A stretch of DNA of 56,967 nucleotides, the filler included, from Dirinaria sp. TL-2023a (Eukaryota): the NCBI GenBank assembly GCA_051941275.1. It is 5 parts of 5 records of this genome, joined end to end, with 100 filler letters (N's around TTAATTAATTAA, not from the genome) between each part and the next. Parts side by side here need not be neighbours in the genome. Positions count along the whole stretch, not along the records: positions 34,268 to 45,578 come from JAVEBF010000856.1; 4 more parts are not named here. One strand, 5' to 3'. A model generated the notes under the pieces. That model saw only the letters and a program-made list of their open reading frames with translations, was not told where the DNA came from and ran no database searches. Both the position numbers and the translations under genes were made by a program. Numbering within the stretch: the first letter of the stretch is position 1; the number at the start of each line of letters is the position of its first letter. This document shows, in pieces, positions 1 to 56,967 of the stretch.

Positions 1-20
1 GTCATGTGCCATAAGGCAAT

Positions 21-100
21 GGGTCTGGGTCTGGGAGTCTGGGTCTGGGAGTCTGGGTCTGGGAGTCTGGGTCTGGGAGTCTGGGTTCTGGGCTCGGGTT
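21..100 (+). repeat. 14-bp minisatellite (TCTGGGTCTGGGAG)n, about 4 perfect copies plus a degenerate tail
   Basis: Tandem copies are directly visible at the contig start. Confidence 0.9.
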
Positions 101-1016
101 TGGCATCCGCGTGGCTTGTAGCAAATTGGGCTGGATGGATGGGATGTGGGAATGTGAAATGATAGTGTGACGCTGGGTTGCATGTTCGGCCCTTATATAT
201 AAATTCCACCACACTTGATATATATAAAAGTTTTCAATTTTTCTGATCCAGAGTTATTCATCCTCATGCTCTTCTTTCTTTCCCTTGCGGTGGTTGATAT
301 GGAATTTCGGAGGATCTGCTTTTACAAAAAATCTTTCCTCCCTTCTTCCCTAAGAAGCAGGAAAGAAAACGCGAAGCGTCACTTTCAACCTCTCTTTTTC
401 TTAAAAAAAAATTGAAAAAAAAGTAGAACGTTATATAGACGAGCATAATTATAAAGCCATGCATCCCTCCCTCCCTCAGAACGTGCCATGTACATATATG
501 TAGCACGCATTAGATAAGAATAAAAGACACAATCCCAATTATCCTCGACCAACAACCAACCAACAGATGGATTATCATACAACAACAGATTTTGACCTTG
601 CAATTGAATATAGAAGTATAAGTAAAGTTACTCAAAGTTTAATCCTGCTCGTAACATGAAAGAAACGGTCGAGGGGGTTGTATATACGAATTTTTGCAAT
701 AAAACCTTCCTCATGTTTAAACCCACCCCACCTTCTCAGCGCCCTGCCTCCTTACCTACCTGGGTACTACAAGGCAGTCCCTCTAGATCCAAGCAAATGC
801 CGAGCTTTAGAGCAGCGGTACGGAATCTTATTCACTTCTGGGTTCTGAGTTCTGCGCAAGCGCCTGCAAGCCGCAATCCTTCACCACCAAAAAAAAAGCA
901 TATATATGGGTATTTCCCCCCTCCCCCCCGGCGTATCTCACATGAAGCGCCATATTTTCGCCAGTGACAAAATCTTTGACCCGCAAAAAAAAGCAAAAAA
1001 TATTTTTAAACGCATG

Positions 1017-3604
1017 TCAGTAGATTTCCTCGTCGAACGGGCAGTCTACACTCTCATGCCCGTCTCGCTCGCACAGAGCGCACCATTTCCCCTCATCCAC
1101 CACTCTGCTCGATTTGCCTGCTACCATACCTGTGTCCATCGGGTTCGGCATGGGAGCTTTTGGAGCCTCCGTTGCTGCTGGTTGGGGGCGACTGGTTTGG
1201 GGGCTTGCAGCTGGGGCAGTGGTAGTCTGGCCATTGTTGCCTATCCCGTTCGGTTGTTGGGGGGAGCTGCTTATTCCTTTCAAGCCTTCGACAACGGCAT
1301 CCCTCCCCGTGCGCTGGTGGCCGTTGGGGGTTGTTTTCTGCTGCTGCTGCTGCGATCCTTTCGAAGGGTTGCTGCCGAACATATTTGTACAGGTGAGGAT
1401 ATCGTGGCCTGGCGCTTCGCAAATCTCGCACCACTGGTTGCTGCCATCTGTGATCTCGGAGTGGGAATCTTCTGGCTCGGAGGTGTTCCCTAATGCCACT
1501 CTTCTCGGGGCGCTGCCCGGCGAAGCTTGATTTTGGTCACCGCACGACTCGCGCGAGCGATCAGAATTGCGAGAGCGGACAGGGGACATTTTCTGCTGCG
1601 AGATTAGATTGGGCTGTTTCTGTGCTTGTCTCAATCGCTTGAGCTCATTTTCCAACTCCTCTTCTCGGTAAGTCTTTGCATCGACGAGATTCTCCAAGTC
1701 TTTGATTTCCCTTTCGAGCTTTTCGCGAGCTTTGCGCTCTTCTGCTAATGCATCGTCATTGGTGCCATTTGCTTGTGCGTGCCCACTGTGTCTTTGCCTG
1801 CTAACACGGCGGCTGCCTCCTTTCGGACTCACTACATCGGGAGCATCACGACTCAGAGAATGAATTATGGCTTTCAGCCCTCGAATTTCGTCATCGCGTT
1901 GCTCCACTTCGCGAGATGAACGTTGAGAGGCGAAGCCACTGTCTTGAAATTTGGCAGCATTCTCTCGCTCGCGCTTCAGCTCCGAGCGGCCCCGTTCAAC
2001 CTCACCTCGGAGGAACTCGACTTCTCCTCTAGCCTCTGCCTCGCCACGTCGTGCGTCTTCTAGACCCTCTTCAAGTTCTTGCACAAGTTCTTCAAGTTGT
2101 TTAAGTTGGGCTGCGACGGTGTCCACGTCATCACCTCGGTCTTGTAAGTCACGGAGCTCTTGGGTCAAATCTTCGACCTTCTTCTCGTAAACCCGTTCGG
2201 TTTCTGTGCTGGCAAGCTCCAATGTGTCGATCGTACTGCGGAAGTCGGCACGGTGAGCGTCAAAATCTGCTGTCAGCGCTGCGATCTTCTCGTTTTTTTC
2301 CCGGAGCAGAGCACGAAGTTGCGCCGCATCTGCTTCGTCATTGATGCTTGAGTGTCGCGAAATACGAGGTCGTCGTTGCGGACTTGGAGGGGGTATTAGA
2401 GAATGTAGCTCAGTGATACTGCTTTCCATCTCGAGAAGACTTGATGCTTGTTCTTTAAGTTGGTTATCGCGTTCTGCAAGCTGAGCACGCAGATCCTGGA
2501 TTTCGTCGTTTAGTGAGCTTTGCCGTGAGCGAGTTCCTTTCAAGAAACCAGTCGGCGTATTGTCTAAGTCATTGTCAAATCTGGAATCAGGTCTGGATAA
2601 ATTCCTCGAGGCAGGCCTAGCATTTCCTGGAGTTTTCGAGGCTGGAGCAGGCGCTTTTGCTGCTTTCTTCGCGGGATCGCCACCTCCTGCTCCTCGTACA
2701 GGGCCGACGCTACTGCCAAACTTGCCCGGTGTGGGACTTGGTGCATAGCGTGGAGTACCTACTCCACCCTTTGAAAACTTTGATGCTCCGAGAGATGGAC
2801 GTCCAGATGGTGTAGCAGCGTTCGCATTCTGGGCTTTGCGCAGAGGAGACTCTGGTCTCGGTAAAGAAGGCCGAGAGCGAGGTTTGAGCGCCGGACTGGC
2901 AACTCTGCCAGGACCTACGGACTGGCTGAACTTCGAAGCCGACGGCGTAGGCGGTGTGACCGCATTGTTCTGTCCTTTCCCCCCTAGACTTAATGCAGCC
3001 AAAGACGGAGTTGTTGGGGTAGGTGGAAAGGAATCGGACGAGAATGAACGTGAGAGCCGCTTGAAGGCTTTGCTAGATGGCAGGAAGATGCCGGCACCAG
3101 GTATGGACGTGGTGAAATATCGTATCCTGGACCAATCGATCAGCGTCGTCCATCCGACTCTCGCAATTCTTAGACAAACCCTTCAACGTCGCCGTTATTC
3201 TTGCCTCTTGCCGCCCACTCCTTGTTCAGCTCGACGCCAGCAAAGACGCCTTTCTTTCCATTGACTTCACCAATGAATTTGACGATGCCATGCATGCCCC
3301 CGGGTACATCCACCGCATCACCAATCTCAAGATCCTTGTTACCAACGGCGTCACCGCTGATCGTCCTGGCCCCTGATGGGGCGGCTCTTTGCATGGTCAT
3401 TGGGGCTGATCCTCCTTCCTCCGCACCGGTTGAGCCGTATCTTTCACTGTTGTCATTTATAGTCGAAGAAATTGTTGTGGGTACTCGGGCCAGCGACGAT
3501 TTGCGTGTTGACGAGCCGAAGGATGATGATGAAGCGGTGTTGACGGCGGAATGGCCCAGGGACGGACGGGCTAAAGAGCGTCGCTGGGGTGTTGACGTTG
3601 CCAT
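1017..3604 (-). CDS. BIK1: CLIP-170/Bik1/Tip1-like microtubule plus-end tracking protein (CAP-Gly, coiled coil, two C-terminal Zn knuckles), 844 aa
   Basis: Exon 1 (3604-3180) has the CAP-Gly motif GVELNKEWAARGKNNGDVEG. The GT-AG intron 3179-3127 joins it in frame to IRYFTTSIPGAGIFLP. A long coiled coil follows, then knuckles WCEICEAPGHDILTC and WCALCERDGHESVDC and the acidic-aromatic tail DEEIY. Confidence 0.9.
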
Positions 3605-4495
3605 CGATTATTGGTGCCTTTCATTTGAAGTGAGCAACGGCCCGCGGCGCGTTTTCCGATTTGACGGCAGTTCCGGTTGCTCATGAAACAGCGCTAAGGT
3701 AGGTAATCGGTAGGTACTTCTACATACCCCGTACATACATACTGTGCATCCGCATCGCCCGGGGTAAAAAGGTTGTTGAAATTACAATCGAGGCTCGACT
3801 AATCTAGGTTTTAAGTAGGGTTTTACTAGGGTTCGTGTCATTGGGTTTATCAACTGCTCACACTACCTAAGGTAAGGTACAGCAAATCGCTCGCTAGACG
3901 TTCAAACTACATGATCCTCAACGAGGCATCCTGAATATCAGCTGATGTAATTACTTACCCAAGAGTCCAATACTATAGGGTTGTAAGGTAGGTACGCTGT
4001 CACAACTCGCATTGATGTTTTCGCACGCCGAAGGGTTTTCACACAAGTTGTACTCGTTGGAGATTTTTTTCAAAATATTGAAGACTTTCCACACTCATCT
4101 TGTTGTTTCTGCACCATGGCGAGTTACTTTTCTCATCATCCTGTCAGCTCCCACCTTCGATTTTAGTAGCTTTTGCTCAATTGGATCTGGTGAATGAATG
4201 AGGTTGCTGCCGTTTTGTGTCGTACCTTCCTCATGGTCGAAACTTCTTGAAGTAAATCTGTGACGTAGGCAGGTTCTCTTGGCTGGTAGCTCTCAGTACA
4301 TACATAAGTCGAGAGAACGAGCCATTTCAATCTCTCGCTCTTCTAGCTGTTCGTTGTTCTCTTTCAATTTCATATCTTAGGTGCTGAGCTTCCTGGTGCC
4401 TAGCTATTCTTTAACGCTCTTGGTCCATATAGTAGCGGCATATTTCACATCATTCAGGTTTCCCAAGCCATTAGCCGCGGGAAAGTTGGAGCACA

Positions 4496-5074
4496 ATGGC
4501 AGCCAGCTTGAGCCAGTCCGTTGACCCACCCCTTGTCTCCCCCTCACCTGTGGGCTATCATATCTCGAATCTACTGTTATTCTTCTCTTATGTCGATTTG
4601 AACGACCTCCAACCGATATCATCTCACCCAATTAGGCAGTATTGGATGACCGATGAGGGCAGAGCAGAAATTGGGCGGACTTTCCCCGATACCCTAGCCG
4701 GGGTCTTGAATTCTGCCATTAGGGTATGGAACAGTTCTCATGACACAGATCGAATTTGCCCAAGCTGCCGTCGCTGGTATAGGGTGGGCGAGCCAGAGCA
4801 ATACTACGAATCTCTCGACAGCTTCTTGAAACGCAATCCTTTAAGCTTCGGTACAGTGAGTCCAGGGCGTGCTATGTATCGAGACGAGCAGGACCGCTCC
4901 GGCATATGCAGTCCAGCCTGCTTCGACGCCATGGAGGAGGATGTCTCGGAAGCAGCTGAGAACTACGGGAAAGGGCTGCAGCGATCGGGCTCATGGCTTT
5001 TGAGAAGGACTACTAGAAGGGAAGCAGAGGACGGGTTAAAGATAATGTGGGAACGCATCAACGCAGCCGGATAA
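4496..5074 (+). CDS. Intronless hypothetical protein, 192 aa, with CxxC...CxxxC putative zinc-binding motif
   Basis: ATG in good context (ACAATGG). Globular-like composition with motifs RICPSCRRWY and SGICSPACF. No named family recognised. Confidence 0.6.
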   Translation: MAASLSQSVDPPLVSPSPVGYHISNLLLFFSYVDLNDLQPISSHPIRQYWMTDEGRAEIGRTFPDTLAGVLNSAIRVWNSSHDTDRICPSCRRWYRVGEPEQYYESLDSFLKRNPLSFGTVSPGRAMYRDEQDRSGICSPACFDAMEEDVSEAAENYGKGLQRSGSWLLRRTTRREAEDGLKIMWERINAAG

Positions 5075-6587
5075 AGCGACCATCCACCATGATCAACATC
5101 CGCCTGGACCAAAAAATACGCTGACCGCATGGAACATGTTTCACTGCATGCCGTCTCCTAACTGCATGTCTTATAGGAAGGCCTAAGATTGCGCGGAATG
5201 TTTGTAGGTATGTATACGAGTGCTCTCTCAATCTATCGAACCTCTAACCAAACCGGACCTCGTGTAGGTTTACCGGAAGACTCATTGGCATCCACAGCGG
5301 ACGTGCGTGTGGGCGACTACACACATGCTGGTAGTAATACCCAGCTGTACCACAATTCTTGCGAAGCCTACCAGAGAGCGCAGACATAGTGCTGCGACAC
5401 GTGTGTACTTATTCCATAGGACCAAAGCTTAATGACTGAATATCATAAATTATGCCAACAAGAATTCAAATTTCCCTCTCTCTCTCTCTACCGTTCTGGC
5501 GCTGAGTAACTCCTTCACAATACTGTTGCATCATTGATATCTGGCTAATTTCAGTCACCCAGCGAGATGCTAATCCCATGGATTAAGGAACCGCAAAGCA
5601 AGTATCAATACAATAAGTTCAATAACCCAGAGACCGAGCTTCAGGTACACGCGGCTAGGCTTTGTGTTATCCCCGTTAGCTGAGGCTAAGGCTATGTTTA
5701 TTTGCACATTTCACAATGGATTGAAACCCCATCAACGCTGATATGCAGAGTTAATCGTCTATCGCACGGTCTAACTTCTGCTCGCTTCTAAAATTGCAGG
5801 AGTAGAGCCACCGCAATAGCTCCTACGAAAGAAAATAATACCCCACATGTAATACTGCTCGTGAGGTTGACATAAGTGATCGCGCCGTTGACATGAGAAA
5901 AAGAGAAGTCAGTCACAAACCTAAACCAAAAGTAGGACTCCTTCGCCTCTAAAGCACTTATTAACTTTGAGCGCAAGGAGGGGATACGTTCAATTCGCAA
6001 GCAGTCCCAGCGCCAACAGCGCAGCCTCCCAGCTATGGTGCCTAGGGTCAATCCATGAGTCGTAGAGCAATCTACTGCAATTATCGGGCTTCTAATGAAG
6101 CAATCGACCAAGTTGATGAATATTGCACCGGGAAACGTGCGTATCAATTGGAGAGTCCTTTCTGATGTCTATGGGCTTGATAAGATCACGGTTTGGGGTT
6201 GAGGGGGAGGGAGGATAGATCGTAGCGGGAAATGGAGATGCTTGATTCAGTTCTGATGTAAAAGGCTGCAGAGATATTAGAAAGTGGCTATCGTTGCAAG
6301 GACACAAGTCGGAATATTCAATAACAGGCATTTCGCCGCAATCGGGCTGTGAGCTTGCTCGCCATAGATGCAATACGAAATGGTTCAAAGCCTCAAAAGG
6401 GGCAGCGAAAGTAGGGAGGCAGGCTAGTCCAATAAGAAGCGCTTTACCCCATGGGGAAATTCACTTACGCGCCTCCGCGCGGAGGCAAGTGTTTCCGCTA
6501 CAACAAAATATACTGTACTCCGTAGGTGCCTTAGCATTACAAACAGCAATACCTTAAGGCTTCATTGAGCTGCATTAAGCGCTGGAC

Positions 6588-8057
6588 ATGCCACCCGAAC
6601 GAAAATACGCTGCTTTGGTAGACCTTGTACGTAAGGAAGAGGCGCAGCCTACAATTTAAGCTCTAGCTGACAGATTTAAGTAGGACGCTGCACCGGAGAT
6701 TTACGAAACACCTGAATTAACGGACGATACCTCGACGCTTCCGGTACCCCATGCCACTCCAGCAAAGCTTCAAACAGCACGCTGATATACTCACTAGGCT
6801 TCAACTAATCTTCGCTCGGAATCACCCGCACCATCATATGATGAGGCTAATGAAGACGAAGCAACCGAAATAAGTAGACGGCACATTAACCCCGATGAAG
6901 CCCGGACGCACTTCTTGTCTAACGATGTGGAGGCAAAGGAAGCTAGACACACTAGCCGAATCTCAAGCAAACGAAGATTCTACAAAGAATCTGACAAAAG
7001 AAGCCGGTTTGATGATCCCGAGTCCGTTGAGAAGGGGCTTCTGAGCCAAGATGACGATGAGAGCCTCGAGAAGAGGCTGGCTAGGCTACGGAGAGAAATA
7101 GCGGAAGTTAAAGCAGAGTCTGAAAGAAGAAATGCAGAGAGCGAGAGCCAAAATTTGCAGAGACAAGATACTAGCACGCACGATATTGACGTCTTGAGCG
7201 AGACTCTGGATAATATTGCCTCTGCGAATCATCCCGATAATTCTGGTGTTGCCAGTAGGCTAGTGCAGCAGGTTAAAGCATCATCAAACGGCCAAACTCA
7301 AGCCCATGATAGCATTGGTCCAGAATCCGACCGTCTGCCCGAAGTGGGTCCAACATACACCCTCAGCTATGCTCCAAAATATCAGGATCGTCATACGCTC
7401 GCCAAAGTTGCTGACTTCGATTCACGACTGACATTGTTGGAAACCTTTCTAGGCATTGACACCATTGCATTGCCCACACAAGGTAGACTTCCGGGCACAG
7501 CTATTCTGCCAACGCTGCAGTCCCTTGATCATCAAATTTCCGTTGTATCAAACTCGTCGGATAATTTTCTCGATTCGACCCGTCAAAAAATAATGCAATT
7601 GGCCCATGATGCGGAGAATCTTACCGAAGCTCGCAAGTCTGCGAAAGCAGCGCTTGAAGCGTTGGGTGACAGCCAAAGCTCGACCGCAAAGCCGTCTGAA
7701 GCAGCGACTCAGGTGCCTCATACGCTTGAAGACCCAGAACAACTGTCTAAAATCAATGCTTTATATGGTACTCTCCCCACTATAGAATCCTTGTCTCCTC
7801 TCCTGCCTCCTTTATTGGATAAATTGAGGTCTTTACGGTCTCTCCACGCAGAAGCTGCAAACGCGAGCCAGAATCTAGCGGAAGTCGAGAGCCGGCAGAA
7901 GGCCATGGCCGAGGATCTGCAGATCTGGCGAGAAGGATTGGAGAAAATTGAAGAGAAGCTCAAGGAGGGTGAGCAAACTATGACTGGGAATATGAGTACA
8001 GTCGAGGGCTGGGTGAAGGAACTTGAGGGGAGAATAGGGGAGGTCGTTCAGTCATAA
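6588..8057 (+). CDS. DCTN2: Dynactin p50 subunit (dynamitin), 452 aa
   Basis: Exons 6588-6626, 6684-6743 and 6798-8057 are joined by GT-AG introns. N-terminus KYAALVDLDAAPEIYETPEL, ESLEKRLARLRREIAEVK and LPPLLDKLRSLRSLH are dynamitin signatures. Confidence 0.9.
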
Positions 8058-8290
8058 TGCACCCATATTGTATCTAATGTCGACTGGGGCCAGCGCTTAA
8101 TCTCGAAGTAGCCTTAGAATAATGCCTAGCAATGTTCCTTACAATTGGCATTCTTTGATGCCGCTCCATCCCGAATATCGTGCTGCGGTTGGAGTCATCG
8201 AATTTGCTCGACAAGCATTTGAGCCCCAAAAATCACCTGCCTAAGGCGAGGTACTTTACCATAAGGTACTCACTGGAAAATACCTAAATA

Positions 8291-8297
8291 TCACGTG
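8291..8297. promoter_or_regulatory. E-box TCACGTG (bHLH Cbf1/SREBP-type site) upstream of COQ6
   Basis: ATCACGTG lies about 250 bp upstream of the COQ6 ATG. The same 8-mer occurs upstream of PAN2 (CACGTG at 27584-27589) and of the Gfo/Idh/MocA gene (37981-37986). Function is inferred from the motif only. Confidence 0.4.
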
Positions 8298-8547
8298 CTC
8301 TAACCTAGGGCTAGAATTAAGGGCTCAGATGATTAAATGAATGTCCCCTCAGGTCTGGCTTTTCTGTCTGAATGTATCCTTTCCAAGCTTGCCTTACTGT
8401 TGAACAGCAGTTAGCAAATGCTTCTCCTGGAAGAAGACTGCGCAAATAAGTTGATCGGTTGAAAAAGCCTCGCGCGCGTGGGATCAAATCCAGGGTTCTC
8501 GGTTCCGGTTGTCGAAGCAGAAGAGGCCATTGAGCGAATCCCTTACC

Positions 8548-10155
8548 ATGAAAACCTCCATTGGCTCAACAGTGAGGCCTCGTTACGTTTGTACTAGGTG
8601 CCTTAGGTCATTAAAGTCAAGAAAGTGTGGATTTGCTACCATTACGAGCTCAAAACCGGATGTATATGATGTTGTCTGCATCGGCGGTGGTCCAGCAGGC
8701 CTCAGTCTCCTCACAGCTCTCCGTAAATGCACTGGCACTCGTCTTCACGATTGACTTCTGATTGATAGAATACGTGCAGGCTCCTCCAAGAGAACATCGC
8801 ATCTTCGCCTTGCGCTTATCGAGTCTCAATCTCTGGCATCCACCCGGAGCTGGTCCCTCCCTCCAACGCAATTTTCCAATCGATCTTCCTCCCTGACACC
8901 CAAATCAAAGTCGTTCCTAACAAGAATTGGCGCCTGGGCTCACATCGATCATGATAGAATACAGCCATATCATCACATGCGCGTCTGGGATGGACTGGCT
9001 ACAGATTCAAGTATCGACTTCTCAACCTCTCCGCCCTCTTCAGATCCCCCAAACCCTATCGCTTACATGGCGGAAAATCAAAACCTTACACGAGCTTTAC
9101 TGTCCCGGTTGGATTCCTCAGAACCGATAGAATTGTTCGAGCAAAGTTCTGTCGCCTCCATTGACCTTGGCCTGACACCAGATACGCAAGGAGCTCTCGA
9201 CCTGTCTTCATACCCCCATATCTTTCTTTCGCCTAGCCGCGCTCCTCTCGCCGCGCGTCTACTCATTGGAGCCGACGGGATAAACAGTCCTGTACGTAAC
9301 TTCGCTCACATACCCACTCGAGGCTGGGACTACGATCGACATGGCCTCGTAGCTACAGTGCGCCTCACACCCCAAGAAGAGAGCAGTTCCCTCGCCTCGA
9401 TTCCTAAGGTTCGGCCCTACGCTACCGCATACCAACGCTTCCTTCCCACCGGCCCTATCGCACTGCTGGCCCTTCCTGGCGATTATGCAACCCTTGTATG
9501 GAGCACAACCTCCGAGCGCGCCGCTCATCTCAAGAGCTTAGCGCCCGAGGACTTTGTAGCTATGGTTAACTCGGCGTTCAGACTCAGCGTAGTAGATATA
9601 GACTACATGTCCACACTGTCTGCCGGGCAAGCTTCTGAATACGAATGGCGCACAGGCTTTACTAAGACCGCCATAGAAGATCAAGCCAGACACCCCCCCC
9701 ATGTAGTCTCCGTGCAGGATGGATCGGTAGCTTCATTCCCCCTCCGCTACCGCCACGCGGACCGGTACGTATCGCAACGAGTTGCGCTCGTTGGTGATGC
9801 AGCCCATACAATCCACCCTCTCGCAGGCCAGGGCCTGAACATGGGTTTGGGGGACGTCGAGGCATTGGTAAAAGCCATCGAATACACAGTCGCGCATGGA
9901 GGTGACATCGGCATTGAAGGGAACCTCGAAGTGTACGAGAGTGAGATGTGGAACAGAAACAACCGGATGCTCGGCGTCGTGGATAAACTGCATAAGCTCT
10001 ATGGCGTTAGTTGGGCGCCTGTGGTAGGTGTGAGGGGGTGCGGACTTGGTATGGTAGATCGCTTCGAAGGTTTGAAAGGGTGGATTATGAGCCAAGCGGG
10101 AGGAGCAGGCTCAAGTACAGGATCTTGGACGAGGACGATCGGAAAGCTGCTCTAA
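8548..10155 (+). CDS. COQ6: Ubiquinone biosynthesis FAD monooxygenase Coq6
   Basis: Arg/Ser-rich presequence and DVVCIGGGPAG. Intron 8723-8779. LLIGADGINS, AYQRFLPTGPIALL and GDAAHTIHPLAGQGLNMGLGDV are UbiH/Coq6 motifs. Confidence 0.93.
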
Positions 10156-10987
10156 GTTCCTCCCATTGCTCGTAGAAGGACTGAAAATGTGGCGAAATAC
10201 TGAGCATTTTTGGGACGAGACAATGTCATTGCGCTCGTGCTAATCCTCCCATCAATGCACCAAGCCATCAGACAAAACGCCGAAGAGAACAGTCATGCCC
10301 GAAGAGGATGATGGAATCTGACTTCCAGTCCATTGCAAACCTTCGCGCTACGATGATGGCACGATGGATCCCGTTCAATATTCCTCACTCTCAGTCCATC
10401 GCACTGAAAGGGCCTGCGCGCAAGTCTGTTGCAGCACAAAAATAAAAAGAAAAAGAAAAGAAAAAGGGAGCGTAACCGCTCCCCACTACTCGTTTCACTT
10501 TATCCATTTCTCCGCTCTGATACAGTGCGAGTCTCAAGGAAAAATAGTTCAACGAAATGACGATGTCCTGATCCATCATGAAAGCGATACTGTCAAGTAG
10601 ACAAGTCTTCAATGTTTAAAAAGGACGCTGGATGAAAAGGAAAAAAAAAAAAAAAAAAAGATATATATAAATTTACATTTCTAAATGTGAGAAACCAAAG
10701 ATTAGAAGCATTGAGAGATGGGAAAAATAGATAGATTATGATCAAACCAAACTTGAACGTTTTGGTTCTGCATACCCGACCTATATCTCGCTACCAAATG
10801 GAGAAAAAAAGGTGGAGTCCACCCAGAAAGCGGGCCGCTGCCGCCCTCGGCCCGAAGAAAGCTCCCCACACACACACAAAGCTCTAGCTAATTCCGGCCC
10901 ACTACGAATCGCTACAGTTGAACATCTCTCCTCGAGGCTCACTCCCTCTCAAACTCAAAGTCTCTCTCTTTCTGTCTCTCAAAAACG

Positions 10988-11329
10988 ATGTCCGCCCCAC
11001 CCTCCAAATCCCTCCAAGACCTAAACGGGCACTGGTCCCTCAACAAACCCCTCTCGACACCCTTATCCCCACTGCTAACCCTGCAAAACATCTCCTGGCT
11101 CCTGCGCAACGCCATCGCCCTGGCCAGCATCACCCTCTCAATCCACCAATACACCTCCCCCCCAACCTCCGACAAAAAACCCACCACGCATATCGATATC
11201 TCGCAAACGGCGACGAGAGGCATCAAGGGCACCATTGAGCGCAGGATCCTCGATTGGACCGAGAGGGAACATAAAGATGGGATTTTTGGCGAGGTGAGGG
11301 GACGCAGTCGGTGGGTGCGGTTGAGGGAT
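10988..11329 (+). CDS. Conserved fungal lipocalin-like protein (often labelled 'LCCL domain-containing'), 3' truncated by the contig end
   Basis: MSAPPSKSLQDLNGHWSLNKPLS...LQNISWLLR...ERRILDWTEREHKDGIFGEVRGRSR. The frame stays open into the N spacer. Confidence 0.7.
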
Positions 11330-11429
11330 NNNNNNNNNNNNNNNNNNNNNNNNNNNNNNNNNNNNNNNNNNNNTTAATTAATTAANNNNNNNNNNNNNNN
11401 NNNNNNNNNNNNNNNNNNNNNNNNNNNNN
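11330..11429. other. Artificial contig-joining spacer (44N-TTAATTAATTAA-44N)
   Basis: Identical 100-nt structure at four positions. The core encodes stop codons in all six frames. Confidence 0.98.
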
Positions 11430-13250
11430 GGTTTAGAGGGGGTTGGAGCCTTGGAGGACGTGGAGGGCTTGTCATGTCCACGAAAAGCCTAAAATAGGAC
11501 AGCGTCGGCCTTCCACATCATCCCCGGCTCCGGAGATGATCTACAGTCTTTGATGGCGTTTCCTCTGATACTGTTCGCTGGCAAATCCCAATCCCTACTA
11601 TGCACGGTACTCTTCTGAACATAACATCTATTATTTCCCTGGTTCAGTCAAGGGCTTCCACTACTCCGACAGATTCGCTCAAAAGCGCGAGCAATCCCCT
11701 CTGTCTACCTTAGCTTGTAGTAGCAAGAGGCTTGGCGATGAAAAGCCAACGAGAAATGCCTATAGAGCTTTGGGGAGACAGATCCATAAGAACGATCTGG
11801 ATTTTACATTATTATTTTGTTTTTATTTTTTATTTTTTATTTTTCATTTTTTATTTTTTCTGGCCCTGCCTCGCCTTGTCAAGCGGGTCCACCCACCCTT
11901 TGTTGCATTGATGAGCAGCAACTGCACGCTTTCCTGCAGCTCCACCCTCTGAGCTAGAGAGCTCTTAGTTGATCGATTTCGATTGGACCGGCCAGACGTC
12001 AACGCACCTCCGTCGGATTCCTTGATCTGCACCACTTGAGCATGTACGCTTTGAAGTCGAGCTTATGCGTCGCGTGTAATTGGTGTTACGTGTAAAGGAT
12101 GTTAGTACAGGACAGGACTCTAGTCTCTAGGGCGAAGAATGGCAGGGTGACACGGGCAGATGTGCCCTGTGCGTACCTCTTAGGGGCCGTTACCAGAGTT
12201 CAACCGGACGTGTTGCATAAGGAGAGCAGGACCGTACCTTAGTACACCCTTGGCAGCAAGCAGTCAAGCACCGAAGGGTTGCTCACTACTACTCGAGTAC
12301 TTCCAGAACAAGTACATTACTTTACATGTGCTGTACTGTGACTACTGTCTCGTTGTCCATCATTTTCATGATCTGCGATGACACCAGCACCAAAATAGAT
12401 TCCTCCCATGATTATACTAGTCGAACGGCCATCTCGTGGACGGAGGGACCAGGTATACCTGATTTGTACCGGGGACATGTACTGAACATCTAAAATAAAA
12501 TGATGGGGCATGCGTGTTATTCATCGCTGGACGGATTCTGTGACATCCCGGCTGCTGAGCTAAGCCTCAACCGTCATTAGCGCCACAATTAGAGTCTGAC
12601 CCAAGTTTTTGGAGAGCGAAAGAGAAATCTCTCTGAAGTACATGTAAGGTAGATCAGCACGACCAGCTTTCCGAGCTTTCCACCAAAAGCAACTCACCTC
12701 ACTCTTCGAAACATACTCCTCATCCCACTCCCTTTCCCACAGCACATATCCCATCCAGCTTGGTCCCGTCGCCGTCCGCTCGCTTGTCCTCGCGATCACC
12801 ACTGCCTTACCGTACTTGCCCTCGTTACTGCTTTGTAATATTATTCCTTTGAAACGCCGGGGCAGGAAGGAACGTCGAAACTGACCCTGCCCAATGGAGA
12901 TTGGCGCGCAATCCGACCGTTGACAATTTTCGAGCCTGATAGACGCCATTTCAATCAGAGCCAGCAAACACTCCGCACCCCAATCACAGTATCCACCACA
13001 TTCACCGTTCCTTCTTCGGCTTCACTGTCCCCTTTACGGTCGTTACCCAGCCCCAACCATCGGTCCATATCATCCCACAGAGCAGAGTGGTTTCGGGCGC
13101 AACGCCGTTGGATGTTGGGCGAAAGAACTTCAACTTGGCGAGAACACACAACATCGGCGCCATACGCAGTCATAAGTGATAAGGCTGCAGGAGACCTTGA
13201 AGAGATTCAAGGGACGGTCTCGGTGTTAAGAGGCGAAGCACAGACACGCA

Positions 13251-15911
13251 ATGGCTCCTTCTCCCCCCAGGCTACGCATATTGTCCGGTAAGTCCCACAT
13301 TGCTGCACGCTTCGACCTCTGTTGCCAGCCTTTGCTTGGACTGTTCCTCTTCACACAATTAGCATCCCCATGGATGTTTGAATATTTTCCGGATGGCTTC
13401 GAAACTGAAACAATATCTTGTAGTTGGAGGCAACGCTGTATCCGCGTTCCTATCATGGCGCCTCCAAGCCACAAACGCCTGCGACGTCACTCTCGTATGG
13501 AAATCGGGCTTCGAGGCTGTCTCTCAATACGGTATATCATTCAAGTTAGTATCCTCAAACGGTAATCTTGAAGGGAACTTGAGGGCTAAAGTGTCACAGG
13601 TCCAAGCTCTTCGGCAATGAGCGTTTCAAGCCGCGACATGGTAGGGAAAGGATCTTATTTCGCTACAAGCCCGCAGCTAATGTGCTTACAGTTGTCCGGA
13701 CTCCGGAAGATGCAGCTGGCCGTAAAGCGGCCTTCGACTACGTTCTCCTTTGCGTTAAAGCCCTCCCAGACGTCTACGACCTCGCTGCCGTTATCGAGTC
13801 TGTCGTCACCCCTCAACATACCTGCATCTTGGTGAACACGACGCATACACTTGGGGTCGAGGCCCATCTAGAGCAGAGGTTCCCTACCAACGTCGTGCTA
13901 TCACTCGTATCCGGCGCAGAGATTACTCAATTAGGCGCAAGCGAGTTCGAGCACCTTGGTGCTACAGATGTCTGGGTTGGCCCAGCGAACCAGAACGCAG
14001 CTATACCCGCAGCTATTCAAAATGATATGGCGGAAGCATTGGCGATGACTTTGAGTACTGGTCAAGTCGAGTGTAAAGTTTCTGACAACATAAAACAGCA
14101 ACAGTTCGAGAGAATGATAGGGTATGTCTTCCTACCTGCGCGCCATCGTCTTGTCGCTGATATCGTCCAGGCCCATTGCATTTCATCCTCCCAGTGTCCT
14201 CTTCGAGACTCCTTCACATGCCGAACTACTCGAGAAAGTTGGCCTCAAATCTATGATCTCTGACGTTATCGATGAGTTGCTGCAGCTTGCCGTGTCACAA
14301 GGATGCAGCTTTGAAAGTAATTTCAAAGAGAAGACCATCGAACTCATGAGCACAGCTACAGAAACCAACAGTATCATGTACCACGATTTCGCCGCCAAGC
14401 GTCCGATGGAGGTTGAAACATACCTTGGATCACCCATTAAGCTTGCACAAGAGGCTGGGATTAAAGTGCCTCGGATCGAAACTTTGTATGCTCTCCTCCA
14501 TCATTGCAACATCGTCAACCAGCAGAAGCCAAGTGCACCTGCACTGCCGCCTTCGGTGCCGCCGCATGCGGGCGCTGGACCGACTCCTCCACCTCGGCAA
14601 GGCTCGGTGCCTCCGGCACCACCGATGAACGGCAGAATGAACGGTCCTGTGAATGGAAATGGGATGCCGGGCATGCGTCGTCCATCTATGGGACCACCAC
14701 CAATGCGACGGGGACCACCACCCACGAACGGGTATCCTCCTCGGCAATCAAATGGATACAACCCTCGGGGGCCTCCGCCCGGCCAAATAACTAGACGTCC
14801 GTCCTTCGAACAAAATGACTTGGAGGAATTCAGCCACCTCGTACTTTACGACGATATCCCAGAAGGCGGTCCCGGTGGTTACAATGACCTTAGCAACGGG
14901 ACAGGTTCAAGTGCGTCGGAACTGGCGCTGCGCGAGCGAGAGCTCAATCTCCGTCAAAGAGAGCTGCAGCTAAGAGAACAGGAGTACAACATGCGTAAGG
15001 GACCAAGGAGACCGCCAAGGTCCCATAGAGGAGGCTTCGATGAAGACGACGATGATGATGACGACTTCTTCGACCCTATGGCCACTCGAGGGCCGGCTCC
15101 AGTCGACCCGGACCAGTTCGATATGATGAGTGTTATCTCCCGCAAGACTCGAAAAGCTCCCAGCCTCAGCCAGATGAGGAGAGATCCCGAGGGCAGGAAT
15201 GCCATGCGCCAAAGCTCGAGTATGGGTATGGGTGGCAGACCTGGTGTCAATCGTAACCGAACATCCGCGCAGATGTTGGCTCAATTGCCTGGCTTGGATG
15301 ATCCATTACTGGACAACCCATTGATGGGCTACTCCTCGAACCGCTACGCCGCTGTAGACAGAAAAATGATCAATGACGAGTCGCGGACCAATTCATTGAC
15401 AGCGGCACGCTTGAACGAACTACAAGGTGCAGGGATGAACGATGGGATGAACGGCGCCTATCCAAGTCGTATGCCTCGTCGTATTAGTCACTCACCCGGT
15501 AACCCGCTCAACCCGGGGGGGAGACCACCGGGCAGACCGTCGCCGCCCGAAGATAACTACGGACGTCCTAACGGAATCCCTCCCAACGGTATCCCTCCCA
15601 ATGGAATGCCTCCACCGGGAGGACCATCACCTCCAGGGATGATGCGTCAGCCGGTCCCTCGGTATCCTCCGGGCCAAGGCAACGCGGTAGCGCCGCAACA
15701 GGTCGAACAACATGCTGGGGTGAGCAACCCATACCCACCCAAAGGCCCCATACCTCAAAATGTACGCAGTCTGACGGGCAGTGCGAGTGCTAGCGCGGGG
15801 AGTGGCGATAGCCAGCACATAGATTCCGAGAACTCCGCCCACAGTAGCGCGAGCAGCCTCGCAGCTCGACGAGCGGCTGGTATTGCCAGGAATCCCATCG
15901 GCGTTCGGTAG
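13251..15911 (+). CDS. SVL3: Svl3/Pam1-like protein (ketopantoate reductase PanE/ApbA-like fold plus Pro/Gly-rich disordered tail)
   Basis: Introns 13288-13423, 13545-13599, 13641-13691 and 14122-14170 give a continuous frame. It reads LRILSVGGNAVSAFLSWRLQ, FDYVLLCVKALPDVYDLA and MYHDFAAKRPMEVETYLGSPIKLA. Confidence 0.85.
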
Positions 15912-16918
15912 AGGGGCCAGTGGGCGCTCCATTACATGGCTACTTTTGGTGATCTGCTAGAGGTTGGGGTCTGATTCAAGCAATCATATCTACTCGAACT
16001 CACCTTCTCGGGTATTGTTGGCAACACCATGGCATTCCAGCATAAACCTACCTTTCTCAACACTGCATAACATCACTTAATTGGCCCTTCAACGACATTA
16101 ATCGACGGTGATGGGCTGCGTAGAAAAGTCGACTGCATTCTAATCGGTGGACCAATGGTCGAGGCAGGTCCGGCAACCCAGCATATCTCAATTGCATATC
16201 ATACGTTCATTGCTCTTCCTTCGTATATACGCACATAAACTTACTTGTGGTTTGGGGCGCGTCTACATTAATACTGCATGGGACCTACATCCGGAGTTTC
16301 TGTCTCATCGTGCCGTACTCAAGCGAATACGTGCCTCGTATGATTTCCAGGTTTGCATGCACGACGGGTTTGCAATGGAGGGGAATAGAAAAGTGGGCGT
16401 GCTGAAAACTCGATGATTGCTGGTGCCTTAGTGTATTAGCTTTTAATTGGCTAGAGAGGGGATACACAACAATAACGACGTGGACTTGAACTTTTAAAAT
16501 TTGCGCAAATGACTTTTCGGTTCTCTCGATCATTGCCATTCTCATACAACCATGAGTGATAACGTGTAAAGCCACTCGCAGTCAACCAGACTGTTTTCTA
16601 AAGGTGTCAAATGATTGGCTTTCGAATCGGCGTAGTTGTAATGACATGAGGTTGGTAGGCTTTGGTTGAACCGCTATATCGCTGATAGCTGAGGTAGGTA
16701 GGAGTATGGAGATGCACATTGGGTACTGGCAGGGCTCACCTAGGGCCTACTCTATTGCTGCCTCGCCCGAGGGCCCCTCGGCCCATCACGATGTCGTTAT
16801 TCGGCTCTCTGAAGACTACATATGTAGTCTTACCTTAAACCAGCAATTGCAGAGCTCCACCACAGTCTCTCAAGCGTCTCGTCACACTTCTCCTACCTCT
16901 CTCACGTCCACCGGAACA

Positions 16919-17251
16919 ATGTCCAGATCCAACAACCACCCAACCCGTCTCTCCACCTTTCCCACACCCTCCACATCCACCACAAATAACCCCACCACCG
17001 CACAGTCCATCCCTACCACCGCTAATTCTTCCACCTCCTCCAGCATGAACCGCAACAGACAGTACACGCATCTACACGCCCAGCTTGCGCAGCTAAACGC
17101 CCAGATCGCAGATACAGAGAATTTACTCCGAATGAGCGCTGTACAGGCGGATTACATAAGAGGCTTGGGCGGGTGGTGGGGTGGGATGTTTATGGCCGGG
17201 AGCAAGGTCTTAGGGGATGAGGGGGAGAACCAAGGCAGAGATAAGGATTAA
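16919..17251 (+). CDS. HSK3: DASH/Dam1 complex subunit Hsk3-like, about 110 aa
   Basis: Ser/Thr-rich N-terminus followed by RQYTHLHAQLAQLNAQIADTENLLRMSAVQADYIRGLGGWWGGMFMAGSKVLG. The ATG at 16919 (ACAATG) is preferred over 16706. Confidence 0.8.
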   Translation: MSRSNNHPTRLSTFPTPSTSTTNNPTTAQSIPTTANSSTSSSMNRNRQYTHLHAQLAQLNAQIADTENLLRMSAVQADYIRGLGGWWGGMFMAGSKVLGDEGENQGRDKD

Positions 17252-20200
17252 GGATTGGAAGGGAGGGAGGTAAGGATGCGGTGTTGGGCTTTGCAAACGC
17301 CTGAGCCAGTTCGGGTACTGGCTCATGAATTTCTGGATTCTGGGGATTGGTATAGGTGCCACATCCCTGAACCCGTGGCCTACTCATGGAGATCGGAAAG
17401 ATTCAGACATTTAAGAGTGGCGACAGAAACAGCGCTCACAATTCGCGTTCTCACAGAAGTGTTTCTAACCCGCCAACAACATGGGCTCCACATGCAAGTG
17501 CAAAGAATTGACTCTTGGGCCCAATGGGAGAAGATCTAATCCGAAGCAGCCTCGATGATAGCCACTCATTTCGCTCCGAGGGTCAAAATCTCTCATCCAT
17601 CTCACAGAGCAAGATTCTCAACATCCATAGCCATAAATCCGAGCGTTGATCCCACAAGCTAATTGAACGCCCGATACTCCATTAGGTGCCTAATTCTTCG
17701 CAGAGAAGGTCTTACAACATGAATCAGCAGACCTGATACCTCAAAAGCAGACCCCAAGGCAAAGGCTGTATTCAGGGTCCTAGACCTGGTAAGGGGGCAA
17801 TGAAAGTGAACAGTAACCATTTCGATAAGATGGCATTTTCCCGAGATATGCTTCTATCCTGTAAGGTCTGGTCACACTTTACGTTTCTTGCATCTCGACC
17901 TCTTCTATCCCTCCTTCCGCAATACGCTGCTCCCGGTCCGTGTTTGAGAAGGCTAGAACTTCTTTTCCCATTTAATCACGACGATGCTCTGGGAAGCGGT
18001 CAGCGCCGTTCCGTTGCTTAGCAGCTTTATCTCAAAGTTCCCATCAGGTCTGATGCGGTGGTTGCGTAAGTGTCACGGTGCGGCGAGGTAAATTAGCTGC
18101 TTGCTGGAGAGTATCGATACTAGCAATTTCGACTCCTGAGGAAAACCCACCACCGCTGAGAGGATCTGGGGGAAGGGAGGGAGGGAAGGAGGAACTGAGT
18201 TCTGAATGAGGAAAATGGGATACTGTGGGAGATTAGGTATGGAACAGCTCATGTGTGGTAGATACCGAAAATACGTAAAGAGAGTGCTGCAATGTCTGCG
18301 GATAGGCAATAGGAAATGGGGATGAGTGTGGCTTGAAGAGGTAATCCACAAAGGTTGGAGGTTTGAGAGGAGATTGGATGGAAAGTGCGGGAGCTTTGGA
18401 CAGTAGGAGAAGCATCAAGTGGTGCTATCAGCAGAGGCCTTCAAGCTGGCGTTCAACAGTCCAAGTCTCTGTACTGGTGATGTAGAGCTTATCAGCACCA
18501 TCATACCGTCACTCGGCATCTTATTAGATTGCTGCAATTTGCAGGAGAATCCTTCAACTACACTTTCTTGAATTATCCCATGCCCTGGAAAGTAGGGGCG
18601 CTCATCCATTGCGTACATCATCACTTTTTGTCTACTCTCTTTCGTGAATTCTTCCTTGGTTTTTCTTAAAGCTTGTACCGGTACACAGCTTTAATGATTT
18701 ACCGATTGAGCAATAGCGCTTCTTGAGTCAACCAATCCGCCACTAAAGGAAGGGTGCATATCGGGAGGTTGGGATAAGTTCGGTCTCTTTATCGTCTCCA
18801 TCGGAATGCGATTTGAGATATCAAATCAGCTGTCAATTTAAGACATATTCATGCTGTGATATGACGGTAGGTTTTGATAAAAAGCCCCCTTGATGATTTG
18901 ATGCATTCTGACGAATACTCTCAGGAGAGGAGACCATTTTCCAAAGGACCGTTATAAATTTATCTCGGATAGAGCCATTCTTCTTTTTGCTGTTCCTGTG
19001 CATAAGTCACCTTAGCAGCGCTCGCAGATAGAAGCTTTTGTGGCGGGCTTGCAAGGGACAGTCGGCTTGATTGACCCTATTAAGAAGGATGTGGTTAAGG
19101 GGGCCTGTCTGAACAACATGATAAAATCCAGGCACGTCTTAGCATTATAGTCGAACAATCTGCTAATAGTGTGACAAGGTAAAGATCGTGCGATGTACTT
19201 TTGCTTCAAATCACCTTTGGCTCGATGACGAGCCTAGGTCAATGGGCTGTTGCTGCTCCTAGTCAAACTGCGGTGATCAAGTCGTGATGTTCTGCGAAGC
19301 TGGAAGCTTTTTTTTTCCTATGTACTCAAGTCCAAGCCAGCGGCATTGTCAACTTGAGAAGGTCCTGCAGAGCATACGTAAGTCTATCCGGCGAAGATAG
19401 GAGTAATTATATTGTTCGGAATAACGGACAGGAAGCATTGAGAACCGTGGCCGAAAGTTAGTGCAAGCCAGGACGTTGTCCTCTAGGCTTTATTGGTCCA
19501 CATGCATCGAAAAACTCTTGTGTAAACCTAATCGCCGCCGACTACTGTGACAGAATAGCTGAGGGATATTATGAGGCTCGGTAGACGATGCTGCAAAGGC
19601 GAGTGAAAGTCACGCTTGACAGGACTGTCAACGAAATTAGGTCGACGACGGTGGTCTCAATTCTCTGAAAAAGCTGCCGAGCGCTGAGCATAGCATCAGT
19701 GTGGTTGAAAGATATATCCTATTCGTCTAAGATACGAGATACAGCAGCCGTCACAAGATGCTATATGATAATGTGAACGTGAGGATGAAAATGCTTCGGA
19801 TGGGCGATTCGGGTCTTGTATCAAGCTGCGGATGCTGAGCTGATAAATGTATAGCTACCGTGTGATGCTCTATTCTTGCTGTGAGACATCTTTAGAGCGA
19901 CGTCGCTTTGGACCCTGTCTTCGTTCCTTCAAGATCCCTCTATCACCCATATATTGTTTGAACCGTGCGTAATCCGGAGGAAGAGCTTATTGAAAGGCAT
20001 GCCCCATGTTCGTAGCACAAGCACAGACTGTAGTATGTGGTGGATTATGCTGAAGCAGACTATGTAGCACGCATGGGAGGAGAAGATTGGACGAGGTCGG
20101 CTTTAAGATTCTTTGCAGAACGACGGCTAGGGGTTTAATCGGGAGTGCCGTCAACCGTGTATAAACTTGATGATAACAGTGACCTAAGCAACGTGTTAGT

Positions 20201-20956
20201 CTGATAGATCCTCTGGATGGAGGGCCGAATAACGTACATGAGTTGTACGGTCCAACATGGAGCTGCAAAATGCTTGTCCTGTCGACAATGTGTTTCCTAC
20301 CAACTCAAAGTGACAACATTGTGAGGCAAAGTTTTTTCAAACTCGATCTTTGGTAGTTTGGAAGCTTGCAACTATTGACATCGTTCTTCGAAATTGCTTT
20401 ATTGGGCCAAATTGAGTCCATCTTAATCGCTATTGCTATGGAACCAGCAATAGAACATAGATTGACCAGAAACAGAAGGGTATTGTGCAAGAATAGAAAG
20501 GTTCAAGGTGAGATATTTGTACATGAAATAGAACGCGATCTGCTCCAATCAACAAATGCTACCCGCGCTGCGCATCAATGCCATCCCGTCCGGTGCCGTT
20601 TTGGCCAACACTATCGTCCCGTGCGCAATCGTCAAAATGAAAAAATGCTCAGAAGAAGATAGGATGCTTTTTTTTCGCAATAGTCGAAGGAGATTGAGAA
20701 TGTAGGGATCTCTACTCTTCATGCAGTATCACGCTAAGAGGGTCAAAAACCGCTACAACGCGTGTCTCCCGAGCCCCGAGGCGGTACGGCTGAGCAAGAG
20801 GATCCAGCTGATGGACGATCGGTTCGTGTACTCAGCATATACTCGCATAGTACACAAGTATGCCATCACGTCTGTCGCCATTGTCTTGGACGGTAGAAAT
20901 TGACCGTCTGCAGGAGGTTTTGGGTTGTGTGGATGTAGAGGTTTTCCGCTCAACGG

Positions 20957-22314
20957 TCATTGATGCATCCCATCAGAATACATGACCACTGGCGGGGAAC
21001 CGAAGGCGGGCGGCACTTCTTCCTCCTGAACCTGTGCAAGTCCTGCCGGCTCTGGCGAATACCAGCTGATGTCTGGCGGCTTGACCTGTGCTTGGCCCGG
21101 CAGTGGAGCCCAGGCTGGTGGAATACCCCATTGCTTTGAGGGATGACCTAACAAAGGAGTTCCAGATGGCTCGGAGATGGAGTTATTAGATGAGTTGTGG
21201 CTTGCTTGGAGCGATGGCGGATGCATCTCGGAAGCTCGACGGCGACTGTCCGAGTCGTAAGCAGAAGTGAATTGGTTCTGGTAATTGCGGTGGAAATCCT
21301 GGCCTCCGTGAACGGACATGCTGCGCGCTGGAATGGGCACAGGGAATCCAAGGCCGTTAGTAACGGGAGGGAATGAAGTGAAGCTGCCGCCCGATTCACG
21401 CCCTGATGACGAGGTGGACGGCCCGGAAAATTGGGGCGGAAATGCTGGTGTCAGAGGCGATCTCCAATGGTTCTGCGATGGATCCTCTGGCGTTGAGTTC
21501 CCTGCGGATAATGGCCCATTATCTATGAATGGAGAATCCCAGGACCCATGATCTTGATGATGGTAGTAGTCGTAGGGCCGAGCGCTGAATTGTGCTGCAA
21601 CGAAATCAGCGAGCGGCATTTAAATGTCCATGCTGACTGCGCCTACCTTGACTATTGGGTGAGAGAGTGTGGGCGCTCAAAGCATTAGAAAACAGTGGGA
21701 AATCGGTAGTAGTGATAGCTGGCGGCGGGAAATGATTGAAGTCAAGTTGACCTCCAATTAACGGCGGTGATGAGGACGAAGAGCCCGATGCATCGCCAGG
21801 TTTGGCCTCGACTCTCGAACCGGCGCGTGGACGCCGCTCTTTACCCGGCGGGTGGTCTACGGGCAAAAAGCTGCATTCCTTCTTCAATTTGATACAATTC
21901 TGACATCGTTGCTGTGGATCATCGCCTGCTGGGATACAGCGGATCTTCCGTCGTCTGCAATGCCCTACGCCGCACGTTAGTATTTGATTTGCTAGGCCTT
22001 CTCCTTTGCATACCGCAAGCGATGGAGGTCCTGTGATATCCTAGCTTGTTACGCCCACCCCGTCTATCAGCTGCAGACATGTTGGGGTTCCCACTCGCTA
22101 AGCTTCGGACATTTGGCGTTGAAGCAGAGCGTCGAAGGCCAGCCGAAACTGAGCTGTTCCTTCGGCGGCGTCGTGCTGACATAGGTATTGCTGTTTGAGG
22201 TACGATGTGCTGTGACGGTATGGAAGGAATCATATCAAGGTCGAAAGAAGAACGTGATGATGCAACTGCACAATCCATGGACGGCTCCCCTGCATCTTCC
22301 GGCGCTGACGCCAT
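20957..22314 (-). CDS. Zn(II)2Cys6 transcription factor, about 418 aa, with no obvious fungal-specific TF middle domain
   Basis: Intron 22013-21965 splits ACG|HCRRRKIRCIPAGDDPQQRCQNCIKLKKEC, giving all six Cys. Intron 21646-21595 joins to the final exon in frame. Confidence 0.9.
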
Positions 22315-22751
22315 GACCGAAGTCTTTATAATATGGTCCTCAATCCGTGACTAGAATGCTGTAGCCGAATACCAGATACCAGTTTTAGTGTGATGACTTT
22401 CCCCGCAGCCATACAGGACAATCCAAGGTTCGGCCAGTAGGTCTCGCATGCGCCCTCCAGATCGTCTGCTGCAGGTCGAGTTTCACCCTATCTCGACTTC
22501 CCGAATCTTGGTTTCTAAATTTGTCGATATGGACGGGCCGTAGATTGAGGGACAGAAACAAAACATTGAACGTAGCAAAGTGTTGAACTAGCCCAAGCTT
22601 TGTAGGAACCGCAAAATGTCACAGGCGAGCTTAAAAACTGTAGTTACTCAATAATGTTCCAACAGTCACGTTATCAGCAGATCATCCCTCGAAGTTGATG
22701 TAGGGTAGCGGCGAGGTACAGGAGCACCAGCTATCCGATCCTAGGGTGGGC

Positions 22752-22851
22752 NNNNNNNNNNNNNNNNNNNNNNNNNNNNNNNNNNNNNNNNNNNNTTAAT
22801 TAATTAANNNNNNNNNNNNNNNNNNNNNNNNNNNNNNNNNNNNNNNNNNNN
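22752..22851. other. Artificial contig-joining spacer
   Basis: 44N-TTAATTAATTAA-44N. Confidence 0.98.
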
Positions 22852-23401
22852 GTATTATGTACTATGTATACAGCGTGCGCGTCCTGTCTCTTTGTCAAAA
22901 TATCCCTATATCTTACATATAGAAGAATCAAAAGGATATATATATACACGGAGAGGGTAAGATACAACCCCCTAAACTAAATACAGCCTACAGGAGGGGA
23001 AAGATAGGGGAGGGTGGAGTCTCTCTCAGAACTCGGTGCTTATACTATACTGCAGCTACACATTATGGAACTGTAAAGAACAAAACCTAAGTTATGGAAA
23101 TGAAAAAAGGAGGGCGGGAGAGTTTCCATAGCACTGCACGGACCCGCTAAAGCATTTCTAATGTAAATAATCCTACGTTGTCTCTATATTAATCCAACAC
23201 GTTATTTCTCGTACGAGGACGCTCCTACCACACAGTACACACACACACACAAACCCACAACCGCTAGTATGAAAACAAGTTTTCTTTTTCTTTCTTTCTC
23301 CAACATAAGAAACCGGAAACTTGGCATACATCCACCGCTGAATATTCGTCTGTAAAAAAAAAAAGGGGGGGGGAGAGTTCCCACTTGGACCACCTACCTA
23401 C

Positions 23402-26400
23402 CTACCTCAACGGGCTTTCAAAGTACTCGCTCTCCCTGCTGAGTTTCTTCGCCAGCGGCGTATGCGGCCCACTAGCCGCTTCTCGTATGATGGGCGGGGT
23501 TTCCGTGCCGCTCGAGGCGCCGCCCAGCTCTGTACTTCTGGCATCGGCCACGAGGAGCCGCCCACCATTACCACCACCGCCAGCGGCGGCGGCGGCAGCC
23601 TGCTCGCTCGGGGGCTTGTAACCGTATTTGCGGCCTCGGGCGTAGATCTCCTCGATCATCTGCGCGACGATGCCGGCGTCCTTGAATTCCTCGTGCTTGC
23701 GCCAGAGCTTAAGGGCCATGCGCGCGTCCTCGATGCTGTCGTGCGTCTCCTGCTGGATGTCCTCCTTCAGGAAGTACCAGGTGAGGAAGCGCAGGGACAG
23801 CTTCCGCTTCTGCGTGCGGATGTGGAACAGGCTGACCGTGTCCAGGACCTGCGATGGCGGCACGTGGATGTTGATGGTCCGGAAATCGGACGGTAGGCCG
23901 TGCCCGATGAAGATGCATCCGAGGTTCAGCAGGAGCCAGAGCTTCTTGTATGCCACTTTCAGCGGGACAAGAACGTGGGACGAGGTGAGTGGATCCAGGT
24001 CGCCTTCTTGGAGCCCCGAGTACTTGGTGAGGTAATCGACCACGGGCTCGTACGTTTTGATGTAGTCGTTGATAAACGGAACGCCCTCATGGATACCGCT
24101 GCCACGTAAAACGGACACACGAGCCAGGCCGAGGCGCGTAGGGCGTATGACTTCACGGTCACCGTCGGCTTTGATTTCGATCTCCTCTTGTTGCAGCGCG
24201 ACGAACTCGCTGTCGATTGCCACGTGAGTGCCTGCCTGGGGATCTTCGAGGCTATGCTTCAACACCCAGCCATTTTGTGAGTGCTCTGTATGACTTTGTA
24301 AACAGTTCAGTATTCTTCTTCCTGCAAAAACGAGATTGTAGATACGTACTTCATTGAATATTCCATGTAGAGGCACCTTGTATCCAAACAGTTTTTCCAG
24401 CTATCATCAATGTAATGTCGCCCGCCTCGCAGTTGGAACGCCAGTACCGTCGGCATCTTCCAAGCCGTGGATAAGCGGAGAGCCTCGTGCTGCGGGACTT
24501 TTCGCACCAAGAAATCATTAAATAAGTGCCACCGATCCTCCACGGTCGGGTCTTGATCAGAGATTGCGACTGGAAGCAGCCATTAGCGCACTTCATCATC
24601 ATTCAAGAGGATTAGACGGATACCATTGACAAGAGAAACAAGATGCGACTTCTGTTGTTCGCCACTATTGATATCCGCCACGAAGCCAACGAGCTCATAG
24701 ATCATATTTTCCGCTTCAGGTTTCGCCCGCAATAGATCCTGTAGAGCTTCGCCCTCGAAGCATAAAACACTGCGACCGTGAGGGACAATCGCAATCTCGG
24801 TTGGTAGCCAGCCAGGCGTGCTCCAAAGGTGTCTACTGTCAGTGTTGCTGTCAAGGTTTGCATTAAACAAAAGAACAGGTGGAACAGCTCTGATCTCTGG
24901 TCGAGAGGAAATAGGTGCATATTTCTTGCACCTGTTACAAAAGCCTTTCTTTTCTGATTCTCGATGGAAGCTGTTGGTGACAATGTCGGAAAACGTAGCG
25001 GCCAATGTACGGAAACTCTGATAATGTGTTAGCTGGCCCGATGATGTTTCAAACTAGTGAACTTACCCACGACCTATAATAGAGGTCAATTACCCTCGAT
25101 GATTCTTGGCGATATGTTTCGTGTTGGCAATTCATACAGACCATCCGTGAGGTTGCATGGACGAGTAAGTGCTGAACCAATTGCTCAGTTGCTGATTTCA
25201 GGACTGACTGACTTCTTCCAGCCACTTACACTATTGAGTTTCATAAGCTCCATTTCGCTGATTCTCGTAGCGTCTAGAGCAATGCGTTCCATCAAGAAAT
25301 GGGTGGCAGATTGTATTCGACTATCGAGCGAATTCTGAAGTTGTGTCGATGCATCTTCTGATATGTACCACCGCCGTGCTAGCTGCGAGTAAGCAAGCAA
25401 TCGGTTATACTTAGGGGTTGACGTACTCTCCGGTATACCGCTGAAGGCTTTCAGGAAATTCGTAGCTTGGCAGCTCTGTCCAGCAGCTTTCTCGATCATG
25501 TCAAAGAGATACCCCATTTCGCACAGCAAGCACCTTTCAGAAAGGCAACCACCTGCCGCATGCTGTAAAGCAACATTCCGGAAAATGGGTATGTACTTGA
25601 GTAATTGGAGCAGCGGATTAAGATACGAATTTGTAATGTGGGTCTCCAAGCCTGAGTATTGCGTCTTGTTGTAATACCTGCGAGCTCGTCAATCATAGTA
25701 CTGACTATACTGAATCTCTGAAAACCTACTTGAAATCAAAATCATCGACGCCGAATTTGCTATACTTGATCTCTACATTGCGATACATTACAGGCACGTC
25801 AGCCTTAGTACTACCAGCTAAAGCTACATTAGCAAGCAATTCCGCGTCACTTATTCGCCGGCCATTTTTTACGTCCGAATCTCGTCCACGAGACCGTTCA
25901 CTCAAGAACTTTGGTGCTGACAGACCATGGTCATCCCAGTCCGTGAGATGATGCCGTTGGATCTGATTCTGACGTAGCTTCCCCGAGTTTGGTGCACGGT
26001 AACCGATACTGGTAGCTGACATGCTCTTTATCAAGTCTGGATCGATTCTCGGTGGCAAATATCCAACCTCAAACACGTCGTCCGCGGCCCATGCAGACAG
26101 CAACTTCTCGCGATAATGTGGCATGCCAACCGAGCTGAACGGACTAGATCAGGGCACATCATCGTCAATAGGAAGCACAGAAGGCCAAGAAGAAAGACAT
26201 ACTGATCTCCATCCCAAGATATAGATGTTGTAACGCCGGATGGATCGGCAAACTCTGTCCCATTCTTTCTCTCAGCATATTGAAGACGATCTGGGGAGCC
26301 CCAGACGTGAATTGCATTATCATTGTCGAGCATGCCCCATGCGTCCCCTGAAGGTGCCATCACCAAGGCTCGCAGCGAGTTCGGGTACACTATTCCCGCA

Positions 26401-27494
26401 TGGTGGAGGTTTGAAGTGTTGGGATTATGGATATCAATAACCTGTAGTTGCCCAGCTTGCGATGCGACAACACCGGTAGTCGACATTCTTGGGTGCATCT
26501 GTATGTAAGCTGCACCTGCAGGAAACGATATAGGAGCGAGCTGCTTCTTATCACGAAGGTCGTACACCTTTGCGAATGCATCGAGCATGCGCGCCCCATT
26601 GGCTCGAGTCGACCAGCCGCAAGTGACAAGATAGTTGTTCTGTGCATCCATCCAATTAATTGCAGTACTATGGGCCTGCCATGCCATGATAACGTTAAGA
26701 TTTGCAGGATCGAGAAGATGCACCTCGCCATGATTGGTGCCAGCGCATACGTAACGGCAGTATTTCATAATGTTGTATTGATAATCAGTAGGGATCTGTC
26801 CATTCTTAGCCATAAAGCCATAAAAATACAGAAAGAATTCAAACACCTCTTGAATAATAGTACCTTGTTCTACATCTACTCTATACATTACTTTCTGGTG
26901 ACCTGCCAGAAGCATTTCGGTCTGCTCGTTTCCCAAGAAGCTCATGCACGAGAGACTCGTCATAGACGCAGCGCTAGCGTGACCATGTCAATATCGAGAA
27001 TACAGAAGGCTCTAAGATGAACATACGATATATGCCATTGCGTCAAGCATCGTCTGGTACAGAAATGCACGCTCCTTGATGCTACAGAGAGGACGCCTAC
27101 TTGATGGAATAGAAATTGAGTGACGGCGCCTTCGCTGGTCGAGTGTGCCCGTAGCGACGTATACTTCTGGAGGTTGGGGCCATAGTAAGACGTGATACGA
27201 CCCTACGTCTACATTTAGGACATGGACCATGCATTGAGCTCTCCGCACCCTTGAAGCCTGGCAACTCACCGTCTCGTCACCAGCCCAAAGCAGCTCTTGA
27301 TGGGTGTCAAAAGCGATTACTCCTACATGCGGCCCTGAGCTTGGTAAAGGCAGGCGGTGCACCTTAATTTCGTTAGTGAAGAAGTCTAGAAAATTGCAAG
27401 CGAAGAGATCTGGCGAAGACTCTCTAGAAAGGCGCATGATGCCGGGTAACGATTGTCAAACATAAAAATTTACCTCGCCCCAATCCACTTCCAT
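23402..27494 (-). CDS. PAN2: PAN2-PAN3 deadenylase catalytic subunit Pan2 (WD40, pseudo-UCH, DEDDh exonuclease), multi-exon
   Basis: Start MEVDWGE|V. About 11 GT-AG introns can be traced in frame. Motifs [30 protein letters not shown] and WHLFNDFLV are present, with catalytic [16 protein letters not shown] and HDSIEDA. Confidence 0.95.
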
Positions 27495-27961
27495 ATTCTT
27501 TCCGCATTGGGCTAAGACTTGCTCGTCCGCGACTTCCGCTTGTAATAATGCTACATGTTGTACGAATAAGAAGTGCATAACATCACGTGCTCGATATAGG
27601 TAGGCTACCTTACCCTATATTAAGCGCGTAGCCGGGTCTAGCGCATCCGTAACCCTAACCGAGCTATCTTACAGCTCCGCAGTCAGGCCATTAAGGTAAG
27701 GTGATATGTAAGATTACCGTAGGTTTTAAGTAAGTACCTTACCTTACCTAGGTAATCATTGATCAAGCCAATATACGCTTATGCCATAAGGCAGCTTATG
27801 ATTATTACCTTTCTTTACATTTTCAAATATCACTATATATCTTCGCTAGGTGGTTACAAAATCCAAACCAATTGCTATGGCCCTGATTCACATTCTTACC
27901 GATAGTGATACATCATACTCTACATTGTCCCCTCAAAACTTACTGAACCCAGCAATAAGAT

Positions 27962-30278
27962 CTACACATCGGGACCTGTACCAGTCAGAAGCATGACAAT
28001 TTTGAAGAGTGCCGCTTCCACATACCAGCTTTGATGACCTCAGGTGTAGCTTCATCAGTGTATTTCTTGAAATTCTCAACGAACAAGCTGCCAAGTTTCG
28101 TGACTTCCTCTCTAAAATCTGCCGATCCACTCCAGGACTTCTTAGGATTGAGCATCTCTTCTGGAACACCAGTACAGGTCTTTGGTACGTGTAGATTGAA
28201 AGTATCGTATTTCTCGTACTCGGCTTTGGCGAGCTCGCCGGAGTGAATTGCGTCCAAGATGGCTCGAGTATATTTTAGGCTAGGAAACATAAGTCATATA
28301 CTCCAAAGTAAAGGCTATACAGGACTCCAATCCCAACTTACGGACACCTCTTGCCACCGGTGGTAGCACCCGCACCAACCCAGCCGGTATTCAACAACCA
28401 AGCGTTCGCATTGTGGTGAGCGATCTTGTCAGCAAGCATTTTGGCGTAGCGCATTGGATGCAGTGCAAGGAAAGGCTGAGCGAAGCATGACGAGAAGGTC
28501 GCTTGCGGTTCTGTGACGCCATCTTCAGTTCCAGCCATCTTCGAGGTGTACCCAGATATAAAGTGGAACATGGTCTGCTCCCCCGTAAGCTTGGATATTG
28601 GTGGGAGAACACCTCGTGCGTCGCAAGTAAGTAAGATAATGTTGGATGGGTGGTTGGTGGATATGCACGGGATCTTGGCGTTCTCAATGTATTCGATGGG
28701 ATAAGCACTTTTCTAGGCTTAGTATTTCCCTGAGGAAATGAAAGACAGGGCCGTTTACTGACCAACGCGTGTTCTCAGTTAACGTCGAATCAGCATAATT
28801 GACTAGTCGTGTCTCGGGACTGAAAACAACGTTCTCGAGGATCGATCCGAACCTGATTGCGCGGAAGATGTCAGGCTCTTTCTCTTCCGACAAATCAATG
28901 CACTTTGCATAGCACTGTTTCACGGTTAACGGACAAAAATTTATGCGAGGAGTTTCGAGAACTTACTCCGCCTTCGACGTTGAAAACGCCATGGTCGCTC
29001 CAACAATGCTCGTCATCGCCAATCAAAGCACGTTTGGGATCAGCGGACAAGGTAGTCTTCCCTGTACCAGATAACCCGAAGAATACTGTCACATCTCCTT
29101 TTTCGCCTTCGTTGGCGGACGAATGGAGTGTAAGAACATTATGCTTCACCGGCATCTCGTAGAATAAAACAGTGAAGACGCCCTTCTTCATTTCACCGGC
29201 ATATTCGGTACCCAAAATGACCATTTCCTTCTCCGAGAAATTGATCGCCACTGACGTCGCAGACGTCATTCCGGTCGTAAAACGATTCGCCGGGAAAGAA
29301 CCAGCATTGTAAATTGTATAGTCAGGTTTGAAATGGTCCAGCTCTTCCCTCGAAGGACGGATGAGCATGTTCCGCATGAAAAGTGCATGGTACGCTCTTG
29401 CGCAGATAACTCGGACGCTGATTCGGTAGCGCTCGTCCCATCCAGCAAAACCGTCGACGACATAAATGCGATTTCTTGTGTTCAGGTAATCCACAGCACG
29501 TTCTCTGTTGATTTTCCAGACCTGACGTTAGGGTTAGTTGAAGCAGAGCAGCACGTGATCGTGGGGTTATGGCCTGAGCCCCGATAACAGATAAGAGGTG
29601 CCGAGGCACATTTTTCCATATGCCTTGGGTTCTTCACAGTCCTAAACCAGGACGCGAAGCATCAGACTGGAAGATTACTAACATCAGGCGTCATTGCTTT
29701 ATTCACTGGCCCCCACCAGACATTATTCTCCGACGTTGGCTCTTTCACGATCCGCTTGTCAAGCGGCGAACGACCGGTCTTTGCACCCGAGTATGCAGTC
29801 AAGGCACCTGTCGATGTGATCGCTGAGCCGGTTTCATATACCAATGCGTCCTCGTACAGTGCTGCGATCGATGGGTTTGCGATCTATTCGAGCTTAGCCT
29901 TGGCATATGTTGGAAGCACTCATCGCGACTTACGATGGAGACGCGGTTGTAGTCAATGTGTGCCACTTCGTGGAGCTCCTCTTCGATCTCGGTGTGCTCT
30001 CGCTGAGGCCTGGAAGATACCGGTCAGCCCATAGCCGAGGGAAAACCAGTCCGCTGAAGCCCATTGGCCGCTTCAGATGTGAGGAGAACGTACTCTACAC
30101 CTCCGGGGTGGAGGTTAGTTCGATTGACGTTGTTTGGAAACATTGTAGCAAGGGAGCTCGAGTGGTAGTTGTTCTTGATTTGTTTGGAGTATTGCTGACG
30201 AGCGAAATCTGTGGAAAGGGGTGCAAGAGAAGCTGGGGCGATTGCGGATTCTTGAATATCCGCGACTGTCGACGGCAT
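27962..30278 (-). CDS. PCK1: Phosphoenolpyruvate carboxykinase (ATP)
   Basis: [33 protein letters not shown]-loop [15 protein letters not shown] and LIGDDEH. Seven GT-AG introns, with last exon GPDV* ending at 27962. Alternative start at 30143. Confidence 0.96.
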
Positions 30279-31055
30279 TCTGGAAAGTTTTTGTAGTCCA
30301 CGACCTGCCCTCCCCCCCTTGTGTGAGCCTGGCCGTCTCGAATTACTTGAGAATCAAAAGAAGGATAAAGGGCCAAGATTGGACCCGAATTTGTCCGATA
30401 ACTGGCTATACCGACCTAGTGATGAAACTTTCGGGCGTTTGCAGGCTCTTTGGGAAATGGTGAAGTATCTGATAAGCCCAATGCTTGCTGGAAATTGGAT
30501 TTGGAAGTTTGTAGGAGCCAGAGTCGCAAGGTGGAACGGAGTGATATTGTGTCCGTAGTGTTTTGGTCGTAGGGATGCATGACGACAGATGTTGTCAATG
30601 AACGCTCGCAGTCCGCCCTGATGTCTTCACAAAGCATTGCCTTCGTACGCCAAGTCCGAGGCCCAGCATCTGCCAACCCCGCATCGCACTAAACGCTCCC
30701 GGCATAAGGAATGCATTTGCCGCAGTCGCAGCCTCAAGTCCCAACAGCCATGTGATGAGGATCCTGTTCTAGAACAGCACATCCTCCGCAAACCGCCGCA
30801 AACCGCCGCAAACACATCCGGTCTGCCCCGATCATATCACTTGGCAGCAAGTCAGCTGCATTAGTCCAAATAGGAAGAACAGAATCTGGGCACACCCGTC
30901 ACGTCTCTGGTCTGTGGTGGACTTTCTTATTTGATCTACTGAGTAGATCAAAGTACACGCAAATTGATTCGAACTGACGAAAGTCATTGGCGTAGAGATT
31001 GTTGTAGAATTTGCCACGTTCGGTGTCAAACAATCGTTCGGATGGGTGGCAATTA

Positions 31056-32125
31056 TCATTGTACCTGAGCAGTTGGGAACTGGGCAAGGCCCGGCATTGA
31101 AATCTCGCCAATGACCGATTTGAGGATCTCCGGCAGGATCACGCCAGCATCCCCCTCGAAAAACCAATCATCCTCCTCCAGTCCGCCTCCGGGAGTGTCT
31201 GCTATATCTGTGTTGATTACTGCAACCCTGGCTCCTTTCTCCCTCGCTTCATCAACGTACCCGGCTGCGGGATGAACCCTGGCACTTGTTCCAACCACAA
31301 GCATCAGATCAATCTTCTCCGACTCCTCGATGAATTTTTCTACTGCTTGTAGCGTTACCTCCGGTAGCCTTTCGCCAAACCAGACAACTCCTGGACGAAG
31401 CAGACCGTCGCGGCAATGGGGACATTTAGGAAGCTGACTGGGAGGGATCTGAGGTATCGAAACTCCAGCATCTGAGATGTCCAAGTCACGAGAAGCTTGG
31501 CTACCATTATTAGTGCTTTGCATGGCACCATAAAGCGAGCTGGTGGCTTCAACTCCCGTCACATCGGTGCTTGAAGGATTGGGCTGAACACTTTCTTGTG
31601 GTATTGCGAGCGCTGGCACAATCGGGTCTGTGAAATTGTCGCGCTGGAAGTAATTGCAATAGAAAGAGGTGCATTTCACATCGAACAGTGAACCGTGCAG
31701 AAGATGCAGCTGAGAGGCCGGATGGCCTGCACGTTGACTGAGCCCTGGGAGACTTAGCTTCAGCAACGGGAGTATGGGTCATACTGCTGAATACCATCAA
31801 CATTTTGGCTCAGCGTCACGAAACCGCTCTTTGCCTTGGCCAGCTGAGCCAGTGCATAATGGGCCGGATTCGGTCTTGCTTGTAGCGCCATATGTCTCCT
31901 ATAGCTATAGAACTGCCATACCAGCCCAGGGTTTCTGCTGAATGCCTCCGGCGTTGCTAGTGAGATAGGGTCATTGTTTCGCCAGAGGCCTCCTGCGCCA
32001 CGGAAGGTCGGCAGACCCGAAGAGGCGGACAGGCCAGCTCCTAATAGAGCAAGAACGCGAGTTGAGGATTGGAGATGAGTTGCGAATGACTCAAGGTCAG
32101 CGGCAGGAATCGAAGTGGTCGCCAT
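31056..32125 (-). CDS. Class III (SIRT5/CobB-like) NAD-dependent protein deacylase
   Basis: GAGLSASSGLPTFRG, WQFYSYRR (YxxR succinyl-specificity motif), QNVDG|L across intron 31794-31745, LHGSL, Zn Cys pairs, RPGVVWFGE and VGTS. Confidence 0.9.
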
Positions 32126-32444
32126 TGGGAAGTGATACTGGAAGAGGCGTCTACCATTTGTGGTTGTGATGGATCCACTTCGACAAAGCAGCATCATACA
32201 ACATTGTTGCTGCAGAGTGATTCCCAATGAACATGGGTTGCCTGTGCAGTAACGCCTGACTTCTGGGAGTTTGTTCTCCCGTCACCGTCCCTCCGTCCCT
32301 ACTGTTTCCCTCGCTTCTTTTTATTGCCGACGCCAAGCGACCATGCCAAGACTTCCGGCATGCTCGCTACCTTACCTGTGAGCCTGTACTTCAGTAAATG
32401 AGAAATGATGATTGCCAGCTACGCAAAGAAGTGATGTAACGAGC

Positions 32445-34167
32445 ATGAAATCTGGCTTGCGTGTGGGGAGCTTTGCAAGGCCAACAGGTTACACTCGTTC
32501 ATGGCTTGGTGTCCCACCCTTACATCTACATAAACATTATGCCTCGGTGCATGCTGCGGATCTCCAATTCGGTCAACCAGTACGCTTCAAATTGGACTTA
32601 GCAGCGATCAAGCGCACACCTATTGATCGATCATAGGTCCATGAAACGCATCCTCATCTGCTAAAAGTTGGAGAGCGTGTGGAGCACCCAATGACACTTT
32701 TGCGCAACCACCAAGCTGATCCATCGTATTGCAGTCACGCCGGGCATCAGCGCCGCTGAGTATGCTCATCGACGCTCGAAGCTTGCATCCAAATTACCAG
32801 AGAAAGGCATCGCTATACTCGCCGCTGCAGACCTTAAATACCGCTCTGGCGCCGCCTTCTACGACTTCCATCAAGAATCTAATTTCTTCTATCTGACTGG
32901 TATGATTTGCGGTGGGGTCCATGAACGAAATTAACTAATGAAATCGGTCGACCCAGGATTCAATGAGCCGGACGCACTTGCTGTGATAGGTACGCGGCTC
33001 GTGATACAAGAAATATGAAGTCCATGGGCTGATAGTCCCAGGGAAGGCCTCGGATGACAATGATCACGTCTTCCACCTCTTCGTCCGGCCGAAAGATCCC
33101 AAGGCAGAACAATGGGACGGAGCAAGATCAGGCACACGAGCCGCATTAGACATCTTTAACGCAGACGAAGTACGCTTGCACGAACTATAAATCCAGGCTC
33201 AGGACTAAACCCATTGCAGTCCGGAGACATCGACGATGTCGAGGATCTCCTGAAACCCCTCGTCGGAGATGCATCCGAAATCCACACAGACTTGATCTCG
33301 AAGCCCAAGACCTCGGTCTTCGCTCGTCTCTTCCTTTCCCAGTCTACCAAAGCCGAAGGTCTCGAGAAGCTCTTCGGGTCCAAAAAGATCCAAGGACTAA
33401 AACCTACCATGAATGCCATACGGGACCTGAAAAGCGATGCCGAGATAGCGAATATGCGGCGAGCGGGCCAAGCCTCCGGCAGAGCATTCACAGAAGCCAT
33501 GAGGCAGGCTTGGACAAGGGAGAAAGACCTGGCTGCATTCCTCGACTACAGATTCAAGGGCAATGGGTGTGACACATCGGCTTACGTGCCAGTAGTTGCC
33601 GGCGGCCAAGTACGAGCATCATTCCCTTAGCCCCCTTCCCCCATGGCTCTCGCTGACACAAATAACCCTCTCAAGAACGCCAACGTGATCCACTACGTAC
33701 AGAACAACGCTCTCCTAAAGTAAACCACCTTACCTTCCATACCACTACTCCCACACCAGCTAACAACACCGGCCGCGCAGAAAAGACTCCCTCGTCCTCG
33801 TCGACGCAGGCGGCGAATACGGCGGCTACATAACGGACATAACGCGCACCTGGCCGGTAAGCGGGAGCTTCACGGCGGCGCAAAAGGACCTGTACAACGC
33901 CGTGCTCGCCACGCAACGGACATGCATCTCGCTCTGCCGCGCCTCGGCGGGGGTCTCGCTGGGAAAACTGCACGAGATCGCGGAACACGGTCTCAGGGAC
34001 AGTCTGTCGCGGCTCGGGTTCGACGGCATGTCGTCCGGCAGCGGCAGCGGCAGCAGCGCGATCGAAACGCTGCTGCCGCACCATCTGGGCCATTACATCG
34101 GTCTCGATGTCCACGATACACCGGGCCAGTCCAGGTCCGCGCCGCTGCAGGCCGGCCAGTGTGTCAC
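32445..34167 (+). CDS. ICP55: Mitochondrial intermediate cleaving peptidase Icp55 (M24B Xaa-Pro aminopeptidase family), 3' truncated
   Basis: Presequence, then FGQP|VHETHPHLL..GE|LTPGISAAEY, FHQESNFFYLTG, VDAGGEYGGYITDITRTWP and PHHLGHYIGLDVHD. The frame runs into the spacer. Confidence 0.9.
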
Positions 34168-34267
34168 NNNNNNNNNNNNNNNNNNNNNNNNNNNNNNNNN
34201 NNNNNNNNNNNTTAATTAATTAANNNNNNNNNNNNNNNNNNNNNNNNNNNNNNNNNNNNNNNNNNNN
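34168..34267. other. Artificial contig-joining spacer
   Basis: 44N-TTAATTAATTAA-44N. Confidence 0.98.
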
Positions 34268-35132
34268 AATCGCCAATGATTCTTTGTCAGAACAAGCACT
34301 CTCAAAACCGCTATCGAATCATACGAATAATCAAAACGTTGATCATTTAAAAATCGAAATCATTCATGTCTCTGAAATTAGACGCAATCATCTGCATTTT
34401 TTAGTGTAATGATTCAATCAAACTTTTCGTAACGAATGAATATTCATTGAGAATCTGAACTTCATCGAATTAATTGAAGACTTTTATAAAGATCATTCTG
34501 ACGTCGTGAGCGCGAACTCATGAGCACAATATATACTCGTCGCGAAATCAGCATCGACTTCGAATACAGTTATAACGATGACGAGAATTCTCGAGATCAT
34601 CTAATGTAACTTGCTACAACGATTTCAACACTTTCTAATCTATTGTGTGAATACATTTCTGTCATACATAGATCATAAAAGTTCTGTTTCACATAAAATT
34701 GTCTAACATACACGCATACGCAAAAAAATACTTTACGTAGACGCTTTTTAATCAAATATTTTATTTTCGATTATTTTACTAAACAGAGTCACATTTATTA
34801 TTCGATTCGCATCTTCGAGACTTAGTCAAAATAAAAATAAGATCACTAAAGCTACTCGACAACAAGAATCAACTCGCAGACGCTCGTTTTTTTCGAAAAG
34901 AGAGAATACTGTCACGATTTCATTTTACTCACTCGAATTAAGTGTTAACGACATGAATGTCGTTCTCATTTTCATTTCATGCTATTCGACGTACTAATTT
35001 GAGTACTGAACGCAGGTCGAGTTCATAGTTTCTTCTCTTTCTTTTCTTTCTTCTTTGCGAATTGTCTTGTTATCAATGTACCTAACACATTAATACCAAC
35101 ACTCCTAAGATTACTAAGCCACTTCGATGACA
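34268..35132 (+). mobile_element. Degenerate Ty3/Gypsy chromovirus 3' end: integrase tail and chromodomain relic, polypurine tract and 3' LTR
   Basis: The frame from 34269 reads ANDSLSEQALSKPLS...KIEIIHVSEIRRNHLHFLV**FNQTFRNE*IFIENLNFIELIEDFYKDHSD, i.e. a mutated DPLPGQ linker and chromodomain. A purine tract GAAAAGAGAGAATAC directly precedes TGTCA (34910), which is matched by TGACA (35128-35132), giving an LTR of about 223 bp. Confidence 0.8.
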
Positions 35133-36568
35133 GCACCCTTAGTACCGCTGATGAGGGTGTGTTGGAATTTATCGATACCAGGGCTCAATCAGGATTCGAT
35201 CCGACTAGTTGTCCCGTCGTTTCCACCGTCTATTGTACTTAACCTGAGAAATCTCTGCCATAGCTTTTTCCTCCTTAATGCCATTATCATTCTACTTTGG
35301 TGCCTCCCATTGCATATATCCCAACACGAAACATCGGAGACTTGGACTGTTGTCCCAGAATGATCAAAGCTCTATGCACCGCATACAGAAGTGCCGTCTC
35401 TGGCAACTAATCCATTACCCCAATTCAGATCTTTCATCGTCCACATGTCTGATAAGTTCTTCACAGATAATATCCTGTACTTCACACAATGTTTCCACTA
35501 AAGTTTATTAGAAGCAGAGACACGGTCAAGCATAACGCTTAACAGAGACTATAATCATCTTTTAGAAGCTTGAGCTAAACATGATCGCTTTTGGAAGAAG
35601 TCAAGATGTGCAGCATATCGTAGTCTCATGACGCAGTCAGGCAACGGTTATAGCGTGGAGACTCTTTCAGCTTGAACTTAGGAGACTGAACCTGGTTTTT
35701 TGATGGCAGTCTCCTACACGGTCGTTCTGGTACAGTACAAGCCTTTTCCTCATCTTACCTCTTTCTTTTCTTTTTTGCTATTGGCTCAAGAGTTTGTGAT
35801 GCTACGGAAACTCATCAATAGCCAGCAGTGACTAGCAATGCTCTCAAGATCACGGTAGGAGTAAAGATGAACGCTGACCAAGAAGATTTAGCTAACGCGC
35901 TACCGACGGCTAATTGAAAGCAGGGTGTCATTCGACTCAATTACATCTGGCCATGGGCTATGACATTGCATCTAATTACTCTTGTTCTGCGGACTGTGAG
36001 CGTCACTGTTCCAACCGAAGTTACCACCTTACTTAATCGATACTCAACTAACTGTCCGTGGTGAAGACTGAATCATACAGCAGAATCTATGCGCAGGCAT
36101 GATTTTTAGGGTCGCTACAATTTCTTGTTCTTTAATCAAGTCATCTTCAGCCCAAGGGTGCGATTCATTATTCAAAAATAACGACACATTGAAGCTTCGA
36201 ACTGAAGGTTTTGTACTGCGTTAATTATTAACAGTCAGAACGTTAAGTTCCATTTTCGGATGTCTGCACTGATTCGAATCTGTATGCACTATCTCTTCGC
36301 TTAACGAACAATCGCAGAGATATCAGGATCTGTTATACTTTGGGGTTTGAGGCGTATATCCTCTTAATCCGCACTATCTCACATCACTTAATAACTGTGA
36401 GAAATCTCTCCCCATTGCGTCACAGCGGTTTGATTCAGTCTTTGTCCGTGGACATGTGTTCCATAAATGGAAAAATTTTTGCAATCAGTACGATCTAAGC
36501 AGATCAGTAATGCGAACATTCTCTCGTCGCCAAAGTCCTTGCAACCTCTTTAAGCACACACTCAAACC

Positions 36569-37802
36569 TCAATACGACTCCCTCGTCCCGTTTTTAGCAC
36601 TTCTATAAATCGCCTCAACCATCCGATGCCTTACAACCGCCTCCTCAAACCCCGTATAATTTCCTTCCTTCTTACTAGTAAAAGCCTGATAAACACCCCC
36701 AATTCCTCCAAAATACGGTACCTCCGTCTGCAGCTCCTCCCAACCTCTCTCCTTTGAAATATACAATTTCGGCTGCTCGAACGCTAAAAAGGTATTCTTT
36801 CCAGAGAGTCTCAGGGACCCTTTTTCGCCGCTGATAGTCCACTCAACGCTATCAGGCGTAGCGTTCGTGGTTGATGCGTTCATGAAGCTGACACTGACGC
36901 CACTTTTGGTCACACCTTGGATCATGATGGAGTCCGCGAAGGTGCGCGGAGCGGCCACTTCGGAACCGTCAGGTTGGGCAAAGTGCACGGTTGGGAAAGT
37001 GATGGCTGTGGTGGCGTTGAGGAATGAGAATTCGCCAAGGAGAAAGCAGAGTGGATCGAGGAGGTGGGCGGTGTTGATTGAGATCTGGTTTGCTCCTAGA
37101 AGCAGATCTATCAGCCCTCCGATCTGCTTCACGAATCTTGCCGAAAAGGGTAAAGACTTTAAAAATTAACCAGATGACTCACCACTTTCCGTGTCATTGA
37201 AATAACGATACTTTTCTGGGAATTTGCTGACAAGCATACTGCTAGACGCGAAGACATTCGTGGTAATGACTCGCCCTAAGGCGCCGGAGTCAATCATCTC
37301 TTTTGCCTGAGAGGTATCCTTTAGCTTCATGCACCTAAGAAAATTTAAACCAGCTCAACCCTCAAATTCTTACCTTCAGAATCACCGGCAAACACCTCGC
37401 CTGCAAGCCCACCGCAGTCCTCACCGCCTGCTTCTTCGCAAACGCAGCAAGCTCCTCAGCTTCCTCAACATTGCGAGCAAGAGGCCATTCGACAAAAATC
37501 TCTTTCTTCGCCTCCAGAATTGGGAGCGTTAGCTCCTTATGTAGGGGCAGCTTAACAGACACAACGACCATATCAACATCGGAACTTTTTGCAATGCCTT
37601 TTGCGCTATGAAAAGCGTTTGTAGTAGGGATCTTGTGATATTCTGCAGCTGCTTTAGCAGTTTTGTCGGACGAGGTAGCCACAGCTGTGAGTTCGTAGTG
37701 ATCAGAGAGGGGTTTGGATCGTAAGGGGTCGACATGGGCGAGGTTTGCCCATGCAGTTGGGTCTGTTGAAAGACCTATGATCCCCACGCGGGTTAGAACC
37801 AT
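36569..37802 (-). CDS. Gfo/Idh/MocA family NAD(P)-dependent oxidoreductase (Gal80-like subfamily)
   Basis: MVLTRVGIIGLS...WANLAH, VDMVVVSVKLPLH, IFVEWPLA and VGLQAR. Two GT-AG introns, and C-terminus FEEAVVRHRMVEAIYRSAKNG. Confidence 0.88.
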
Positions 37803-39446
37803 TGTGATGAGACTGGGAAGACTTGTTTCGGCTTTGATAGAGACCGATGCCTTTAGAACTGCGCTTGAGGTAATAAAAGGTACAGGAGAGCCTATTGTAC
37901 AATTTGACTTTTCCAAAAGCAGAGCGTTTTGATTAATCAGCCATCTCAGAGCGCTAGCTGACAAACATTGCGATCAGCATCACGTGACGGGTCATTACCC
38001 AAGAAGCCTTTCGATTTCCCCCGAGTATCCTGGGCATTAGTAACATAGTAAGAGAAATTTTGAAAAGTTTTCAATGGTGTTTGCTCTTACACAAGCTGGG
38101 ATCGTGATTTCGGGCGTTTTAGACGAGGGTTTCTTCTTTATTTTCTCTTTTTGAACTGCTAGCCATGTCTGTACGAAGTTTGCCGCGGAAGTACCCAAAA
38201 TCAGTTCGTCTTGAATGATCAATCTTTCAAATTTTTTCTATCTCACTGAACAATGAAGTCTCTTGGATTCGGTTTCTCAGCCTGGCCGAATCCGGACTAG
38301 CCAATGCTGATCATACAGGCTGACCAATGGAGAAAAGTGAAAATCGCACGGTCTATCAATAGCCGATATCGGTTTTCTCTCCACCTTTAGCGTCCAGATT
38401 GCTGATATCTCGGCTAGATCATTTTTGGCGACTATCGGCGGGAATTTAAGAAGAGTGTTCATGTCATTAGTAACTTGGATCTCACGTTCGGTGATTCTGA
38501 GATGCTTCGTTACGTTATCAATAATTATTCCCAGTAATGAAAAATCTTGACCTTGGTCCATTGATGTTTCTGTCGATTACTCTACCGCTTGAGTCTCTTT
38601 ATTTCTAGGTACGCTAGCCATTCTTCGTGAACTCTCTCGCTCAGCAGCTTCAATCGGATCCTGAGGAGCCGGATTCCCGTCTCTAATCGATTATCTTCAA
38701 AATATCAACGCTAAGGCGGCAAAATTGTGTCACGAGCAGCGATCACAATTTCGATGATTATTGAACTTCAGATTTTGCTCATTTTTTTGTCCTCGTTCCA
38801 ATGCACGTCTTATAACTCTGCTTCCAAGCCAAACGCAGAATATAGCGCAACTGGTTACAAGAAGGAGTTTCTTGCAGTGTGATTTCTATATTGGCAAGGC
38901 TATCAGCACGTTCAGTATTCAGTAACAAGGCATTCCCCTGTATGCTTAGTGGAACGCTTTATTAGCGGGCTCGCGCACAATGTGCTCAGACTTGATAGGC
39001 TGCAGAACTCAAATTCCTAGATGGTTGAAGGAAAGAGAGAGAGTAATCATTGCTAACCTTAAGGTCACATCAGCTGAGCTTTAGTTGTCTTCATTGCCCT
39101 TTTTGTCATGACCAACAACTTTATCGAAACAAGGCGAGCTTCCACTTTTATTGATCAGCTGTCTTTTCCCACGCAAATGCAGTCTATACTGAATTATCAA
39201 CAAGTGATAGCTTTCGTCTAGGGCTTATATTTACAGCGGCTGGCACTAAGGTGGTCATAACTTAACGTACTCAGTCTAATCCTCCAGTATGGCGCCTCTG
39301 GAGAATTTTCAAAATTGAATATGAATATCTGACCTTTAGACACTGACATATATTCGATTCTTTCCAATGACCGATTTCTTTTCGTGGAGTTGAGCAATCT
39401 TGAATCGAACGTCATAACAGGTTCACTAGCAACGGATCGGAACACT

Positions 39447-42400
39447 TCAGTCCGTCTGGGTGCCTCTTTCTCGATGAAATACGCGAGCCACATAACCCTT
39501 CACCCGTTCGAAATAAGCCGCAAAAAGAGCGCAGGAGATAATCAAAAACGTGAAGGGCAGTTCGACAGCCCAGAAAAGTCCCTGGCCCGAACCCATATTA
39601 CGAATATCGTTGGTGTTCATACCGAAATATCCAGTCACGAAGGATAATGGCAGAAAGACGATGGTAACGACAGTGAAGATCAGAATTGCTCGATCGTTGG
39701 TCTCCGACTTGATAGATATTGATTGCGCAGCCTGCAAATAGCGAATTAGCTGTGTTAGATGAGGCTCAACCGTATACTGGTGGTCTAATATCAACGTACT
39801 GTGTTCTGAATGGAATCAGTTTGAATCAGTAACTCTTCAAAGTCTTCAATACGGCGGTCAACCTCGAGACGCATTCTTTCAACAACTCTATGAGGTAAGC
39901 TTGTCGATGGTAGCGAGTATATATCTCCTGGAATATCATATATATCATCTTGGCTGCCCTGTCTGTAAAGTGCATCCCAGAAGCTGTGCAGAACGTCTCT
40001 TTGTTTCAATAGAACGCTTTTGATGACTTCGATCTCATCACGAAGCATCTTAATGTCTTCGTATACTCTCACGCTAGCTTTATGACTGACCGAGTATTGC
40101 TGGAATCACTTATCAGTCTGCTGATCAGCGATCACCTAACGAACCGGAGACCAACCATCTTAATTGCGTACTCATTGTACAATTCAGTCAGGTAGAACGT
40201 TGCTCCTTCAGGCGACAACATGTTTTGCAAATTTTCCATCATAATTGCAAGGAGACCCTCACCATACACCGGGTCAAAATTAAGTTCGGCCTTGTCAAAG
40301 CCCACCATTCCAACCAATTGCTTCATGCTTTCCAATAAATACCTCTGGCATGCCGAAAAAGTGGCGTCCAGCTGCTTCTGTGCATACGCTGAACGAGAGG
40401 GTGCACCAGCAAAGACCAAAAGCACCACTAGACTCTTGAACGCGATGGGCGCAGCTCGAGGTAGGTAGAGGAGTTCTGACTGTTCTCCGTCTGGTCGCAA
40501 TACACCGGCTCGCATGTCACGAATCGTTCTCAGGACCTGAAGCAGTTGGAGCAAGATGTTCTCGACACGAACGTGGTCCTGGTAACCAATCAGCATTTAC
40601 CTTCTTCCATTAATAAAACTATTCAGCGATTCGCATGTTTCGGGCCCCCTTCGTGCACGAGTCTGCAAAAGTAATGAATGCGTGAAGTCGAGCAAACCAA
40701 AAACTCGAGCGTTGTTGGCTAATATGTGCCGATCATAGATGCCCGCAATTACTTTGGAACATGATCTCTACACCATCTCTCCCATATGTACAGAACACCC
40801 GTTGATTTCGTCCACCTGCCAGATCGATGGGGAGATACTCAATCATGATTGAAAACATACCTCATCCCGTAACAATCCGTAGATTGCTCCCCAGAACTTG
40901 CCTACTATCACTGAACGGTTCTCGACGGGAACAAAAGCGCCCAAGATACGTTTCGCGGTTTTCAACAACCTGGTCTGGTTTTCGTGGAAGATGACAGCAG
41001 TACCATGGTTTCCGTTCAAGGTTCCAAGATCAAGCTTGATAGCTTGATCCTTGAGTATAGCTTCGCTTTCACTCGCTTGCCGCTCTTGTCCATGCTTATA
41101 AAGAAGCTTTGCTGCGATGTTCTGTGGAAAAGATCGGTCTATCGTAACAAGGTCCTCATGGATCTGTTCAAGCACCATGCCGAGTTTGAAAGCATCTGAT
41201 AAAGTAGTCTTCTGTGATTTCTCCTCTCCATCCATGTCGATTGATGCAGAAGCATCTTTGGCTGATTTCCCCAGCTTCGCTCCTTCCTTTTCATTGCTAG
41301 CAAGCGGATCCCGAGCATCTAACCGCTGGGACGGTTTTATTTGCAGCCCTGTAGACCACAGAAAGATAGGTTGAGATGTGTCGTCCTGGTCTTGTAGAAG
41401 CTCGTGGCTCAAATGATTGATAGACCGTTGACGATACGAGAGAGGCATAATCGCCTTCGCTGCCTCAATTCCGCTTTTAGGTGCTCTGCCTTTTAAGCCT
41501 GACCGCTCCACCTGTTCGTTCGCAAATCGATCTGTGAAGCTCGGAAAAGGTTTTTTCATCTCACTCAATCCTAACTCGGCCATTGTAGCAATAATACGTT
41601 GCCTCGGAGGAAAATAGCGGACTTCTTCTAAAGGCTCTCCTATATGGAGCATCCTATGTCTGGCACGACCTCGCGATTTTAGGTGGCCTTCGATGCCAAA
41701 ATCGTCATAGAGGCCTTGATGTCTTGGCTCTAGCTCATATCTTCTATCTGGCCTCTGCCATATCTTCTCGTCTATCTCGAGACGAGGAATGCCCTTGAGA
41801 TTAGGTACCCGGGGAGCTGAACGGTCTTCGTCGGCTTGGAATATTCTACGCGATCCTCGAAATATACGTGGTTCCCTATACCGTTCTCGAGTTCCATAGG
41901 GTTCATGCGGTACAGTTGTTTCGCCGTTCCCATCTTGATCGTCATATCCTGCGGGGAGAATGGATGTATTTTCTACATTATTTGCGTCTACTGGAACCTT
42001 TGTTTGGTTTTGCGTAGAGTATTCATCATAATCTTCCTTGATTAAATGTATCAGTTTGATTTCCAGCTCTGGCACCAGCTTATATTTCAGCGAGTATATC
42101 AGCTCGTCATTACCTTGTTGCTCTGCATTTCGAATTTCTTCATATAATTTGTGTAACTGGTGCTCTGCGTTCGAGATAGGATCAGCTGTGTCGGCAGTGT
42201 TTGAGCGACTTGAATAAGGACTAGAGGAAGTGTAGCCACGGTGAGAAGACGAATACGTCGAGCGGCTTCTACGACTTGAGATAGAGCCGGCATTAGAATC
42301 CTCACTGGAATCGGTGCTATCAACCTGTCCATCCTGCCCTCCACCAGATGTATAATTTGTATCGCTACGTTTAACGAGCAGAAGGCGCATCAACGGCCTC

Positions 42401-43761
42401 CTTGATTCTCTCAGCATCATTCTCCAAGCATATGGTGAGATGACTGTTTTTCGGTTGTCCAAAACTAGCTTAATTCTAAGTCTAACTCTGGGTCCCAGCA
42501 GACGACGAAGCATATGGCGACTTTCTGCTGGCTTTCTACTTATTATCATATGAACAAGTTCCTAGATCATTATCAGCGGAATGAAAATGTCATCCAGATT
42601 TTGGTGTTTACGTAGAAGGTTTGGCAGGATGCCAAAGGTAAGTAGTACATGTTTTCTTCAGTATCTATGAATTGAATACACCACGATGACTTATCGTGAA
42701 GAGCTCTAGGATATGGTCGAAGATCAAGCGTCTTCCCGCGCACAGCGCTGGTTTCGAGAGGACTACAGGTAAGAATGGTACCTGGAGTGATCAGCGTGTC
42801 GTTGAGTGCTGCTCCCTGTGAAGAGGGGTAAGTCTAAAAATAATCGGAACCTACGTTTACCGATAATCAATGCCCAAATATACGAAATATACACAAGATG
42901 GTTCAGACCAGCGCCACCAGACTTAGCGGCGACTTGCTTAGAATCTCGATTTTGAGTTGAGTCTAATTTATACCTCCATTGCATGAGCCCACGAGCCGGA
43001 TGCCCAAGAAAGTCTCTGGGAGGCATAGTCCGTCGGCTTGGTTCTAAGGAGAAGATCGGCATGCAGACGAATGATACTCTTCGAAGCTTGCGGCCACTCT
43101 TGTCGTTAGGATCCCGCGCTTGACCCAGAATCGTCACTGGTTCCAGGAACCTACCATGTGCGAACCCTTTTTCGCACATTTTCTCGACTTTTTGGAGAAC
43201 GCTATGTGCAAGTTGACGGTAATCATCGTCAAAATCGGGCAAATGTGCCTGCTCTGATTACCATCATATCTAGAAAGATTACAAGGGTGCATACGCGAAA
43301 TTCGTCGAGCGTCGAGGCTTCACTATATAGGTGGCTATACAACTGTTAAGGGTGGTCGGTCACATGACGTACTGCAGCACTCACATCCATTGTTGATTGG
43401 GCAGAACAGCCGCTCTGTCTTGATTTGAAATGCCATCCTTTGTGATAAGAGCGACGACATCTCTTCCATTTTCGTCTTGGCTGACCAAAGTACTGAGGAT
43501 CTGGAGAATCTGAGCCCGCCTGAGTGCAACAGGTTCGATGGATTTCCCTGTCTCTGTCATCCCACTTTGCAGCCTTGAATGATTTTTCTCAATGCCTTGT
43601 TCTTCATCTAAGATCTGCTGTTGCTGATTTATAGGTGTATTGAAAAATCGAATGTTGGTGCTCGACCTAGGGGGGGGCCTTTCTGCTGAGGCATGGTAGG
43701 CTCCGCCGTATTGTGGTTTGCGCGGCGTCCGGGAAGACCTTACTAGCACAGGAGCGTCCAT
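39447..43761 (-). CDS. Large fungal protein with C-terminal CorA-like two-TM/GMN module
   Basis: Exons can be traced in frame via GT-AG introns from MDAPVL. The C-terminus RAILIFTVVTIVFLPLSFVTGYFGMNTNDIRNMGSGQGLFWAV follows a coiled-coil stalk. The start codon is less certain. Confidence 0.8.
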
Positions 43762-44639
43762 CTCGTAACGAGATCAGCGACAGAAAGTCACAGCACGAGC
43801 TCCTACAGTGTTTCACTTGATGATGGCGTCTTACGAGCCCACGCGGATTTGACGGACCTGGCAATTGAACATACGATGCAGACTTACAGTGCAGCTGAAA
43901 GCTCACATAGGAGGATCAATATGAGAGCACACCAGGCGCGAATATACCTGGCATGCTCACAGAGCACAGCTCTGTTAAAGATCAAGGGGCTTCGATATCA
44001 ACATTGATTGATTGGAAGACATGATGACACGCTGGGCTTTTCTAAGCGGCAAACCGGAAGCCGGCCCGGAAAGCTAGCCCTGAATAAGCCCTACATAAAG
44101 AAAAACCAATCCCAGTTCTTGGCAAATGATTCGATTATCATCGATTCGAACACCATGCATTTTCTTCTCCAGAACCCTGCTCATGCCAATTATTACCAGG
44201 AATTAAGTTCTGTCACATACATTTGATTATGAATGCTCAGTGAAATTCAAAGCTCCTCTGGAACTCGTTGCTTGTCACCCACCAAAGCAATTTGCCCACT
44301 TGCAATGAATCCTTGTGATGTGTCGCGGAGATTTGACCAGTGCTTCTGACTTTAGTCCTTTGACCCTAGGGAAATTCCATAGATAGTTGGCACCTTTCAA
44401 GACGTCCGGGATGAAAAATATGATGTAGGGTTTTAAGGGTTTGTAGTCAACTTTCTGGTTGAAGGTGACGTAAACTGCACAACTGCATGACTGCAAATCC
44501 GACTGACGAATGTGCTGAGCGACTGTGATTGTTGACGAAGACGTCAAGGGAATCGCGCTCCTGTGCGTATTTGTATTAAAGCTACCACTATAATTGAAGA
44601 TATGTAAGATTGGAGTGTAATAAATTATTATGTTCTGTC

Positions 44640-45578
44640 TTACAAATAGACCCACACACTGTGAGTGGCTTGAAAGCTAACGATGAGAGTTTCTTGGAGG
44701 ACGAAGAGCATCGCCGCTGCTTCTACCTCGACAGAGAGCTCAGCGAAGACACTGCACTGAATTTAATGAATCAGTTTAGCTTGAGTGATGATCGAGATGA
44801 ACTATCAAGGTCGTTGAAATTAGATCGAATAACGAAGACATTCGATGAAAATCTTCGCTCGATTCAATTTAATAATCACGAGAGGAACGAAGCGAGTAAA
44901 AATCAGATTTAAAAACAATTCGTGTAGTTGTGATATTTGTACAGCAAATCTCAATGCAGAACTCACGAACGAGATGTTGTGTCGAGGAGATTAAGTTTGA
45001 ATGTGACTTTCTAATAAATCTCTACGTTTTGGTAGATGGTTGTTGATACTCCGCTAGATCTCGTACAGATTTAGCTAGATCATAGCGTTCCAAATTGATC
45101 AAATTTTACGTTCGTCGCTAAATCGCATTAGCACAAATTCAAGCTGTCTTCCCGACAGGATAGAAAATTTAGTTGTGGCGGAAGTTTCGAAGAAAAAATC
45201 TTCTGTTCTTGTAGACGCATGTATCGAACAACCATCATGTCCGCCAGAAGCAAGAGTGTCTTTGTTAGACAAGTTTCCTCAGCAGAGGAGCCACCTAAAA
45301 ATATCACTCAAGATCATCATACTCTCCCTCATCTCCATAATGTCCTCCTTCGTGTCCACCTCTATGGTTTCCGCCTCGGCGACGGCCACTTCCACGACTT
45401 CCGCGCCCACCACGCCCACGCCCACCACGCCCACGATATCCTCCTGCATGATGTCCTCCTTCGTGATGTCCACCTTGATGAAATCCTTCTTCATGATAAC
45501 CTCCCTCTTGATATCCTCCTCCATGATATCCGCCTCCACGATGTCCTCCGTGATGTCCGCCGTGATGTCCACTTCGCC
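44640..45578 (-). repeat. Probable mutated repetitive element at the contig end, including a Gly/His/RGG-rich coding fragment (45578-45304)
   Basis: 44730-45150 is depleted of CC/GG like the Gypsy relic. A minus frame reads RSGHHGGHHGGHRGGGYHGGGYQEGGYHEEGFHQGGHHEGG...RGRGGRGRGGRG...EYDDLE*. Boundaries and family are uncertain. Confidence 0.5.
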
Positions 45579-45678
45579 NNNNNNNNNNNNNNNNNNNNNN
45601 NNNNNNNNNNNNNNNNNNNNNNTTAATTAATTAANNNNNNNNNNNNNNNNNNNNNNNNNNNNNNNNNNNNNNNNNNNN
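45579..45678. other. Artificial contig-joining spacer
   Basis: 44N-TTAATTAATTAA-44N. Confidence 0.98.
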
Positions 45679-47728
45679 TCCCACTCCTACTCCCCATCCG
45701 CTCAATATTCCTCATAATCCCGCTCCTTGCCCCGGTAGTCCCGGTTCCGCCGAGATTCATCCTCCCAATCCTACTCTCCGTCGCAGTCGCAGACGCCGGC
45801 GCAGGCGCTTTCAGACGGGACGAAGACGAGAAGCTGTTTCCGCGGGATATTGATGCTATTATTGGTTCGGATTGGTCCTGTGGGGTAGGGTTTGAAGGTT
45901 GTTGGTGAGAGGGTTGGGAAGAAGAAGAAGAGGTAAGAAGCATCATCTCCTCGGTGGCGGCGATGAGATCGGACATTTCGGCGCGCTCTTTGTCGAGCGC
46001 GCGCGCCAGCGCCGCGTTTTCCTGTTTTAGGGTTGTGAGGTCGGATTCGAGGGTGCGGAGGCGGGAGGGGTTTTCTTTTTCTTTTTCTTTTTGGGCGGTT
46101 TCTTCTTCTTCTTCTTGCGAAGGAGGCGGGTTTGTTGTGGTGGTGGTTGAAGCTGCCTGTGGTAGTGCGGGGATGATATTGGAGATGGTGGCGTCGCGGC
46201 CGAGACGCAGGTCTTCGTTCTCGAGCTTGAGTTCCGAGAGCGCGGTTTCCAGGTCGTGGATCTTCTTCTCCCAGCGCGCTTGGTAGGATTTTTTCAGCGC
46301 CCGCACTTTATCCTCGTGTTTGGTCTTGTATAGCGTGTGAAGCTCTTGCGCGACACGCTCGACGGCCGAATCGATTTCTTTTCTGCTGCTGCTGCTGTTG
46401 GTGTTGGTGTTGTGATTTTCGCCTGATGGGGCGGTGGTGGTAGAAGGTGTGCGTAGGCTCGCGAGTTTGCTTTCCGCATCGATGGCTCGAGTTTCGGCTG
46501 CTTCGCGCTTGCGTTCGCTTTCTTCAAGGTTGGATCGCAGATCCTCCTTCTCGCGGTCTGAACGCAAAATCTCTTCCTTCACCCCTCGCAGCACGTCTTG
46601 CATCTCCTTGTCCCGCTTCTCCCAGTCGGCTTTGCTGGCTTGCAGTGACTCTCGTGTTCCGCGCTCGTCGCGCAGTTCTTCGAGCGCTTCGCCCACGCGC
46701 CGCTCTGCGTCTCCGACGGCGTTAGAGAGAGCCTTGACTTCGGCTTCTTTCCCGCTCAGATTGGCGCGGAGGGAGGATATCTGAGACAGGAAAGACGATT
46801 TCAAGGATTCCAGCTCCCGGGCTGTGATTGAGGGGATAGAGCGCGGTGTCGGTGCGGGTGGTAGGTCAAAATCAAGTAGATTCGCGAGCTGCCGTGCCTC
46901 AGACGGTGTGCCGAGTGGGAGGGCATGTTTTCCTGGTGAAGGCGTTCGGAGGCCGTTCGTGTATTGTGCAAGGTTCGGTTGGGTTTGCGATTTCTTGGGA
47001 GAGGCACGATTGGCTTTACCTGGTGAAATGGTAGATGAGGGCGCGAAAGCGGAGAATTGTTCGGTAAAATCTACAAGCAGGTTTGTGGTGTCTCCATGGC
47101 TCGACTTTGGTTGACGCGGGGTCGGCGATGGAGAGCACTCTTCATACGATTGGCCTCGCCCGCTTGCTGGTGTGTTGGGCCGTGACCTTCGAGGTGTCTC
47201 GTCGCCGAATCCTTTCCGTGCCGACTTCGAAGGACTCATTAGATTATTCTTGAGTGGAGAGTTGCCTAACCGAGCGAAGGCCGTCATATCTGTGTTTGGA
47301 ACAGCCGAGAACGCTGTGAAGTGCGTATCGTCCATGCCGGGATAGCCTGAAGGTCCCTCGACAGTAGATGCTGCATCTTCGCCTGCATCATGATATGTGG
47401 ATCCATTGCTGCTCTTGGCACCCTGTTTTTCCTGAAAACCCTCGTTCTCTCGAAGCGCATCTGCCGTCAATGGCACTGGTTTAGGAGGCACAAGCTCTTT
47501 CTTTGGAGATGAGAGAGTTCTACTTAGGTTTCTTCGTTTAGCAGGCGAGTATACTACATCCTCCACGAACGGTGAGCTTGGAGGCTGACCCGGGCTTTGC
47601 GCGTAGTCGTTCTCAATGCCTGAAGCGATTGGCTTGGAGGGGGAATGGCTGTAGCTTGTCTTCCTTTCAATTGCTGGTGTAGCGTTCGCATTAATGGTTG
47701 ATAATGGCGAAAGAGGTTGCGACATCAT
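45679..47728 (-). CDS. Fungal TACC/Slk19-like coiled-coil spindle/kinetochore protein; stop codon lost at the contig end
   Basis: S/P-rich N-terminus and long coiled coil. Motif VERVAQELHTLYKTKHEDKVRALKKSYQARWEKKI resembles the Slk19/fungal TACC domain. ATG at 47728 or 47725. Confidence 0.75.
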
Positions 47729-48168
47729 TGGATTTGCCTTGTAATGTGTGATTGCAAGTCTGTGTTTGGCTTGCGCGATCTCAGTTGCTCGAAGTAAACA
47801 AACCGGCGGGCCAAGTCTTAGATATAGGACTGTCGTCCTCAACGTAATACCTCGCCTTTCTAATGCATTAAGTACCTCTCTCCTCTACCTGCGTTAATGG
47901 ATGCGCAATGGCACGAATGTGCTTCGTCAATTACAAGGTTTCACGGCTCTAGCAAATTACAATTCCTTACGCACTTAACTGAGATTTATGTGCTCCTACA
48001 CAAGATTGACAACCGCACGGAAGAAATGCACACGAACCGTTCCAGTTTCAAAGCGCGTACTCAAAGTGCCTAAAGTTTACTTTTATACTTTCTGAGCTCT
48101 ATGTAGCCTGAAAGATTACTCCCTAGTTCTTTCTAGAGTATTTAAACTTTTGTTGCCTTCGTTGAGCC

Positions 48169-48502
48169 TTAGGGTGCTACTGGGCTAGATCCCTCATTGA
48201 CCACGTTCTTCTCCTCCTTCGCTTTCGCATCGCCTATGTTCTGTCCGTCACCCATCTGTTCTGTGGTACTCTTGGCTTTGTTCGCTGGCGAAGGCGCTTT
48301 TGTTTTGAATTCAGGGTCATGGTTCCCGTACATGGCCATCTTCTCTCGGTAATTGTTTGGCTGGCCTGGTACTCGATCGTCGATTTTTGCCTGGGCTGTT
48401 TCTCAGTCAGCTACCTCATTTCAATGTTGACTTCAAGTGCCAATTCAAGAGCTTACGCGGATAGGCTAGACCCAGCCATGCAGGCCCTCCTGGTTGAGAC
48501 AT
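48169..48502 (-). CDS. Small two-exon hydrophilic protein, 90 aa (absent from the ORF track)
   Basis: Exon 1 48502-48457, intron 48456-48396 (GTAAGC...GCTGAC...CAG) and exon 2 48395-48169 join in frame to TAA. Start context AAGCATG, with TATAAA about 145 bp upstream. Confidence 0.65.
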
Positions 48503-50249
48503 GCTTGTCCTTTTTTCGAGTGGCCAAAAGGGGTGGACACACGGTTCTCGAGAGATAGTACGAGTTCTTTTGCCCGCAGTAGATGGACTTTCAGGTATTG
48601 GTGGGAGTAGTGAGCTAACAACGAGGGTACAGACCGGGTGTCGCTTTATAGGCTTTTGTTAGGAAGGAACACTGCAGGTACGTCACTTTTGAGAATGAAT
48701 ATGATCACACAGCCAATTGCGGCAAGTGTTTGGGGAACTTAACTCACAGATGAGAAATGACCACAGAGCTTTTTGAGGCTCTTTTGGACAGCTGGGACTC
48801 AGCCATGGTCCAGTGAAATTGTGTGTGTAATTGGTCATAAGTTATACGCGTCTCATCCTGCCAACACAACGATATGTACACATAACCCCAATCTAATCTT
48901 TAATTGTGTACGGTGCATCTTCAACACTTCGCATCGCTTAGTTATCTGGTCTGTCTAGCGATCGAACGATCTTGGTAGTACTTCATGTTGCAGCTAGGTC
49001 CATACTTAATGTTCGCTGTCGCTCGATGGTGCCAAATCTACTTCAGAGCTTTGGAGTACCTATCCATTATAGCACCAATGAACTCAATAGTATAGGCGAG
49101 CTCAGGCCACCTGCGAAGTACGTATTCAAGCGAATTTGGGGGCTAGTTTATGGAGGTTTGGCTCGTGCTCAGATACTGCCTCTTCCTTGACCTAATGCAG
49201 TCGCTGGTCATGGAAAGCAAAGACATGAAGTTATTATTGAATCGATGGCGGGCCCCGTTGCGATTGAATCAGGACGATCTTTCAGGCTATAGATGCTCTG
49301 TCAAGAAGATCTGGGAATAGCACGATAGTATTTGATTTGCAATAGAGATTCAAGCTTGCAACCAATACCCTTACCATCGAAAGTAAAGAAATTTCAGCCG
49401 CACACACCTGGCACAGCCAATAGTTCACATGCGAGCGGCCGACACCTTTGGACAGGGTGAGCGCAGTGAGACAGTACCGTTCATTGCGTGGCTTCTGACA
49501 GTTTCGTTAACAGATAACAATGACTTGAAGCGAGTTATGTTTGGCGAAGCCGTCTATTAAAATAGGACCTGGGTGAGAAATGCAGCATACATTCAACGCT
49601 CAATATACTGATTCCAGAATCCGCACTATTATTGTTCTCAGCTTCGTAATTTCATGAATTTAACCACAGGGAGGGTCTAGCTCTTTCTGAAAGCGCTTCG
49701 CATCTGATTCATGAATCGGTGGGTTGTAAATGCTGGAATGCAACCTTAAAAGAGGGAAATAAATATCTAATTTGTTCATAGTCAATTCGTGAAGAAAGTA
49801 GTTGTACGAAAGAACTACCCTACGATTAGAGAAAACGGCGGACTGACAAGGGACTGGAAGAAGTGATTGATAGGCCTGTCCGCATTTGAACAAGGTGAGC
49901 AGCCTGGACTGTTTCTATGTGGTCGGACGCATAGATACATTTGCAAGAACCTGTTCTAAGTCTCAAAAACGCTGGGGACAGACAGCAAAATCGCCAAGTC
50001 CAGCGAGTGCAAAGATCCGTGAGTAAGTAACGGAGTTAGTGATGGTGGGCGCAAACTACGTTACCTTAAGTATCTCCAAATTCCCGATTTACCGTGTTGG
50101 AATCGTGACAGCTCTCGTCTCTCGTCCATCGTCATAAATGACTTTGAATTATGATTTATACATTTTGTCCATGATATACGAGAAAGGGGAAATATTCTTA
50201 GTCAACTTTAGATGCTCTTCTGTATTTGCAAGACTAGACCCCAGACTTG

Positions 50250-50545
50250 CAAAAATAGTAGAAAAAAATTTTTTTTGTCAAGGCCCGGTGGTTAGTTTTT
50301 GGGGTTTGGGGTTTACTTACTTGGTTTGCCCCTTTTTGTATTTGTTACTTTTCTGGCCTCCTCCTCCTGTCTTTTTTTCTGTTTTTTTCTGGGGATCTTT
50401 CTGTTTTTTGTTTTTTTTTTTAAATTTCCATCCTCCTCCAATTTTTTTTCTTCCCAGCTTATTGTTTTTTGCCCTCCCTCTCCAAGGATCGGGAGTCGGC
50501 CGGAGGAGTTGTTCCTTTGTTTTTGTGTTTTTTTTTATGTTGGAA
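50250..50545. repeat. T-rich low-complexity tract
   Basis: Runs of T interspersed with CCTCCTCC. It explains the Phe-rich spurious ORFs here. Confidence 0.8.
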
Positions 50546-51888
50546 ATGTATTGTATTCTATCTAAGTAATCTATCTAACCCCCTGTGTTGCTGTGTTGTG
50601 CTGGGCGGTTGTTGCTAGGGTTTTTGAGGTGCGCCCCTGAACCTGTCAGTTCCTAAACCTCCCCTGCCTGTTCGAGTCTTGCGACTCGGACAGACGAACC
50701 CCCAGAACCCTCAAATCTTACCTGGTTAGCCCCATGGCCGGAACAGGTGAAATACCTGGTGAACCTCACGGTTCGAACAGGCGACCCTCAGAATCTGCCG
50801 AGTAATGTTAGCGCGCACCTTAACCATTGCACCACCAGGCTCTTGACATAGTATAACATTGCTTTAAGCACCAATATATATTGTATTCTCAATGGATGAT
50901 TTTCCATTTTCACCAGCATTTCGCAACGCCAACAACAATAATGGCACTTGATAAAAGGTTCTTAGACCATTTTCTAAGTGTCCAGTGGTTTTCAGCCTGT
51001 CAAGAAGAGTTCTGGTGGAGCGATTGTCCTTTGCATGTCGACGATGCTTAGTCATCATTGGATTTTCTCCCAGCATTCTTTCCCCAATGTATAATCTCAG
51101 GACAAGGCCAAGGTTTGATCCAATACCTGCACCTGAGAGCTAGCGATAGGGGTTTACCCTGGGAGCTTGTTTTCTTTCTTCCTCTTAATCAAGCCTTTGC
51201 AGCTTCAGGTCAAGAACTTGCTCAGCAGTGCTCTTCTTCCAATATCTCGAACGAACCATCGTTAAATAAGAATATTTCTTACATACACATAATAAAAGGC
51301 CCAGACTTACATACTTCCCACTACACCTGATCACGGGAACTGCGGCACGGTGGAGCGCTGCTATGGTGGCGCTGCCATGGTCGATCCACCGACTGGCTGT
51401 TATTGCAGCCCAGCAATTTGAAAAGAAATACAGCGCTAGCAGTGCTCTTCAAGCCAACGACTGATACGACAATGTCCTGTCAATTTTTTGGCAACGGGGA
51501 GCAATCACAGCATAGGAGCAGCATAGAGGAGGACGATCAAAAAGTCCCCTACGCACATCAATCTCGACCTCGCAAGGGTCAATGATCCAGTTCATGGGCG
51601 GATAGGTCGAAAATCACCTGCGTCTGACAGATTTGGATGGCACACCTGGTAAAACAAGAGCGACAGTAGGGCGAATTTTGTACCTGTTAAGCGAGGTGAG
51701 GTTGCCATCACCCAAATCGAGACTGGCGGCGTCTTGGCTACCGCCTACCGGAGCGCATGCACGATTAGGTCATGCGTCAAGGGGAACACTTCTGTGCGTC
51801 TTAAGGTAGTGAGGTTCTCGCCGACGTGACTTGAGCTATCAGACATTGTGGTCATTCTGCTCCCTACTACTGCCTGACTTATGTAGTC

Positions 51889-52682
51889 ATGGGAACCCCT
51901 TCAATCACGCAGCGCAAGCACTACAGGCTGGTGGGTATTACACATCCAAAACTTGCTGAAGTATATCATTGTCGAGCTAATACATGCTGTAGGTGCCAGG
52001 TGAACCTGAAGAGCCTACTTCCACAGTCGTTTTGACCTCCTTCACATCCCATTATGTTGATATCCGCATTAACAAAACCAAGCATCAAGAAGAGTCGCAT
52101 CAGAATCTGGAGACCAATTCATTAGGGATACTGGACTGGGCATTCGCGGGAGTATCGAGAGTCACAAAAGGCGAAACTCCAAGTCATCCCTCTCACACTG
52201 TCTGGCAGCACTGGTTGGACTCTAAAAGCGACTACCCAGCGCGCGATGAGGGTGATATGTACCCGCAAGGTAACGGGGAAGTCCTGGAGAAAGGCTTTCA
52301 GAAGAATCCTGAGACCGGGGAACAGACTGAATACGAGGAGCTATGGACAGATCTAGACATCGATATCATACCCGAAGAAGGCGGAAGGTACAGCACCGTG
52401 CTTAAAGCCGAAAGCGGAGATGCAAAAGGGCTATTCATCAGGATTGGAGGCTGGTGCCAGGGAATATTGAAGGCAGGTCATGATTTGACTGTGGAAAGAT
52501 GGAGGTGGGCGTCTGAAGAGAACGACCCACATCAAGGTCTAGGTTACTGGAAGAAGATTGTGAGGATTGGCAATGGTGAGATGCCATCGCCAACTCTTTT
52601 TCGGGCCGCGGCCGACGAGGCAGATACGGCTGTGGTTTCAGGCAACCTTAAGTGGGAGGTAATTGAAAACCATCGCTGGTAG
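51889..52682 (+). CDS. HRI1: Protein HRI1 family
   Basis: Exon 1 51889-51930 and intron 51931-51992. Motifs EPTSTVVLTS..HYVDIRI, LDWAFAG, WQHWLDS, DEGDM, YEELWTD and IRIGGWCQGI. Confidence 0.88.
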
Positions 52683-52998
52683 GCTGAAAATTCACCATAG
52701 GAAGCTCCTTCTTTGGTCGATGCAAGGGCTGAGTGAACAGCCCCCAAAGCACGTGATGTTCTTTGCCCCGTAATTACTGCATTCCGTTTCATTCATGACC
52801 TCCTCATGATCTGGCTATTCAGCTACCTTACTCCCACCTCTTTTCATACTCATATGGTCCATCATGTAGATAGTATGCCTCTGTTGCCCTGCTCTTTCCC
52901 TATGCGGACATTACTCGTGACTGATCGGCCGGTCATCTGTGCATCTTAAACCTTCAGCCTCACCTTATCCATAAAGATTCTGTGGCTGTCTAGCGATC

Positions 52999-54646
52999 AT
53001 GCCTGGCCTTGTGCGAGAGGACTATACGCAACTCGACTACGTGAACAGACAAGATGACCCTCTTTTCACCGGACCACCGTCTCCCACAGCACTATCACCT
53101 CTTTCCCCGTCCGCGCAAGGCCGCAAACATGTTCGGTTCATACCTTCGCAGATGGACCCCCTCTCCGCAACCGATACAGAAGCGGCGCGCGAAAGCCCAC
53201 TCAAATTGTTCGTCAAGGATGCTGGAGTCCTGTTCACACTATTACAATGGCTCCCGTGGGTATTCCTTCCTTTCAGGACGAGCAATCCCAATGGAGAACT
53301 TTACTTGAGTCTAGCAAACCTGCGGAGCATGGCATTGCAGTGTGTTTTGCTGGGCTGGGAGACAGTCTTTCTATGCGTTGCCCTTCCGGTCTGCATAGCC
53401 ATGCCAGGAGCTCTCTCCATCCCACTTGCCGCCTGCTGCTGGCTCGTCATATATGCGCTTGCAAGATTCGGACAGGGACCAAGATTTGCATACTCCAAGA
53501 TGGATGAGGCAACAAAGGCACGGGCAAAGAGCCATGAGCATGAGCGTTGGTTGTTTGTCAATGGAATCGCTACCGGGTGTGTGCTGCTGAGCCCTGCCGA
53601 ACATCCTTTTACTAACGCATGTTCAGCCATTCAGGACTGCAGAAGAACATCGATTGCCTTTCCGAAATATTCGGACGCCCTATCATCGGCATACACAACA
53701 AGACTTATGGTATGATCGCCGACGTCCTAGAATGTCTCGTTCAGCGCGACTTCTCCTACAATACAATGGATGTTCGAGTTACGTACGACTACCTCAAAGC
53801 CTGTTTATGTGATCCAACCATTCACAAAATCATTCTTATCGCGCACTCTCAAGGCGGCATCATCGTTTGTATGGCACTCGACCATCTTTTCGCTGACTTA
53901 CCTCGTGATGTCTTCTCGAAGCTGGTAAGTGTTTCTAAGCTAGCTTTATGGCTTCTGCGTCTGATATACGGGGCTTTCCTTCTTTTCAGGAACTTTACAC
54001 CTTCGGGTCCGCAGCCTCGCATTGCAACAACCCCCTTTCCGTCCCGAAGCCTCCCAAAGATGCAAGTGAAGCCAACAAAGGGCGCTGCATTCGCTACATC
54101 GAACACTATTGCAACGAGTACGATATGATAGCCCGTTGGGGCCCGCTCTACAATATCACCACTGTACTCGACAACCGCTACTGTGGCAGGGTCTTCGTAA
54201 GGATGGGCGCCACTGGGCATTTATTCAATCAGCACTACTTGGATGCCATGTTTCCACAAGCCTCGGCTAATCAGGAAGATCACACGAACGGGCACTCTAA
54301 TGGTATATCGAAGCTTGACCACATGGCGAACGACTTCCTAAACACTGTCGTTGACGTTCATGAGAGCTTAGCCTGGAATAGGGAGAGCACAGCCTTGAGC
54401 AAGATGGGCGTCATGCGTCGAGAATCAGAGGAAGGTCCATTTTTTGAGTTCGGCGATGGGAAAGTTGTGCCTGTCGATGCCCTGGTGGACGGGAAGGCCA
54501 AGGGCCGGAAGAAGGGCGAAATGAGCATCGAACTATTGAACGGCGGGACTGGAGAAGACAGCAATATCACCGATGCAAGGGGTAAACCAGTAAGGGAGCT
54601 GAGCCGGCTGTGGATGTACTTAGGAGGGGGGAGTCCAAAGGACTAG
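52999..54646 (+). CDS. Conserved fungal hypothetical protein with N-terminal TM segments and an alpha/beta-hydrolase-like domain
   Basis: Introns 53577-53626 and 53925-53989. Motifs ERWLFVNGIA, nucleophile-elbow LIAHSQGG, ELYTFGSAASH, IEHYCNEYDMIARWG and GHLFNQHYL. Confidence 0.8.
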
Positions 54647-55729
54647 TTTTTGTTCTATGAACGAGCGAGAACGAGGTTAAAGAGTCGTTGTTTGACTGAT
54701 CGAGGGGTTCTACTCAGGATTAGCTGAAGCTTATTCTTCATTTCTCAATCCCTTCATCGAAGTTGAGGTTCGTTGATTCTAGATAACGCAGTGGAGGTCC
54801 CTGTAAAAAAATCGCGCAAGGCTACTTGCTTGCTCATCCCGTAGCAAGAATACTTACTCGTTCCACCAGCCCGTCACTTCGTTTCTTTTCCCAGGTCCTT
54901 AGTCTTCTTTGGGTTCTCTTACCACTCTGCCGATACCACGAAAAATGCTGACCTCTTTGACAATGGCGGCTTCAATAATCCGTTGTTACCGATTTATCAT
55001 GAGTTGATAAGTGTACTTGTACTTGAAGTTATCGAGGTTAAGTATCAACTCAGAGACCAGCTCGGTTGTTCTTCGGTCCTCGGCTCGCGTCGAGCGTCTC
55101 TACCCCAAGATGCAAATTCTCTTGGCGCTTAGTAATGATCTGCTTTCATTTGCTCGGCCAAATTTTGCCTCATTTGGGCTTTTTCTATTCGCTTCGCATC
55201 GATTCCAATATGTGGCAAATTCCCATGGCAAGGGGAGCCTTTTCGAAACGCCTTTTGAGCCTGCATAGTAATTCACGTCTGCCTATCTTAGCACTGATGT
55301 GTAGGTCAGAATTACGCAGTCCGTACTGCAGGCATATGGACCTGAACAACCTTGAGCAAATGGAAGAACCTGATTTGCCAAGGAACCCATTTATTCGCTT
55401 CATCATACGCGTCACTAGTAGCAGCCTTCGGATCTGCCCAATAATGCCAGCCAGGGACACAACTTTCGGGCCCGAAGAGGTTTCGCTATATTGCTCCGGC
55501 CTTCCATTGGTTTCTTATGATTTCTCTTAGCTTCTTCATGCTTAGCTATCCCGCTGGCATACGTAGGTGTTTGGTTGCCTGTGGCTCATGTATATAGCGT
55601 GGCTTGACTCGCTATATTCTCCATCTCTCTCCATTATTAACCATCCTCAATCTTCAAAAGTCTACTTATTCTCATTCCGATCACTCAGACTGCTGTTTCA
55701 AAGACTATCAACTCTAGCATCACACCATC

Positions 55730-56605
55730 ATGCCTTCAGTACGCTACTTCAACCAGACAGCTCCTTTCTGGGACTTCATTGCAAACCTCGAATCTAACGG
55801 CGCGAACCATCCTTTTTTCGCCGCCTACAATCCCCAATCCCGTGACAATCACGGTGGACACGGGTCAGGACATCGCGGACCTAACCACCATGACGGACCA
55901 CCACCACCGCCACCCTCTGGCCAGGAAGGGCATGAAGGATCTCATCAACCAGGCGCACCGCCTCCAGACTATGAGGGCCCCGAAGCTCCACAACCTCCTT
56001 CCCCTCCCCACGGTGCTTGGGGCCCAGAGTTCCCCTTCGGTCGCCATTGGGGTGGTCCCCGACGTGGCGGTTGGGGAGGCCGCTGGCGCGGAGGCCATCG
56101 CGGTGGACCTCACCACGGCGGCCAACCATTTAGCGGCTGGCCCACTGGCGACTTCGACATGACCAAGCTTGGGGAATTCCTTTCCTCACAATTCGGTCTT
56201 GGTGGTGCATCCAGTGATCGTGAAGGTACAGCTCCAGGTAAAGATGGCAAAGACTTCGAACCGGCGGCCGATGTATTTGACACCGAGGACGCCTTCATCG
56301 TCCACATCTCCCTACCCGGAGCAAAGAAGGAAGACGTTGGCGTCAATTGGAACGCCGATCAGAGCGAACTGAATGTTGCCGGTGTTGTCTACCGCCCTGG
56401 TAGCGAGGACTTCTTGAAGACTTTGGCCCTTGACGAGCGCAAAGTGGGCGTTTTCGAGAGGAAGGTCAGGCTCGGCAGCCGAGCGAGCCCAGCACGCGTC
56501 GACATGGACGGTATCTCGGCCAAGTTGGAAGATGGAATCTTGATGGTCACTATTCCGAAGGAGGATAAAGACTTTGTTGATGTCAAGAAGGTTGACATCG
56601 AGTGA
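55730..56605 (+). CDS. Small heat-shock protein (HSP20/alpha-crystallin) with long Gly/His/Pro/RGG-rich N-terminus, 291 aa
   Basis: PAADVFDTEDAFIVHISLPGAKKEDV, ERKVGVFERKVRL, ISAKLEDGILMVTIPK and C-terminal VDI motif. Confidence 0.92.
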   Translation: MPSVRYFNQTAPFWDFIANLESNGANHPFFAAYNPQSRDNHGGHGSGHRGPNHHDGPPPPPPSGQEGHEGSHQPGAPPPDYEGPEAPQPPSPPHGAWGPEFPFGRHWGGPRRGGWGGRWRGGHRGGPHHGGQPFSGWPTGDFDMTKLGEFLSSQFGLGGASSDREGTAPGKDGKDFEPAADVFDTEDAFIVHISLPGAKKEDVGVNWNADQSELNVAGVVYRPGSEDFLKTLALDERKVGVFERKVRLGSRASPARVDMDGISAKLEDGILMVTIPKEDKDFVDVKKVDIE

Positions 56606-56898
56606 GTGCTATCATGTGGGAGGAGAGGCGAAGGGATGGATCAAAGGGTGGGCCATGGAGTTAATAATGTAAGGTAGTATTCAGTGGAACAGACTTAGAT
56701 AAATGTGAAATGAATCAAATTTCCCTCCAAGACACTTATCATTTAGTGATGTAGAATGATGCCCTTAGAAGCATTTTCGAAAGGCTGGGCTATACACAGC
56801 CTTGACAAGGTGTAATGACTGAAGCAACAGAAGCCAACCAAAACAAAACAAAATTCAAAGAAAAAAAAAATAAAAAAAATGAAAAAAATGAAAAAATT

Positions 56899-56967
56899 TG
56901 GGGGCCTGGGGACTCGAACCCCAGCCTATCCGAGTGCAAGGAGTCATCCGGCCCACTAGGCGATATC
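56899..56967 (-). pseudogene. tRNA-like element (degenerate tRNA or tRNA-derived SINE head), 5' end cut by the contig end
   Basis: The minus strand shows an A-box-like TAGTGG, a perfect T-arm TGGGG-TTCGAGT-CCCCA, an acceptor-like GGCCCCCA and then oligo-T runs. The D and anticodon stems pair poorly. Confidence 0.45.

Follow-up and report, generated by a model that had tools for sequence, protein, structure and literature searches.

What kind of mutational process removes every CC and every GG dinucleotide from a stretch of transposon DNA and leaves the other cytosine contexts in place? The question is raised by the beginning of contig 4, one of the five contigs joined in the window (the whole stretch of 56,967 nucleotides analyzed here, from an assembly of Dirinaria sp. 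TL-2023a). The dynamitin gene of the fungus matches, at 100% identity, a protein in NCBI from a MAG of Dirinaria sp., a lichen fungus of the Lecanoromycetes. A preliminary description, made by manual reading, had reported that positions 34310 to 35014 contain neither dinucleotide where base composition alone would predict a few dozen.

A CC- and GG-free tract at the start of contig 4

Both statements are borne out by counting. Neither CC nor GG occurs in the 705 bp, against 38.3 CC plus GG expected from the tract's own bases (A244 T231 C132 G98), and the Poisson probability of observing zero is 2.2e-17. A total of 20,000 mononucleotide shuffles of the tract gave a mean of 38.0 CC plus GG (SD, 5.2) and a minimum of 18. 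The gap without CC or GG, from the last CC at 34308-34309 to the next GG at 35015-35016, measures 707 bp, and the runner-up gaps in the window, N linkers excluded, come to 113 and 102 bp. A 200-bp scan over the entire window reaches 0 CC/GG nowhere else, and two CC persist in the first 42 bp of the contig, at 34273 and 34308. The depletion is local, with CC plus GG observed/expected (o/e) ratios of 0.88 to 1.00 in the rest of contig 4 and in the other four contigs. The remaining steps that contain C or G are still there, as had been described: CA (52 copies), TG (29), CG (41), CT (39), and AG (27). TC and GA are in excess (64 and 53 copies; o/e, 1.48 and 1.56, versus 1.12 in the remaining window), while CT and AG have o/e ratios of 0.90 and 0.80, versus about 1.05 in the remaining window.

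The segment at 34168..34267 is an assembly join between two contigs (N44 + TTAATTAATTAA + N44), and the identical 100-bp linker is found at 11330-11429, 22752-22851, 34168-34267, and 45579-45678. The CC/GG-free tract thus opens an 11.3-kb contig. This contig begins inside an integrase C terminus, so the remainder of the Ty3/Gypsy element described below is missing from the window. On the right, the usual density of CC and GG returns from 35081; the element's own end is not independently placed by this edge. A search by eye for the limits of a long terminal repeat (polypurine tract, TG...CA, and inverted ends) gave nothing convincing, and tblastn found no protein match past about 34661. The features are collected in Table 1.

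Table 1. Features of contig 4 that bear on the depleted tract (positions in the window)
Feature	Position	Strand	Basis
Ty3/Gypsy integrase C-terminal linker and chromodomain relic	34269..34532	+	One frame; phmmer, tblastn, hhalign
Polyprotein tail, resumed after frameshift	34541..34606	+	tblastn with P0006 residues 174-196, 61% identity, E 0.004, other frame
Presumed 3' UTR or LTR, non-coding 3' part of element	34607..35014	+	Composition; equally without CC and GG
Core hypermutated tract	34310..35014	.	0 CC, 0 GG, GC 0.326, CpG o/e 2.24, 13 TCGA
Boundary zone	35015..35080	.	Lone GG at 35015, then 65-bp polypyrimidine without CC/GG
Second, weaker tract	44700..45150	.	CC o/e 0.28, GG 0.26, CG 1.62, TC 1.51, GA 1.51

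The second tract near the other end of contig 4 carries the same signature in weaker form, with 9 CC/GG left. No Pfam family was detected in its six frames, and no paralog of it was found in the window.

Contig 4 is slightly off in base composition (GC 0.454, versus about 0.50) and in how well its tetranucleotides correlate with those of the other contigs (0.55 to 0.68, versus 0.67 to 0.81 among those), which leaves some doubt about which member of the lichen metagenome is its host. The window consists of contigs of about 11.3 kb from a metagenome-assembled genome, and an Atlas comparison of one contig 4 gene returned no taxonomic signal. Even so, we consider it very unlikely that the contig is misbinned or chimeric and comes from another eukaryote of the lichen community, which would leave the pattern real and the lineage assignment wrong: the genes of contig 4 have short introns of fungal type (GTAAGA...TAG), the TE family is eukaryotic, and the kept TCG speaks against a Pucciniomycotina yeast. 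A different origin would alter the host only and not the phenomenon.

Ty3/Gypsy identity and the direction of change

The preliminary description had restored a Gypsy protein from the tract, and homology searches with phmmer, tblastn, and hhalign support this identity, a relic of the integrase-chromodomain region of a Ty3/Gypsy element. The relic at 34269..34532 matches the proteins P0004 (E 2.6e-21) and P0005 (E 2.6e-8) in phmmer, and residues 85-172 of a third, P0006, align to it in tblastn with 59% identity (E 2e-27). These three proteins, which are encoded on ENA or Logan contigs of 1.0 to 1.5 kb, carry the SH3_Tf2-1 domain (E 1.6e-9 to 4e-16), and P0008 and P0010 carry SH3_Tf2-1 plus Chromo. 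The hhalign comparison of profile A1 with the chromodomain-bearing relatives (A2) gave 99.7% (E 3.8e-27), versus only E 0.006 for P0003 alone. The part of the window copy that aligns begins just past the SH3 domain and takes in the columns of the chromodomain, and a Pfam search with the X-read translation of 34269-34523 returned no family. The reading frame is intact over 88 codons, with one frameshift (34532-34541) in about 115 codons and four in-frame stops (TAA at 34407; TGA at 34410, 34437, and 34521). We read the tract as the 3' terminal part of a chromovirus-type Ty3/Gypsy retrotransposon, now dead, in a lichen-forming ascomycete.

No further copy of the tract was detected within the window by relaxed blastn, and a purine/pyrimidine alphabet produced only matches at noise level. 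The tract had no blastn match among plasmids, and scans of viral_contigs and genome_contigs found no relatives. A metagenome scan with profile A1 recovered only L001/L002, an intact Gypsy sequence that is 39% identical and has the usual amount of CC and GG (o/e, 0.77 to 1.26).

All codons quoted in the preliminary description are present, namely GAT TCT TTG TCA GAA CAA at 34278-34295 (DSLSEQ), TGA at 34410 and 34437, TGA ATA TTC at 34437-34445, and CAT TCT GAC at 34494-34502. The direction drawn from them, conversion of the 5' C of CpC to T with both strands affected, is upheld by relatives, codons, and simulation, with the ancestral state taken from proteins only and the DNA evidence coming from one 705-bp locus. 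At columns with at least 60% Pro among 18 intact relatives, the window reads TCT, TCG, TCT, and GTG, P0006 has Ser seven times and Val once, and P0004 has Ser five times, Leu twice, and Val once, which amounts to Ser in 15/20, Leu in 2/20, and Val in 3/20 cells over the three members. Conserved Gly columns are now Asp, Glu, or Asn. The conserved Trp columns covered by the window are TGA in two of three cases and TTA in the third, where P0005 also has Leu. The TGA at 34521 faces a Trp of P0004 and P0006; Trp in these proteins opposite TGA in the window would fit only if their gene caller took TGA as Trp.

Comparison with P0005, the closest and less mutated relative, points the same way. Its five aligned Pro residues correspond in the window to three Ser (TCT, TCA, and TCG), one Leu (CTC), and one kept CCG at 34308, and its two aligned Gly residues correspond to GAA and AAC. 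Overall, the codons at conserved Pro, Gly, and Trp positions (TCT, TCG, TCA, CTC, TTC, GAA, AAT, and TGA) can each be derived from the expected codon by one or two C-to-T or G-to-A changes. Where the three family members share an invariant His or Gln, the window retains CAT or CAA in all six cases, which indicates that CpA was not hit. CpA, CpG, and TCG are all kept, in agreement with the earlier view that neither Neurospora-type RIP nor the decay of methylated CpG fits. Some differences from P0005 are not of the CpC type, including TAA at a Lys column and CTA for Arg, and A is also found where the 5' G of a GG should have survived.

The purge extends to relatives. P0006 (219 aa) lacks Pro and Gly altogether and P0004 (185 aa) has a single Pro and a single Gly, which lie within its last 8 residues, whereas intact relatives pooled contain 7.0% Pro and 4.3% Gly. 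Both P0004 and P0006 are open over their 185 and 219 aa, and one may ask whether selection has kept the family natively free of CC and GG. We give this idea the least credence of all that were weighed. The window copy has a frameshift and four in-frame stops, of which three fall on Trp positions. The motifs RPSKKL, GPF, DPLPGQ, and W..G..W..P, conserved in all intact relatives, are destroyed in it. Furthermore, mutation of the CpC type yields no stop other than TGA, so frames that stay open when TGA is read as Trp would be expected without selection.

Mutation models were also run forward in simulations that started from 75 control segments of the window. A model that changes the 5' C of CpC fits the tract with a sum of z2 of 41, compared with 125 for a 3'-C model and 95 for unmutated DNA. 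The 3' C of CC was accordingly rejected as the target (125, versus 39-41 for pure 5'-C models), as were additional loss of CpG (78-276) and additional loss of CpA at 40-60% (42-99). Adding 20-40% of CpT to the 5'-C model improved the fit to 18-20, compared with 39-41 for pure 5'-C. The GC content of the tract (0.326) lies below the pure-CpC prediction of 0.388 +/- 0.027, and CT and AG are also lower than predicted. There is possibly a partial CpT component beside CpC.

Candidate agents: repeat-directed mutation, deamination, and decay

RIP is the textbook fungal genome defense. The contexts of DNMT- or RIP-type mutation are set by the 3' neighbor of the cytosine, and those of AID/APOBEC enzymes are set by the 5' neighbor. 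The tract resembles the RID- and DIM-2-dependent RIP of Neurospora crassa and the Pezizomycotina, to which the host also belongs, in that change is C:G-to-T:A only, acts on both strands, reaches saturation, follows the 3' neighbor, and appears limited to a transposon, with CC/GG density back to normal over a short distance beside normal genes. It differs in showing no CpA-to-TpA preference. Its target is CpC, perhaps with CpT, CpA and CpG are spared, GC falls only to 0.33, and TGA is the sole stop created. CpC ranks last in every characterized RIP system covered by this analysis, the order being CpA>CpT>CpG>CpC in Neurospora and CpA~CpG>CpT>CpC in Trichoderma reesei (PMC5496416). The prediction that standard indices would miss the tract proved correct: TpA/ApT is 0.67 and (CpA+TpG)/(ApC+GpT) is 1.05, against RIP thresholds of >0.89 and, for the substrate index, <1.03, as listed in the available part of PMC3897900.

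A non-CpA target has a precedent in the Pucciniomycotina (Microbotryum, Puccinia, Melampsora, and Rhodotorula), where TE-associated, RIP-like C-to-T hypermutation acts on TpCpG and which illustrates that targets vary by fungal lineage (PMC3318451). There the target is TCG, while the tract, in an ascomycete host, keeps 41 CpG (o/e, 2.24), 21 TCG, 22 CGA, and 13 TCGA; the retained CpG, TCG, and CGA argue against both TpCpG hypermutation and CpG methylation decay. UV damage and a bisulfite-like artifact were rejected by reasoning, TC (the main UV target) being the enriched product and the change being confined to the TE.

Closer to the host, RIP has been reported in the lichen fungi Cladonia rangiformis (PMC12542154), Xanthoria (10.1101/2025.11.25.690456), and Endocarpon pusillum (PMC3897900), and RIP together with RID and DIM-2 homologues has been described for other Lecanoromycetes (PMC12542154), according to the accessible portions of these sources. 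As far as those portions go, the reports share with the tract mycobiont hosts, Ty3 LTR elements as the main victims, and, as far as the CC/GG density of the tract shows, sharp boundaries between genes and TEs; unlike the tract with its CpC context, they judge RIP from GC content (10-20% in Cladonia) or from indices built on CpA. No CpC or context analysis was found in the available text of the Cladonia, Xanthoria, and Endocarpon accounts, and a literature search that took in main texts, partly as extracts and with supplements outside its range, found no CpC-dominant RIP.

The victim is an LTR retrotransposon, which brings to mind a second kind of agent, a single-strand cytidine deaminase (AID/APOBEC-like or another fungal enzyme) that would have edited the cDNA during reverse transcription before the dead copy integrated. 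Such editing would end exactly at the end of the element, with which the sharp right boundary at 35015-35081 is compatible, and hypermutated proviruses are a known product of it (PMC4866542, in the part available). The tract argues against it on several counts. Both strands are purged alike (0 CC and 0 GG; TC 1.48 and GA 1.56), and change is not confined to G-to-A on the plus strand, as Pro to Ser (C to T) coexists with Gly to Glu and Trp to TGA (G to A). cDNA editing, in contrast, is strongly one-stranded. APOBEC3G shares with the tract the CC site and a retroelement victim, but it hits the 3' C, and only on the minus strand, which turns GG into AG and TGG into TAG. In the tract, it is the 5' C that is changed, with the context set by the 3' neighbor and both strands saturated; the earlier judgment that the pattern is not that of APOBEC3G is sustained by TGA rather than TAG at Trp columns, by Pro to Ser rather than Leu, and by the sum of z2 (125 for the 3'-C model versus 41). 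Saturation of 100%, with two purged relatives, would also be unusual for sporadic editing, and we consider this explanation unlikely.

About equally unlikely, in our estimate, is slow decay, in which a DNA methyltransferase with a CpC (CpY) preference would have marked the silenced element and 5-methylcytosine then deaminated spontaneously. Such decay would produce C-to-T change on both strands in whatever context the methyltransferase prefers; the change in the tract is local to the TE, and Lecanoromycetes are reported to have DIM-2 homologues (PMC12542154, in its accessible part). However, the loss of all of about 80 sites needs a long time, yet the copy has an unbroken frame of 88 codons, one frameshift, and 59% identity to P0006. 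Three family members have been purged to one end state, and no fungal methyltransferase of CpC-only preference was found in the literature searched, as far as its texts were available.

We therefore favor, with moderate confidence, a RIP-like, TE-directed, double-strand C-to-T process of CpC specificity, possibly with a weaker specificity for CpT. Such a process would have run to saturation on both strands of an integrated double-stranded copy, deaminating cytosine where the 3' base is C and perhaps less often where it is T. Each CC would have become TC and each GG GA, with loss of Pro and Gly codons and conversion of Trp to TGA, and CpA, CpG, and most CpT would have been left untouched. The likeliest agent would be a RIP-type defense in which a DNMT-like RID or DIM-2 homologue targets repeats during the sexual phase, its 3'-neighbor preference having shifted to the context least liked by Neurospora RIP. 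We infer the repeat dependence, enzyme, timing, and genome-wide reach of the process; the position of the tract at a contig end and the three purged family members are the only hints of repeat dependence.

Consequences for the reach of RIP-like defenses

More tentatively, and as a possibility somewhat short of even, we propose that lichen-forming Lecanoromycetes of this group have a RIP variant with an inverted neighbor preference, acting on CpC fully, on CpT partly, and never on CpA or CpG. This variant would strip out Pro, Gly, and Trp codons and create no stop other than TGA, with GC dropping no further than about 0.33, so it would escape TpA/ApT indices, "ripped" thresholds of GC content, and screens for AT-rich k-mers. 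With TGA as the only stop created, its relics may be annotated, by gene callers that try alternative codes, as long proteins that contain Trp but lack Pro and Gly.

The spread of RIP across fungi has been mapped by CpA-based indices, GC valleys, and AT-rich k-mers, to all of which a saturating, TE-limited, CpC-only C-to-T process is invisible. The ratio (CpC+GpG)/(TpC+GpA) should join RIP screens; RIPCAL reportedly defines it already, and to our knowledge it is rarely reported. A 2025 survey of 1,239 genomes concluded, in its accessible part, that RIP-like defenses have a CpA preference in common and that few clades show them active (PMC12543289). If the proposed variant is real, RIP-like defenses would be more diverse and widespread than recent kingdom-wide surveys conclude, and its enzyme would represent a natural cytosine modifier whose target-recognition region selects CpC. 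It would show that the neighbor preference of the RIP machinery can turn to the context least used in model species, and that a process of the CpC type is worth seeking in lichen fungi.

Extent of the CC/GG-free tract and its Ty3/Gypsy origin

As the preliminary description had observed, contig 4 carries about 700 bp without any CC or GG dinucleotide. The gap measures 707 bp, from a CC at 34308 to a GG at 35015, and the next longest gaps in the window are 113 and 102 bp once those across linkers are set aside. From its own composition (A244 T231 C132 G98; GC, 0.326), the tract at 34310-35014 is expected to hold 38.3 CC and GG steps (Poisson probability of zero, 2.2e-17), and 20,000 shuffles gave a mean of 38.0, none below 18. 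Other steps containing C or G were kept (CA 52, TG 29, CT 39, AG 27, and CG 41). A 200-bp scan along the whole window gave zero CC/GG in this tract only. The purge is local, the observed/expected (o/e) ratio of CC+GG being 0.88 in the rest of contig 4 and 0.92 to 1.00 in the other contigs. Two CC remain at the left edge, within the initial 42 bp of contig 4; at the right edge, the lone GG is followed by a directly adjoining polypyrimidine run that also lacks CC/GG, and density is normal from 35081.

Translated in the frame of 34269 with X for stops, the tract gives an 85-residue peptide, which was not recognized as any Pfam family. A HMMER search with this peptide among 1.84 billion representative proteins returned two matches at E ≤0.001, P0004 (185 aa; E, 2.6e-21; 60% identity) and P0005 (97 aa; E, 2.6e-8; 62% identity). 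A three-sequence profile then yielded 25 proteins at E ≤0.01 among 359 candidates, among them P0006, with 90% identity to P0004. P0004, P0005, and P0006 share the SH3 domain of Tf2-1 type known from Ty3/Gypsy integrases, and in two more distant relatives (P0008 and P0010) this domain is followed by a chromodomain. Against 13 chromodomain-bearing relatives, the family profile scored 99.7% probability (E, 3.8e-27) over the SH3, linker, and chromodomain columns; the window peptide by itself reached an E value of only 0.006. A tblastn search aligned P0006 residues 85-172 to 34269-34532 (59% identity; E, 2e-27) and residues 174-196 to 34541-34606 in a different frame. These protein, domain, profile, and tblastn matches identify the tract as the C-terminal end of a Ty3/Gypsy polyprotein that carries a single frameshift, with ∼400 bp of non-coding DNA of the element after it. 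LTR limits could not be placed within it.

The substituted cytosine and its context

Dinucleotide products, forward simulation, and codons at conserved columns all point to a change of the 5′ C of CC to T (the 3′ G of GG becoming A on the other strand). The direction and CpC context proposed in the preliminary description are well supported for this locus. TC and GA are enriched in the tract (o/e, 1.48 and 1.56, versus 1.12 in the rest of the window), and the products of the alternative change at the 3′ C are not (CT, 0.90; AG, 0.80). With a saturating change imposed on 75 control segments taken from the window, the tract differed in its dinucleotide profile by a summed squared z score (sum z2) of 41 from the 5′-C model, 125 from the 3′-C model, and 95 from unmutated DNA. 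Editing of cDNA by a single-strand deaminase is unlikely, as the symmetry between strands and the position of the changed C within CC both contradict it.

Columns with Pro in at least 60% of 18 intact relatives read TCT, TCG, TCT (Ser), and GTG in the window, Ser (seven) and Val (one) in P0006, and Ser (five), Leu (two), and Val (one) in P0004; at conserved Gly, Asp, Glu, or Asn is read instead. Two of the three conserved Trp columns covered by the window read TGA, and the third reads TTA, which is also Leu in P0005, the closest relative. In an alignment to P0005 read by eye, five Pro correspond to three Ser (TCT, TCA, and TCG), one Leu (CTC), and a CCG kept at 34308, and two Gly to GAA and AAC. 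The replacement of Pro by Ser and of Trp by TGA is the outcome of a change at the first C of CC; change of the second would yield Leu and TAG. Selected avoidance of CC/GG, which we consider scarcely credible, is contradicted by the stops in place of Trp and by the destruction of motifs.

Cytosines in CpA and CpG were spared: all six family-invariant His/Gln codons are still CAT or CAA, and the 41 CpG (o/e, 2.24) include 21 TCG, 22 CGA, and 13 TCGA, in keeping with the earlier statement that neither CpA-type repeat-induced point mutation (RIP) nor CpG decay fits. Other differences from the relatives are not of the CpC type (TAA at a Lys column, CTA for Arg, and A at some sites where the 5′ G of GG should remain); these are expected divergence, because the relatives are not the ancestor, but they limit the codon argument.

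The GC content of the tract falls below the 0.388 ± 0.027 predicted by pure CpC loss from window DNA, and that model also predicts more CT and AG, and a smaller CpG o/e, than the tract has. The best simulation fit combined CpC loss with 20 to 40% CpT loss, which lowered sum z2 from 39 to 18-20 and moved the GC z score from −2.4 to −0.2. Added CpA loss helped little or made the fit worse (sum z2, 32 at 20%, then 42 and 99), and added CpG loss always worsened it (78-276). Either CpT was a weaker second target, i.e., C before a pyrimidine, or the ancestral sequence had an above-average AT content.

Contig setting and host

The window comprises five contigs of ∼11.3 kb (11329, 11322, 11316, 11311, and 11289 bp), not one chromosomal stretch, and contigs adjoining in it are not thereby neighbors in the genome. 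The tract is found right at the beginning of the fourth (34268-45578). Gene content by Pfam is fungal (dynamitin, HRI1, PEPCK_ATP, PAN2, SIR2, and others). Dynamitin was grouped with Ascomycota in the protein atlas; its ORF is 100% identical to an NCBI MAG protein of Dirinaria sp. TL-2023a (Q9191_005516) and shares 51 to 52% identity with Heterodermia and Physcia, the next named relatives. By these matches, the host is a lichen-forming, metagenome-assembled Lecanoromycete. Contig 4 contains short introns of fungal type. Its GC content is 0.454 versus ∼0.50 in the other contigs, and its tetranucleotide correlation with them is 0.55 to 0.68 versus 0.67 to 0.81 among themselves; given this weaker fit, its assignment to the same fungus rests on binning. 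A mis-binned contig, with the same phenomenon in another host, seems highly improbable.

Between 35100 and 44650, CC+GG o/e is 0.88 versus 0.92 to 1.00 in the other contigs and TC+GA is 1.19 versus 1.09 to 1.12, which could stem from mild leakage of the process behind the tract, from a compartment effect, or from binning. Toward the opposite end of the contig lies a second tract that shows the signature more weakly and may be a further repeat relic, mutated in part; the open frame that it includes has no Pfam family and no paralog within the window. The terminal repeat probably represents a minus-strand gene, extending past the contig end, for a Gly/His-rich repeat protein. The 572-codon frame, with two relatives only (76% and 46% identity) among 5.8 billion proteins, is a lineage-restricted gene.

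Coordinates of features in the window
Feature	Position	Strand	Details
Linkers	11330-11429, 22752-22851, 34168-34267, 45579-45678		100 bp, identical, N44-TTAATTAATTAA-N44
Dynamitin ORF	6798-8054		
Polypyrimidine run	35016-35080		65 bp, TTTCTTCTCTTTCTTTTCTTTCTTCTTT...
Open frame	40843-42561	-	572 codons; no Pfam family
Open frame	44601-44909		103 codons
Second tract	44700-45150		9 CC/GG left; CC o/e 0.28, GG 0.26, CG 1.62, TC and GA 1.51
Terminal repeat	45300-45578		15-bp period; 8 copies in register at 45409-45570; CC-rich on plus strand

A proposed RIP-like process and other purged family members

The purge is local, two-stranded, and complete, consists of transitions set by the 3′ neighbor, and falls on a transposon; in its locality, strandedness, transitions, neighbor dependence, and target, it behaves as RIP does. 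RIP, with RID and DIM-2 homologues, has been reported from Lecanoromycetes (PMC12542154; Xanthoria preprint 10.1101/2025.11.25.690456). Unlike in classical RIP, both indices of the tract lie outside the usual thresholds (TpA/ApT, 0.67 versus >0.89; (CpA+TpG)/(ApC+GpT), 1.05 versus <1.03; thresholds as quoted in PMC3897900), and standard indices do miss the process, as had been anticipated. CpC is the least-used RIP context in Neurospora and Trichoderma (PMC5496416). RIPCAL defines a CpC-to-TpC class and index and reports CpA dominance (PMC2621366), TpCpG is the target in basidiomycetes (PMC3318451), and a survey of 1,239 fungal genomes finds a CpA preference shared by RIP-like defences, with “CpC” absent from its main text (PMC12543289). 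Neither “CpC” nor “Lecanoromycetes” occurs in an Ascomycota survey (PMC7882544). A full-text literature search, covering main texts outside the subscription journals, turned up no RIP-like process dominated by CpC, and one may yet have been described in print.

The best reading, to which we give moderate credence, is a RIP-type defence whose neighbor preference would have moved to CpC; a repeat-directed RID/DIM-2 defence, as proposed previously, would be a reasonable explanation. Support comes from a single locus at the DNA level and from two to three proteins related to it. Slow deamination following CpC-biased methylation is doubtful, as complete loss is hard to reconcile with a largely intact frame.

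The window holds no second copy of the tract. Pro and Gly are both absent from the 219 residues of P0006, and P0004 has one of each, both within its final eight residues. Among the 18 intact relatives taken together, Pro makes up 7.0% and Gly 4.3% of the residues, frequencies at which the chance of 219 residues without either is ∼4e-12. P0004 and P0006, encoded on public contigs from ENA (1022 and 1339 bp), carry Trp at the TGA positions of the window, with five to seven Trp at conserved Trp columns. Judging from the protein sequences, gene calling for these ORFs probably took TGA as Trp, because CpC-type mutation makes TGA stops only. P0005 looks only lightly affected. Given the Pro/Gly loss in P0004 and P0006, at least three family members on different public contigs are thus at the same purged end state. 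Relics of this kind may sit among database entries as spurious proteins that lack Pro and Gly.
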